Shown here: positions 1 through 53,564 of the stretch, piece after piece
Layout of the letters: each line of letters begins with the position of its first letter
Position numbering within the stretch: position 1 is the stretch's first letter
Assembly (NCBI GenBank): GCA_027001995.1
Contig: JALTLO010000105.1
Span: 1-53,564, forward strand
Length of the DNA stretch: 53,564 nucleotides
Source of the DNA: Planctomycetota bacterium
Lineage (GTDB): Bacteria; Planctomycetota; GCA-002687715; DRQF01
Direction: 5' to 3'
Position numbers and translations under genes: made by a program
Notes under the pieces: generated by a model
The model's input: the letters and a program-made list of their open reading frames with translations, nothing else
The model's database searches: none
What the model was told of the DNA's origin: nothing

Positions 1-1
1 T

Positions 2-143
2 GTGCTGGCATTTTCCTTATTTATTTGCACCGCTATGATTTATGCCTGCATTAAGTTTTTGCAAGAATGGGCATCGCCACTAACGGTTATTAATTATTTT
101 TTACTGGGTAGTGCATCTGGGTTTTCATTGGCGACTGTTTTTT
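2..143 (+). other. Fragment resembling a DmsC/SoeC-type molybdoenzyme membrane anchor; probably foreign sequence at a chimeric junction
   Basis: Translation CTAMIYACIKFLQEWASPLTVINYFLLGSASGF resembles the TAMIYA...W...LT..NY.LLG segment of DmsC/SoeC anchors; first 120 nt are 38% GC (46/120 counted), visibly lower than the rest of the window. Confidence 0.6.
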
Positions 144-2169
144 CATCGTCAACCACGAGTACTGTACCTTCTCCACGCCAAGGCGAATTGTCGTGGGTAG
201 ATTTGACGCCTTGGCGTGCTGGGGAGGCTGCTGTCTTGGCAACAGGGAAGTAGATACGGAATGTAGTGCCGACGCCACAGGTACTCTCGACTTCAATCGC
301 ACCCTTATGTCCTCGGATGATGCCCAAGACCGCGGACATCCCCAACCCCCTACCGGTGAACTTTGTGGTGAAGAATGGGTCGAAAATCTTGTCCATTGTG
401 GGCCGATCCATGCCACATCCTGTATCTTGCACTTCAATGAAGACGTAGGTCTTCTCTGGCATCTTTCTTTCGGCTAAGAGCCAGAGTGTGTTGCTCTTGG
501 TTTCGAAGAATTGTCGATCGCAAAAACTTTGTCCGGTCGACAGGGTTACATCTCCAAGGTCGTTTCCAATGGACTCTGCGGCATTGGTGATGAGATTCAT
601 CACGACTTGGCGGACCTGGGTTGCGTCGCCTTCGAACGTGGGAATCTGAGGGTTTAGATTGAATTTGAGGGTGACGTTTCTTGAGATGGTAATCTCTAAG
701 ATGTTTCCCATCTCCTCCAAGAGTCGGCTGGCGTCAATGGTCTCCAAGACGAATCGACCTCTGCCTGAGTAGGCCAACATTTGTTTGGCAAGGTCTGCGG
801 CGCGCATGGACGCTCGGCCAATTTCCTTGACCATAGGGTAAGAGGGGGCATCGGGTTTTAGCTCCTCCAAGACTAGGTCAGCATTGCCAAGTATCGCCAT
901 GAGCAAATTGTTGAAGTCATGGGCAATCCCCCCAGCCAAGACGCCCAGACTCTCCAGCTTCTGGGCATGTTGAAGCTGCCTCTCTAAAGATTCCTTCTCG
1001 GCTGCAGCATCGATGCGCTTGGTGATGTCGACGACGTAGCCCAAGAAATGAGTGGCATTGCCGTTCTCATCCCAAAGGATCGTGGTAAAGTCATCGATCC
1101 AAATTGTTTGCCCATCTTTGCGGAGAATGCGGTAGGGCTGATGCGAGAAACTGCTGCCTTTCGCCTGAATGCCATGGGCTACTTCGATGCTTACCCTTTC
1201 TTGGTCTCCAGCATGAATGAGAGAGGAATAATGTATTTCACCGGAAAGAAGTTCTGCTGGGGTATATCCGAACACATCCTCCACATTGGGCGATACATAA
1301 GTAACTGGCCAACTCTCAGCATTCCTCCAATTGAAGACGACTACGGGGCCGCCAATGAACATATTGCGTTCATGCTCCAAGGTGAGATTGGCTTGCCGGA
1401 GATCTTCCATCGCCTTTTTTCTTGCGGTGTGGTTGATCATATTGCCTTCCAGAAAGCGGGGCTCGCCATTGTCTCCATTCACCACATAGGCGCTCAAGAG
1501 GACATCGACTGGCATCCCGTCGCCCCGAATGAGGGTCGTTTCGAAAGAAGAGACTGGGGCCTCAAGAGCCATGGAGGTGAGCTTTTGTCTGTCCTCAGGA
1601 TTCTGGTAAGTCTCACGAACGCCGACTTGGTTGAGTGCTTCCAAGGATTCGTAGCCGATGATCTTCAAGAGGGCTGGGTTGGCTAAAATGAGCTTGCCCG
1701 CGAGATTGGTGCGAAAACTACCAATCATAGACAACTCGAACATGCGGTTAATTTCATTTGCACGCATGATCAGCCGGTCCATGTTGTCGTTGTAGCTCCG
1801 CTTTGTCCGACTAAGGGCGTCTTGAAGCCTCGTTAACTCAATGCTCATGTTCTTGCTGTGGTCTAAAGCGATCTGGCGATCACTCATGAGTTCCATTGTA
1901 GCTTGAGCTAATGAGGAAGCCTCCGGCATCAAATGGCCAGGTAATTGAAGATGAACGAGTTGCTCGCTGATAAACTCCTGGCTGAACTTCCTGCCTTGAG
2001 TTAACACGATGCCTTGCACGCGACTGATGAATTCGGGAAGAAGGGTGTATGCCTGTTCCAAATCGTCACAATGAAGGGTGATGACTCCAGTGAGTAGCAT
2101 GCGTTTCGTCGGCCGGGTTGGGTCAAAACCGGGAGGCGTCTTGCGACCAATGCTGAAGAACTGAGTCAT
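94..2169 (-). CDS. PAS-domain hybrid sensor histidine kinase, receiver domain truncated
   Basis: Two PAS/PAC domains, H-box LAGGIAHDFNNLL, N-box QVVMNLITNA, G1/F/G2 boxes DTGCGM...FDPFFTTKFTGRGLG, receiver start VLVVDDEKTV followed by 12 unrelated residues and a stop. Confidence 0.92.
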   Translation of the reverse strand: MTQFFSIGRKTPPGFDPTRPTKRMLLTGVITLHCDDLEQAYTLLPEFISRVQGIVLTQGRKFSQEFISEQLVHLQLPGHLMPEASSLAQATMELMSDRQIALDHSKNMSIELTRLQDALSRTKRSYNDNMDRLIMRANEINRMFELSMIGSFRTNLAGKLILANPALLKIIGYESLEALNQVGVRETYQNPEDRQKLTSMALEAPVSSFETTLIRGDGMPVDVLLSAYVVNGDNGEPRFLEGNMINHTARKKAMEDLRQANLTLEHERNMFIGGPVVVFNWRNAESWPVTYVSPNVEDVFGYTPAELLSGEIHYSSLIHAGDQERVSIEVAHGIQAKGSSFSHQPYRILRKDGQTIWIDDFTTILWDENGNATHFLGYVVDITKRIDAAAEKESLERQLQHAQKLESLGVLAGGIAHDFNNLLMAILGNADLVLEELKPDAPSYPMVKEIGRASMRAADLAKQMLAYSGRGRFVLETIDASRLLEEMGNILEITISRNVTLKFNLNPQIPTFEGDATQVRQVVMNLITNAAESIGNDLGDVTLSTGQSFCDRQFFETKSNTLWLLAERKMPEKTYVFIEVQDTGCGMDRPTMDKIFDPFFTTKFTGRGLGMSAVLGIIRGHKGAIEVESTCGVGTTFRIYFPVAKTAASPARQGVKSTHDNSPWRGEGTVLVVDDEKTVANENPDALPSKK

Positions 2170-3320
2170 GCCGATTCTCCCGAAAGAAGTAGGACAACCG
2201 ACGTCATGTTGTGGAAGAGGGTCTTGCTGGGAGAGACCTTGGAAGGTGCGAATTCTCCGAAAGAAGGAAAGCCGGCCATGGCCTCTAAACTCGGGCAGTG
2301 TTCCAGGATGAGCTTGAATTCTTGCGAAATGGCGTCACCGAGGACCAGCTGCCGCCCAGAGCAACTGGTGACAATAGCGGCAGTTGGTTTGAAAGGAAGA
2401 GAAGAAATGTCTTTGCAGGTCTCCGCCATGTTCTGAAGGAGCGTCTCGGGGGGCGAGAAACAAAGTTGAATCATGTCTCCTTCTCGGGCCTTTGCGAAGA
2501 GTCGCACTGATGTTTCATCGAACTTGTCTTCCGGAAGAAGAACCGAGCGAATTGTGCTATCTCCTGAGTTATCTGTGAGCAGGAGATTAAGAACACCTTT
2601 GTCGATGGATTCGACTGGCTTACCGATTTCTCGCTCAACGAACTCCATAGCATCAAGACCATCGATCTTCTTGAGCAAAGTGCCCTCACAAGCAGTAATG
2701 CGGGCTGGCCGTCCGACGAATAGCATGTCTTTGGCAACGCGAATGTCGAAGTTGATAGCGCCGACTGCGGCGACCATGACGATAGTGTCCTCGAATACCC
2801 GGCGGTTGACATAGACAAAAGACCTCAGCAACTGGTTGTCATCTCCGGCGGATCCTCCGACGACGGGAAAAGTGAGAGCTTCTTCAAGAGCTTCGGCGAT
2901 CAAGCAGGTGTCGGTTCGAAAATCTGTGGTGAAAAAAGCAAATTTTGGCGTTGCGCCACCGCACTGGGCCATGATTCTTTTGACGCAAAGCTGAGTTGAT
3001 TCGTAGGGATGTTCACCAATGTTGTGCTGGTGATGGATGACCCACTGGCATTGTCCTTCACTGTTGATGCCAATGGCCGTCGACCTGGCTTGAGAGCAAA
3101 GTTCACGCTCAAAGCATCCGTCGCTCGTGCAACCGATCAAGATGAGGTCGTCGTTGCCTAACACTTCATAGATCGCCTCAGAAAGTTCGTCTGAGCCGTC
3201 GAAGTGAATCGATGAGAAGAGAAAAACGATCTCAGGGTTGATGGCCGCCAAGGATTCGCCAATCTCAAGTCCGGCTCGATAAGGATCTGGGTTCATCGAA
3301 AAACAGGACTTGGATTTCAT
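2166..3320 (-). CDS. FIST N/C domain sensor protein (NosP-like)
   Basis: LIGCTSDG, VVGGSAGDD, SCSGR, GFPSFGEF, FHNMT motifs typical of FIST domains; ATGA overlap with the kinase. Confidence 0.9.
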   Translation of the reverse strand: MKSKSCFSMNPDPYRAGLEIGESLAAINPEIVFLFSSIHFDGSDELSEAIYEVLGNDDLILIGCTSDGCFERELCSQARSTAIGINSEGQCQWVIHHQHNIGEHPYESTQLCVKRIMAQCGGATPKFAFFTTDFRTDTCLIAEALEEALTFPVVGGSAGDDNQLLRSFVYVNRRVFEDTIVMVAAVGAINFDIRVAKDMLFVGRPARITACEGTLLKKIDGLDAMEFVEREIGKPVESIDKGVLNLLLTDNSGDSTIRSVLLPEDKFDETSVRLFAKAREGDMIQLCFSPPETLLQNMAETCKDISSLPFKPTAAIVTSCSGRQLVLGDAISQEFKLILEHCPSLEAMAGFPSFGEFAPSKVSPSKTLFHNMTSVVLLLSGESA

Positions 3321-3367
3321 GCTAGTGCTCTCGCTTCACAGCGGTGTATGCCCGCCGTCGATTTGTT

Positions 3368-4453
3368 CTATTTCTTTGACGCCTCTTGCCGCTTGTATAG
3401 CCAGACCCAGCCATGGGAACTTTGGCTGCCGTCTGACATCGTTCGCTTGCCGTAGTCGCCGACAAGGAGGTCTAAGTCTCCGTCGTGGTCGAAATCAACC
3501 ACATGAACCTGTGTTCTGGTTCCCGGGTGTTTCTCGCCGAGTTTCTTGCCATTTGGCTGATTGATGATTGTTTGGGCGGTCGTGAAAGTGGGGGCTTTTA
3601 CAGTCCCGATATTGCGGAACCAAACAACGCCGCCATCGCCACTTCCACTGATGAGATCAAATTTCCCATCGCCATCCCAATCGGCTACCTCGGGAATCCC
3701 GTGGGCACCTTTGATGATCAAGGGAGTTTTTCCGGTCATGACAGAAGTGGACGCATCGTTGAATCGCGGATTCGATTTACTTCCGACGTTCTCACAGAGG
3801 TGCATGCTGCCGTCGTAACCTCCGAGTAGGAGGTCCAGGTCTCCATCTTGGTCCCAATCAACGGCGGTGACGCTTATGCCAATGATTGATCGAAACGGCC
3901 CCTGGTTGTTGTTCCATCGTTTAAGGGAGTAGTCCCAATATTGGCCCAACATGAGGCGTTTGCCAGATTTGTTGAGGAGTGGTTTGGCTGGGGAAAAGCT
4001 TCCGTCTTCTTGACCCTGAAGGAGATAGATCACTCCTTCGAAACATCCAGTGAAGAGATCTTTGATGCCATCGCCGTTGAGATCCGCAAACTGCGGATTG
4101 AGACCAATACATCACCAATTATTGAGTTTGATGACCTTGCCCTTGGCTTTGAGTAAGCCAGCACCTTTGTACTCAGGCTCTTTATTACTTTTGATGTTCA
4201 AGTAGACCTGAAAATGGCCTTTGTAGTTGCCGACGACTAAGTCGTCCAAACCGTCGTGATTGATGTCGTAGATCGCCGGCCCACTGTGGGAGCGGAACGC
4301 TGCTGAGTCGATCAGCTTGCCATCTGCCTTCAGCCTTATGGGCTTCGCCAAAATTACTTTGGCCGTAGTGAGCGACGAAGAGGATTTTTGGGCGTTTAGG
4401 TGGCCGCTCATAGCAGCAAGGAAGAGGAGTCCCACATGCAAAATCAATCTCAT
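3368..4453 (-). CDS. Secreted FG-GAP/VCBS-repeat protein, predicted selenoprotein (361 aa, Sec at codon 114, W-U-C motif)
   Basis: ORFs 4112-4453 and 3368-4033 share a frame; reading through TGA at 4114-4112 gives KLNNW-U-CIGLNPQFADLNGDGIKDLFTGCFEGVIYLL, which adds a complete FG-GAP repeat. Signal peptide; repeats DINHDGLDDL, DWDQDGDLDL, DWDGDGKFDL, DFDHDGDLDL; hairpin after the TGA. Confidence 0.8.
4064..4114 (-). promoter_or_regulatory. Predicted bacterial SECIS element of the FG-GAP gene
   Basis: Upper stem ATCCGCA-GTT-TGCGGAT (4098-4082), loop G 21 nt after the TGA; possible lower stem TGATGT-ATTG pairing with CGAT-G-GCATCA. Confidence 0.7.
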
Positions 4454-4651
4454 AGCTTTTCCTCATGGGAGTCTGAGGTGACTACCATGCTACTCTTGGC
4501 CTTGTGGCCCCATGTAATCCCATATTTCTATCCCTTCCACGGACGCCATGGTTCTCACGCGGTGAGTGATACGACGCACCTGAGAATCGCGATCGATCGA
4601 TTCGGGAGCGGATCAGCTTACCAGAATTGGTCTTGGGAAGGGCAGGATTTG

Positions 4652-5467
4652 TCATCTTCCATGATTCTCGAAATCGTATGACATTCCCGGACGAAGCACA
4701 TGGAGCATGATGTTCCTTGCTCCGTGGGGCTTCTGGCTTTCTGGGGTCATGGACAGGGAGTTGCGGGCATCAATGACGAGTACTGTACTTTCTCCCATAA
4801 CCTCAAAACTCTCGTTTTGGAAGATAACTGCTGTTTTTTCGTCGATGGCAATACCGACTCGTTTGGGGTGATCAAGAACGGCGGAGAGGAGACGGTTGAA
4901 ACGTCGCCTCTTAATGGCGTGCTGGTCGATGATGGCGCCTGTGATGAGGCCTAACCCGGGGGCCAATTTGGTTCTTTCCGGGAGAATCGCCCTAAGCTCA
5001 GCCTCACCGGTGATCATAAGTTGTGATTGGACGGCGGCCCCGGCACTGGTTCCGCCGAATACGACGCCCTGGGTGTGCATTGCCAACAAAGTTGCTCCCA
5101 ATCCCGCATTTCTGATGCTTTCCATCAGTTGGTTTTGGCTGCCGCCGGGCATCCAGATCAGCGTTGCAGTCTGGATCTTGTTCTTAGCTTCTGGGGAGTT
5201 TAGATCACGGACAATAAAGGCGGTTTGGGCACCTTCAGCTAAGAACATCTCCCTTGATTCTTGCCCCCTGCTCTTACGATTGCTGGCCTGCGGTAAGACA
5301 GCGACGATGGCTTTGCGGCCACCGGCGAGTTCGATTGCTTTTCTGACCACGGAGGTAGGTGTGCCGCCTCCTCCGACGATGACCAAGGGGCCGTGAGTGG
5401 AAGAACTTTGGGGAGAGGTGGCACAACCACAAAAAGACAGGACCACCAAAACGAGGAGTTGACGCAT
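4652..5467 (-). CDS. Cyanophycinase-like serine peptidase (S51), probable lipoprotein
   Basis: LVIVGGG, IWMPGGSQ, GGTSAGA nucleophile motif, IIDQH...RRFNRL, GIAIDEKTA; N-terminal MRQLLVLVVLSFCGC lipobox-like. Start placed at ATG 5467. Confidence 0.88.
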   Translation of the reverse strand: MRQLLVLVVLSFCGCATSPQSSSTHGPLVIVGGGGTPTSVVRKAIELAGGRKAIVAVLPQASNRKSRGQESREMFLAEGAQTAFIVRDLNSPEAKNKIQTATLIWMPGGSQNQLMESIRNAGLGATLLAMHTQGVVFGGTSAGAAVQSQLMITGEAELRAILPERTKLAPGLGLITGAIIDQHAIKRRRFNRLLSAVLDHPKRVGIAIDEKTAVIFQNESFEVMGESTVLVIDARNSLSMTPESQKPHGARNIMLHVLRPGMSYDFENHGR

Positions 5468-5548
5468 GAATGAGTCCAAACAGGGGTGAAAGATCTCTCG
5501 ACAGTTCATTCACCGATGATTGGACGTCATTGCATTCTTTCTGTCAAG

Positions 5549-7378
5549 TTAAGATGGCTTGCGGAATTTCTTCTTTCCACCGCTGCTCTTGGCTTTCCCT
5601 TTGAAGCCCCCCGATTTCTTAGGGCCCTTGTGCTTGTTGCCCCCGTCGCGGTTGAACTTGCCCTTGAAGCCGTCTCTGGCTCCTCCTGGAGTTGCCCCGG
5701 CTCTGGAGAGTTTGAGTTGGCGGTTCCTGATGCGAGTGTGGATTAAGAGGCGGAAAATGTTCGCCGGCATTCCCGCGGGCAAGTCAACGAAGCTGTGGTC
5801 ATGTTGAATGTCGATGCGCCCGATGTCGTCTGCGTTGATTCCCGCCTCATTGGCGATTGCGCCGACAATATTTCCTGGTTTGACACCATGAACAGCGCCA
5901 ATCTCAATGCGGAACTTTTCGAACCCGCCACCGGGGCCGCCGTGGTCCCGAGCATGACCTGCGTCTCGGTCACGACCGGGGCGTTTGTCCTTTCGCTTTT
6001 GGCGGTCGCCACGATCTCGCTTTTGGAAGTCGCCGGCAAAGCCTTCGCGTTCGCTTTTGGATTCCTCCAGGAGGAGGGCCCGGTCTCCGCGGCTCATGCG
6101 GGCCAGAGCTGCTGCTAAGTCCCGAGCTTCCACGTCGTTTTCACTGAGGAACTCGTCTACCAGGCCAGCGTAGAAGCCCAGATCGCCCTGATTCAAAACT
6201 TCGTTGATACGGTCTTTGAAGAGGCTCACACGTCTGACATTAACTTCGGCCACCGTTGGCAAGCGCATGGATTGAATGCGGCTGCCAATGGCTCGTTCAA
6301 TAGTCCGAAGCATTCTTCGTTCACGGTGGGAAACGAAAATGATGGCTTCGCCTTTGCGGCCAGCCCGGCCCGTTCGGCCAATACGATGAATGTAGGCTTC
6401 GGTGTCGTAAGGGATGTCAAAATTGATGACGTGACTGATACGATCAACATCCAAACCACGGGCCGCAACATCCGTTGCCACCAAGATGTCGAGTTTACCC
6501 GATTTAAGACGTTGGACTGTTCTTTCCCGCTGAGCTTGAGCCAAGTCACCATTCAGGGCCGCTGCCGCGAATCCCCGAGCTTCGAGTTTCTCCGCCAGGG
6601 CTGTTGTTGTGATCTTCGTTCGTACGAAGACCAACATGGCATCGAAAGGCTCGGCTTCTAAGATGCGGGTGAGGGCATCCAATTTGTGCATGCCCGCCAC
6701 CAACCAGGAACGCTGATTGATGGTATCAGCGGTGGCCGTCTTGACCTTGATGGAAATATGCTCTGGGTTACGCAGATGCTTGGCTGCGATCTTGCGAATA
6801 ACGTCAGGCATGGTGGCAGAAAACAAGGCTGTTTGGCGGGAGTCGGGTGTTCGCTCCAAGATCCATTTAACATCGTCAATGAAACCCATCCGCAGCATTT
6901 CGTCAGCCTCATCCAAGACCATGCCGGTCAGTTGGTCGAGCTTGAGGGTTCCACGGCGGATGTGATCCATGACACGACCGGGCGTTCCCACCACGACGTG
7001 AACTCCGCGCTTGAGAGCTCGGAGCTGAGTTTCAATTGATTGGCCGCCGTAAATAGGGAGCACATGGAAACCTGCCATCCTACCCGCATACTTTTGCATG
7101 GCTTCAGCCACTTGAATGGCGAGCTCGCGGGTTGGCGCCAAGACCAACATCTGGGTTGCTCGATTTTTGACATTGATCTTGGAAAGAAATGGCAGGGCGA
7201 AGGCAGCGGTCTTGCCGGTGCCAGTTTGGGCTTGCCCGACAATGTCTCGTCCTTCGAGCAAAAGGGGAATGGTAGCAGCTTGGATTGGAGAGGGCGTTTC
7301 GTAGCCAACTTTCTCAATCGCCTCTAAGATCTTTGGGTTTAGGTCGAAGTCACTAAACCCTACAGTTTCACTGGTCAT
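5549..7378 (-). CDS. deaD: ATP-dependent DEAD-box RNA helicase DeaD/CsdA
   Basis: Q motif, AQTGTGKT, PTRELA, DEAD, SAT, HRIGRTGRAG, DbpA-type RNA-binding domain (GVKPGNIVGAIANE), basic tail. Confidence 0.95.
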   Translation of the reverse strand: MTSETVGFSDFDLNPKILEAIEKVGYETPSPIQAATIPLLLEGRDIVGQAQTGTGKTAAFALPFLSKINVKNRATQMLVLAPTRELAIQVAEAMQKYAGRMAGFHVLPIYGGQSIETQLRALKRGVHVVVGTPGRVMDHIRRGTLKLDQLTGMVLDEADEMLRMGFIDDVKWILERTPDSRQTALFSATMPDVIRKIAAKHLRNPEHISIKVKTATADTINQRSWLVAGMHKLDALTRILEAEPFDAMLVFVRTKITTTALAEKLEARGFAAAALNGDLAQAQRERTVQRLKSGKLDILVATDVAARGLDVDRISHVINFDIPYDTEAYIHRIGRTGRAGRKGEAIIFVSHRERRMLRTIERAIGSRIQSMRLPTVAEVNVRRVSLFKDRINEVLNQGDLGFYAGLVDEFLSENDVEARDLAAALARMSRGDRALLLEESKSEREGFAGDFQKRDRGDRQKRKDKRPGRDRDAGHARDHGGPGGGFEKFRIEIGAVHGVKPGNIVGAIANEAGINADDIGRIDIQHDHSFVDLPAGMPANIFRLLIHTRIRNRQLKLSRAGATPGGARDGFKGKFNRDGGNKHKGPKKSGGFKGKAKSSGGKKKFRKPS

Positions 7379-7596
7379 CTCGGTCTTCCTTTGGGAATGC
7401 CCTGTATGCCTGGGCCAGGCCGCGGTCTTGAATCGTCAATATGGGATGGCGACCGACAGGCGAAGAGCGAGCAGGACGCCCACAAGTTTAAGAAAAGGCC
7501 GGAATTAGGCCAAGAGCAGCAATTTTGCGTTTGTCAAGATGAAATTTGGTTGGGGTATGAGGCCATAGAGGCCACTTTGAGCTGGGGATTCGGTCG

Positions 7597-9495
7597 CTAA
7601 TCGAAGTGGTTGACAGTAATTGCGCCTAAGTCTGTGATTCCAGCCTCGGCTCTAAAGACCAGTCGGCGGTCTGGTTTTTGGGGATTACGGGATTTCCCCC
7701 AAATATAAAGGACATAGAGATTTCCGGTTCTGAGCCCAGCGAGAGAAGTGAATAGATACCCATCGGAATCGGCACGACCTTTTCGGCGGCTATTGTACTA
7801 GGCTCCGTACTTGGCAAAACGCCCTCGGATTTTAGCTCCACGCAAGAACGAAGGAGGTCTTAGGGAATAGCCTTCCAGATAATCAGGATGGTGCCCTGTT
7901 CTTGACTTCACCGAATTGAATTGAATTTCTGGCTGAAAACCCTCGAGAGCATCCTTGTTATCAACCAATTGCCGACGGAGTGCTTGGGATAAGGAATCCT
8001 CGGCGAGAGGTATGATGGACACTTCCCCCCATGGCAGAGGTTTTTTCTCATCCCCGATGAGGCGCAGAGCCAGGGTCTTGCTTGGCAAGTTTATTTCAAT
8101 CTTGCCCTCACTCGCATCTTTGCGGTCTTGTTCGGTGAAGTGCTGCTCCATGTAGAAACCTTGGGAATTGGCTGTCTGTGTGGCTCCCACCAGAGCGATG
8201 CTTGCGGTATTGAACTTGGCGAGGCGACTGAGTGAGAGGCTGGGGATTGTGACTGTCTTGACTTGCTTTTCTTGTTCTTGACGGGGGGCTGTGAACCATT
8301 GGCCCCACGATTCTTTCTTCGGCCCCCAGCGGGCCTTGATCTTAAGGATGAACTCGTTGAATGTGGGGGAGATGCCGTTGACCACTAAGTCGAAAGTTGG
8401 ACTGAGTCCTTGGTGGAATTGTCGGCGAGATTGACTTCTTGCACGGAGGGGCCAGGGATCATGGATCGCACTTTGGTTTCCGATGTCGTCGGCGTTTTGA
8501 ACTTCCATTCTCTGCAAGTTTCTTTTCAAAGATTGGGACAGTGATAAGCGGAAGATCTTCTTGACTTTGACATTGTCGGCGAACGTTGAAGAGACCACAT
8601 AGGGGCGCTGGTTGTAATTTTTGCTGCTGAAACCCAAATCAATGGTGTTTGTCGCTCCAATATAAACGGGCATGTACCATTGGCCCCTATCGAGGAGAAA
8701 TGCCCCCGGACGAAGTCCTCTGTCCTTGTAGTTCGCCCTAAAACTTCCCCCTCGATGTTGACCGAACAATCCCGGGGCGTCCTTTAGAATACGTTTGGGC
8801 TTTTTACTTCGATTTCTTTTCTTGAGAGGGGGGCTGGCGCTCTTGATGAGAGGGCGAAATCCGAGCCTCGCTATGGGACGATCTTGGTCGTCGACGAATT
8901 TGAGGGTGATGATCTCGCGCCAGATATCCAATTGCACCGTCTCTTGGTAATGCTGGCCACGGGCTAGAGTGAAAGCGATTCTCTTGGCCCCATAAGGGCT
9001 ACAGTCTAAGTCTAATTCGTAATCCCCCGGTTCTAAGCCTCCCAATGATCCGCCCTGAACCACCATGACTGACCGGACATTGTCGAAGTGGCAAGCTTTG
9101 TCGAAGGCAATCCACTTGTCCTGAGAGCGACGATAGAGAGTTCCGGTGGGGGGAGTCGAGGAGCAAAGTCGCGCACCTCGTCCATCAATGAGATAGATGC
9201 TTGCGTTGGCATCGCCCCGCTGCAAAAGATGGCCATAGTCTGGCGCATAAAGCTCTTCGGAGTCTGGGATTTCTTCTATTTCGAGTGGCAAAGGGAGGGG
9301 GGAATCTTGGCCCTCCCTGGGGATACGCTGTGGTATGTGGCTTCCTGAGCCGTTCTTGTCCTTCTCTACTTGAGTGACCTTTTCGATCTCGGCCTCGACT
9401 TCCTCATGCTGAAAATAGGCCACCCACACCAGAGCAAGCACAACGCCTAAGACCACAATGGTGAGCCCGAAGCGATTCTCGGAAGTTTCTATCAT
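7597..9495 (-). pseudogene. Membrane-anchored hypothetical protein with carboxypeptidase-regulatory-like segments, interrupted by in-frame TAG at 7800-7798
   Basis: N-terminal TM helix; GLEPGDYEL segment; after the TAG the same frame runs 66 more codons (GRADSDGYLFTSLAGLRTGNLYVLYIWG...DLGAITVNHFD) to TAG at 7599-7597. Confidence 0.55.
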
Positions 9496-9598
9496 GAAAT
9501 CTCCTTAGCCTACTTCGGTGACGGATGCGCTTTCTGGAGGTTCAGGTTTTTTCAGATTTTTTTTGATGTGGGGATTGCCAAGTCCCCACCCAAGGGGG

Positions 9599-10669
9599 CT
9601 AAGTGCCGACGATGGCCTCAAACTGGTCGTCCCGCCCCATGGCCAGAAGTACAGGGTCATTGGATTTCTGTCTTGCCACGAATGCTGCTTTGTCACGGAT
9701 GCCTTGCCATCCTTCCAGGACAAGTGTTTGACCCACGGCACCACCCAATGTGGTCCCTGGCCCCAAGAGAATGAGAACATCAGGTGCGAATTCTCTGAGG
9801 CCAACACGTAAGGAAGTTGTGAAGTCGTAGGTCTCGGTGACTTGCTCTCCTAAAGTGTAGTCAAAGATCTCTTCAGATGTGGAGGTCAGAGGACGATGGA
9901 TGCGCCCAGCACCGTCGATTAAGCTGATCTGCGGGGCGCTCCAATGTAGATCGGCCAGTTGATCCTTGCCAAATGCTGATGCTCCTTCCATCAGACGGGT
10001 ATGAAAAGCGGCGTGTTGGGCCAATTGGAATGGATAGTCCCGTCCACCCCAGTTGATGGTGGCAATCTCTTCTCCCATAGCTGTCAATCCAGCTTTGTCT
10101 CCAGCTAAAACTAAATAGCCCCCCAAGTCGATTGATAGGGCGCATGCACCTTTGGTCTGATCAATTCGCCTCACGGTTGCCAGGAGTTCCGCCCGACGTT
10201 GAAAGTCTGGCACCCAATTTTCGTCTACCCAAGGCACAATGATCTGACCACCAACAAGTTTCCCCTGTTGGCTCTTGGACATGGTATCTACCAAGCGCAA
10301 GGCGTTGTCAAAGTCGAATGCCCCAGAGGCAAAAAGGGAGGTGTACCATCCCATGGAATTGCCGCAGACGGCGACGGGCTCAAAGCGGTCTTGGGGGATG
10401 GCCGAAAAATCAGCGGCTGAACAGGTGAAGATCAAGGGACCAGCATTGGGGCCTGACATGTGTTTGACTGCAGAGAAGCGTGTGGCCGCATCCAGTTCAG
10501 AAACTGGAATGCTGTCTTGCTGGCGTCGGAAACGATCCGCATCCTGAACCATTTTGTCCGCTTTGGGGCAACGGGCATCAGTGACTCGCTTGTTGAGGTA
10601 GCCTAATTCGTCAGCCGTATATGTGCCTCGTCCAGGACAGACGATGAGAGCGCGTTTTGGGTTCGTCAT
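9599..10669 (-). CDS. FabD-like acyltransferase (ACP S-malonyltransferase fold, divergent motifs)
   Basis: CPGRGTY (cf. FPGQGSQ), GNSMG nucleophile motif (cf. GHSLG), AAFHT, LGPGTTL. Confidence 0.85.
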   Translation of the reverse strand: MTNPKRALIVCPGRGTYTADELGYLNKRVTDARCPKADKMVQDADRFRRQQDSIPVSELDAATRFSAVKHMSGPNAGPLIFTCSAADFSAIPQDRFEPVAVCGNSMGWYTSLFASGAFDFDNALRLVDTMSKSQQGKLVGGQIIVPWVDENWVPDFQRRAELLATVRRIDQTKGACALSIDLGGYLVLAGDKAGLTAMGEEIATINWGGRDYPFQLAQHAAFHTRLMEGASAFGKDQLADLHWSAPQISLIDGAGRIHRPLTSTSEEIFDYTLGEQVTETYDFTTSLRVGLREFAPDVLILLGPGTTLGGAVGQTLVLEGWQGIRDKAAFVARQKSNDPVLLAMGRDDQFEAIVGT

Positions 10670-10671
10670 GA

Positions 10672-12924
10672 TTATTTCCTCTCCAAGGCCTGGCGAATGC
10701 CGTCACGGATGTCTTCTTCGGAAACCATCACCATGTGGGCTGCCCCAGCCAAAGGTATATAGGAGTCTGCTCCGGTAACCCGTCTGACTCTGGCCTTGGG
10801 GGCGGTTTCTGCGATGCAAGTGACAATCTGCTCACTGATGCTACAGGTCTCTCGGCCTTCATCTACAACCAGGACGTTCGGGCAGTTTTTGGCGGCTTCG
10901 GTGATGGCGTCTCGATTGAGGGGCATGAGCCAACGTAAGTCAATCACACGACAGGATACGCCTTCAGCTCGGACTGCCCGCAATGACATGCGGACACCAT
11001 TGCCGTAGGTGATGATGACCAAGTCTTCCTGGGGGTTTGGGGGGGCATAGGTACGTACTGCCCCAAAGGGTGTGTGTTCAGAAACATCTGGATAGGAGAA
11101 TGACCACCCTTCATCTCCCTCTTCGTAAAGATCTTTGGTCATGTAAAGAGCGATGGGTTCCATGAACACGACCACTCGACCACTCGACTTGGAAAGGGCA
11201 AAACAGGTCCGCAACATGCCAACGGCGTCGTCACCTCTGGTGGGGCAAGCCAATACTAAGGCGGGGATATCTCGCAGAAAACCGAATCCATTGTCGTTGT
11301 GAAAATGACCTCCGAAACCACGCTGATAACCTAAACCTGCCACGCGTATGACCATGGGATTGCGGTAGGTGTCATTGGAGAAGAATTGTAAGGAACAGGC
11401 CTCGCCACGAATCTGATCTACTGCGTGAACGAGGTAGGCCAAATACTGGATTTCGGGGCAGGGTAAGTAGCCGATCTGTGCCGCACCAATGGCCAAACCA
11501 AGAATGGTCTGTTCGTCCAAGAGGGTGTTGAAGACTCGGCCAACGCCGAACTTGTCGACGAGACCATGAGTCACGTGATAGACGCCGCCTTTCTTGCTGA
11601 CGTCTTCTCCGAAGATCATCATTTCAGGATACTTGGCCATGAGGTCGTAGAGGGCCCAATTCAGCAGCATGGCCATGTGGCGTTTTCTCGGACGATTGTC
11701 TGGCAGTTTTGCCTCCCCGCCAAAGACTTCAGCCCGTCGCCCTGGGGCAACGATCCGGCTGACCTCGGCTTTGAAGGATTCTTCGTCGAAAGGTATGAGT
11801 GTTTTGACGACCTCTTTTGCATCTTTGATTTTTGCTCGAGAACTTGCTTCCTTCGAGGCTGATTGCACCCGAGCTTCTAACTCATGGTGGAGGCTCAAGA
11901 GGTCTTCGCCACTGCAGAAACCCTGCCAGACCAACCAGTTGGCCACACGGATAAGTGGGTCTTTGGCTTCGACGCCTTCAATCTCGGATTTAGAGCGGTA
12001 GTTTTGTTCGACGTCGCTACCGGCGTGACCCATGAGACGGATGGTCTTCAAGTGGAGCATGGCCGGTGCTCGATTTTTCCGAACGTATTCTGCGGCGCGG
12101 CAAGCGGTGTCATAGGCTGCTGCGATGTCACCACCGTCAGCGGGGAAATATCCCAAGCCGCTTCGGTTTTGGTATTGGCTGGAAATCCAGTTCTCTGGGG
12201 TGCGAACACTGATACCGATGCTGTTGTCTTCGCAGACCAACAAAAGGGGGAGAGGCATCTTTTGGTGGGAAGCCCACAATGCAGCATTGATGGCTCCCAC
12301 GGTGGTGGAGTGATTGAGGCTGGCGTCGCCAAAACTTGCCATGATCACACTGTCCAAAGGGATCTCGGGATCATGGGGCATCTCTTCTACACGATCAATG
12401 GCCGCCCAACGCCCCAGAGCAAAAGCAGCACCAAGAGCTTTCGGAATGTGAGAGCCGATTGTGCTGGTTTGAGGTGGGACATTTAATTTCTTCGAGCCCC
12501 ACACTTTATGGCGGCCACCACTGGCCGGATCTTCGCTGCTCGCAGACAGGGACAAAAGTGTGTCGAAGATAGGCGTGCTTCCGGGCACCTGCTTAGCCCT
12601 TTGCATCATGAAAGCACCACTGCGATAGTGGAGAAAACACATGTCCGTTGGGCGAAGTGCCGCAGCCACGCAGGCGTTTCCTTCGTGGCCAGCGGAACCG
12701 ATGGTATAGAAACCGGCCTCTCGGGCCTTGAGAGCTCGTGCTTCCAAGTCGATAAGGCGACTGGCCAATTGAGATTCGAAAATCTCTAAAGCGTGGGCGG
12801 GGCTGAGTGTGCCCTTGGAGCTAATCCCAGACGCTGTTCCCGGATTGACCGGCCCATCGCTGGCGATTTTCTTCAGAGCAGAAATGAACTTTTCGGCAAC
12901 TAACTGGTGGCGACTGACGGCCAT
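10672..12924 (-). CDS. ThDP-dependent 2-oxoacid dehydrogenase E1, fused alpha+beta subunits
   Basis: YTIGSAGHEG, HYRS, GDAS...EDN ThDP motif, RLMGHAGSD; beta part FGEDV..KGGVY, RVFNTLLDEQ, EIQYLAY, GGHFH, VIDLRWL. Start at ATG 12924 with GAGGAG RBS. Confidence 0.92.
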   Translation of the reverse strand: MAVSRHQLVAEKFISALKKIASDGPVNPGTASGISSKGTLSPAHALEIFESQLASRLIDLEARALKAREAGFYTIGSAGHEGNACVAAALRPTDMCFLHYRSGAFMMQRAKQVPGSTPIFDTLLSLSASSEDPASGGRHKVWGSKKLNVPPQTSTIGSHIPKALGAAFALGRWAAIDRVEEMPHDPEIPLDSVIMASFGDASLNHSTTVGAINAALWASHQKMPLPLLLVCEDNSIGISVRTPENWISSQYQNRSGLGYFPADGGDIAAAYDTACRAAEYVRKNRAPAMLHLKTIRLMGHAGSDVEQNYRSKSEIEGVEAKDPLIRVANWLVWQGFCSGEDLLSLHHELEARVQSASKEASSRAKIKDAKEVVKTLIPFDEESFKAEVSRIVAPGRRAEVFGGEAKLPDNRPRKRHMAMLLNWALYDLMAKYPEMMIFGEDVSKKGGVYHVTHGLVDKFGVGRVFNTLLDEQTILGLAIGAAQIGYLPCPEIQYLAYLVHAVDQIRGEACSLQFFSNDTYRNPMVIRVAGLGYQRGFGGHFHNDNGFGFLRDIPALVLACPTRGDDAVGMLRTCFALSKSSGRVVVFMEPIALYMTKDLYEEGDEGWSFSYPDVSEHTPFGAVRTYAPPNPQEDLVIITYGNGVRMSLRAVRAEGVSCRVIDLRWLMPLNRDAITEAAKNCPNVLVVDEGRETCSISEQIVTCIAETAPKARVRRVTGADSYIPLAGAAHMVMVSEEDIRDGIRQALERK

Positions 12925-13058
12925 TGGGGGAGCTCCTCTTTGGGTTCGGCGTACATTAACGCAATGCTGCGTGTATTCCGAATACTTGCTCCGCATTATT
13001 CATCGCGCCACAAAGGCGTAATTCCCCACCAAGGACCACAATCTCAGGTATAGGTCGG

Positions 13059-13424
13059 TTAGGCATGGGCTCCACAGGCATGGGTGACCATAGGGCGTAT
13101 CTCGATTCTTCCGTAGGTGGCGGCGGGGATCTTGGCGGCGCATTGGATGGCGTCGTCCAAATCCCGACAATCCATGATGTAGAAGCCCCCTAATTGCTCT
13201 GGGGGCTGGGTCATGGACCCGATGATGGTCTCAGTTTGGCCATGGCGGATCTGGACTGTGGTGGCCATGCCAATGGGCTCTAATGTTTGCCCAGAGATGA
13301 GGATTCCCCGGCCGGTCATCTCCTTGACGAAAGCTCTCAGCGCCGCCGCATGGGAATCAAAATTCGGATCACCAAAGACGGGCTTTGCAGATTCTGAGTG
13401 GTAGATGAGCAACATATAAGGCAT
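13059..13424 (-). CDS. YciI/DGPF-family protein
   Basis: MPYMLLIY, EQLGGFYIMDCRDLDDAIQCAAKIP, GRIEIRP; the usual DGPF is replaced by IGSM. Confidence 0.85.
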   Translation of the reverse strand: MPYMLLIYHSESAKPVFGDPNFDSHAAALRAFVKEMTGRGILISGQTLEPIGMATTVQIRHGQTETIIGSMTQPPEQLGGFYIMDCRDLDDAIQCAAKIPAATYGRIEIRPMVTHACGAHA

Positions 13425-13622
13425 CGCAGTCCCCCTGTTTTGAAAGCGATGAATGACGTGCTGGTTCGTTCCCTTGAATAGGGCTATTGTGCAAAAATAT
13501 TGAACCGGGATGTTGCTAAATCTTCCAGGAATCTCGTATTTCATGGGAGAAATATGGAGTCACCTGGATTCACTCGACTAATCCGGGGAGCCTTTCAGCC
13601 TATTTTTGGAGCGAGTTGCAGG

Positions 13623-14522
13623 ATGAAGAGGGCAAAAACTTGGTTGAAACGGAGTTTGATGTCGTTTCTTGTTGTCGTTCTTGTGCTCTTGTTTCTCTTC
13701 CTGTGCAATGGCTGGGATGAATCTTGGATGAAGCCAGGAATGGGGGAGAGGCAAGACCTTCTTTTCGAAGGAGAAACCCACACGATCCGCGTCATGGCGT
13801 TCAATGTGGCCAAGTGTTTCGCCTACACGGGGATCACACAGTTTTCTTCCGTTGAAGACGTGAAAAAGCGACTCGATCGAATCGCTGAGCTCATCACCCA
13901 AGAAAAGGTAGATTTGGTTTTTTTGTCAGAGATAGTCAATGAGTGCGGCCCAAGACCGATCGACCAAGTCGCTTATCTCGCCGAACGATGTGGTGTGGGG
14001 GCTTGGGCTTCTTCGGATAACTACAGCTTCGGGATTCCCGGGTTTCGCTTACGGAGCGGGAACGCCATTTTATCCCGCTTTCCCCTCAGACCCATTGAGA
14101 CCAAACAGCTCGTTGGCAACACTTCGATTTGGAACCCCACCAATAACCGCCGTCTTTTGTTTTGCGAGGTTACCATTAATGGTGTTCCCTTACTCATAGG
14201 CTCCGTTCGCAATGACTCTTTTGATCTCAAGAACAATTTGGCCCAAGTGGAATCAATCTTAAAGTACATTCAGGGCCGTCCAGCTCTTCTTGCTGGAGAC
14301 TTTAATGCCGAACCCCACGATCCCTCGATGAAGCTCCTTCGAGAGTCTGGCTTATTCTCAGGGGCATTTGATGGTCCGCCAACCTACCCAGCCCAAGAAC
14401 CTCGGCGTCGTATTGATTTCGTTTTAGGGCCGAAAAATTGGAAATTCATTTCGGAACGAATCTTAGAGACGGACGTCTCCGATCATTTGCCTGTCTTGGC
14501 AGAATTTGGCTTACATCGGTGA
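13623..14522 (+). CDS. Endonuclease/exonuclease/phosphatase (EEP) family protein with N-terminal TM/signal
   Basis: RVMAFNV, DLVFLSE, GNAILSRFP, LAGDFN, IDFVL, SDHLPV. Confidence 0.9.
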   Translation: MKRAKTWLKRSLMSFLVVVLVLLFLFLCNGWDESWMKPGMGERQDLLFEGETHTIRVMAFNVAKCFAYTGITQFSSVEDVKKRLDRIAELITQEKVDLVFLSEIVNECGPRPIDQVAYLAERCGVGAWASSDNYSFGIPGFRLRSGNAILSRFPLRPIETKQLVGNTSIWNPTNNRRLLFCEVTINGVPLLIGSVRNDSFDLKNNLAQVESILKYIQGRPALLAGDFNAEPHDPSMKLLRESGLFSGAFDGPPTYPAQEPRRRIDFVLGPKNWKFISERILETDVSDHLPVLAEFGLHR

Positions 14523-17500
14523 GCTGACTTTGAGATGCCCCCATGATTCTCTTCGATGAGTTGACTGAGAGATCGACCCGTGGGAGTTTTTGTGGACAAG
14601 AGGTCTTGAGGAAGTCCGGTGAAGACTATGTGACCTCCGTTCTTGCCAGACCCTGGGCCCAACTCCGTCACCCGGTCGGATGCTCTGATGAGGCCCAAGG
14701 CGTGTTCTGTGCAAATGACTGCATGACCTTTTTTGCTGAGTTTCTCGAATTGTCTCAGGAGAATCTCTTGGTCATGGAGGTGGAGTCCTCGGGCGGGTTC
14801 GTCGAATAAGAAAATCGCCGGCTTTTCCCCTCTTTGTTTTGTCAGTTCTTTTCCGATCTTCAGTCTTTGACTCTCGCCACCAGAAAGGGAATCACATCGT
14901 CGTCCCAGGGTCAGATGACCCAGGCCAAGTTCAGAAAGTTGGGTGAGTGCGTTGACTATGCGCTTCGGCAACCACTCCTTTTCCTTCAGTGCATTCAAGT
15001 TCATGCTCATGACTTGGTCAATAGAAAGTCCATGAAGTAGGATTGATCGTGTTTCTTCGCCATACCTGAGACCTGAGCAATGGGGGCAGGGGGCCTTGGC
15101 ATCAGGCATGAAGTCAAGGGCTATCACTTCTTCTCCACTTCCTAAGCAGGTGGGGCATCGGCCATGTTTGGACCGAAAGGAGAAATGCGACCTTGTCATG
15201 GCGCGCTTCTTTGCACCTTCGGTACTAGCGAAGAGCTTGCGCAGGGGATCTACCATGCTCAGGTAGGTGGCGATCACGCTCATGGGGCCTGAACCACGGG
15301 GACGGCCGTCTATTTCGAAGATCTCTGTGGCATCCGCGTTGTTTCTCAGGGCACGACAACCAATGGCCCCTTTGGCACGGAGACTTTGGGCAAGAACGTC
15401 AAAGATCAGGGTTGTCTTGCCGCTTCCTGAAACACCACAAACCACATGGATTTCTCCGAAGCAAACTTCAAAATCCAGGTCCTGTAAATTGTGCAAATGG
15501 GCCCCTTCGATTATAGGACCAGGAGTTGTCTCTAAGTTCGAGTATGACCGTTGCAAATGATGACCTTCTCTCAGATATTTTCCTGTGAGAGAATTGACGT
15601 TTCTTGCAACTTCCGTGGGAGAACCGCTGGCCACGACTTGCCCACCCTGCTCGCCTGATTGGGGGCCCATGTCGATTATTTGGTCTGCTTGTTGCAGAAG
15701 CGTCAGGTCGTGGTCGACGAAGACCACCGTATTATCCCCGTCAGCAAGCTCCCGCATCACTTGTCCTAAGGCAACTTTGTCTTGAGCATGGAGCCCCAGC
15801 CCGGGCTCATCGAGGACATAGCAGACATCTCTTAGGCCGGATGTGAGTTGCTTGGCAATCTCAAGACGTCGTGATTCTCCCGTGGACAGACTCCTCTTAC
15901 TTCGACTCAAGGTCAGGTGACCAAGTCCCAATCGAAGCAGTTTTTGCAGTTTCGGTATGAGCTCGAGGAAAATCTTGCCCGTGACTGCCAGTTCTTTTTC
16001 GCTGCTTTCACGAGACTTGGATTGCAGGAAGGCGTCGGCGTTCTGCATCAAGTCATGGAGGGCTGTGATTTCCAAAGCACAAAGCTGAGGCAATCGCCAG
16101 TCGCCAACAAAAACCCGACGTGCTCTTTTTGACAGCCGTTCCCCTTGGCAGCCTTCACAGGGTATTGGCGACAGGAGTTGCCCAAAGATAGGCCCGGCGA
16201 CTCGCTCTTTCTTCTTTTCGAACTCTTGCTCAACCAAGAAAGCTATTCCTGGCCATGGGGAGTGAAAAGTGTGAGATGATTCCCCTCGGATTCTCGCTGT
16301 CTCCCAAGTCACTGAGAATTCTTCCGAGCCGCAACCATCCACTAAGCGTGCGATGGCCCTTCGGGGTAGATCTTTCCATGGTAGGGAGAGGTTGATGTCA
16401 TAATGGGAAGCCATCGCTTCAATGACCGCATGATGACGGCCAATGGCTTCGAAAATACTCTTGCCTCCCTGGGTTTGGCACAGGGCCCCGTCCTCAATAG
16501 AGATAGCGGTGTCGGGAATTAGTTTTTGCAGGTCACACCGAGACTCCTCACCGGAACCTCCGCAGCGGTCACAGGACCCTAAGACATGATTGAAGGAAAA
16601 ATGACTCGCTCGATCCAAAACGACGTCAGAAGAATCAGGGTCTTCAAGTCTTCCAATCCGGGCGAAAAGGAGACGCAGTCCTTGGTCTATATCTCCATAT
16701 GTGCCTACAGTTGAAGTAAGGGGGGCATTGTTGTCTTTCGAGCGCACGACGATTGTCGGCCGAACTCCCTGGCAGTTTGTGAGGATTGCTTTTCTGTGGG
16801 CGCGGATCTCCCGGCGTAAGTAGGGGGAGAAGCTCTCGGCGAAGCGACCTTGCCCCAAGGATGCTAAAGTGTCGAACGCTAAGGAGGTTTTGCCACTGCC
16901 AGAGACTCCGCTAATGCCGGTGAGCGTGCTTGGTTGGAAGGTGACATGGACCGATTTTAAATTGTTGGTCTCGACCCCCTCCAAGATCGTGGGCCGAGGT
17001 TTTGCCGTTCTTTTTCTTGATTGCCGTTTTGGCCCATTTGAGGTTGACACAAGGACGCTTTTGGTTGGAGATTCTGAAACATCCTGAATGCTAGTGGGAA
17101 TGCCAGCATAGACCAGTTGGCCACCCATCGGTCCAGCCCCTGGGCCCAGTTCTACCAGCCAGTCTGCTTGCTTCATGACCTCGATGTCGTGGTCAGCCAC
17201 GATCACCGTAGTTCCTCGGGCCGTCAAATTGAGCATGGCATCACAGAATGTCTTGACGTCTTGGGGGTGAAGTCCGTTGGTGGGTTCATCCAAGATGATA
17301 ACTGTTTCTGGGCCACTGCTTTTGTCCAAGACTCGAGCCAGCTTAAGCCTTTGAGCTTCTCCTCCTGAAAGAGTTGTTGCAGGCTGTCCCAGTGTCAGAT
17401 AACCAAGACCCAGGTCTTGCATCGCTTGGAGAGTCGACTTGATCTTCTGGTCAGCAAAAACAAATTGGGCTTCATCGATGGTGAAATCCAGAACCGCCTT

Positions 17501-19525
17501 GATGGAATGGCCCTTGTAAGTGACAGACAATGTCTCTTCATTGAAGCGCTGGCCCCCACAAGCCGAGCAAGTGACTTGTACCAGTGGCATGTGCATCAAG
17601 CCGATGCTCTCCACCCCTGCACCTTCGCAAGTTTCACAACGCCCTCCGGCTTTGTTGAACGAGAACCGCCCTTTGTCGAAACCCAGGGCTCTCGCTTCTT
17701 CGGTGTTGGCGAAATGGGCGCGGATTCTGTCGAATGCACCGGACCAAGTTGCGGGATTCGAACGGGGGCTGCGTCCAATGGGTTTTTGATCCACGAGATG
17801 GATGTGCTTGAAAGCCCGTGGGGTAATCAGGCCGCCTTTGGTTTTCGGATTGCCATGTCCAAGAGCATCTTTCAAAAGTGGTGCAAGAGTGCCTGAAAGC
17901 AAGGAAGACTTGCCAGCCCCAGACACGCCGCTCACGATATTCAAAGCTCCGAGGAGGAAAGGGACGTTTTTGCATACTAAGTTGTTGGTTTGAGCTTCTC
18001 GAACCGTGAGGAAATCGTCGGCTGTTTTGGGCTCTGAGGAGTTTATGCGAAATTCCGAGTGTGACCGTGTTCGGTCTGATTCTCGCGGTACACCGGCGTA
18101 GAGGAGTTGGCCACCCTTTGTTCCTGATCCCGGCCCGATTTCAATAAGGAAGTCGGCTTGACGGCAAAAGGCCTGATCATGTTCAACAACAAAGACACTA
18201 TTGCCTTGATCGCGAAGCTCCCCTAACAATTCCGCTAGGGATGCTCGCTCTCCGTGGTGGAGACCAGCGCAGGGTTCATCGAAGACATAGTTGACACCGA
18301 CGAGGTCGATGCCCAATTGTGTAGCCAACTTCAGTCGCCTGGATTCTCCACCAGAAAGTGAACCAGATGAACGACTGAGTGCCAGGTGGCCCAAACCCAA
18401 CTTCAGGAGGAACTCGCAACGTTGCCGAATTCGTTTCAGGATGGTCTCAATTGTGTTGGACCGATGGCCAAAATCTTGTGTGGTCACGGCCTGGGCGCGT
18501 TGCAGCAATTCTTGGACTGTCATCTTATTAAAAGCGGCGATGTTTGAGCCATCAAACCTAGGGAGGCGGGCCATTTCACTCAAGCGAGTCCCTTGGCATG
18601 ACGCACAAACATGGGAGGAAACGAAGCGCAGAATATTCCCGTTGCGTTTCTTCTTGAGAGTTTCAGCGATGACTGGGATGAGACCGAGATAGAAACCACG
18701 CTCTCGGGGTTTCGCCTTGATTCCCTTCCACTTCATGCGGGATTCCAAGGCATGTTTCCCAAAAGCGACTTTTACTCGTTTCGAGCCGAAGAAAATGACG
18801 TCTTTTTGTTCGGGAGACAAATCCTGCCAAGGAATGTCGATGGAAAATCCATGAGCTTGGCAAACTTCATTCATCGATTCAGGAGTGACTTGAGAATAAA
18901 CGATATAACCTGTGGGTGTTGTTGGGACCAAAGCGCCATGGCGTAGTGACTTGTGAGGAGCGTCGACTAATTTTTTTGGGTCTACTTTTTCTTCGAACCC
19001 TAACCCGCGGCAGGATGGACAAGCCCCCGATGGTGTGTTGAAGCTAAACAAGGATCGACTCAGTGGCGGAATCTTCTGCCCGCATTGGCATTGCATTAGG
19101 GAGGTAGGGGGAATCGAGGGGGCGATTGCCTCTTGGCAAGCAGGGCATGTTTGTTTAGCAAAGCGAGCGAATAGAAGACGTAATTCGGCTCCTAATTCAC
19201 TGAGCGTGCCAACGGTAGACCTAACTCCCGAAACATAAGAGTTCTGGCTGACGGCGATGGCCGGGCGAAAACCCTGTCCGTGGCCGAAATCCGGTTGACC
19301 TAAGCGGGAAAGAAGACGACTACTTCTAAGGCTCAGGTTGGCCAGGAAGCGGCGTTCGCTTTCCTTGAAAATCGTGTCGAATGCTAAAGACGATTTTCCA
19401 GATCCAGACGGGCCGACGAAAACCACCATGCAGTCATGGGGGATGCGGACGTCGATGCCCTGTAGATTGTTTTCCTTGCAGCCACCCACTTCAAGGTAGC
19501 CTTTTTGGTGCGCGTCGCAGTTCAT
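14483..19525 (-). CDS. uvrA: Double-length (tandem) UvrA-family ABC ATPase
   Basis: Four Walker A motifs (GPSGSGKSS, GVSGAGKSS, GVSGSGKTS, GVSGSGKTT), four signatures (LSGGE x3, LSTGE), FSFN/CxxCxG zinc fingers, DEP Walker B. Start placed at ATG 19525. Confidence 0.9.
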   Translation of the reverse strand: MNCDAHQKGYLEVGGCKENNLQGIDVRIPHDCMVVFVGPSGSGKSSLAFDTIFKESERRFLANLSLRSSRLLSRLGQPDFGHGQGFRPAIAVSQNSYVSGVRSTVGTLSELGAELRLLFARFAKQTCPACQEAIAPSIPPTSLMQCQCGQKIPPLSRSLFSFNTPSGACPSCRGLGFEEKVDPKKLVDAPHKSLRHGALVPTTPTGYIVYSQVTPESMNEVCQAHGFSIDIPWQDLSPEQKDVIFFGSKRVKVAFGKHALESRMKWKGIKAKPRERGFYLGLIPVIAETLKKKRNGNILRFVSSHVCASCQGTRLSEMARLPRFDGSNIAAFNKMTVQELLQRAQAVTTQDFGHRSNTIETILKRIRQRCEFLLKLGLGHLALSRSSGSLSGGESRRLKLATQLGIDLVGVNYVFDEPCAGLHHGERASLAELLGELRDQGNSVFVVEHDQAFCRQADFLIEIGPGSGTKGGQLLYAGVPRESDRTRSHSEFRINSSEPKTADDFLTVREAQTNNLVCKNVPFLLGALNIVSGVSGAGKSSLLSGTLAPLLKDALGHGNPKTKGGLITPRAFKHIHLVDQKPIGRSPRSNPATWSGAFDRIRAHFANTEEARALGFDKGRFSFNKAGGRCETCEGAGVESIGLMHMPLVQVTCSACGGQRFNEETLSVTYKGHSIKAVLDFTIDEAQFVFADQKIKSTLQAMQDLGLGYLTLGQPATTLSGGEAQRLKLARVLDKSSGPETVIILDEPTNGLHPQDVKTFCDAMLNLTARGTTVIVADHDIEVMKQADWLVELGPGAGPMGGQLVYAGIPTSIQDVSESPTKSVLVSTSNGPKRQSRKRTAKPRPTILEGVETNNLKSVHVTFQPSTLTGISGVSGSGKTSLAFDTLASLGQGRFAESFSPYLRREIRAHRKAILTNCQGVRPTIVVRSKDNNAPLTSTVGTYGDIDQGLRLLFARIGRLEDPDSSDVVLDRASHFSFNHVLGSCDRCGGSGEESRCDLQKLIPDTAISIEDGALCQTQGGKSIFEAIGRHHAVIEAMASHYDINLSLPWKDLPRRAIARLVDGCGSEEFSVTWETARIRGESSHTFHSPWPGIAFLVEQEFEKKKERVAGPIFGQLLSPIPCEGCQGERLSKRARRVFVGDWRLPQLCALEITALHDLMQNADAFLQSKSRESSEKELAVTGKIFLELIPKLQKLLRLGLGHLTLSRSKRSLSTGESRRLEIAKQLTSGLRDVCYVLDEPGLGLHAQDKVALGQVMRELADGDNTVVFVDHDLTLLQQADQIIDMGPQSGEQGGQVVASGSPTEVARNVNSLTGKYLREGHHLQRSYSNLETTPGPIIEGAHLHNLQDLDFEVCFGEIHVVCGVSGSGKTTLIFDVLAQSLRAKGAIGCRALRNNADATEIFEIDGRPRGSGPMSVIATYLSMVDPLRKLFASTEGAKKRAMTRSHFSFRSKHGRCPTCLGSGEEVIALDFMPDAKAPCPHCSGLRYGEETRSILLHGLSIDQVMSMNLNALKEKEWLPKRIVNALTQLSELGLGHLTLGRRCDSLSGGESQRLKIGKELTKQRGEKPAIFLFDEPARGLHLHDQEILLRQFEKLSKKGHAVICTEHALGLIRASDRVTELGPGSGKNGGHIVFTGLPQDLLSTKTPTGRSLSQLIEENHGGISKSAHRCKPNSAKTGK

Positions 19526-19565
19526 GCCCCAAGAGTATCGCTTGAGGCTCTCATTGCCCACTCTA

Positions 19566-19826
19566 TTAGTTTCGGATGAGGGCATTGTGAGAAACATGAT
19601 CCGGGTTTGTCGCATCAGCGACCAGTATTTCGATTCCTCCCTTTGCTCCTTTGGGGACTTTTATGCAAATGGTGGCAGTATGGGTCACAGCATTCTGGGT
19701 GACTGTTACAGGGATACTCTGCCCGCCCACGAACGCTTTGGCGGTTAGACCGCTTCCGTAGTTCGTCGCTGTGACGCAGAACGAAGAACCAGCTTCGGCC
19801 CGGGTTGAACCAGAGAGTGAGATCAT
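19566..19826 (-). CDS. Small beta-rich (Ig-like) hypothetical protein, 86 aa
   Basis: ATGA overlap with the upstream gene; alternating beta-strand pattern, IKVPKGAKGG resembles IPT/TIG-like strands. Confidence 0.55.
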   Translation of the reverse strand: MISLSGSTRAEAGSSFCVTATNYGSGLTAKAFVGGQSIPVTVTQNAVTHTATICIKVPKGAKGGIEILVADATNPDHVSHNALIRN

Positions 19827-20470
19827 GAGAGTTCGATTTCCTCGATGAGTTCAGTCAAAAAGGAACGAACGTCCCTGTTGTTTGTGTTCTGGCGAATCTC
19901 CGAGAGGGCGTTGACATGGGGTTTTAGCACGAGCTTGGGCGTGTGATTCATCAGGATAATGAGAGCTTTAATTCGCACTTGCTCGTTCTTGTCTTCCAAT
20001 GCCGTTACTGCCAAATCGAGCAGAGCCCAACGTCTCTTACGTGGAATCCACTCAAGAATGTTGGTTCTCGTCTGCGCATCACTTTGAGCAAAATACGAAA
20101 TGATTCCGGGCACTCCATTGTTGCTGTAGATCGTTTCGAATCGAGTTGTTTCATTGGTGATAGCTACCAAGAGAGGAGAGGGTGCTGGTGCTTGTAGGAA
20201 ACTATGGACAACTGTTGTGGTGCCGAAGAGAGCAGCAATACCCATGATGGACGTCGTAAGGAACTTTCTACGGCTTCGTTGTTTGTTCCTGCGAATGTTG
20301 TTGACTTCATCCGTCAGGGCTAAGCGGCAATCTTCAGTTCCTCCGTGTATGAGTGGTTTGCAAAATGGGCAGGCGAGGGTGTGTTCCAAAGTAGAACCAC
20401 TACGGAATCCAAGTTCCCAGGACTTAAGGTAGGTTTCGCAACCGAAGTTGCCAGGCGCGTTGGTTTTCAT
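19823..20470 (-). CDS. Hypothetical protein: ZAS-like zinc motif, TM helix, HEAT-like C-terminus
   Basis: C...HTLACPFC (HxxxCxxC); SRRKFL followed by a hydrophobic helix; ALEDKNEQVRIKAL HEAT-like repeat. Confidence 0.65.
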   Translation of the reverse strand: MKTNAPGNFGCETYLKSWELGFRSGSTLEHTLACPFCKPLIHGGTEDCRLALTDEVNNIRRNKQRSRRKFLTTSIMGIAALFGTTTVVHSFLQAPAPSPLLVAITNETTRFETIYSNNGVPGIISYFAQSDAQTRTNILEWIPRKRRWALLDLAVTALEDKNEQVRIKALIILMNHTPKLVLKPHVNALSEIRQNTNNRDVRSFLTELIEEIELS

Positions 20471-21014
20471 ACATGTATGTCATTTCTGTAGAAGGGTAAT
20501 AAAGAAAAAGCCACTTGGAGGCAGCCAAATGGCAGACGTGCAGAGTAGAAAACAGGTGTTCAGCGTCAATAAAGTGAATACCCCATGAGTGCGATTGGGT
20601 AAATATGCACACCTTTCCTAAGAGGTGTTTCGTCAGGCTCTTAGGGGTAGTCGAAAAATGACAACCTTTGCCTTGTTAAATTTATTTCTCAGATTCGTGA
20701 AGAATCGGCATGAATCAGCGGTGAAAGTTCAACCTGTATAACCGTTCCTTCAACAAACGATTTCTTTGGCCAAAGATGGCAATGAAACGGGAATGAATTC
20801 TATTTCTCTTGTGTGAAAGTTCGTCGACAGAATGCCGTGTTTTCACGCTGCTCTGCCAATAGAAAATGTGACAAATGTGATGCGAGATTATCCTTAAATG
20901 GTATTCTCTTTGTGGTTACCTTTGTTCGCTCGCGCCATTCATATCATCCCCCTCCGGAAACGAAACTCTTGTTGAGCTTCCGGTATAGAAAGCATCTTCC
21001 AAGGAGAAGAAATT

Positions 21015-22433
21015 ATGCATCTTAATTCGTCCCACTTGACCGCAGCAATTCTTTTGCTTGCTATGGCTGTCCCCGCAGCCGCCCAACTTCCTGGTCAGCA
21101 TTCCAATCTTGGAACGAGGTTGACACAGACAGATATCACCAACGGTTCCATGTCTGTTCGCGATATCCGCCGGGAAGGTCGCAGGATCTTTAGTACACCG
21201 TTTAATAAGTTGGATGGCATGGGCGAAGGCTACGATCCAACGTTGCCTGACCATACGAGTTTTGGCAATCGTCCTACCCTTCAGAATAATGGCACATTCT
21301 TGCGCATCAACGGTTTGGATGCTCAAACTTGTCAAGAGTGTCACGGCATCGTGAGCAACGCCACGATTCCCGTAACTTTGGGTATTGGTGGTGTCGGAAG
21401 TAGCAACAATAACGCCATTTTCTTGCCGACGAACATTGATGTCGCCGACGCCGCTGGCAACGGATTTGCCGATTTCAATGGGCGCTTTATCAACCCGCCT
21501 TTCCTGTTTGGTGCTGCTGGCATCGAAGCATCGGGAAAGGAAATGACCAGTGATCTCTTGGCTTTGAAGCAGCAAGCTTTCTTGAACCCGAATACGGTTG
21601 TGAGTTTGGATACTAAAGGAGTGAACTTCGGAACGATCAGTTACGATGGCACTTCCTTCGACACTTCCAATGTTGAAGGTATTGAGCATGACCTCGTCGT
21701 GCGTCCGTTTGGCCGCAAGGGCGAAAACTTTACGACTCGCGATTTTGACCGCAATGCTATGCGCTTCCATATGGGTATGGAAGCTGTTGAAGTTGTTGGT
21801 GCCGGTGTCGATGGAGATGGCGATGGTGTCACGGATGAGCTCACCATTGGTGAAATGTCGGCCTTGCACATGTTCGCCAACTTGCAAAAGAAACCGGTTT
21901 TCCGTCCTCGTCCTGGTGCTGGACTTGGTTTCCTTCTTTTCAATCAGGTGGGTTGCAACGATTGCCACATGCCGATGATCATCACCGACAGCAATAATCA
22001 CACCTTCTCATTTCCTGATTTAGGTGATGACCCAACAGCTAACGTCTATGCCACAGTGAACTTGCGAGCGAAACCTATGCGTTTCATGAACGTTCCTGGT
22101 GCTGGAGTCGCTCTGTTTCCTTTTGCTGATTTGAAACGTCATGACATGGGACCGGCCTTGGCTGAATCCTTTGGATCACCCATCGATGCCGAATTCACCA
22201 CAGCCCGTCTTTGGGGTATCGCGGACACCGCTCCCTATCTTCATGATGGTCGGGCCCTGTCTTTGGCAGAAGCTATCGACATGCATGGGGGCGAGGCCGC
22301 CCAAGTGCGGGCCAACTTCACCGCACTCTCTTCAAATAGCCAGCAGCTTGTGTTGTCGTTCTTGCGCTCACTGCGGACGCCCAGGAACCCAGATCGTGAT
22401 CTAGGTCCACCAGATCGTAACGTGAACAACTAA
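21015..22433 (+). CDS. Secreted di-heme oxidoreductase (DHOR; bCcP/MauG superfamily-related)
   Basis: Signal peptide, two CxxCH (CQECH, CNDCH), PFGRKG, DGDGDGVTDE, DLKRHDMG, LWG...PYLHDGRA...HGGEA. Confidence 0.88.
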   Translation: MHLNSSHLTAAILLLAMAVPAAAQLPGQHSNLGTRLTQTDITNGSMSVRDIRREGRRIFSTPFNKLDGMGEGYDPTLPDHTSFGNRPTLQNNGTFLRINGLDAQTCQECHGIVSNATIPVTLGIGGVGSSNNNAIFLPTNIDVADAAGNGFADFNGRFINPPFLFGAAGIEASGKEMTSDLLALKQQAFLNPNTVVSLDTKGVNFGTISYDGTSFDTSNVEGIEHDLVVRPFGRKGENFTTRDFDRNAMRFHMGMEAVEVVGAGVDGDGDGVTDELTIGEMSALHMFANLQKKPVFRPRPGAGLGFLLFNQVGCNDCHMPMIITDSNNHTFSFPDLGDDPTANVYATVNLRAKPMRFMNVPGAGVALFPFADLKRHDMGPALAESFGSPIDAEFTTARLWGIADTAPYLHDGRALSLAEAIDMHGGEAAQVRANFTALSSNSQQLVLSFLRSLRTPRNPDRDLGPPDRNVNN

Positions 22434-22467
22434 GCCGGAGTCGTTTCGGCGATTGAGTCTATCCACG

Positions 22468-22501
22468 AATTGGCCCTCTAACCTTAGAGGGCCAATTTTT
22501 T
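22468..22501 (+). terminator. Intrinsic terminator between convergent genes
   Basis: AATTGGCCCTCTA-ACCT-TAGAGGGCCAATT followed by a T run. Confidence 0.85.
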
Positions 22502-22520
22502 CGTGCGGACGAAATTGCTC

Positions 22521-23846
22521 TTATTCTTCCTGGGCTTGTTTGATTCTCGCGATCCAAGCTGAAAGTTCCTTCACTTCGTCACTCTGCTTCTGACTCTCTT
22601 TGAGTGACATGAGAGCGGTGAGAGGTGGCAGTAAGACGGGGTGTGTGTCTCCTGCTATCTTGCGCCATGCCTGGAGAACAGCATTGTAGTCTTTTTCTGC
22701 TTTGCTGACTTGTCCCATGGCTTGATGGATCCTTCCTCTTTCCAAACGGCCTTCCAAGCGCTGGGGATCGGTGGGGCGAAGCTTCTCTTCGAAGAAACCC
22801 ATAGCAACATCAATGGCTTCACGTGCACCGGGGAGTCGGCCTTGTTTTCTGAGGCTGACAGCGAGGAGCCTCTCAATAGCTCCAAGAGTTACCCATTCTG
22901 GCTGTTGCAACGCCCTCATGCGTTTGCTTGCTTCTCGCAGATGTTTCGTTTCTTCCGCGAAATCTTCTTGCATTCGGCTCATCTTGGCTCGCAGTCGATA
23001 GATGTTGATGATTTCGGGATGACTGCGGGAGACTTGCTCTAAGACCCATTGCCAGCGAGTGCAGGCTTTTTCTGCCTGGTCAAATTGCTTTAAGGAGACA
23101 TAACAAGAGGCGATAGTCTTGAGGCCAGTTGCAGTGGCGCCGTTGTCTTTTCCTTTGACCGACTCGTAGATCTTCACCCATCTTTCTAAGGATTCGATGG
23201 CACCGGCGTAGTCCTTCAAGTTCTTCTGGCACCGAGCCAGGTCTTCTAAAGGGCCTACTAAGTCTGGATGACCACGGCCGAGTTTCATTCCCAAGAGATC
23301 GATGTAAGTGGATAGAGAAAGAGAGGCCCCATCCCAGTTTGCGGCTTGCCTTTGGGACCGAGCGAATAGATAGAGAACCTCTAAGGTCAAGTCGAGGGCA
23401 TTTTTGGTATCTGCCTCTGCAATCTTGAGTGCCAGTGTGTAATACTCCATGGCCTCTGATCGTCGCTTAGACCGTTCAAGATACTTGGCGACGCTCAAGG
23501 CTGGCCGAAGCCAAGTTTGGTGAAAAGGGCCCCTATGGGCCATTTGCGTGTATTCTAGCGTCAGTTTGGCATCTTCCAAGGCTCCGGCGATGTCGTTGCG
23601 GAGTTCCTTGGCGGAGCTTCGCATAGTGAGAGCCTGAATCCTCATGGGTAGGGTTGATTCGCCTTGAGGCATCTGAGTCAAGGCACGGCTTAAGTAGTCT
23701 GTGGCTTCCTCAGCTTTGAAGTTATTAAAGGCGGTGCGCCCCTTCGCCATGAGCTCTTGCCACGTTGAGTCTCCTTGTTGCCCCTGGGCAAATGGAGAGG
23801 AAAGGAAGAACAAGAACAAGGTAGAAATGCAGAAAAAACGGTTCAC
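22521..23846 (-). CDS. Secreted tetratricopeptide-repeat protein
   Basis: Signal peptide; kinesin-light-chain-like TPRs (LGRGHPDLV...LARC, AGDTHP). Confidence 0.85.
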   Translation of the reverse strand: MNRFFCISTLFLFFLSSPFAQGQQGDSTWQELMAKGRTAFNNFKAEEATDYLSRALTQMPQGESTLPMRIQALTMRSSAKELRNDIAGALEDAKLTLEYTQMAHRGPFHQTWLRPALSVAKYLERSKRRSEAMEYYTLALKIAEADTKNALDLTLEVLYLFARSQRQAANWDGASLSLSTYIDLLGMKLGRGHPDLVGPLEDLARCQKNLKDYAGAIESLERWVKIYESVKGKDNGATATGLKTIASCYVSLKQFDQAEKACTRWQWVLEQVSRSHPEIINIYRLRAKMSRMQEDFAEETKHLREASKRMRALQQPEWVTLGAIERLLAVSLRKQGRLPGAREAIDVAMGFFEEKLRPTDPQRLEGRLERGRIHQAMGQVSKAEKDYNAVLQAWRKIAGDTHPVLLPPLTALMSLKESQKQSDEVKELSAWIARIKQAQEE

Positions 23847-23989
23847 AAATATTCTCCAACGATGGGCGACGAGACTATGGGTAGTATAGTTGTTGCACGA
23901 GGACGCTTAAATAGAATAGCAAATATGGAGTCTGGAATCGGCTTCGTTTTTTGGCTCAAATTGGAAAGCACGACGTGGAGACATGACTC

Positions 23990-26014
23990 GTGTGGGACAC
24001 CATGCTGATGAAATCGAAGAGTGGTATTTTCCTTGTTCTCGGGGGAATTCTTGGGGCTCTCTCATTGTGGCTCTTTATGTGGCAACAAGATGACGAAGCG
24101 GACTTGGAGGATCATGGCATCGTTGTGGGAAATGATGCTGGGGAGACGAGACGGACAGGGAATGAGAGAGAGCTTCTCGCCAAGGTCGGTGTGATTCGCG
24201 GAAGTTTGGTTGATTCTCGCGGTGAGCCCGTCGCCGGAAAGTTGCTGTTCAAAATCTCACCTCCTCCTGGAGCCCGGGGAACCCTCGTTCAGTCTCGCCA
24301 GGAGGAACTACTGATTGGTCCGGATGGCAAATTTACAAGCTCGCCATTGGGTTATTCCCTCATTGACTTGCTGGTGCGGCCCGAGTCCGGGGCCAATCTC
24401 AAACGTCGGTTTCTCAAGTTAGAGGGAGTGGACTTGGATTTGGGGATCCTTGTGGTCCAGCAAGGGGGGCATGTCAGTGGATCCGTCTTGGATGAGGAAG
24501 GGGACCCGGTTGGGAATGCCCGCATTCTCATTGGAGTGCGAGGGCGTCGAGCAGGCTCTCAGGGAGTGGGGGTGTTCATGGTCGGCATCGACCAAGACTC
24601 CGCTCAAGAGTCTTTTACCAAAGAGGACGGAAGTTTTGATATCAGGGATGTTGCCACAGGCAGGGTTGTTCTCATCGTCACGGCACCTGGATTTGCTCCT
24701 CAAACTGCAACGAACATAGTTCTCGAAGAGAATGGGGAAGAAACCCTTGAGATCGAATTGCGTCGCGCTCGTACTCTCAATGTTGAAATCCGGGAGAAGG
24801 GTGCTGGGAGGCTTATTTCGGGGGCCGACATTGAGCTTGATGCTCTTGACTATGAACCGGGCGATCAAGTTCTCCAGGAGTTCAATCAGATACGTCGAAC
24901 AACTGGGAAGGGGGGAGTGGCAATCGTTTCTGGGTTGGCGAGGCGCCGCTATCGCTTGAGGGTTTTTGCCTCGGGTTACATCGTCCCTCAGGACGTGATA
25001 GTCGGACGAGACGATACTCTTGTGACAATCGAGTTAAGGGAAAATGGGGAGATCTTTGGCCGGGTTTTTGACAGGCAAAATGGTCAGTCTATCGGTGATT
25101 TTGAGGTGAAAACTGGCTATCTTCGACGGCGAGCAAAAGGTCAAGATTTTGAGATCATCGTTGGGGAGGAAGCCGCGAAGCACTTTCACCAGCCTCTTGA
25201 CAAGGGGATCTACGGTCTTCGCAATGGCCAATATCCCTCCGTTCGCATTTCGATCGAGGCCTCCGGTTTTGCCGGAGGTAGCATAGAAGTCGAAGGCTTG
25301 AGGCCTGGTGAAGTGAGGCGCGCCGATCTTGGCCTCGTTGCAGAAAGCATCATAGCCGGCAAGATTCTCAGCCACGACTACAAACCTCTCGATGGCGCTG
25401 AAGTCACGGCCACCTTTAATGGCGATCAAGGCGACGAAGACGATGCGGCTGAAAGAGCCTTGATGACTGGTAATGTCGCTTCAGTTGATCCACTGAATGG
25501 AGCGGTGCGTTTCTTGCCGCGCCAAACAACAACCGTGATGACAGACGAGGAAGGGAACTTTCGTTTGACGGGGCTTTCGCCTGGACGCTACCGCTTGACT
25601 GCCAGTCATCCTCGACAGCAAGATTCAACTGACGCTGAGTACGTTTTGGAAGCTCGCCAGCACCTGAAGGATATAGAGATTCAGTTGAGACCTGCCGGTG
25701 GGGTTCGGGGGCAGGTGTTTGACGAGAATGGCAAAACGGTCCCTGGGGCTGTTGTGAGTGTCCGTACGGCAGCCCCTTCGGGGATTGCCTCCGGGGTTGC
25801 GGCCTTGGCATTGACAGAAGAAGTGAAGTCCGTGAACGCTGATCAGGACGGTGTATTCTTGTTAACGGGGATTAAGCCCGGTAGCTACTCTTTGCTAGCC
25901 ACGGGTTCAGATCTACTTCAAGAAGGACAAAGTGAGGCCTTAGCGGTTCAAGTACCCATTCGTATTCGGCCCGGCGTTGACTTGGAGAAACGTATGCAAC
26001 TGCAATCACGGTGA
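23990..26014 (+). CDS. Membrane-anchored protein with repeated carboxypeptidase-regulatory-like domains
   Basis: N-terminal TM; repeats GSVLDEEGDPVGNARI, TDEEGNFRLTGLSPGRYRL, GQVFDENGKTVPGA. Exact start uncertain (23990-24008). Confidence 0.85.
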   Translation: MWDTMLMKSKSGIFLVLGGILGALSLWLFMWQQDDEADLEDHGIVVGNDAGETRRTGNERELLAKVGVIRGSLVDSRGEPVAGKLLFKISPPPGARGTLVQSRQEELLIGPDGKFTSSPLGYSLIDLLVRPESGANLKRRFLKLEGVDLDLGILVVQQGGHVSGSVLDEEGDPVGNARILIGVRGRRAGSQGVGVFMVGIDQDSAQESFTKEDGSFDIRDVATGRVVLIVTAPGFAPQTATNIVLEENGEETLEIELRRARTLNVEIREKGAGRLISGADIELDALDYEPGDQVLQEFNQIRRTTGKGGVAIVSGLARRRYRLRVFASGYIVPQDVIVGRDDTLVTIELRENGEIFGRVFDRQNGQSIGDFEVKTGYLRRRAKGQDFEIIVGEEAAKHFHQPLDKGIYGLRNGQYPSVRISIEASGFAGGSIEVEGLRPGEVRRADLGLVAESIIAGKILSHDYKPLDGAEVTATFNGDQGDEDDAAERALMTGNVASVDPLNGAVRFLPRQTTTVMTDEEGNFRLTGLSPGRYRLTASHPRQQDSTDAEYVLEARQHLKDIEIQLRPAGGVRGQVFDENGKTVPGAVVSVRTAAPSGIASGVAALALTEEVKSVNADQDGVFLLTGIKPGSYSLLATGSDLLQEGQSEALAVQVPIRIRPGVDLEKRMQLQSR

Positions 26015-26035
26015 CGAATGCATTGGTTCACTGCC

Positions 26036-26746
26036 TCAAGGTCGTGAGGTGGGCGGTCTAAGTAAATGAAGGTAGGTGGCGGCGCAAAGACCGGATGCTC
26101 CGAAGATCATGCACATGACCATAATTTGGTAGCGCACGGCCTCCATAGGATTCACCCCTGCAAGCACCTGCCCGGTCATCATCCCGGGAAGGGACACTAA
26201 GCCCACGGCTAAGAGCGAATTTGTCACTGGGATCAAGGATGCCTTCAGCGCTAGGCCCCTGGCAGTTAAGAAATCTACACCTCTTTCACTCTCAGCTTGG
26301 AGCCTTTCGGCGATCAAGCTGATGACATGCATGGAGGGGGGAAAGACCATTCCTGCCAAAGGGACGATGAGCCGAGCGTTCAATGACTCTTCTCTCATCA
26401 CCCCGAGGATAATGAGGAGGAGGGTGGGGAGGCTTCCTGTGGCCACAGCCAAGAGGGCTCGTGTATATGCTTGAGCATTCTTTTTCTTCAGATGCCTGAT
26501 GCCGATCCAGGCTGACACCAAGAGCATCACACTGAGCACTGAAAGGATGAGCCAGGGAGCATCCTTTGCGAACAAGAAACGAAGAAGGTAGCCGATGAGG
26601 ATCAGTTGAATCACCATTCTGGCAATAGCGTAGATCGCGCCGCGCCATTCATAGGACCAGCGAAACAGAATAACGAGGACGACCAAAACTGGAATGAAAG
26701 CTAAGCCTAAGCTTGAAGCGGGGATGGAAGCAACAGCAAGAATCAT
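26036..26746 (-). CDS. UPF0014 ABC permease (FetB/YbbM-like)
   Basis: RMVIQLILIGYLL, IVPLAGM, VGLVSLPGMMTGQVLAG..P.EAVRYQI. Confidence 0.9.
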   Translation of the reverse strand: MILAVASIPASSLGLAFIPVLVVLVILFRWSYEWRGAIYAIARMVIQLILIGYLLRFLFAKDAPWLILSVLSVMLLVSAWIGIRHLKKKNAQAYTRALLAVATGSLPTLLLIILGVMREESLNARLIVPLAGMVFPPSMHVISLIAERLQAESERGVDFLTARGLALKASLIPVTNSLLAVGLVSLPGMMTGQVLAGVNPMEAVRYQIMVMCMIFGASGLCAATYLHLLRPPTSRP

Positions 26747-26773
26747 CAGACGTCCTCAGGGTGAAACACGATG

Positions 26774-26812
26774 AAGAAAAGGCCTCGCCAGCAAGAATGC
26801 AGCGAGGCCTTT
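26774..26812 (-). terminator. Intrinsic terminator of the TlpA-like gene
   Basis: Minus strand AAAGGCCTCGC...GCGAGGCCTTT then TCTT. Confidence 0.75.
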
Positions 26813-26841
26813 GGGGAGTAAGCTTCATGGTTAAAGGCGAA

Positions 26842-27996
26842 CTAAAGGTCTTTGCTGCTTTCTAATTTCTTGACCAGCATTTTGACCTTTGAGATTGCCT
26901 GGTTGCCGTTGTGGCCCCGATAGACGATTCTCATGTCTTCATCCAAAACAACCATGGTTGGCCAACCCCTGACCGCCCAATCCTGGGATATGGGGTTTTT
27001 GGCACCTTTTGGTTTGTTTTGAAAAGAGCGCCAGTTTAAGTTCTTCTTCTTGACGATGGCGCGGATCTTGTCGAGGTCACCGTCTGAGTTAACACCAATG
27101 AGAGCGAATGGACGGTTCTTCATTTCCTTCACGAGCGACCGCTCGTGATCGTAGAGAGCACGGCAGGGGCCTCACCAGTCGCCCCAGAAGTCTAAGAGAA
27201 CAATCTTGCCCTTGTAGTCGGAAAGTTTGAAGGAGGTTCCATCCAAGTCGACACCGATAATGTCTGGTGCGACTTTCCCGGTGACAAGATTCTCGCGACC
27301 ATCAATGAGGCCTTTGACCCGGGTCTTGATGTCTGTGTCATCAGTCATGGCAGCGGCGCGAAGGGCTTCTTCTTTGGCAGCCTTATAAGCCATGGTGTCG
27401 GTACCGGCGTTCTCCAAGGACTCGGTTACTCGAGCTAAGATGGCCGTGGCACGAACTTGGCTATGGGGGCTGTTGGTCTCCAAGGCCCGCAGGTAGCCGT
27501 TGGCCACGTCTTTGCCCACGAGGCGTGTTGCGTACATGAAGAGGTTGGCTGATTCTCCCAACTTATCACTTGCGATATGCGTTGTGGTGATTGCTTTTGC
27601 TGCGTTGTTGAAAACGTCTTTGTTTCTTGACCGAAGACCCATCATGAGGAGGAATTTCTGAAAACCAATGGCATCATCGGAAGTGCCGTAAGACTTGGCC
27701 AATTTCCTAGCCTTCTCGATGTGAGGCAAGTAGAAGTCTTCTTTGGGTGCCATGCGCATGGGGGGCATGGGCGGTACTTCTTGGCCGTCTTTCTTGGCCT
27801 TTTCTTGCTCAGCCCGAAGTTTGGCCATTTTCTCCTTTTGTTCCTTGCGCCACTTGGCATAAGCGGCATCCATACCCTCTTCAAGTTCCTTGAGTTGGGA
27901 TTTTGCCTTCGATGGGCCTTCTTGGGCTGGAAGCCACGATGAAGTTGCCATCAAGATGGCAAGTACACCGAGCAGCAACCGCGTCCTGCTATGCAT
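26842..27996 (-). CDS. Exported TlpA/ResA-family thioredoxin-like selenoprotein (384 aa, UxxC)
   Basis: ORFs 27172-27996 and 26842-27132 share a frame; read-through gives LSDYKGKIVLLDFWGDW-U-GPCRALYDHERSLVKEM...VRGWPTMVVLD; signal peptide and helical N-domain. Confidence 0.93.
27129..27174 (-). promoter_or_regulatory. Predicted SECIS element of the TlpA-like gene
   Basis: Perfect 8-bp stem TCACGAGC-GGTC-GCTCGTGA (27148-27129), loop beginning GG 32 nt after the TGA. Confidence 0.85.
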
Positions 27997-28130
27997 GAGA
28001 ATCTTCTCCTATTGTGTCCGGGTCAGGGAAACTCTGTTCAGAGACATGGTACCGTCCTTGAGAAAGGGCGGAAGGGACATATTGTCAAACCTCATAGAGG
28101 CCTACGCGCCGTTTGTCTCAATGCGACAGG

Positions 28131-28173
28131 AAAAAAAAGATCCTTCGGCGATTTCTTGCGCCGAAGGATCTTT
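28131..28173 (-). terminator. Intrinsic terminator downstream of the peroxiredoxin gene
   Basis: AAAGATCCTTCGGCG-(8 nt)-CGCCGAAGGATCTTT with a T8 tail on the minus strand. Confidence 0.88.
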
Positions 28174-28263
28174 ATATGTCGCTAACTGAGCTAAATCAGT
28201 TCTGCCAAAGGACTAACCCGAATCCTTCGTGACCTTGGGGCCACGATCTCATGGGTGAGTCGG

Positions 28264-28731
28264 TTAACAGTTTTCTTTGCACTTATTGAGCAAATCAGCG
28301 GTTTCCCGCTTGCCGGGAGGGCCTACGGCTTCGGACCAGACAACTTTGCCTTCTTTGTTGATCAAGACGGTGGCACGGTCGCCGATTCCTGGCTCATCGA
28401 GCCAAACGCCATAAGCTTTGCAGACTTCGCCCTTGGGGTGGAAGTCGGCGAGCAGGGGGTATGTGACGCCGCCAAGGCTGTCAGCCCAGGCTTTGTGACA
28501 GAATTTTGAATCGATGCTGAGTCCCAAAACTTGGGTCTCGGTGGCTTCAAAATCGCTCAATTGCGATTGGATGCCAGGGATTTCGATACTTCAGGTTGGA
28601 GTGAAGTCGAGGGGATAGAAAACCAGCAGCACGTTTTTCTTGCCACGGTAATCGGAGAGCTTGATTGTCTCGCTGTCTTGCGACTCAAGCGAGAAATCGG
28701 GTGCATCGGCACCGGCTTCAATGATAGCCAT
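28264..28731 (-). CDS. Peroxiredoxin (AhpC/TSA family, AhpE-like), predicted selenoprotein (155 aa)
   Basis: ORFs 28591-28836 and 28264-28560 share a frame; GADAPDFSL...[29 protein letters not shown]...VLGLSIDS...LLADF...[10 protein letters not shown]. The TGA sits at the peroxidatic Cys of PxxxTxxC. Confidence 0.9.
28551..28593 (-). promoter_or_regulatory. Candidate SECIS element of the peroxiredoxin gene
   Basis: Hairpin AATCGC-AATTGA-GCGATT starting 23 nt after the TGA; loop G position less canonical than in the other two. Confidence 0.5.
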
Positions 28732-28963
28732 TTTCTCGTTCCTAATATGGTTGATTCTTGTCACGGGGCACAGTCGCTGGCGAAACAGGTCGTTCAGCTT
28801 CTTAACCACAACTACAAATAGGATACGTTGGCCCAAGGATCAAACCCATAGCCATATTTTTCGAGAACTTGGAACAATGCGAGATATGGCCTCAAACGGC
28901 AATGATCTTGACCTGTAGCGCTTCTGGGCTGCGAGAAGAGATCGAATAGTGTAGGCTTTTTCC

Positions 28964-31726
28964 ATGAATCATGGTTCCCGAGAGACAAATACGGCCAGTA
29001 TGAAAACCGAGGCGATTCAGCGGGCATCCTGGTGGCGGGGGATCTCCAGGACTGGCGACTACACGGACGCTTCTTCCAAGACCGTTGGTCGTAAGCTCAT
29101 CACCCTCTATATTCAAGCTTCTGGCGTGGCAATCTTGATCACCATGCTTTTGGCTTTCTTTGGGCTCAGGTTTACGGGGAAACAATGGCAGCTCATGCTC
29201 ATAGGCGTTGCCATAGGGGTGCCAGCCTATCTGGTACCCGATATTATCGTTCTGCGTCGCCAGTTTCGCCCGGTCAAGACGGCTCTCGACGCTTTGGACG
29301 CCCAAGGGGGGATTGTAGAAGACAAAGACATGGACTTGGTGACGGCGGGATTGGTTCGGGCTCTCAATTTGCCCTATCTGTTCTTCTTACGTATTAACTT
29401 TCTTCATGGTCCCTTGGCGACAGTCTTGGTGGTCGTCGTTTTGGCGATTGCCAACCGTTTTTTCGATGCGAAGTTCGAAACTTGGCAATTCCTTCTCTTG
29501 GCTTTTTCCATTCTTTTCTTTGCTTCACCGGCCCACGCTATTTACGAGTATTTTGCTCTTTCTCGCCTGATGATTCCTGTGACCGAACGGTTGTGGATGA
29601 CTCAATCGACCTTGGATGCCAAGTGGCGCAAGAAAATCAAGTCGATCAGAATCAAGAGTAAGCTCTTCTACTTGTCTATTTTTATGACAGCGATTCCTAT
29701 CGCATTCTTGGCTTGGTCGACGGTTTATCGCGCTGATCTACTGCTCCAAGAAAATGGTGTCGATATCAGCTTTAGAGACTTCAAGTGGATTATCGGTTGG
29801 GCATCGAGCTTGGTCGTGGTGAGCATTACTTTGGTTCTCGTGATTGGCTATCAGTTGGCTCAAGACGTGACCTACGGTGCTAAGAATCTGAGCGAAGCGA
29901 TGAAACTGGCACGTCAAGGACAGCTCGACATTGAGCTCAGAGTAGCAGGAACCGATGAGTACGCTGATCTCTATCGTGGATTCAATCACATGACCTCAGA
30001 GATTCGGGATGATCTGCGAATCCACGCGATTACTCATGAGCTCGCTGGCGTCATTGACTTAGACATGCTCATCGCAAAGACGATGAATGCAGCAAGCGAA
30101 CTCCTCGATGCCGAACGCAGCACCTTGTTCCTCTATGACGAAGACAGCAATGAGTTATGGTCTCGCTTTGCTGAAGGTATGGAAACGAAGGAAATTCGGT
30201 TCCCGGCCGACGTCGGAATTGCCGGTGCCGTTCTGACCAGCGGCGTCGTCGAAAACATCGCCGACCCATACGCGGATCCTCGTTTCAATCAGGCGATCGA
30301 CAAACAAACGGGTTTTCGCACTCGGAATATCCTTTGCGTCCCTATTGTACATCGTCGCGGCACTCGCATCGGAGTGGCGCAGATCCTCAACAAGCGAGGT
30401 GGGGCATTCGGTGCCACCGACGAAGCTCGTCTCCAGACTTTCGCTGCGCAGATCTCTGCTTCTTTAGAGAATGCCCGTCTCTTTCAGGGCGTTCTGGAGA
30501 TGAAAAATTATAACGATAGCATTCTTCGAAGTACCAGCGATGGCATCATGACCATCGATGGTTCGGGGAGAATCGTTACCATCAATGCGGCAACGAGCCG
30601 AATCCTAGGGGTCTCTGAACGGGATGTAATCGGCAAACAGATGGAAGGCATTTTTGGACGAAACAACGCCTGGGTGTTGGAGAGCGTCGAACGTGTTGTT
30701 GCATCGGGTGACGCCGACTTGATCATGGATGAGGACTTTGTATTCCAGGATGGTTCGGCTTCAGTCAACCTTCGGACCACGGAGTTGGTCGACGGAGAAG
30801 ACAAGTCTTTGGGCTTCCTCTTGGCGTTCGAAGACATGACGGGCGAAAAGAAACTGAAGACCACCATGTCTCGTTACATGAGCAAAGAGGTGGCGGATCA
30901 GCTCTTGGAGTCTGGTGCCGAGGCATTGACGGGACGAAGCCAGAGGGTAACAGTCCTCTTTTCTGATATTCGTGGGTTCACATCGCTCTCAGAAGAGTTG
31001 GGGGCTCGAGAAACGGTCGCCATGCTCAATGAGTACTTTGAGATCATGGTCGACATTGTGCATCAACGAGGAGGCATCCTCGACAAGTTTATCGGTGATG
31101 CCATTATGGCCCTGTTTGGTGCTCCATTCGAGAACGATGGAGACGCTGACAACGGCCTCAATACGGCGAATGAGATGATGCGTCAGCTCCGTGAACTCAA
31201 CCGAATGCGTGAAGCCAGAGGGGCCAATCCGATTTACATTGGGGTAGGGCTTTGCACCGGTGAAGTGGTTGCTGGAAACATCGGCTCTCCCAAACGTCTG
31301 GACTATACCGCAGTTGGCGATCATGTGAATATCGCCGCTCGACTGGAAGGGGCAACGAAACTCTATGGCGCGGGAATCCTTCTGAGTGAGTTTACAGTTA
31401 GAGAATTGAAAGATGACCATCTGATTCGTGAGATTGACGTCATCCGCGTGAAGGGCAAGAACCGACCAGTGCGGGTTTATGAAGCCATGGGGCATTTGGC
31501 GACGGAAGAGGGCCCAGGGCTTTGCACGTTCTTAGAGCGCTATTCTGAAGCCTTAACCGCTGCCAAGGCCCGACAATGGGCCGAAGCCATAAGGCTTTTC
31601 CAAGAGACTTTAGTGCTTCGTCCAGGAGACGTGGCATCGAAACTCCACCTCGATCGCTGTTTTGCCTACTTGGAGAATCCCCCTGCCGAGGATTGGGATG
31701 GCGTCTGGGTCATGGAGTCAAAGTAA
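28964..31726 (+). CDS. Membrane class III adenylate/guanylate cyclase (TM-HAMP-GAF-PAS-cyclase-TPR-like tail)
   Basis: VTVLFSDIRGFT, DKFIGDAIMALFGAP, YTAVGDHVNIAARLE; GAF DPRFNQAIDKQTGFRTRNILCVP; K/D residues suggest ATP specificity. Start may be ATG 29000. Confidence 0.93.
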   Translation: MNHGSRETNTASMKTEAIQRASWWRGISRTGDYTDASSKTVGRKLITLYIQASGVAILITMLLAFFGLRFTGKQWQLMLIGVAIGVPAYLVPDIIVLRRQFRPVKTALDALDAQGGIVEDKDMDLVTAGLVRALNLPYLFFLRINFLHGPLATVLVVVVLAIANRFFDAKFETWQFLLLAFSILFFASPAHAIYEYFALSRLMIPVTERLWMTQSTLDAKWRKKIKSIRIKSKLFYLSIFMTAIPIAFLAWSTVYRADLLLQENGVDISFRDFKWIIGWASSLVVVSITLVLVIGYQLAQDVTYGAKNLSEAMKLARQGQLDIELRVAGTDEYADLYRGFNHMTSEIRDDLRIHAITHELAGVIDLDMLIAKTMNAASELLDAERSTLFLYDEDSNELWSRFAEGMETKEIRFPADVGIAGAVLTSGVVENIADPYADPRFNQAIDKQTGFRTRNILCVPIVHRRGTRIGVAQILNKRGGAFGATDEARLQTFAAQISASLENARLFQGVLEMKNYNDSILRSTSDGIMTIDGSGRIVTINAATSRILGVSERDVIGKQMEGIFGRNNAWVLESVERVVASGDADLIMDEDFVFQDGSASVNLRTTELVDGEDKSLGFLLAFEDMTGEKKLKTTMSRYMSKEVADQLLESGAEALTGRSQRVTVLFSDIRGFTSLSEELGARETVAMLNEYFEIMVDIVHQRGGILDKFIGDAIMALFGAPFENDGDADNGLNTANEMMRQLRELNRMREARGANPIYIGVGLCTGEVVAGNIGSPKRLDYTAVGDHVNIAARLEGATKLYGAGILLSEFTVRELKDDHLIREIDVIRVKGKNRPVRVYEAMGHLATEEGPGLCTFLERYSEALTAAKARQWAEAIRLFQETLVLRPGDVASKLHLDRCFAYLENPPAEDWDGVWVMESK

Positions 31727-31734
31727 AAAGCGAG

Positions 31735-31764
31735 ACAGGACAGCCCAAAAGCTGTCCTGTTTCT
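31735..31764. terminator. Hairpin terminator between convergent genes
   Basis: ACAGGACAGC-CCAAAA-GCTGTCCTGT then TTCT. Confidence 0.75.
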
Positions 31765-31793
31765 TGCGCTCTCTAGAAAACGAAATTCAGATT

Positions 31794-33368
31794 TTAGTGG
31801 GACTCACATCCGCAACTTGAAAGAGGCCTTGTGGATCGGCTGGGGGCAACCAAGCTGTCCATGTCTTCGGTGAATACGCTGTCAAAAAGGATAGATGTAT
31901 TGTCTGGGTCCATCTCCCGGACCAACTTTCGCAGTCGTTTCGCTTCTTCATCGTCCCCTTGAATACGGCGAATTCTTGCCAAGCGCACATACCCTTCCGA
32001 GTTGAATGGGTCAATCTTGATGGCTTTTTCGACGAGAGCGAGGGCCTCATCAGTTTCCCCTTTATTCAGGAGCATGGACGCATACTGCAAGTAGACACCT
32101 GGGTTCGTCGAGCCTTTCTCAATAGCCAATTTGTAGAAGCGTTTAGCGCGAATGGGGCGATCATTGTTGAGAGCAGCTCGGGCCGCCTTTTCATATCCAC
32201 GGTGGGACGTGAGTTTCATTTCCTGTTGGATGTAAGCGTGCCATTCTTTTTCGAGCTTATCTAAGTTCTTGATGCGCATTTTCTTCTTGAAGGCCTCCAA
32301 GAAGTTGTCGCCGGTCACGGTCTTGCGACCGCCTTCGGTGGTTCTCTTGACGTCTGTGTCGCGGGCCAAGCCCAAGAAGAATTTCTTAAATTTCTTAGCG
32401 TACTTGGGAGTCTCCATCATGAAGTGGACAAAAGTCCAACCCCAGGTGTAGTCCTTGTAGTTGAGCTTGTTCCTCAGGTAGTCTTCTAACTTGGCGAATT
32501 CGCCACTGTCAATGTCGGTCATGACTTCGGTCAATCGCCCTTCGAGGATACCACCAATTTTCATCTTCTTTTTCTTCGGATCCCATTTGCTGGCGCCGTA
32601 ATACTCAGCCATGGCTTCATTGATGTTGTGGGGGTAGTGAAAATCAAGATCGATGAGATGGGTCAAGTAATGGTTCGCTTCATGAAACATCACTTCGATG
32701 GTGTACTCCGGGTCAAGGCGATTGTAGTAGAAGTTGAGCTCACGAGGTTCGACGAAACGATAGTAACCTTGGACGCCACCTCCCAAGCCACCCACTTGCG
32801 CGAAGGTCTTGTGGTCATGATAGAAGCAAACCTTCAGGGCACCGGCTTTTCGAGGCTTGCTGATCTTCCAGTCCTTCATGAACACCTTGTAATAGGTATT
32901 CATGAGAGTGTTGAGGTTCTTGAAAAGATCAGGGTCAAGGGTGTACTCGAAATCGAATTGCTTGCTCTTGGTCTTGTAGCGATTACGCCATTCGCTGTGA
33001 CCTTTGATCTCGGCGTATTTTGCTTCTCGGGCTAAGCGCTTCTTCTTGATGAGGCTATCCCGCTTCTTAGCTGTCATCCATTTGCCTGCGTAGGGAACGA
33101 GGCCTTTGGCCACTTTCGCTTTTTCTTTTTCGTTCCGCGGAACAAAACCGTTTTCTCCCTCAATGAAACATTCTTTGACCATCTTTGCTGGAACGAAGAT
33201 CTCGCCATTCTTGTAGACGATCTTGTAGCCGTCCTTCGTTTCTTTGATCTTAACTCCGTCTACGAAACGACCGTCTTTCAAGATCATGCTGTCTTGAGCC
33301 CAGCTGAGCATCGGGCTCAGAAAAATGGACAAGAGGAAAAACATGAAGAGAACCTTTGATTGACTCAT
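31794..33368 (-). CDS. Secreted DUF1570-like putative zinc metallopeptidase with C-terminal TPRs
   Basis: Signal peptide, GGYY-like QGYY, HEANH (HExxH), NEAMAEYY third ligand, YTWGWTFVHFM, TPRs; ATGA overlap with the upstream gene sets the start. Confidence 0.75.
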   Translation of the reverse strand: MSQSKVLFMFFLLSIFLSPMLSWAQDSMILKDGRFVDGVKIKETKDGYKIVYKNGEIFVPAKMVKECFIEGENGFVPRNEKEKAKVAKGLVPYAGKWMTAKKRDSLIKKKRLAREAKYAEIKGHSEWRNRYKTKSKQFDFEYTLDPDLFKNLNTLMNTYYKVFMKDWKISKPRKAGALKVCFYHDHKTFAQVGGLGGGVQGYYRFVEPRELNFYYNRLDPEYTIEVMFHEANHYLTHLIDLDFHYPHNINEAMAEYYGASKWDPKKKKMKIGGILEGRLTEVMTDIDSGEFAKLEDYLRNKLNYKDYTWGWTFVHFMMETPKYAKKFKKFFLGLARDTDVKRTTEGGRKTVTGDNFLEAFKKKMRIKNLDKLEKEWHAYIQQEMKLTSHRGYEKAARAALNNDRPIRAKRFYKLAIEKGSTNPGVYLQYASMLLNKGETDEALALVEKAIKIDPFNSEGYVRLARIRRIQGDDEEAKRLRKLVREMDPDNTSILFDSVFTEDMDSLVAPSRSTRPLSSCGCESH

Positions 33369-34960
33369 CCAGAAAACCCTTTGTATGATGCTTCGAATTT
33401 CTTCCACTGTGAATCGCTCCAGGAACCGAAGGCGCGCTCAAAGATGTTGGCGAGACGATCGTCTTTCTTGCTGCTTCGAGCTTTGAAACGAGCATCTTCC
33501 GCGGCTTCTGCTTCCTCGTCGCTCATTTCCTTCTTCTTCTCTTTGGCTTCTGCCTTGCGTTGCGCTTCTTCTCTTGCTTCTTCTTCGGCGCCGATCTCCA
33601 TCACGGCTTTCATGTAGTTGGGGATAAAGCCGCTCACATGGCGCTTCGGTCCTTTGAGCAGGAAGCGGACGAAGGCCCCAGCTTGAGAACCAGCGTGGTC
33701 GATTTTGTAGAATTCATCGCGGGAAGCGGAAATGATCTTGCGGGGATTTGCCAACTTGTTGTCACGAGCAAGCTCCCGCATATTGGTCTTCTCCCAGATG
33801 CTTGGTTTCAGGCGCAGGGAGCTGCCTTTTAAATCGGCGGAACCCAGAACTTCCAGAAGACCGGTTTCTAACCAACCGGGTATGCTCCAAGCGTAATTTC
33901 TGTCTTTATCGGCGAACCATTTTCGGACCACCGCTCGGTTGATGAAACCCGACCCGAAGCCGCCCATTCCCACTTCTTTGTAGGTGACGATTTCGATGTC
34001 CGATGCAAAGCCGGTGGTGTCGGTGAATGCCCTTGCTTCTGCCGAGTCCTTACAGATTCGGATGATGGTTCGCCCCGGTGATCCCTTCTTGAGGAACTTG
34101 AAGTTCTTGTCCATCCATTTTCGGACAGCCTCACACTGGGCGAGAATCCCTTTGGTGTACTTCTTATCCACATGAGTGAAGGCGACAAAGTTCTTCGATT
34201 TCTGAATGCGCCAGCCTTTAGTCAGGGCAGCAGAAGCGCGGCGAACTTGGCGGTCGAACTTCTCGGCCCGCTTCTTTTTGAGTTGAGCGGGTGTCTCTTT
34301 CTTCTTTTTGTCATTGATGTCGAACTCAACGCCGTCGTCGCCACTACTTCTTCCTTCAAGGATGGAGCCTTTTCTTTGGATGAACTTGAAGGTCTTGAGA
34401 CTCTTGACGAATAGGGGCTCTAACTTCTTGAGGTGATCATCCAAGCCTTCAAAGTACACGGCCCACTTGGCATCTCGTCCTTCGAAGATCCAGGCGATCC
34501 CGGTTCGCTTGGAAGTGAGCTTTTCGAATTTCCACTTTTCGCAAATAACCTTGATGCCATTCACTTTGCGTTCGCTTCGATCGCTCAGGAAGTTTCCTCC
34601 CCTGGCATTGGCGGCCATGTATTCGCCAAAATTGCGGTAGGGGTTCTTGACCCGAAAAATGATGGTTGAACCCTTCTTGGTTACTTTTGCCCCTCTTTCT
34701 TTGGTGATGGCATCGGGGAACAATATGACCTTCATGTCTGGGCGATGGGTATAACCTTCTTTCTTGTCCCGATAGTCCTTGTCGGAGAGGTATTTGGCAA
34801 TCACCCACTTCTCGCTGCTGGCTATGGGAATTGATGTCCAATTCGATGGTGCCTTGATCTGAAAGCCGTATTTTTCGCTGCGGTGCAGGTTGCCTTGAGC
34901 GCAGGCTGCACATGCTATGACGGCATAGATAGCAAGGGCACTGAGTGTTCGGTGGATCAT
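33365..34960 (-). CDS. Secreted hypothetical protein; PsbP-like N-domain plus degenerate DUF1570-like domain
   Basis: Signal peptide, YGFQIKAPSNW, SKNFVAFTH, PGWLETGLLE, AGAFVRFLL; no HExxH. Confidence 0.65.
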   Translation of the reverse strand: MIHRTLSALAIYAVIACAACAQGNLHRSEKYGFQIKAPSNWTSIPIASSEKWVIAKYLSDKDYRDKKEGYTHRPDMKVILFPDAITKERGAKVTKKGSTIIFRVKNPYRNFGEYMAANARGGNFLSDRSERKVNGIKVICEKWKFEKLTSKRTGIAWIFEGRDAKWAVYFEGLDDHLKKLEPLFVKSLKTFKFIQRKGSILEGRSSGDDGVEFDINDKKKKETPAQLKKKRAEKFDRQVRRASAALTKGWRIQKSKNFVAFTHVDKKYTKGILAQCEAVRKWMDKNFKFLKKGSPGRTIIRICKDSAEARAFTDTTGFASDIEIVTYKEVGMGGFGSGFINRAVVRKWFADKDRNYAWSIPGWLETGLLEVLGSADLKGSSLRLKPSIWEKTNMRELARDNKLANPRKIISASRDEFYKIDHAGSQAGAFVRFLLKGPKRHVSGFIPNYMKAVMEIGAEEEAREEAQRKAEAKEKKKEMSDEEAEAAEDARFKARSSKKDDRLANIFERAFGSWSDSQWKKFEASYKGFSG

Positions 34961-35175
34961 TTGACTCTCCTTGGGTCTGCTTTTCCAGTGACTGAATAAA
35001 ATTTGGTTGAGAACGCCATGAGAAAAGCTCCTCCTTTTTAGGCCGGGGCAGATCTGCTGTCAACGACTTTATCTGCATAGTTGGCAACCATTCGTCCCAT
35101 CTTTCTCAATCAATTCGCCTCCATGTCAGGATATTTTGCCGCGATTCGCTTCTTCAGTGTGGGGGATTGTTGTGG

Positions 35176-38100
35176 CTACTGCGTTGGGGCGTTGACCTCC
35201 CGAATCATAGCACCATGGTTGTCGCTGAGGATCAATACGGAGAAACGTTTGAGCCCATGACCGTTCGGCCCAGAAAGGGAGGCATAGTCAAACCGTCCTC
35301 GAAGGTCCGTGTAGCCATCTTTATGGAAGCGCACCTGACCTGAGCTGTCCTTGGCGAATACTTTGACATAGACTCGGCTGAGGGGTCTTCCTGGCTTGTT
35401 GTCTCGTACTTGAAGTCGTCCCCAGCGTTCGTTCATTTCTACTGCAAGAGAGTTTGAGAAGCATGTTTGGCGTTTGACCAATCCAGCCCCGCGCACTTCG
35501 ATCATGAGGTTGGCATTGTGATATTTTTTTGGCAAGGGTTGGGACGTGGAATTCACTCCTTTCTCTAAGTGAATGACTTGTTTCATATTGGGCCGTACAA
35601 AGGCAAATGAACCCGACTCATTGCGTACGAAAGGATTGACGGAGAAGAGGAACTCGATATCCATTTCGTAGTAGGAGATTTGGCACTCTGCCATGTTTGT
35701 ATGGCGGATGGTCAAGTTCTGGCCTTCGATCGTGAGGTCCAAAGTTGGACTTTGATCAACAGGGGTGGCCGTTTCAGATTGAGCGTTTCGATTTGCCAAT
35801 GCTCGGTCTGGGTTGTTGATTTCCTCCAATTGATGGGCAAGATCTTCGAATTTCTTTCGCCATCGGGGAATGGGATGGTTCAAGTGGCGAGCGGCGATTT
35901 TCGCCGCGATTTCGGTTCCAGGAGTATAGAGGTCAAGATAGGCCCGCAGGTAGTCGTATTGGATTTGGGCATGGATGTTTCTTGGGTCGACTTTCGCTGC
36001 TGCTTGGAGTGCCTCTTCGATGCGGTCTTGGAGAAGAAGGTAGTAGGTGACTTCCAACCAGTTGTCGTCTGTTAACTTGGGCTGGAATGCCAAGGTCTTC
36101 GTGAACGATGCGAATTGGTTGGCTAGGGCCTTGTTCTGGATACGTCTCGTTTTGCCGAAGCGATGGCTTCTACCATTGACAAGAGGCGCAAATTCTAAGT
36201 GCTGATAGAGTTTCATTTCTGTGGGGTCGCATGAAAGCAGAGGAGAGTGCAGATAGCTCCCACAATTAGATTTGAAAGACTCTTGGTGGCTCAAATACTC
36301 CCGAGTCGCCAGCTCGTCTTGATGCAAGATGCCATAAGACCAGAGGGTCGAGTTGAAGACAAATCGGCTGCGCAGGTAAGAAATGAGGGTCGACCAGAAG
36401 GTCCGATCACGCAGGCGCCAGGCAATCTTGAGGAGATCTGTTTTCTGCACGTTTCCTTCCTTGAGGAAACGCAATACATCCTCAGTTGTTCCATTTTGGG
36501 AAACGTAATCCCAGGATGTTTTGTCGGACACGCTGAGCGTTGAGACGACTTTGAGTGTCTTGGCCGACTCAGAGGTGATCAGTTTGTTGCCAGAGGCCAC
36601 TTGAACAGGATATAGCGAGAACGTGCCAACTTGCGGGAAGTAGAAGTAGTAAGTGAAAGTCCGCGTGCGGTAGCCATCGAGAAAGAACTCTTCACCGGTG
36701 GTCACGAGGGTGTTCTTAAGGGGGATGGACCCAGACGGAATCTGGACTAAGACAGACAGTTTCTGTCGTACTTGAGTTGGATTGGAGATGACAAGGCGGC
36801 AGCCGTATGCTTCACCAGGGAGGAACTCGCCGGTGATGGCCTTTTGCCGCGTTTGCCCATCGACCTCCATGGTTGGGTCGCTGACCTTGAAGAAGGATTG
36901 GTTGGCCAAGATAGGTTCATGGCCCAAAGAAGGTTCCAAATCATCGATCTCTCTCTTGACCAGGATCAAGGGCGCTTCAGCCCTCATCTGGGCCTCTGCT
37001 GGGGTCTGAACGACTTTATGTTTGCTGGGGACAAATGGGAGGTCCAGGACGCTGAGAGCCAATATCATTTCTGCGACGCTATCCGTGGTTTCGAAGAAAT
37101 TGACCGAAACGAAGGGTTCGCTTGGGTCGTGGGCAGCAAAGTCGCTCCAGAATCGATTGATACCGATCATGTTTGCTGTGGTGTTGTGAATTGTTCGGTG
37201 CCAATAGTTGTGTTCGACATAGCGGCGCGTCGGTGAGACTTGTCGATAGAAGGCAGCTTTGTCGTGTCGAAGTTTTTGCGATTTCTTGAAGCGATACTGC
37301 TGTTTTCGCTCATCTCGAATCTTGTGATCGTCTAACATCACGTCTTCATCATTTTCTTCAGGCTCTTCGACTTCGGAGGAGAAGTCGAGAGTTTCTGCTT
37401 TGTTCTTCTTGGCGTCTCGACGCCTCGCTTTTCGAGACGGGGCCTTTGCTTCCCCTTCGAAGGCGAAGCCCACCTTAGGCAGTTCCTTAGCCAAGGAGTT
37501 GGTCTCCAAAAGGGCCGATTCAAATTGGGGGAATCTGCTCTCGTTTGGCCCATTTCGCGTGAGGAGGTCGCGGGCGTATCGAGAGGAGGCAGAGCTGCCT
37601 TCTTGGGTACGCTGCAACAACAGTATGCGCTCGAAGAAGTTGAGACGATCGAATTTGTCTGAGGAGAGATAAGGGATCATGTCACCTTTAAGGAGCCAGT
37701 CATCCATGAACGTCTTGACAGCCTTGTTGCTCAGGTACGGGCTGACGATCTCTTGAAAGAACTTCGGGTCTTTTCGCGACAAGAAGAAGTTGAGCTCATG
37801 GCAGGCGTGTTCAGAATAAAGTTTCTGCTTCTCAGTTTCCTTGAGGTCTGGCCAACCCGTCAAGAAAGCAAAGTTGCTGAGTTCTTGATTCCCGCTCAAT
37901 GACCGCATGGAATTGTAAATGTCTCCTATTGTCTGGAATTGTTGAACTCGGTTTTCGCTGGACTTCCTGATTCTGACGGTCTCACCTTTGTGAATAACGG
38001 CAATTGACTTTTGCAGTGCCACGTGTCTCTTCTTCTCGAAGGATTTCGCCAGTCGGTGGTCGAGGCGTGTTTGATCTTGAGTTTCGCGAATCACTTGGCG

Positions 38101-41100
38101 GTAGATGGTTTCACTGCCATGGGTGCCCAAGATGTGAATGATATGGCCGTCTCCCAGATCTTCGAGGTTGACCAAGACCTTTCCAGATGCATCAGGACGA
38201 AGATTGGTCGTGATCAAGGGGGGAGCAGGCATGAAACGGTAGTTGGGGAACAGACCTGGGTTGTTCTCATAGATCTCGATTCCGCCTGGCCTCCGTCTTC
38301 CACGACCTCTTCGGGCAGGCTTTCTGCCTCCATATTGACCACCGGAGCCACCTCCTAAACCGATGGAGTCGTTGGCACTGTCTATGGACCAAGGATTGAG
38401 CAGAAGTTCTGGGCGCTTCAACATGTTGCCAGGATATTTGGTGGCGAAGCGTCGGTCCAAGATATAGCGGTATTCATCTGAGATGGTGATTCCGCTGGAG
38501 TAGGAAGAAAGCATGCCTCCTATCATGTTCGATTTGAGGCCTTTTTCCTGAGGAATTCGCAGGCGATCAAATGGCTGATTCGAAGGTAAAAATCGCGTGG
38601 CAAAGACATGGACGCGGGCCTTGGTGCCCGCGTTACGACATTGGATCATGAGCTCGTCGCCGCTAATCTTGGCTTGGGAAACGTGGAATGGGGCTGGGGG
38701 AGTGAGGGCTAGTTCGCGGTTTTTTTGACGTGCCCAGCCGTCTCTCCTTGAGCCTCCGCTGATGGCGATGGTGATGGATTTCCATTCTTCTTTGAAGGTG
38801 AATCGGTAGTTTCCAGGGTCAAGGCCACGCAATTCAATGAAGCCATTCTGGAGGGCTATGTGTGAGAAGTAGTCTCGAACGTGGTTTCGGTCATTGAGCC
38901 GATAAAGGGCGAATGCGGACCGACTGGGTTCGATGTCGTGACCCAAGTAGGGCAAGCGAATGGTCTCGTTCTTAGTTCCGTGAATTCGTTGCCGAAGCTC
39001 TTGACCATGGCGTTGCAGTTGCCAGGTGTTGCCAGCGGTCGTGATGGCATCGGTTTTTACTCGGTAGATTCCTTTCAATGGCCCCAAAAAGACAATGCCA
39101 TGGGCATCGGTTTTGAGGCGCGTTTCATAGGGGGAGCTGAAGTGTCTGTGGCTAAATTGGAGATCCATGACATAGTCAGGGATGGCTTCGCCGTTTTTTC
39201 CCAGTACATGAATCTCGTAGCCATTTTTTGTTCTGGTGAGCAGAGGGCTGGCGGTTTTGGTGGTTGGGTCTAAAAGGTTGGCTCTGAATTCTGATCTGTT
39301 TCCGGCCACGACTACTTTCTTGCCCTGGGAGATATTCTGAATTTTCCCACTCAGTTGGACGGTCAAACGGGTGAGCTTGTGGGGTACGGTAATCGTGTGG
39401 GCGTATTCTTGGTTGTCCTTAAGGGCCAAGTCGCGGATTTCTAAGGTTGATTCGACGCCCAGGTGGTTGGTCGATGTGATGGTCAAGGTCGTTTCTTCTA
39501 GAAGATCGATACTGGCCCTATTCCCATTGATCATCAGATTCGGGCGGATAAGTATTCGGGCGTGAGAGCCGCCAATGAGAGATTCTTGAGCGAGAAAGGC
39601 GGGAGCTGCGAGGGTGTATTGCTCTTTTTGGTGATAGAAGCGCGATAAGGAAGCCCGGTTGCCAGACAAGAGAACGAAGGGCTTCATTCTTGGTCGGGTG
39701 GAGAATGGCAAGAGGATCTCTCCGTCTTCGTCGGCTTTGAACTTTTTTTGGCCGAATAGGATGGAGGCTTCTTTTAGCCATTGTCCTTTGTCGTCGATGA
39801 CGTGAAATACTTGACCGGCGGAACTTGTGCGCTCTCGATAAGTCAAACGACCTTTAGCGATAATGGCGCGGCTTGATAGTCCGTTGCCAATGAACTCGAT
39901 GACCCATACCCCTGGCTCAGACAGGGAAGGGAAATCGAAGGTGCGTCGAACCCGGCGCAAAGGAGATTCCTTGTATTGGAAGGAAAGCTCTTTCGTCGCC
40001 ACCAAGCCATCGATGGTGATGGAAGCATCCACTTCCTTGCCAACCTCAGCGTAGTAGTTGGCCGTGTTGATCTCATAGAGTTTTACCAAGAGTGTTTTGA
40101 CATTCTTGATGTCAACATCGAGAGAGACGGACTCCTCTGGGGCCCAATGATCTTTGTTGTGGGGCGCCAGTTTGACCTCGACGCGATTCTTCAGTTTCTC
40201 GTAGTAGGCTGGATCGTCCAGGAGCGAATACCAGCGTTCCATATCGCCAATGCCAGCCAGGATCTTTGTTTCGGCAAGAGTGCGATTGAGGAATCGCTTG
40301 TCCAAGTAGGGGGCGTAGGGGAGCGTAGAATCCTCGTTGACAAAGAAGTGTTCCAGATAACTGCGAATCAACTCCTTGTTGCCAGTAATGCGGGGGATTC
40401 CCATAAATCGGCCTGCTTGGATGTCCACCAAGCACGCGCTGTTGCCTTGCTTCCTCAAGTAGTCGTCATTGACATAGGAATCTTGAATGGGGAGTTTGAT
40501 GAAAGTTAAGAAACGGTCTTTGTTGAATTGTTGTTGCTTCTGATCGAGCAAAAGCTGTTGAAATAGAATCTGTGCTTTGAGGGAGTTTTGGCTTGGGCTG
40601 AGTCGGTTCGAGAAGTTTCTTAGGGCCTGCAAAAACTCTCTGCGAGCCTGCAAGTCTTGGTCGACATTCACGTCGCCCCTCGGTTTTAAGAGTTGGACAT
40701 AGTGAGCGACAAATTTCTTATCGTGAAGGAGTGCGGGGTACTCTTGCGAGCAGGCTTCCAACTGGGCGAGGGTCAGTGCTTTGTGAGCGCTCAGGGTGCC
40801 AAATTGATGGCCTGTCTTGAGTTTCATTTCGCGAATAACAAGATCTGTCAAATTGGGAACGTCGGGAATGGTCACACGCTTGAGGAAGCGAGCAAGAAGG
40901 CGATCATTTAGGCTAGCTCCTGTCAAACTTGCCACACCGGCAGGGGTGAAGCCCCTCAGGGTTTGCTGTGATGAATCGAAGGCTCTCTTGACCCATTGTT
41001 CGCGGGAGAACTCTATGGGATCAACACGGGACGGCAGCTTCATTTCTTTCGCACTGCGTTCGGGTTGATGACCAAAATGAAGTGATAGCCGGGATTGAAG

Positions 41101-41550
41101 AAACTTCATGGTCGCTTCTGGGGCCTCAGCGTAACGTAAAAGGGCTTGGCGATTCTCGATCATCTGGACTCGCTTGCTGTGGCCGTATCGCTCAATCCAG
41201 TTAGCCAACAAGGTGTCAACTTCCTTCCAGGCCTGGGCATGTTGTCGTTCTAAGCAATGGTAGAAGTAGTAGTCTCTTGTGCCTGGAATCAGTTCTTTCA
41301 ATGCCTCAGATCGGTTCTCTGCCAGAGCGAAGGTTTCATCGAATCCTGTAGAAGATTTTTGGCCTGAGCACCAAACTGAGAGAAGAAAAATCAGGAGGAA
41401 ACAGGAAAGGGGAATCTTGACTTCAATCATGGTGGGTCTCATGGGCCGTATTGTATGTCTTCCTAAGGTAGTCGGAGTTGCCGACAAAATACTCTTCAAG
41501 GACGCCCGAATTGGCTCAACGTTCAAGAAATTTGCGGAATCTTCGGTCAA
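35176..41550 (-). CDS. Giant (~2100 aa) exported hypothetical protein with macroglobulin-like features
   Basis: Long uninterrupted ORF; hydrophobic signal near residues 40-63 (true start probably 41442 or 41430); YYFYFPQVGTF, VYVKVFAK...FHKDGYTDLRGRFDY C-terminus. Confidence 0.8.
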   Translation of the reverse strand: MTEDSANFLNVEPIRASLKSILSATPTTLGRHTIRPMRPTMIEVKIPLSCFLLIFLLSVWCSGQKSSTGFDETFALAENRSEALKELIPGTRDYYFYHCLERQHAQAWKEVDTLLANWIERYGHSKRVQMIENRQALLRYAEAPEATMKFLQSRLSLHFGHQPERSAKEMKLPSRVDPIEFSREQWVKRAFDSSQQTLRGFTPAGVASLTGASLNDRLLARFLKRVTIPDVPNLTDLVIREMKLKTGHQFGTLSAHKALTLAQLEACSQEYPALLHDKKFVAHYVQLLKPRGDVNVDQDLQARREFLQALRNFSNRLSPSQNSLKAQILFQQLLLDQKQQQFNKDRFLTFIKLPIQDSYVNDDYLRKQGNSACLVDIQAGRFMGIPRITGNKELIRSYLEHFFVNEDSTLPYAPYLDKRFLNRTLAETKILAGIGDMERWYSLLDDPAYYEKLKNRVEVKLAPHNKDHWAPEESVSLDVDIKNVKTLLVKLYEINTANYYAEVGKEVDASITIDGLVATKELSFQYKESPLRRVRRTFDFPSLSEPGVWVIEFIGNGLSSRAIIAKGRLTYRERTSSAGQVFHVIDDKGQWLKEASILFGQKKFKADEDGEILLPFSTRPRMKPFVLLSGNRASLSRFYHQKEQYTLAAPAFLAQESLIGGSHARILIRPNLMINGNRASIDLLEETTLTITSTNHLGVESTLEIRDLALKDNQEYAHTITVPHKLTRLTVQLSGKIQNISQGKKVVVAGNRSEFRANLLDPTTKTASPLLTRTKNGYEIHVLGKNGEAIPDYVMDLQFSHRHFSSPYETRLKTDAHGIVFLGPLKGIYRVKTDAITTAGNTWQLQRHGQELRQRIHGTKNETIRLPYLGHDIEPSRSAFALYRLNDRNHVRDYFSHIALQNGFIELRGLDPGNYRFTFKEEWKSITIAISGGSRRDGWARQKNRELALTPPAPFHVSQAKISGDELMIQCRNAGTKARVHVFATRFLPSNQPFDRLRIPQEKGLKSNMIGGMLSSYSSGITISDEYRYILDRRFATKYPGNMLKRPELLLNPWSIDSANDSIGLGGGSGGQYGGRKPARRGRGRRRPGGIEIYENNPGLFPNYRFMPAPPLITTNLRPDASGKVLVNLEDLGDGHIIHILGTHGSETIYRQVIRETQDQTRLDHRLAKSFEKKRHVALQKSIAVIHKGETVRIRKSSENRVQQFQTIGDIYNSMRSLSGNQELSNFAFLTGWPDLKETEKQKLYSEHACHELNFFLSRKDPKFFQEIVSPYLSNKAVKTFMDDWLLKGDMIPYLSSDKFDRLNFFERILLLQRTQEGSSASSRYARDLLTRNGPNESRFPQFESALLETNSLAKELPKVGFAFEGEAKAPSRKARRRDAKKNKAETLDFSSEVEEPEENDEDVMLDDHKIRDERKQQYRFKKSQKLRHDKAAFYRQVSPTRRYVEHNYWHRTIHNTTANMIGINRFWSDFAAHDPSEPFVSVNFFETTDSVAEMILALSVLDLPFVPSKHKVVQTPAEAQMRAEAPLILVKREIDDLEPSLGHEPILANQSFFKVSDPTMEVDGQTRQKAITGEFLPGEAYGCRLVISNPTQVRQKLSVLVQIPSGSIPLKNTLVTTGEEFFLDGYRTRTFTYYFYFPQVGTFSLYPVQVASGNKLITSESAKTLKVVSTLSVSDKTSWDYVSQNGTTEDVLRFLKEGNVQKTDLLKIAWRLRDRTFWSTLISYLRSRFVFNSTLWSYGILHQDELATREYLSHQESFKSNCGSYLHSPLLSCDPTEMKLYQHLEFAPLVNGRSHRFGKTRRIQNKALANQFASFTKTLAFQPKLTDDNWLEVTYYLLLQDRIEEALQAAAKVDPRNIHAQIQYDYLRAYLDLYTPGTEIAAKIAARHLNHPIPRWRKKFEDLAHQLEEINNPDRALANRNAQSETATPVDQSPTLDLTIEGQNLTIRHTNMAECQISYYEMDIEFLFSVNPFVRNESGSFAFVRPNMKQVIHLEKGVNSTSQPLPKKYHNANLMIEVRGAGLVKRQTCFSNSLAVEMNERWGRLQVRDNKPGRPLSRVYVKVFAKDSSGQVRFHKDGYTDLRGRFDYASLSGPNGHGLKRFSVLILSDNHGAMIREVNAPTQ

Positions 41551-41628
41551 ACCCCGATGGCAGAGGTATTTCTGATGGACCGTCCCAGATCTGCTATCCT
41601 GGCCGCTGTGACAACGACTTTGGAGAGA

Positions 41629-41982
41629 ATGATGTCAGATTCGAAAGATGCCCTCAGTGGAGCCCTTTTTGTTGGGGCGCATGGCCATGTCTCATGCATT
41701 GACAAGGAAACCGGGACGGAGGTTTGGCGGACAAGCCTGCCCGGCAGTGGTTATCACTTTGTTAACGTACTCTTAGAAGATGGACGGGTCTATGCAGGCT
41801 CTGGAGGAAAGCTCTATTGCCTATGCGCCGATAACGGCGAGATCCTGTGGACGAATAAGATGAAGGGATTGGGATTCGGTATTTTTGGTTTTGCCACGGT
41901 GCAGAGTCCTCACGGCGGGGTTGGGCCGGAAGCGGCGAGCCAAGAAACGAGCAACCAGACAAGCAATGGGACGACTCACTAG
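41629..41982 (+). CDS. Small PQQ-binding-like beta-propeller repeat protein
   Basis: VSCIDKETGTEVW and LYCLCADNGEILW repeats; GGAGAG before ATG 41629/41632. Confidence 0.75.
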   Translation: MMSDSKDALSGALFVGAHGHVSCIDKETGTEVWRTSLPGSGYHFVNVLLEDGRVYAGSGGKLYCLCADNGEILWTNKMKGLGFGIFGFATVQSPHGGVGPEAASQETSNQTSNGTTH

Positions 41983-42080
41983 GTCGTGTTGATTGTTTTG
42001 GGCTCTTTCTTTTTTTGTTTTTCTGTGAACCTCCGATTTGTCCCTCCGTTTTGACCAATTTCAACATGGGATTCCCTTCA

Positions 42081-44261
42081 ATGCGCGTGCTGACTTTGAT
42101 CGTATTTGTTCTGTTTGCCACAACTCTGGGGCTTTCTGCTCAAGAGAACCGCGACAATCTTGATACCCTGGTAGAAGACCAGAAACCGGCCGACCAGCCT
42201 CAGGAAGAATCGGAAATCGATCAAGCCATCCAAGACCTGGAGGAAGTCATCATCATTGGCTCTCGGGTCGAAGAATCGGCTTTTGAGTATCCTGGGAGCG
42301 TGACCAAGCTCACTGGCTCTCTCTTGGACACCCAGAGGCTGCCATCGACGTTTCCCGACGTGTTTCGTCGGCTGCCTGGCATTGCGGTTCAGAAGACTGG
42401 GCCCGGGCTGGGATCTCCCTTTATTCGTGGATTCACTGGATTTCGCACTGTTTTGACCGTCGATGGCGTGCGGATTAATCACTCTGCTTTCCGGGACGGC
42501 CCCAACCAATATTGGGCGACAGTTGATGCCTTGGGTTTGGGGAGCGTCGAAGTTTTGAATGGGCCATCGGGAGTCCTCTACGGCAGTGATGCTGCTGGTG
42601 GTGTGGTGGCAGCGCGAACCGCCGAGGTCGATTTGGGAACAGAAGAAGGCGGGACGGAATTCTCCGGTCGGGCTTACTACCGCTTTAATAGTGCCGAAGC
42701 TTCCCATGTATCCCGTGGTACATTTGGCGTATCTGCCAACGGCAAGTTTGGCGCTCGGGTTGGCATGTCCTTCAAGTCCTTCGGGGAAACCAACGCCGGT
42801 GGCGATTTGGGGCGCCAAGAGGGGCTTTCCTACGATGCTTATTTCTTAGATGCCAAGTTTCGCTACGAGGTTTCAGATCAGCTCTCCATGGAGCTCTTGG
42901 TCCAAAGTGTCCATCTGAACAACGTGCCTCGAATTCACAGCACCCGGGATGGAGTCTCCTTTCAAGGAACGAATACGGGAAGTGATCGCCGCCGGGAGTT
43001 TGACCAAGATCGGGATTTGGTTTTGCTGACCGCTACGGTCTACGATGGATCATTCTTCGAAGAGGCTATCTTCAAGATCGGGTATCAATCCCAGAATGAA
43101 GTGCAAGATCGTATCCGCTCCAGCGGCCGCAAAGACCGGGCTGGATTTGATCTAGAAACCTTCTTTGTCACGGCTCAGTTTAATTCAGCGACGAGCATAG
43201 GACGTTTGGTCTATGGACTTGATCTCTATGTTGATTGGGTCGATAGCTTTTCAACGCGTTTCACTCCAGCAACGGGTGTGCAGACGTCAGCAGCTCAAGG
43301 CCCAGTGGGGGATGGCTCAACCTATCTGACTTTTGGGCTCTACGTCGAGGATACCATTGAGTTGAATGATTGGAGCCGCTTGGCCTTGGGTGTGCGCTAT
43401 ACTCATGTTTCCGCTCAGTCAGACACGGTTTTGGATCCGATCACAGGCAACACCTCCAATCTCGACGAGTCTTTTGATGCTGTGGTAGGAAGTGCCAAGT
43501 TCATCGCCGATGTGAGTGATGATACCCGAGCCTATTTGAGCGCTAACATGGGATTCCGCGCTCCTAATCTGAGCGACTTGACGCGTTTCGATTCGGCTCG
43601 TTCCAATGAAATCGAAGTGCCATCGACGGACTTAGACCCTGAGTTTTTCTTGGGTTTGGAGTTGGGTGCTAACTACCGGACAAATAACTTCCGCGCACAT
43701 GGGGCCTTGTTCTACACCTTCTTGTTCGACACGATTGTTCGTAGTCCAACGGGAGCAATGATCGGAGGCGATGTGGCTATCACGAAGTCCAATGTTGGCG
43801 ACGGTCACATCTTGGGCACAGAGTTGAGCCTGGCTTGGGACATCACCGATGAGTTTACCTTGAGCGGAAATTTCACTTGGCTCGATGGGCAAATCGACAC
43901 ATTCCCAACGTCTGCCCCTAATGTCGAAGCGGAAGTCCCGTCTCGTTTAGCACCTATCCAAGGACTTGTAGCTTTGGACTACAACCTCCGGGATTCAGGT
44001 TTTCATGCTCGAGCTGAGGTCGAGTTTGTGGACCGGGCAGATCGACTCAACACCCGAGACAAGGGCGATACCCAGCGGATACCTGCTAACGGAACCCCTG
44101 GATATGTCCTTTTCAACTTGCGATTCGACTACGCCTTCAATGACAAGAAGTCGGTTTTCTTGCACTTTGAAAACATTGCTGACAAGAACTATCGCATCCA
44201 TGGATCGGGTAGCCAGGAAGCTGGATTCTCCACGATTGTTGGCTTCGATTTGCGCTTCTAA
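42081..44261 (+). CDS. TonB-dependent outer-membrane receptor
   Basis: Signal peptide, EEVIIIGSR TonB-box region, plug SPFIRGF...VEVLNGPSGVLYGSDAAGGVV, GFRAPN, C-terminal Phe (FDLRF). Confidence 0.93.
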   Translation: MRVLTLIVFVLFATTLGLSAQENRDNLDTLVEDQKPADQPQEESEIDQAIQDLEEVIIIGSRVEESAFEYPGSVTKLTGSLLDTQRLPSTFPDVFRRLPGIAVQKTGPGLGSPFIRGFTGFRTVLTVDGVRINHSAFRDGPNQYWATVDALGLGSVEVLNGPSGVLYGSDAAGGVVAARTAEVDLGTEEGGTEFSGRAYYRFNSAEASHVSRGTFGVSANGKFGARVGMSFKSFGETNAGGDLGRQEGLSYDAYFLDAKFRYEVSDQLSMELLVQSVHLNNVPRIHSTRDGVSFQGTNTGSDRRREFDQDRDLVLLTATVYDGSFFEEAIFKIGYQSQNEVQDRIRSSGRKDRAGFDLETFFVTAQFNSATSIGRLVYGLDLYVDWVDSFSTRFTPATGVQTSAAQGPVGDGSTYLTFGLYVEDTIELNDWSRLALGVRYTHVSAQSDTVLDPITGNTSNLDESFDAVVGSAKFIADVSDDTRAYLSANMGFRAPNLSDLTRFDSARSNEIEVPSTDLDPEFFLGLELGANYRTNNFRAHGALFYTFLFDTIVRSPTGAMIGGDVAITKSNVGDGHILGTELSLAWDITDEFTLSGNFTWLDGQIDTFPTSAPNVEAEVPSRLAPIQGLVALDYNLRDSGFHARAEVEFVDRADRLNTRDKGDTQRIPANGTPGYVLFNLRFDYAFNDKKSVFLHFENIADKNYRIHGSGSQEAGFSTIVGFDLRF

Positions 44262-44283
44262 GTAAACAAACGCACTGCGAACT

Positions 44284-44329
44284 AGGACACGAGGGCAGAT
44301 GGACACATCACCCTCGTGTCTTTTCTTTT
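44284..44329 (+). terminator. Intrinsic terminator after the TonB-dependent receptor
   Basis: AGGACACGAGGG...CCCTCGTGTCTT then TTCTTTT. Confidence 0.8.
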
Positions 44330-44418
44330 GTGCAGAAATATGAGGCCATTGGTATTCCATGACTTCTGCTGCTTGGAGGGCAGAATTTTGCCGATAGAAT
44401 GGGCAGGATCTGCATCAA

Positions 44419-45168
44419 GTGAGCTTGGGAGGAATTACCGTGAGAGAAGAATTGGCTCCGGGGGAAGAAGCGGCCATTGCCAGGCGGCTTCTCCATACCG
44501 TTGATTGTGGTGTCTTATCGACCATGTCTGTGGAGATGGAGGGGTTTCCCTTCGGTTCCATTACCCCATTCGTCATGACTCACGACGGTCATGTGGTGGT
44601 TTTGGTGAGTGACATCGCCCAGCACACCAAAAACATGCAAGCGGATGAAAAAGTCTGTTTCACGGTGATGGACCAAGCTGGGGGAAATAAACAGGAGCAA
44701 GGGCGGGCCACTGTTGTGGGGCGGGCGAGATCAGTTCCCCAAAAGGAAGTGGCAGAAGCTCGCCAACGATACTTCGCCTTTTTTCCTGAAGCTCGGCATT
44801 ACAGCCAGGCTCACGACTTCACCTTCTTCCGAATTGAAGCTGAACGAATCCGCTACATCGGCGGATTTGGCAAGATCTTTTGGATCGAGAAAGAAGATTG
44901 GGGCTTAGGGACCCCCTCTTGGGTCGAAGACGAAGAGAAGAGCATTTTGCATATGAATGAAGATCATCGAGATGCTCTCAACGAAATTGCTCGGGTATTC
45001 GCGAACATGCAGGATGGCGAAGCCAAACTTGTCGCTGTCGATGGGGAAGGATGCCACCTCAAGACAAGCATGGGCATTCATTATGTTCCATTCGCGGCTC
45101 CGGCAATGGAGGAAAACTCTCTGCGGGAGGCTTTTGTTGCCCTCGCCAAGAGAGCTCGAACAAAGTAA
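44419..45168 (+). CDS. HugZ/HutZ-like pyridoxamine 5'-phosphate oxidase-fold protein with DUF2470 domain
   Basis: GVLSTMS, GFPFGS, SDIAQHTKN, HDF.FFR, RYIGGFGKIFW, HMNEDH. Confidence 0.88.
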   Translation: MSLGGITVREELAPGEEAAIARRLLHTVDCGVLSTMSVEMEGFPFGSITPFVMTHDGHVVVLVSDIAQHTKNMQADEKVCFTVMDQAGGNKQEQGRATVVGRARSVPQKEVAEARQRYFAFFPEARHYSQAHDFTFFRIEAERIRYIGGFGKIFWIEKEDWGLGTPSWVEDEEKSILHMNEDHRDALNEIARVFANMQDGEAKLVAVDGEGCHLKTSMGIHYVPFAAPAMEENSLREAFVALAKRARTK

Positions 45169-45222
45169 GAACCCTTCGGCCCTGCTAAAGAAATTATCAG
45201 CTTCTCTTGGGATAGGCTTGGC

Positions 45223-48200
45223 ATGCAATCGGACTCTGAAACCACGATAAACCCCGCGTCTTTCCATCTCATTTTGTGGGCCCGTGTGGCCACTGGTTTT
45301 TTTCTGTTGTCGGTGATGGACCTGATCGCTGGGTACTTGGTCCCAGGGCCGTCTCTGGAAGGAATCGGCGAAGTCTTTGCCATGGTGACTCTGGTCATGG
45401 GCCGAGGCGCATGTGTGGGGTTGGTGACTGGTTTCGCTTTTGTCTTCATCTTGGGGTTTGGTCGCCTCTTACATCGAGAAAGAGGAGAGGCGCTCCTGCT
45501 TTTTTTCTTGGGGCTGGGGATCTTTGTCTATCTCAATCAAGAGACCTTTTCTGGTGCCAAGATTCAGTCGCACCCCCGTCTTCATTTCTTCAAGCTGGCC
45601 CTCTACTTAGGCGGGACCCTCGGAATCATCTCGGCCCTATTCCTGGCTAAGCACGTTCATGATGTCTATAGGAAATCGGTTCGGCTTGGGCCCGTTTATG
45701 CCCTCATTGGTTTGGCAGTTGGCCAGGTCCTCTTGTGGCAGAACGTGGTGCGACTCCCTGGGCTCTATTGGATGCTCCACACCCAATTGACTCTCTTGGC
45801 TGCGGTGGTCATTACCTTGGGACCAGCAAGTTGGTTGATCGCAACTAAGAAGAGAGCCATTCCCGCTATTGCCCTGACTCTTCTTCTGACGGGAGGTGCC
45901 ATTTGGGTTCGGACGAAACCGGTCATGGTCCGCGTCGCTTCCGCAGCCTTTTCCCGGGGGGTGGCAGTCAGAGAATTCCAACCTCTGGTGACTTGGCTCT
46001 TGGATCGTGTGAGCAAGAAAGTAGATATGCGAACCGGAGGAGTTCCACACTTCGAAATCCCTCGCTCCAGCGCAGCGGACGAAGATCGGGCTCAATCTAT
46101 GTTTCATGGGTGGATGGGCTCGACAACACCCTACAACGTTCTTTATCTCGCAGTTGATACTCTTCGGGCTGATCATTGTGGATTCAATGGCTACCAGACC
46201 AATCCAACCACTCCCAATTTGGATTCCCTTGCAAAAGACGCTTTCGTGTTTTCCCGGGCCTATGCTCCCTATCCGACCAGTAATCTGTCCTACGCTTCTA
46301 TCCTGACGGGCCTTAGCCCTCGAGCGACGTCTACCTATGCTCGCATGAAACAAAAGTCTGATCGTAAGACTCATCCCCTGACATCAACCCCGGCTCTGTT
46401 GCGGTCCCTAGGTTATAAGACGATTGGGATCACCGCATTCAATCGGGCGACCTCACAAAATGACGATTGGTTTGGCTTGCTGCGGGATGGTTTTGAAGTT
46501 TACAACCCAGAACAAAAGGAAGAGCAACTCTCAGCGGATTTGGTGGTTGAATCTGTTAAGGGGCAACTCGCAATTCTGGCAGGAAAGCCATTTTTCATGT
46601 GGGCTCATTTTCTTGATCCCCACAATCCCTACAAGAAATGGCCTGGGTTCGATTTCGGCGAATCGAAACTTCAGCGTTATGATGGTGAGATCGGTTGGAC
46701 TGACAAGAATGTTGGTGACGTCATTCAGCGGCTCAAGGATCTTGATCTCTTCGACAAAACTATCATTGTCATGTTTTCCGACCATGGAGAAGAATTCAAT
46801 GAACATGGGGGGTGGTTTCACAATTCCAACGTCTACCAAGAACAAGTTCGCGTGCCTTTGATGATCCGTGTGCCTAAAGCCAAAGGGCGGGTGATTGATA
46901 CAGTGGTGAGCCTCACTGACCTTCACCCGACAATCACTCAACTCTTGGGCGTTTCCGATCCAGTGGAAAGGCTAGGGCACAGTCTTTTGCCAATCATGGC
47001 AGAGGTCGGAAAGAAGCAGCCGGGTATCGCTTACATTGATCACTTCTATTTGGTTAGCCGCAAAGACTTCGACAACAAAAAAGCCGTTGTCTTCGGCAAC
47101 AAGAAGCTCATTCATTATGTACAGCGAGAGTCTTACGAACTCTTTGACCTCAAGGAGGACCCCAAAGAAAGACGCAACTTGGTTGGACGGCGGGATGATC
47201 TCTTTTCAGAAATGCGAGGGTTGTTGGAGGCGTTTGACCGCGAAATTGACAGCTATCATTTAGGGGAGGGGGAAGAACCCGCTGACCCTCGGAAGGAATT
47301 TCGCCATCAAGTGGAATTGGGAGTGTCAGCCCTCTTGAACGGTGACGGCAAGGACAAGGGCCGGAGCTTCGCCAAGCTGAGCCAGCTTCTTTTTCTAGGC
47401 CTGGGGGAGTTGTCGCCGAAAGCCCAGAGATTCATGAGTGGCCAAGAGCGCTTCGCTTTGGCCAAGAGAATCTATGAGGGGGCTAGGGGGATCAAGTCAG
47501 AACGGCAAAGAGACTATGCGGTGAAGATCCTTGGGAAATTTAAGGATAGAGAGCTCATCGCGGAATTGGAATCCTTTTACCAGGACACGTCGTTTTCTGT
47601 GCGGTTGTCGTCTGCAAAGAGTTTAGGCCTCATGGGGGTGGATTCTGCGAAACCCTATCTGATTGTGGCTCTTCGTTCCGGATTCACAGACCCAACGATG
47701 CTCGCTCCTGCATTGACACGTTTGGGGGCTGTGGAGGCCGGGCATTGGGTGTTGCCAACATTGCTTTGCCCTAACATGAGTGTGGTGGGGGAGATGATCC
47801 TTCAGCTTCCTTTTCTGAAGTTCCCCAATTTGGGGTTTTATACCCGCAATCTCATCACCGAAGGCCGTTGGTCAAGTCGCTTGGTTCAGACGGCTCTGGC
47901 GCAATCCCTGGCGAAGATCGATGACGAGGACTTTCGTTGGCATCTTCGGCTCTTGGCTGAAAGCCCTGCAATGGCCGTTCGGCAGGCAGCTCGGGCAGCC
48001 TTGAAAGTCGGTGGCCTAAGCTTAGAAGATTTGGCCCAGTCGAAAGAAGCGGCGGTTCTGGAGCTGGATGGGGGGCTTGAGGTCAAGAATCGCGTCTTCC
48101 ACCAAGCTTTTCAGCATTGGCGCGCTTCCTTGGAGAAAAACTCCTACTTCAATCCTGGACTTCGATTTCGTCTCGCCCGCTATTTGCACTTGGAAGGCGA

Positions 48201-48699
48201 TCGGGATGGGGCGCGGCAAGTGCTCCTTCAGATCGAGAAGAATGCACCCCGAGATCTTGATCGCGATTTGGCCAAGAGACGTCTTCAGTTCTTGGAGTGG
48301 CCAGCGCGAATCATGGACCCCAAGAATTTTGGTCTTTCAGTCACGAAAATCGACATCCCCAAAACTATGCGGTTCAAGGTGCCAACTCTGATCAAAGTGA
48401 CTGTCAAGAATACCGGCCGCGTGGCGATCCAAGGAGGTTTCTGGCTTCATAGAGCCAACTTCTTGATGCGCTGGTCGGACAAAAATGGGGATCTACTGCC
48501 CCAGGAGATCGTTTGGGATAATTTTCTTCCTGACGCAGGCCTGCTGCCACAAGAGGAGCTGGAGATCCGAGTCATGATCATGCCTCCTCCGGCCCCACAG
48601 GCCCAGGCTCAGGCCACTCTCATCTTTGAGCAACCTTGGCTTCGGTTGGAAAACCCGCGCATTTACCTTCATTCTCAGGTTACTTCTTTCACCCGTTAG
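45223..48699 (+). CDS. Polytopic membrane sulfatase/alkaline-phosphatase-superfamily protein with HEAT/TPR repeats and C-terminal Ig-like domain
   Basis: Several N-terminal TMs; NVLYLAVDTLRADH, TPNLD, DPHNPY, YDGEI, SDHGEEF, VPLMI, LFDLKEDPKE; HEAT-like repeats; VTVKNTG Ig-like tail. Confidence 0.85.
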   Translation: MQSDSETTINPASFHLILWARVATGFFLLSVMDLIAGYLVPGPSLEGIGEVFAMVTLVMGRGACVGLVTGFAFVFILGFGRLLHRERGEALLLFFLGLGIFVYLNQETFSGAKIQSHPRLHFFKLALYLGGTLGIISALFLAKHVHDVYRKSVRLGPVYALIGLAVGQVLLWQNVVRLPGLYWMLHTQLTLLAAVVITLGPASWLIATKKRAIPAIALTLLLTGGAIWVRTKPVMVRVASAAFSRGVAVREFQPLVTWLLDRVSKKVDMRTGGVPHFEIPRSSAADEDRAQSMFHGWMGSTTPYNVLYLAVDTLRADHCGFNGYQTNPTTPNLDSLAKDAFVFSRAYAPYPTSNLSYASILTGLSPRATSTYARMKQKSDRKTHPLTSTPALLRSLGYKTIGITAFNRATSQNDDWFGLLRDGFEVYNPEQKEEQLSADLVVESVKGQLAILAGKPFFMWAHFLDPHNPYKKWPGFDFGESKLQRYDGEIGWTDKNVGDVIQRLKDLDLFDKTIIVMFSDHGEEFNEHGGWFHNSNVYQEQVRVPLMIRVPKAKGRVIDTVVSLTDLHPTITQLLGVSDPVERLGHSLLPIMAEVGKKQPGIAYIDHFYLVSRKDFDNKKAVVFGNKKLIHYVQRESYELFDLKEDPKERRNLVGRRDDLFSEMRGLLEAFDREIDSYHLGEGEEPADPRKEFRHQVELGVSALLNGDGKDKGRSFAKLSQLLFLGLGELSPKAQRFMSGQERFALAKRIYEGARGIKSERQRDYAVKILGKFKDRELIAELESFYQDTSFSVRLSSAKSLGLMGVDSAKPYLIVALRSGFTDPTMLAPALTRLGAVEAGHWVLPTLLCPNMSVVGEMILQLPFLKFPNLGFYTRNLITEGRWSSRLVQTALAQSLAKIDDEDFRWHLRLLAESPAMAVRQAARAALKVGGLSLEDLAQSKEAAVLELDGGLEVKNRVFHQAFQHWRASLEKNSYFNPGLRFRLARYLHLEGDRDGARQVLLQIEKNAPRDLDRDLAKRRLQFLEWPARIMDPKNFGLSVTKIDIPKTMRFKVPTLIKVTVKNTGRVAIQGGFWLHRANFLMRWSDKNGDLLPQEIVWDNFLPDAGLLPQEELEIRVMIMPPPAPQAQAQATLIFEQPWLRLENPRIYLHSQVTSFTR

Positions 48700-48766
48700 A
48701 CCTGCATTTCGACAAAATAATATTCTGTCCTTGAAGCTTGATCTAACTCCGTGCTATTCGTGCCTC

Positions 48767-48889
48767 ATGAACAGTCCGCGCAACATCATGTTTCAGTCTC
48801 AGTACGTTGTGCGCAACCGTTCTCGCTTAGCGTTTATCCTCGCGAAACACATGGTAGCCCTCTGGTGCGTGACGGAAGAGAATGGCTGA
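48767..48889 (+). CDS. Possible 40-aa leader peptide upstream of thrE
   Basis: Short ATG...TGA ORF whose stop lies in the 5' arm of a putative antiterminator; no obvious RBS or amino-acid run. Confidence 0.3.
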   Translation: MNSPRNIMFQSQYVVRNRSRLAFILAKHMVALWCVTEENG

Positions 48890-48915
48890 GCGATCGAAGA
48901 AGACGAAATCGAATC

Positions 48916-48950
48916 AGCCAATCTCAGCAAACCTGAGGTTGGCTTTTTTT
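48916..48950 (+). terminator. Intrinsic terminator/attenuator upstream of thrE
   Basis: AGCCAATCTCAG-CAAAC-CTGAGGTTGGCT followed by T6. Confidence 0.85.
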
Positions 48951-49006
48951 GTGCTTTCTTTGATTGGTCTCAATCGTTGAAGAACTCAAATTCTGGAGGA
49001 CGCGCC

Positions 49007-50290
49007 ATGAGCGCGGTCAAGAGTAGCAAGAAAAAAGTCGTTGGCAGGTCGAAGACCTCTTCGGCCAAGCAGCGAGATCTCAAATCGTCGGTGGAGTCTG
49101 GAACAAGATTCCTTTGCCGACTGGCAGAAGCTCTGCATGTTTACGGCACGTCAGCAGATCGTCTCGAAGAAGCCCTGGAATTGTGCGCTAAGCGTCTTGG
49201 ACTTCGTGGCCAGTTTTTCGCTGCCCCCACAAGTATTCAGATTGCCATAGAAACCCGCAATGGTGCCATTGCGAGACTGATCCGCGTGGACCGAAGTGAA
49301 CTCAATCTCGACAAACTCGATCGCGTCGATGGGGTTATGTACGACTTGATTCGCGGCAGGATTGGGCCAGAGACAGGGAGCCAAAAGATCAAGGAGATCC
49401 AAGAATCCAAGAATCGATATGCGGAGGTGGCACTCGTATTCGGATTCGCCGTGTCCTCAGCTTTGGTGGCGAAGTTGTTCGGTGGTGGTCCTTTGGAGGT
49501 TATGGTCACGACTTCGACAGCTCTCGTGGTGGGCAGTGTCAGCAGTGTGGTTGCCCAATACGAGCGGTTTCGGCCTTTGGCAAACGTCTTGGCCGCAGCC
49601 ATTGCTTCATTCTTGGCCTTTGCACTCGTCCCAAGTGACGAAGAAGCCGCCTACTTAGTAACGGTTTCAAGCCTCATTTTGCTCATGCCCGGTTTGAAAG
49701 TGACAATCGCCATGCGAGAGTTGGCCATGCAGCACTTGACTGCGGGTACAACTCGGATGGTTCAGGCTTTGGGCCATCTCTTGGCCTTAGCTCTTGGTGT
49801 TGCCATGGGCAAACAGATTGCCTCAACCGTGGCCCTTGACCTGGTCATGCCCTCCTTGCCTGCTTTTCCGGAGGGGAGCACGATGGTTGCGATTTGTTTG
49901 ACCCCCCTTTCTTTCTTGGTGGGGTACCAGGTGAAAGTGAGGGACTTGGGCGTGGTGACCGTGGGCTGCTTTTTGGCCTATTTCTCGGCCCGCTGGGGTA
50001 GTCTTCACATGGGGTCGGAGTTAGGGGCATTTGTGGGAGCGGCGGCTGTGGGTGTGGGAGCCAATATTTTCGCGCGAACTTTTGGCCGCTCCTCCAGCTT
50101 GATGTTGATTCCAGGGGTGACACTCTTGGTCCCCGGGTCTGTGGGGTTTCGTTCTGTCTTGGCCCTTCTTGACCACGATGCTCTCTCAGGAATCGAAGCG
50201 GGCTTCGCCATGGTTCTTGTTGGTACTGCTTTGGGGTCTGGCCTCATTGTCGCCAATATTCTTGTTCCGCCCAATCCGACTCATTCATGA
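49007..50290 (+). CDS. ThrE-family threonine/serine exporter
   Basis: LHVYGTSADRLEE, LNLDKL, LILLMPGL..TIAMREL, PGVTLLVPGSVGF; about 10 TMs; GGAGGA RBS. Confidence 0.9.
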   Translation: MSAVKSSKKKVVGRSKTSSAKQRDLKSSVESGTRFLCRLAEALHVYGTSADRLEEALELCAKRLGLRGQFFAAPTSIQIAIETRNGAIARLIRVDRSELNLDKLDRVDGVMYDLIRGRIGPETGSQKIKEIQESKNRYAEVALVFGFAVSSALVAKLFGGGPLEVMVTTSTALVVGSVSSVVAQYERFRPLANVLAAAIASFLAFALVPSDEEAAYLVTVSSLILLMPGLKVTIAMRELAMQHLTAGTTRMVQALGHLLALALGVAMGKQIASTVALDLVMPSLPAFPEGSTMVAICLTPLSFLVGYQVKVRDLGVVTVGCFLAYFSARWGSLHMGSELGAFVGAAAVGVGANIFARTFGRSSSLMLIPGVTLLVPGSVGFRSVLALLDHDALSGIEAGFAMVLVGTALGSGLIVANILVPPNPTHS

Positions 50291-50323
50291 ATTGGAGCCT
50301 ATAGCGGAAAGTGTTGGTGAGGT

Positions 50324-51727
50324 TCATTTCCAGTCTTCGGCGACTTCGACCACGAATCCTAAGAATAGGCGTATGTCATCGAGGGTGGTATCCAAGTTGA
50401 CCAAGGGCAAGCGAATGATTTTCTCCTCGCCAACCAAAGCATGACTGACCAAGGCCAATTGACGGACTTCCAATTGACGGCAGATCCAGGCCGCTGGGGC
50501 GGTTTTGTGGCGGAAGCAAACGTTAACGGATGCGACTTCGGCAACGAGTTCCAATTGTGGGGCTTGGCGTATGAGGCTGGCGGTTTCTTGGGCCAAGGAC
50601 ATCAGGCTATCAACACGGCTCTCGAAACCTTGGTCACCGTGGTGTTTCCAAGCGGCCCAAAGCTTGAGAGCATCATTGCGTCGCCCGCACTGAATGGAAG
50701 TGGCCCCCAAATCAGCCATACCTTCTTCTTCTGATTGAAATAGATAGTCTGCTTCCTCACCCAGGCTTTTTTCCAGCAGGCCTTTCTGGTGAACAATGAA
50801 TGCGGAGCAAGACAGTGGGACTCCCATCAACTTGTGGGGATTCCAAGTGAGAGAGTTGGCGCAAGAAATGCCATCAATGAGATGGCGGTGTTTCTTCGAG
50901 AGGATCATGGCTCCCCCCAAGGCCCCGTCCACATGGAGCCACAAAGAGTACTTCTTGGCGATTCTGCTGATGGCTCGGATTGGGTCGAAGGCCCCTAAGA
51001 CCGTGGTGCCAGCGGTGGCATTGATCATGAGGGGGCTGTCACCTTGGGCCAAGTCTTCTTCAATGAGATTGACCAGAGAGTCGATCAAGATTCGTCCCCG
51101 GTCGTCGGTCTTGACGAAACGAACGTTCTTCCGGCCAATGCCTGTGATGTTGGCATTCTTCCGAATGGAGTAGTGGCACAATTCTGAAGTATAGATTTTG
51201 AATGGCCCACCGTTTTGGTGGACGGCATTGTCGCGGGCGAGAACGACCGAAAGCAAGTTGGAGATAGAGCCCCCGGGGGAAATCGTTCCCTCACCGTCAG
51301 AGAAACCAAGGAGGCCAGAGATTTTGGCCATGAGTTGTTCTTCGATTACGGCGTTGATGCCTCCAGCCTTGTAGGTGTACATCGACGTATTGGCGAATGC
51401 GACGACCAATTCTGCAGCCGTGGAGATCGGATCACGGCCACCAAAGAGTTGATTGTAGAATCGTTTGGAGCTTGTCCGGGGTGTCAAGGCGGCGACTTGT
51501 TCTAAGTCATTGAGGACTTGAGCGAAAGTTGTTCCATGAGGGGAAATCCCTAAATCAACCTGTTCCGCCAGTTCCTCTGGACGCAAGGGGAGGGTGACAG
51601 GTGTCGTTTGCTCCAAGGCGACAATTGACTTGCCAATAGCCAACACCTTTTCGATCCAGGCATCCTCTGATCCTGGTTTGATCGGAATGGCCGGGTTGTT
51701 CTTCGAAAGTTCGCTGTTTTCACCCAC
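50324..51727 (-). CDS. Group II PLP-dependent decarboxylase (GAD/CSAD-like)
   Basis: FYNQLFGG, NTSMYTY, PGGSISN, HYSI, ATAGTTVLGAFD, WLHVDGALGG, WNPHKLMG (PLP Lys), IQCGRRND. Confidence 0.92.
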   Translation of the reverse strand: MGENSELSKNNPAIPIKPGSEDAWIEKVLAIGKSIVALEQTTPVTLPLRPEELAEQVDLGISPHGTTFAQVLNDLEQVAALTPRTSSKRFYNQLFGGRDPISTAAELVVAFANTSMYTYKAGGINAVIEEQLMAKISGLLGFSDGEGTISPGGSISNLLSVVLARDNAVHQNGGPFKIYTSELCHYSIRKNANITGIGRKNVRFVKTDDRGRILIDSLVNLIEEDLAQGDSPLMINATAGTTVLGAFDPIRAISRIAKKYSLWLHVDGALGGAMILSKKHRHLIDGISCANSLTWNPHKLMGVPLSCSAFIVHQKGLLEKSLGEEADYLFQSEEEGMADLGATSIQCGRRNDALKLWAAWKHHGDQGFESRVDSLMSLAQETASLIRQAPQLELVAEVASVNVCFRHKTAPAAWICRQLEVRQLALVSHALVGEEKIIRLPLVNLDTTLDDIRLFLGFVVEVAEDWK

Positions 51728-51823
51728 AGTTCTTGACGTCTTTCAATCGAGACTTTGCCAAAAGGACTCTTGTGGCCGAGGTTAGCAGGAAATTCACCCA
51801 TTCCCCAAATTCTCTTCAGCAAA

Positions 51824-53158
51824 CTAAATGGAAAGAATACCCGTGCTGTCGCCAAAGGAGCGGTCCTTCAAACCTAGCTTGTGGAGCATAGCCAAGTAGA
51901 GGTTAGCCAGAGGGGTTCGGTTCTTAACAATCAGGTGGCGACCTTTCTTGAGTTTTCCGCCACCTCGGCCCGCCAAGAGAATTGGTAGGTTGTTATGGTT
52001 ATGGGCGTTGCCATCTGAGATGCCGGAGCCGTAGACAATCATGGCATGGTCGAGCAGGCTGCCAGTCCCATCTGGAATTTCTTTCAGGCGCCCAATGAAT
52101 CGGGTGAATTCTTCGACTTGGAAGCGGTTGATTTTGCGCAGATTGTCCAGGTTTTCCTTCTTGTTGCCGTGATGAGAGGTTTGGTGGTGACCTTGGGCTA
52201 CTCCCAAGAACGGATAGCTGCGGTTGCTACCGGCATTCCCCAGCATGTAGGTCATGACTCGAGTTTGATCGGTTTGAAAGGCTAAAGTCATAAGATCGTA
52301 CATGTGCCGAACGCGGGCTTGGTAGCCGGTGACATCGCCGCCACCATAGAGACCTTGGGGCACTTTGACAGCCCCTTGAGTTTTGTTTTTGCGGGACAGG
52401 CGTTTCTCCAGCTCACGGACGGATTCCAAATATTCGTCTAGCTTGTTGCGATCGCCAGATCCGAGTTTGCCCTTCAGGCGTTTGACGTCGTCCAAGGCTT
52501 GGTCGAGAATACTCTTGCGTTTGGCTTGTCTGTCGCTCTGAGCTGCGGCGTCCAAGGCGGACTTGGGATCACCAAAGAGTCTTTCGAAGAGGGCCCGGGG
52601 CTGTGTTTCTTTGGGTACGGGTGTGGTTGCAGAGCGCCATGCGATGTTCGTGGTGTAAGCACAGTTGTAACCGGAGTCACAGTTGCCTGATCGCCGTCCT
52701 CGTTCGCAGCCGACTTCCAATGAAGGGAAGTTGGTGGAATGACCCAACTTCTTCGCTATGACTTGATCGATGGAAACGCCAACGAAGACATCTGTCTTCA
52801 CCGGGTGAGCCGTGGTGAGAAAGGCACCCGCCGAACGAGCATGATCTCCGGCTCCGTCGCCATGGGCCCGGGCACCATCCAAGGTGAGCCCGCTTAGGAT
52901 TTGGATATATTCCTTGTACCGAGATAGGGGCTCAAGAAGATGGGGAAATTTGAATCGAGCCCCCGCAGAAGAGGGTGTCCATTCGTCCATTTTCTTGCCG
53001 TTGGGCGAATAAATGAATGCCGAGCGGATTGGCAGTTTCGGAGCCGATTCTGCTATCGCCGGTAGCATGGCATCTAAATAGGGTAGAGCAATGAGAGCGC
53101 TGGCACCCCGTAGGAAAGTGCGGCGGTGGAGTTTCTTCTTGGTGACGTAGTGAGCCAT
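51824..53158 (-). CDS. DUF1552 domain protein (Tat-exported, planctomycete-type)
   Basis: RRTFLRG Tat motif, ALPYLDAM, YSPNG, SIDQVIA, CDSGYNCAY, AFQTDQTRV, DGNAHNH; TAATG overlap with the upstream gene. Confidence 0.9.
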   Translation of the reverse strand: MAHYVTKKKLHRRTFLRGASALIALPYLDAMLPAIAESAPKLPIRSAFIYSPNGKKMDEWTPSSAGARFKFPHLLEPLSRYKEYIQILSGLTLDGARAHGDGAGDHARSAGAFLTTAHPVKTDVFVGVSIDQVIAKKLGHSTNFPSLEVGCERGRRSGNCDSGYNCAYTTNIAWRSATTPVPKETQPRALFERLFGDPKSALDAAAQSDRQAKRKSILDQALDDVKRLKGKLGSGDRNKLDEYLESVRELEKRLSRKNKTQGAVKVPQGLYGGGDVTGYQARVRHMYDLMTLAFQTDQTRVMTYMLGNAGSNRSYPFLGVAQGHHQTSHHGNKKENLDNLRKINRFQVEEFTRFIGRLKEIPDGTGSLLDHAMIVYGSGISDGNAHNHNNLPILLAGRGGGKLKKGRHLIVKNRTPLANLYLAMLHKLGLKDRSFGDSTGILSI

Positions 53159-53564
53159 TATCGTACAACCCTTCTCTTGCGGAAGGCATCCATGGTAATG
53201 ATGCTTTTGATGATTTCGTTGATTGTTGCTTGACGCCAATCGAATTTCGCGATCATGGCGTCGATTGCCAGCTTGTCGGGCAAATTAGGTCTGCGACCAA
53301 TGGCGTAGACAAACATGCGTTTGGCAATGACCCTTAAGAAGGCGTCGTCCCCTTCGACCATCTTTTGAAGATCGTCTATACCTTTGATCTTTTCGCCATT
53401 GGGAAGTATGGAAGTTGTGTCGATGGGATTGCTACCAGCTTCTTTACGATAACGGCCGATGGCGTCAAAATTTTCCAGAGCCAAACCCAGGGCATCCATG
53501 CGGACATGGCAAGCTGCGCAGGCTGGGTCCTGGCGATGGATCTTCATTTGCTCTCTCAGATTGG
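53158..53564 (-). CDS. C-terminal part of a DUF1588/DUF1585 (PSCyt/PSD) cytochrome-like protein, truncated by the window edge
   Basis: HRQDPACAACH...MDALGLALENFDAIGRYR, YAIGR; usual partner upstream of DUF1552. Confidence 0.88.
   Translation of the reverse strand, partial: NLREQMKIHRQDPACAACHVRMDALGLALENFDAIGRYRKEAGSNPIDTTSILPNGEKIKGIDDLQKMVEGDDAFLRVIAKRMFVYAIGRRPNLPDKLAIDAMIAKFDWRQATINEIIKSIITMDAFRKRRVVR

Follow-up and report, generated by a model that had tools for sequence, protein, structure and literature searches.

In this study, we identified a candidate selenoprotein gene in a Planctomycetota genome that is recorded as two separate genes. It is interrupted by one in-frame TGA, at 4114-4112 on the minus strand of the window (the whole 53,564-nucleotide stretch of DNA analyzed here), which is almost certainly read as selenocysteine (Sec) by SelB-dependent recoding directed by a predicted in-frame hairpin. 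The two annotated fragments are therefore best taken as one exported protein, predicted to be a five-bladed FG-GAP beta-propeller stabilized by Ca loops, in which recoding would place Sec114 beside Cys115. Our whole explanation, in which this recoded propeller is also redox-cycled with electrons fed by DsbD, has a probability of about 0.52.

The first-pass annotation had described two same-frame open reading frames (ORFs) split by one TGA, and had left out the strand. Both lie on the minus strand, at 4112..4453 (113 aa, with the C-terminus ...KLNNW) and 3368..4033 (221 aa). Translation of 4453→3368 with TGA as Sec (U) gives a protein of 361 aa with a sole recoded codon, U114, in the context W113-U114-C115, the TGT of Cys115 standing directly 3′ of the TGA. 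As had been noted, the 26 codons from the TGA to the GTG of the second ORF are open, and they hold FG-GAP loop 2. Standard gene callers were expected to split such a gene, and indeed the 113-aa and 221-aa halves are recorded in databases as two proteins. The host genome contains one copy of the family gene, with the following parts:

3368..4453, minus strand: whole gene, 361 aa with TGA as Sec, stop TAG (ORFs and recoded translation)
4391..4453, minus strand: signal-peptide-like N-terminus, about residues 1-21 (hydrophobic stretch; putative cleavage site)
4112..4114, minus strand: in-frame TGA, predicted Sec114 (recoded translation, homolog column, independent contigs)
4109..4111, minus strand: TGT, Cys115, vicinal to Sec114 (translation; homolog codons)
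4082..4098, minus strand: predicted bacterial SECIS upper stem-loop over codons N-P-Q-F-A-D (folding and family covariation)
3395..4351, minus strand: predicted five-bladed FG-GAP beta-propeller, about residues 35-353 (Pfam, loops, model, structural matches)

Neither a promoter-like site nor a minus-strand terminator-like site was found near the gene. Its neighbors in the window are a FIST protein, a PAS histidine kinase, and an S51 peptidase; the FIST-domain protein and the PAS/histidine kinase (window 94-3320, minus strand) lie immediately downstream on the same strand, 47 nt past the stop, a linkage absent among the neighbors scanned in other genomes.

An assembly error is ruled out as the origin of the TGA, because the same codon is read in the probable source contig and in two further contigs that cover the site, one from each of two other studies (assembled contigs from four of the seven listed runs were used, that of the fourth run ending short of the codon). 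The earlier reading, which depended on such support for the TGA, is thus upheld by independent contigs.

Homologs place Cys where this gene has its TGA. Among the 120 protein matches listed, 57 are full-length and carry Cys-Cys (58 with the query, which this count leaves out), 60 are C-terminal fragments whose alignments begin at query 118-151, just past the Sec column, and the three others are one W-C, one S-S, and one distant repeat protein. The column is Cys in 57 of the 60 spanning matches, as expected of a bacterial selenoprotein, and the expectation that it would hold Cys or TGA was confirmed. The pair is not universal, with SS (P0004), DS (P0151), WS (P0172), HC (P0183), and WC (P0003) variants. 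Cys-Cys homologs share 35-42% identity with the query, e.g., WP_145187361.1 of Gimesia chilikensis and WP_146409059.1 of Allorhodopirellula heiligendammensis. They are members of the same family, with the same five repeats and Cys for Sec; most have a helical insertion ahead of the last strand and some a tail formed by the N-terminal domain of DsbD (DsbD-N), and their recorded names, "FG-GAP/VCBS repeat-containing protein", give no function.

At the nucleotide level, 17 of the 80 GTDB loci listed have TGA-TGY and one has TGC-TGC, and the best 14 of the 80 metagenome loci listed are all TGA-TGC; the remaining loci in both sets either do not cover the site or encode distant FG-GAP proteins that lack the motif. 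The codon after the TGA in 27 distinct TGA loci is TGC in 23 and TGT in four. In a phylum sample of 401 genomes, 93 have a match at E 1e-25: 85 with an internal TGA, two full-length without a stop, and six with the C-terminal part only. Codon position was checked in the top 30 phylum loci, where 29 have the TGA at residue 114 and one is Cys-Cys, and in 20 further regions, out of 85 TGA genomes. The 301 genomes of the phylum of L007 (Verrucomicrobiales) gave three matches only, all TGA-TGC. The named relatives were sampled from many kinds of environments. Several genomes carry multiple or tandem paralogs (L204 in G397, L205 in G346, and L211-L213 in G119), G119 having at least four TGA-bearing family copies. 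Very long open frames around some homologs were considered as fusions and rejected, as they correspond to GC-rich upstream sequence.

The same data bear on whether the locus is a pseudogene or two genuine genes, as the separate records of both halves and the C-terminal halves that make up 60 of the 120 listed matches could suggest. However, in the loci examined the stop at the column is always TGA and never TAA or TAG, among homologs with 30-65% identity. In addition, two separate products would break blade 2 apart, and the larger of them would have no signal peptide, whereas the model of the joined protein is confident (pLDDT 90.9). We consider this the least probable of all the readings, by a hair.

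The distribution of the two forms hints at an old Sec residue. In a FastTree phylogeny of 126 rows, Sec forms occupy the deep branches, and five changes between Sec and Cys are needed, three of them forced by strong branches; this suggests Sec ancestry of the family on a tree that is midpoint-rooted only.

The host genome (5.2 Mb, 92% complete, with Planctomycetota as best named relatives) encodes the Sec machinery that the first-pass annotation considered necessary: selA, selB, selD, and tRNA-Sec (68 bits) are all over curated cut-offs, and selD itself has one in-frame TGA. The selA, Sec-containing selD, and tRNA-Sec genes are clustered at G000:C148:21750-24409, and selB is on C17. Across the phylum, selA is present in 85 of 85 TGA-form genomes vs 288 of 401 in the whole sample, a comparison in which the relatedness of the genomes overstates independence and for which no p-value is claimed. 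All four further TGA-form genomes also have selA, and selA is absent from one small Cys-form assembly and from the Cys-form genome G344 (single contig, 99% complete). Counting against the recoding story, the Cys-form genome G375 has selA and yet uses Cys-Cys.

The first-pass annotation had described the hairpin of this gene as a 7-bp stem lying 14-30 nt after the TGA with a G-initial loop, and these features were recovered (window 4098-4082, GUU loop, -10.2 kcal/mol); the lower stem, which it held could include the TGA, leaves that codon out in the 48-nt minimum free energy (MFE) structure and is absent from the family consensus. Taken alone, this hairpin is not above chance: 126 of 200 dinucleotide shuffles fold as well (z +0.36), synonymous recoding gives a z of -0.5 (p 0.26), and a loose hairpin rule is satisfied by 494 TGA sites in the host genome.

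The signal is found at the family level, in a set of 70 distinct TGA-anchored 48-mers. RNAalifold recovers stem 19-22/28-31, and in stem 18-22/28-32, 97.1% of cells are paired over the 70 sequences, vs 23-48% in slid controls. Covariation had been proposed as a check, and compensatory changes were indeed observed: pair 21-29 is A-U in 52 sequences, G-C in 13, G-U in three, and broken in two, and pair 20-30 is C-G in 66, U-A in three, and U-G in one. There are 16 two-sided changes in the stem vs 3.1 in shuffles (0 of 500 reach it), a count to which only two of the five stem pairs contribute covariation and which relatedness inflates. The switch from A-U to G-C at pair 21-29 couples a synonymous Pro position to a change from Val to Ala, and the Pro codon at the stem is CCA in 51 of 65 cases vs 82 of 944 further along these genes. 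The synonymous-recoding z has a mean of -1.98 over 73 TGA sites, 42 of them with p <=0.05, vs -0.18 for three Cys-form loci. This 70-sequence SECIS alignment offers a case in which an RNA pair constrains protein sequence.

The family hairpins match the consensus bSECIS model as given in section 5 of PMC13188914, with a loop about 20 nt after the UGA, a G within the first two loop positions (68 of 70), and an MFE <= -7.5 (69 of 70); the hairpin of the present gene fits this consensus rule as well, but does not rise above its shuffles. L184 and L188 have an AAGGY loop (nt 23-27 from the UGA) with the G at the third position, outside the rule. Other parts of the system also resemble the bacterial bSECIS selenoprotein genes of PMC13188914, namely, the in-frame UGA, the Cys homologs, and the host selABCD.

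Alternatively, the TGA could be read as Trp or Cys, through leaky readthrough or code reassignment. One full-length record, P0003, has W at the column, which is possibly the reading of a gene caller. However, the column is Cys in nearly all spanning matches, and this reading would explain neither the link with selA nor the SECIS-type hairpin. Moreover, long frames in the host end most often in TGA (1010 of 2372) and the anticodon of the host tRNA-Trp is CCA, so that there is no general reassignment of TGA. This reading is very improbable, and SelB-dependent recoding as Sec is by far the preferred one.

The claim of an exported FG-GAP propeller with an adjacent Sec-Cys pair was supported and could be refined to five blades. 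The Pfam FG-GAP/VCBS match (PF13517/PF01839) scores 86.6 bits against a cut-off of 26.9, which identifies a repeat protein of this type, and five loops of the DxDxDG type start at residues 63, 124, 199, 258, and 320; from their motif, these loops probably bind Ca. A hydrophobic N-terminus (maximum 10-residue Kyte-Doolittle mean 2.69), shared by 56 of 57 full-length family proteins including the query, predicts export. AlphaFold2, run on the family alignment with Cys in place of Sec, returned a model with pLDDT 90.9 and pTM 0.88. Sequence searches of the PDB gave single-repeat matches only. To our knowledge, known FG-GAP propellers are seven-bladed; the sequence holds five repeats rather than the seven of the integrin/CRTAC1 type. 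FG-GAP propellers (integrin alpha, CRTAC1, ITFG2, and Psathyrella lectin) have the Ca-loop motif in common with the present protein, and Foldseek matched them weakly, at a TM-score of about 0.4. In a wide structural search, the top 50 matches are all five-bladed carbohydrate enzymes (GH43, GH62, GH32, and kin; Z 14-18), with 6-14% identity and an rmsd of 3.4-4.3 in all but one row. A five-bladed propeller is a consistent reading of the five repeats and these matches to the model.

GH43, GH62, and GH32 glycosidases have conserved catalytic Asp/Glu residues in a funnel. Among 126 sequences of the present family, selected by motif, the acidic columns conserved at >=70% are confined to the Ca loops and positions next to them, so that, judged from sequence alone, blade number is shared with these glycosidases and their carboxylates are not. 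What is conserved instead are aromatic residues at 56 (99%), 113 (86%), and 138 (98%), which, from the repeat register and the FG-GAP topology, would lie with U114-C115 in loops, the Ca loops being on the other face.

The main rival to a redox function starts from this fold. The selenoprotein could be a lectin, adhesin, or binding protein in which a permanent, structural Se-S bond forms a platform for a sugar or other ring ligand, reduction at most switching binding off. The carbohydrate enzymes at the top of the structural search, the FG-GAP lectins and integrins among the weak Foldseek matches, and the conserved aromatics around the U-C pair would all suit such a platform, and PMC12102755 describes vicinal disulfides as a platform that binds undecorated ring faces. 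Nevertheless, at 6-14% identity, a shared fold shows no function, and a fixed platform explains poorly both the retention of Sec across the deepest branches and the fusion to DsbD-N. We judge this alternative unlikely, although it is the strongest of those considered.

From a functional perspective, we favor a redox-cycled vicinal Se-S center, because DsbD-N is fused in homologs and passes electrons to periplasmic thiol proteins. Sec114 and Cys115 would be joined as a vicinal selenenylsulfide within a pocket lined by aromatic residues (H/Y56, W/Y113, F/Y138, H251) opposite the Ca loops. The Se-S pair would cycle between oxidized and reduced states, reducing a small pocket-bound substrate outside the cytoplasm, and may be re-reduced by the DsbD N-terminal domain (fused in some homologs, separate in the host), perhaps via TlpA-type redoxins. 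The redox idea of the first-pass annotation is thereby favored in the form of a cycle, to which we give close to even odds. Pfam identifies DsbD-N as a C-terminal tail in P0096 (E 4e-9) and P0046 (E 2.5e-6), and all 13 aligned fusions retain its two Cys. A tail profile built from these 13 Cys-form fusions (of 83 sequences) matched two of 69 complete Sec-form loci, the Cys-form L055, and the host genome's own DsbD. The fusions, a minority (two of 69 among Sec-form loci), occur on several FastTree branches. The host encodes a separate DsbD and several UxxC redoxin candidates. Among 67 neighbors of 20 loci, there was no conserved neighborhood apart from one syntenic pair of relatives, and a redoxin was nearby at only one of the 20. 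A search for longer homologs gave, for the most part, generic FG-GAP proteins of many repeats for which the Pfam column lists no redox domain; this is weak evidence.

The first-pass annotation had also put forward a soft-metal binder, for which we found little support. In this alternative, U-C and nearby His residues would bind a metal or metalloid such as Cu, Hg, or As. In the table of PMC13188914, families whose names refer to metal or organometal chemistry carry CU motifs, e.g., MbdU, SaoL, and HgcA; the DNA probably comes from a hydrothermal vent metagenome; and most Cys forms have H56 and H251 (50 and 51 of 54). However, these His residues are not conserved in Sec forms (23 of 72 at position 56 and 32 of 72 at position 251), a single heavy-metal ATPase was found among the 67 neighbors, and the named relatives come from many sample kinds. 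Metal binding is improbable, and redox cycling with re-reduction by DsbD-N is the reading we retain.

The recoding mechanism is canonical; the scaffold, the export, and the U-C motif are unlike those of the families listed in PMC13188914. No FG-GAP, VCBS, or propeller family appears among the 119 prokaryotic selenoprotein families of its 2026 table or anywhere in the text of the review. Vicinal Cys/Sec selenoproteins are listed there, with CU in SaoL, SaoC, HgcA, MbdU, KCU-star, and Csac_0668 and GxUC in the CopZ-type (2Fe-2S)-binding form 1. These share adjacent Sec and Cys residues, but have other folds and mostly the C-U order, whereas the present motif is U-C and internal to an exported propeller. 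Neither the query nor any of 46 aligned members scores above the curated cut-off of an NCBIfam selenoprotein model. The family was not mentioned in deep-Sep (text and four supplements), SelCysML (text), or BSepDB (text and supplement), where the supplement result carries little weight as it possibly does not cover the family list. A search of the literature on Sec with FG-GAP, VCBS, propeller, or Planctomycete, covering mainly text outside supplements and subscription papers, returned nothing on the present family.

The family is undescribed as far as the 119-family table goes, but FG-GAP Sec candidates of another architecture had been reported. Table S9 of the 2016 supplement (PMC4807772) holds Planctomycetes FG-GAP/ASPIC-UnbV candidates with an in-frame UGA, annotated as two genes. 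Those proteins have an ASPIC/UnbV domain, and their closest match has Gly at the aligned position, whereas the present protein aligns to Cys-Cys and has no ASPIC/UnbV match (PF07593), either in itself or at its locus. Since the host also encodes a separate ASPIC/UnbV candidate, the two are probably different families, set apart here by descriptions rather than published sequences. That candidate (G000:C49:+, TGA at about 27140, L235) joins frames of 626 and 369 aa by one TGA in a D-T-U-S context. It combines seven FG-GAP loops with an ASPIC/UnbV domain, shows a strong hairpin, and is probably of the kind in Table S9.

The bacterial selenoproteome would gain a large family whose fold, location, and U-C motif are unlike those listed. 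Gene callers split the family gene in about one-fifth of the sampled phylum genomes, and at least 85 of the 288 selA-positive genomes sampled carry it, which places it among the commoner selenoproteins of the phylum. More tentatively, and with rather less than even odds, we propose that this unlisted protein is an exported enzyme, ancestrally Sec, whose vicinal Sec-Cys pair is a catalytic redox center fed by DsbD. If true, this would be redox catalysis by selenium on a scaffold other than thioredoxin, and an RNA stem would dictate a choice between Val and Ala. As natural Sec and Cys versions coexist, the latter in cultured Gimesia and Allorhodopirellula, the preference for Sec in a strained vicinal bond is directly testable.

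Finally, the host genome looks selenoprotein-rich. The window itself holds another Sec candidate (26840-27996, minus strand, TGA 27172-27174), an exported TlpA/redoxin-like protein with W-U-G-P-C that is split into 274 and 109 aa; it matches AhpC-TSA and Thioredoxin_8 and is of a known kind (UxxC). Further thioredoxin-type UxxC or VPGU candidates are found on contigs C27, C43, C58, C68, C76, C88, C138, and C141 of the same genome (G000).
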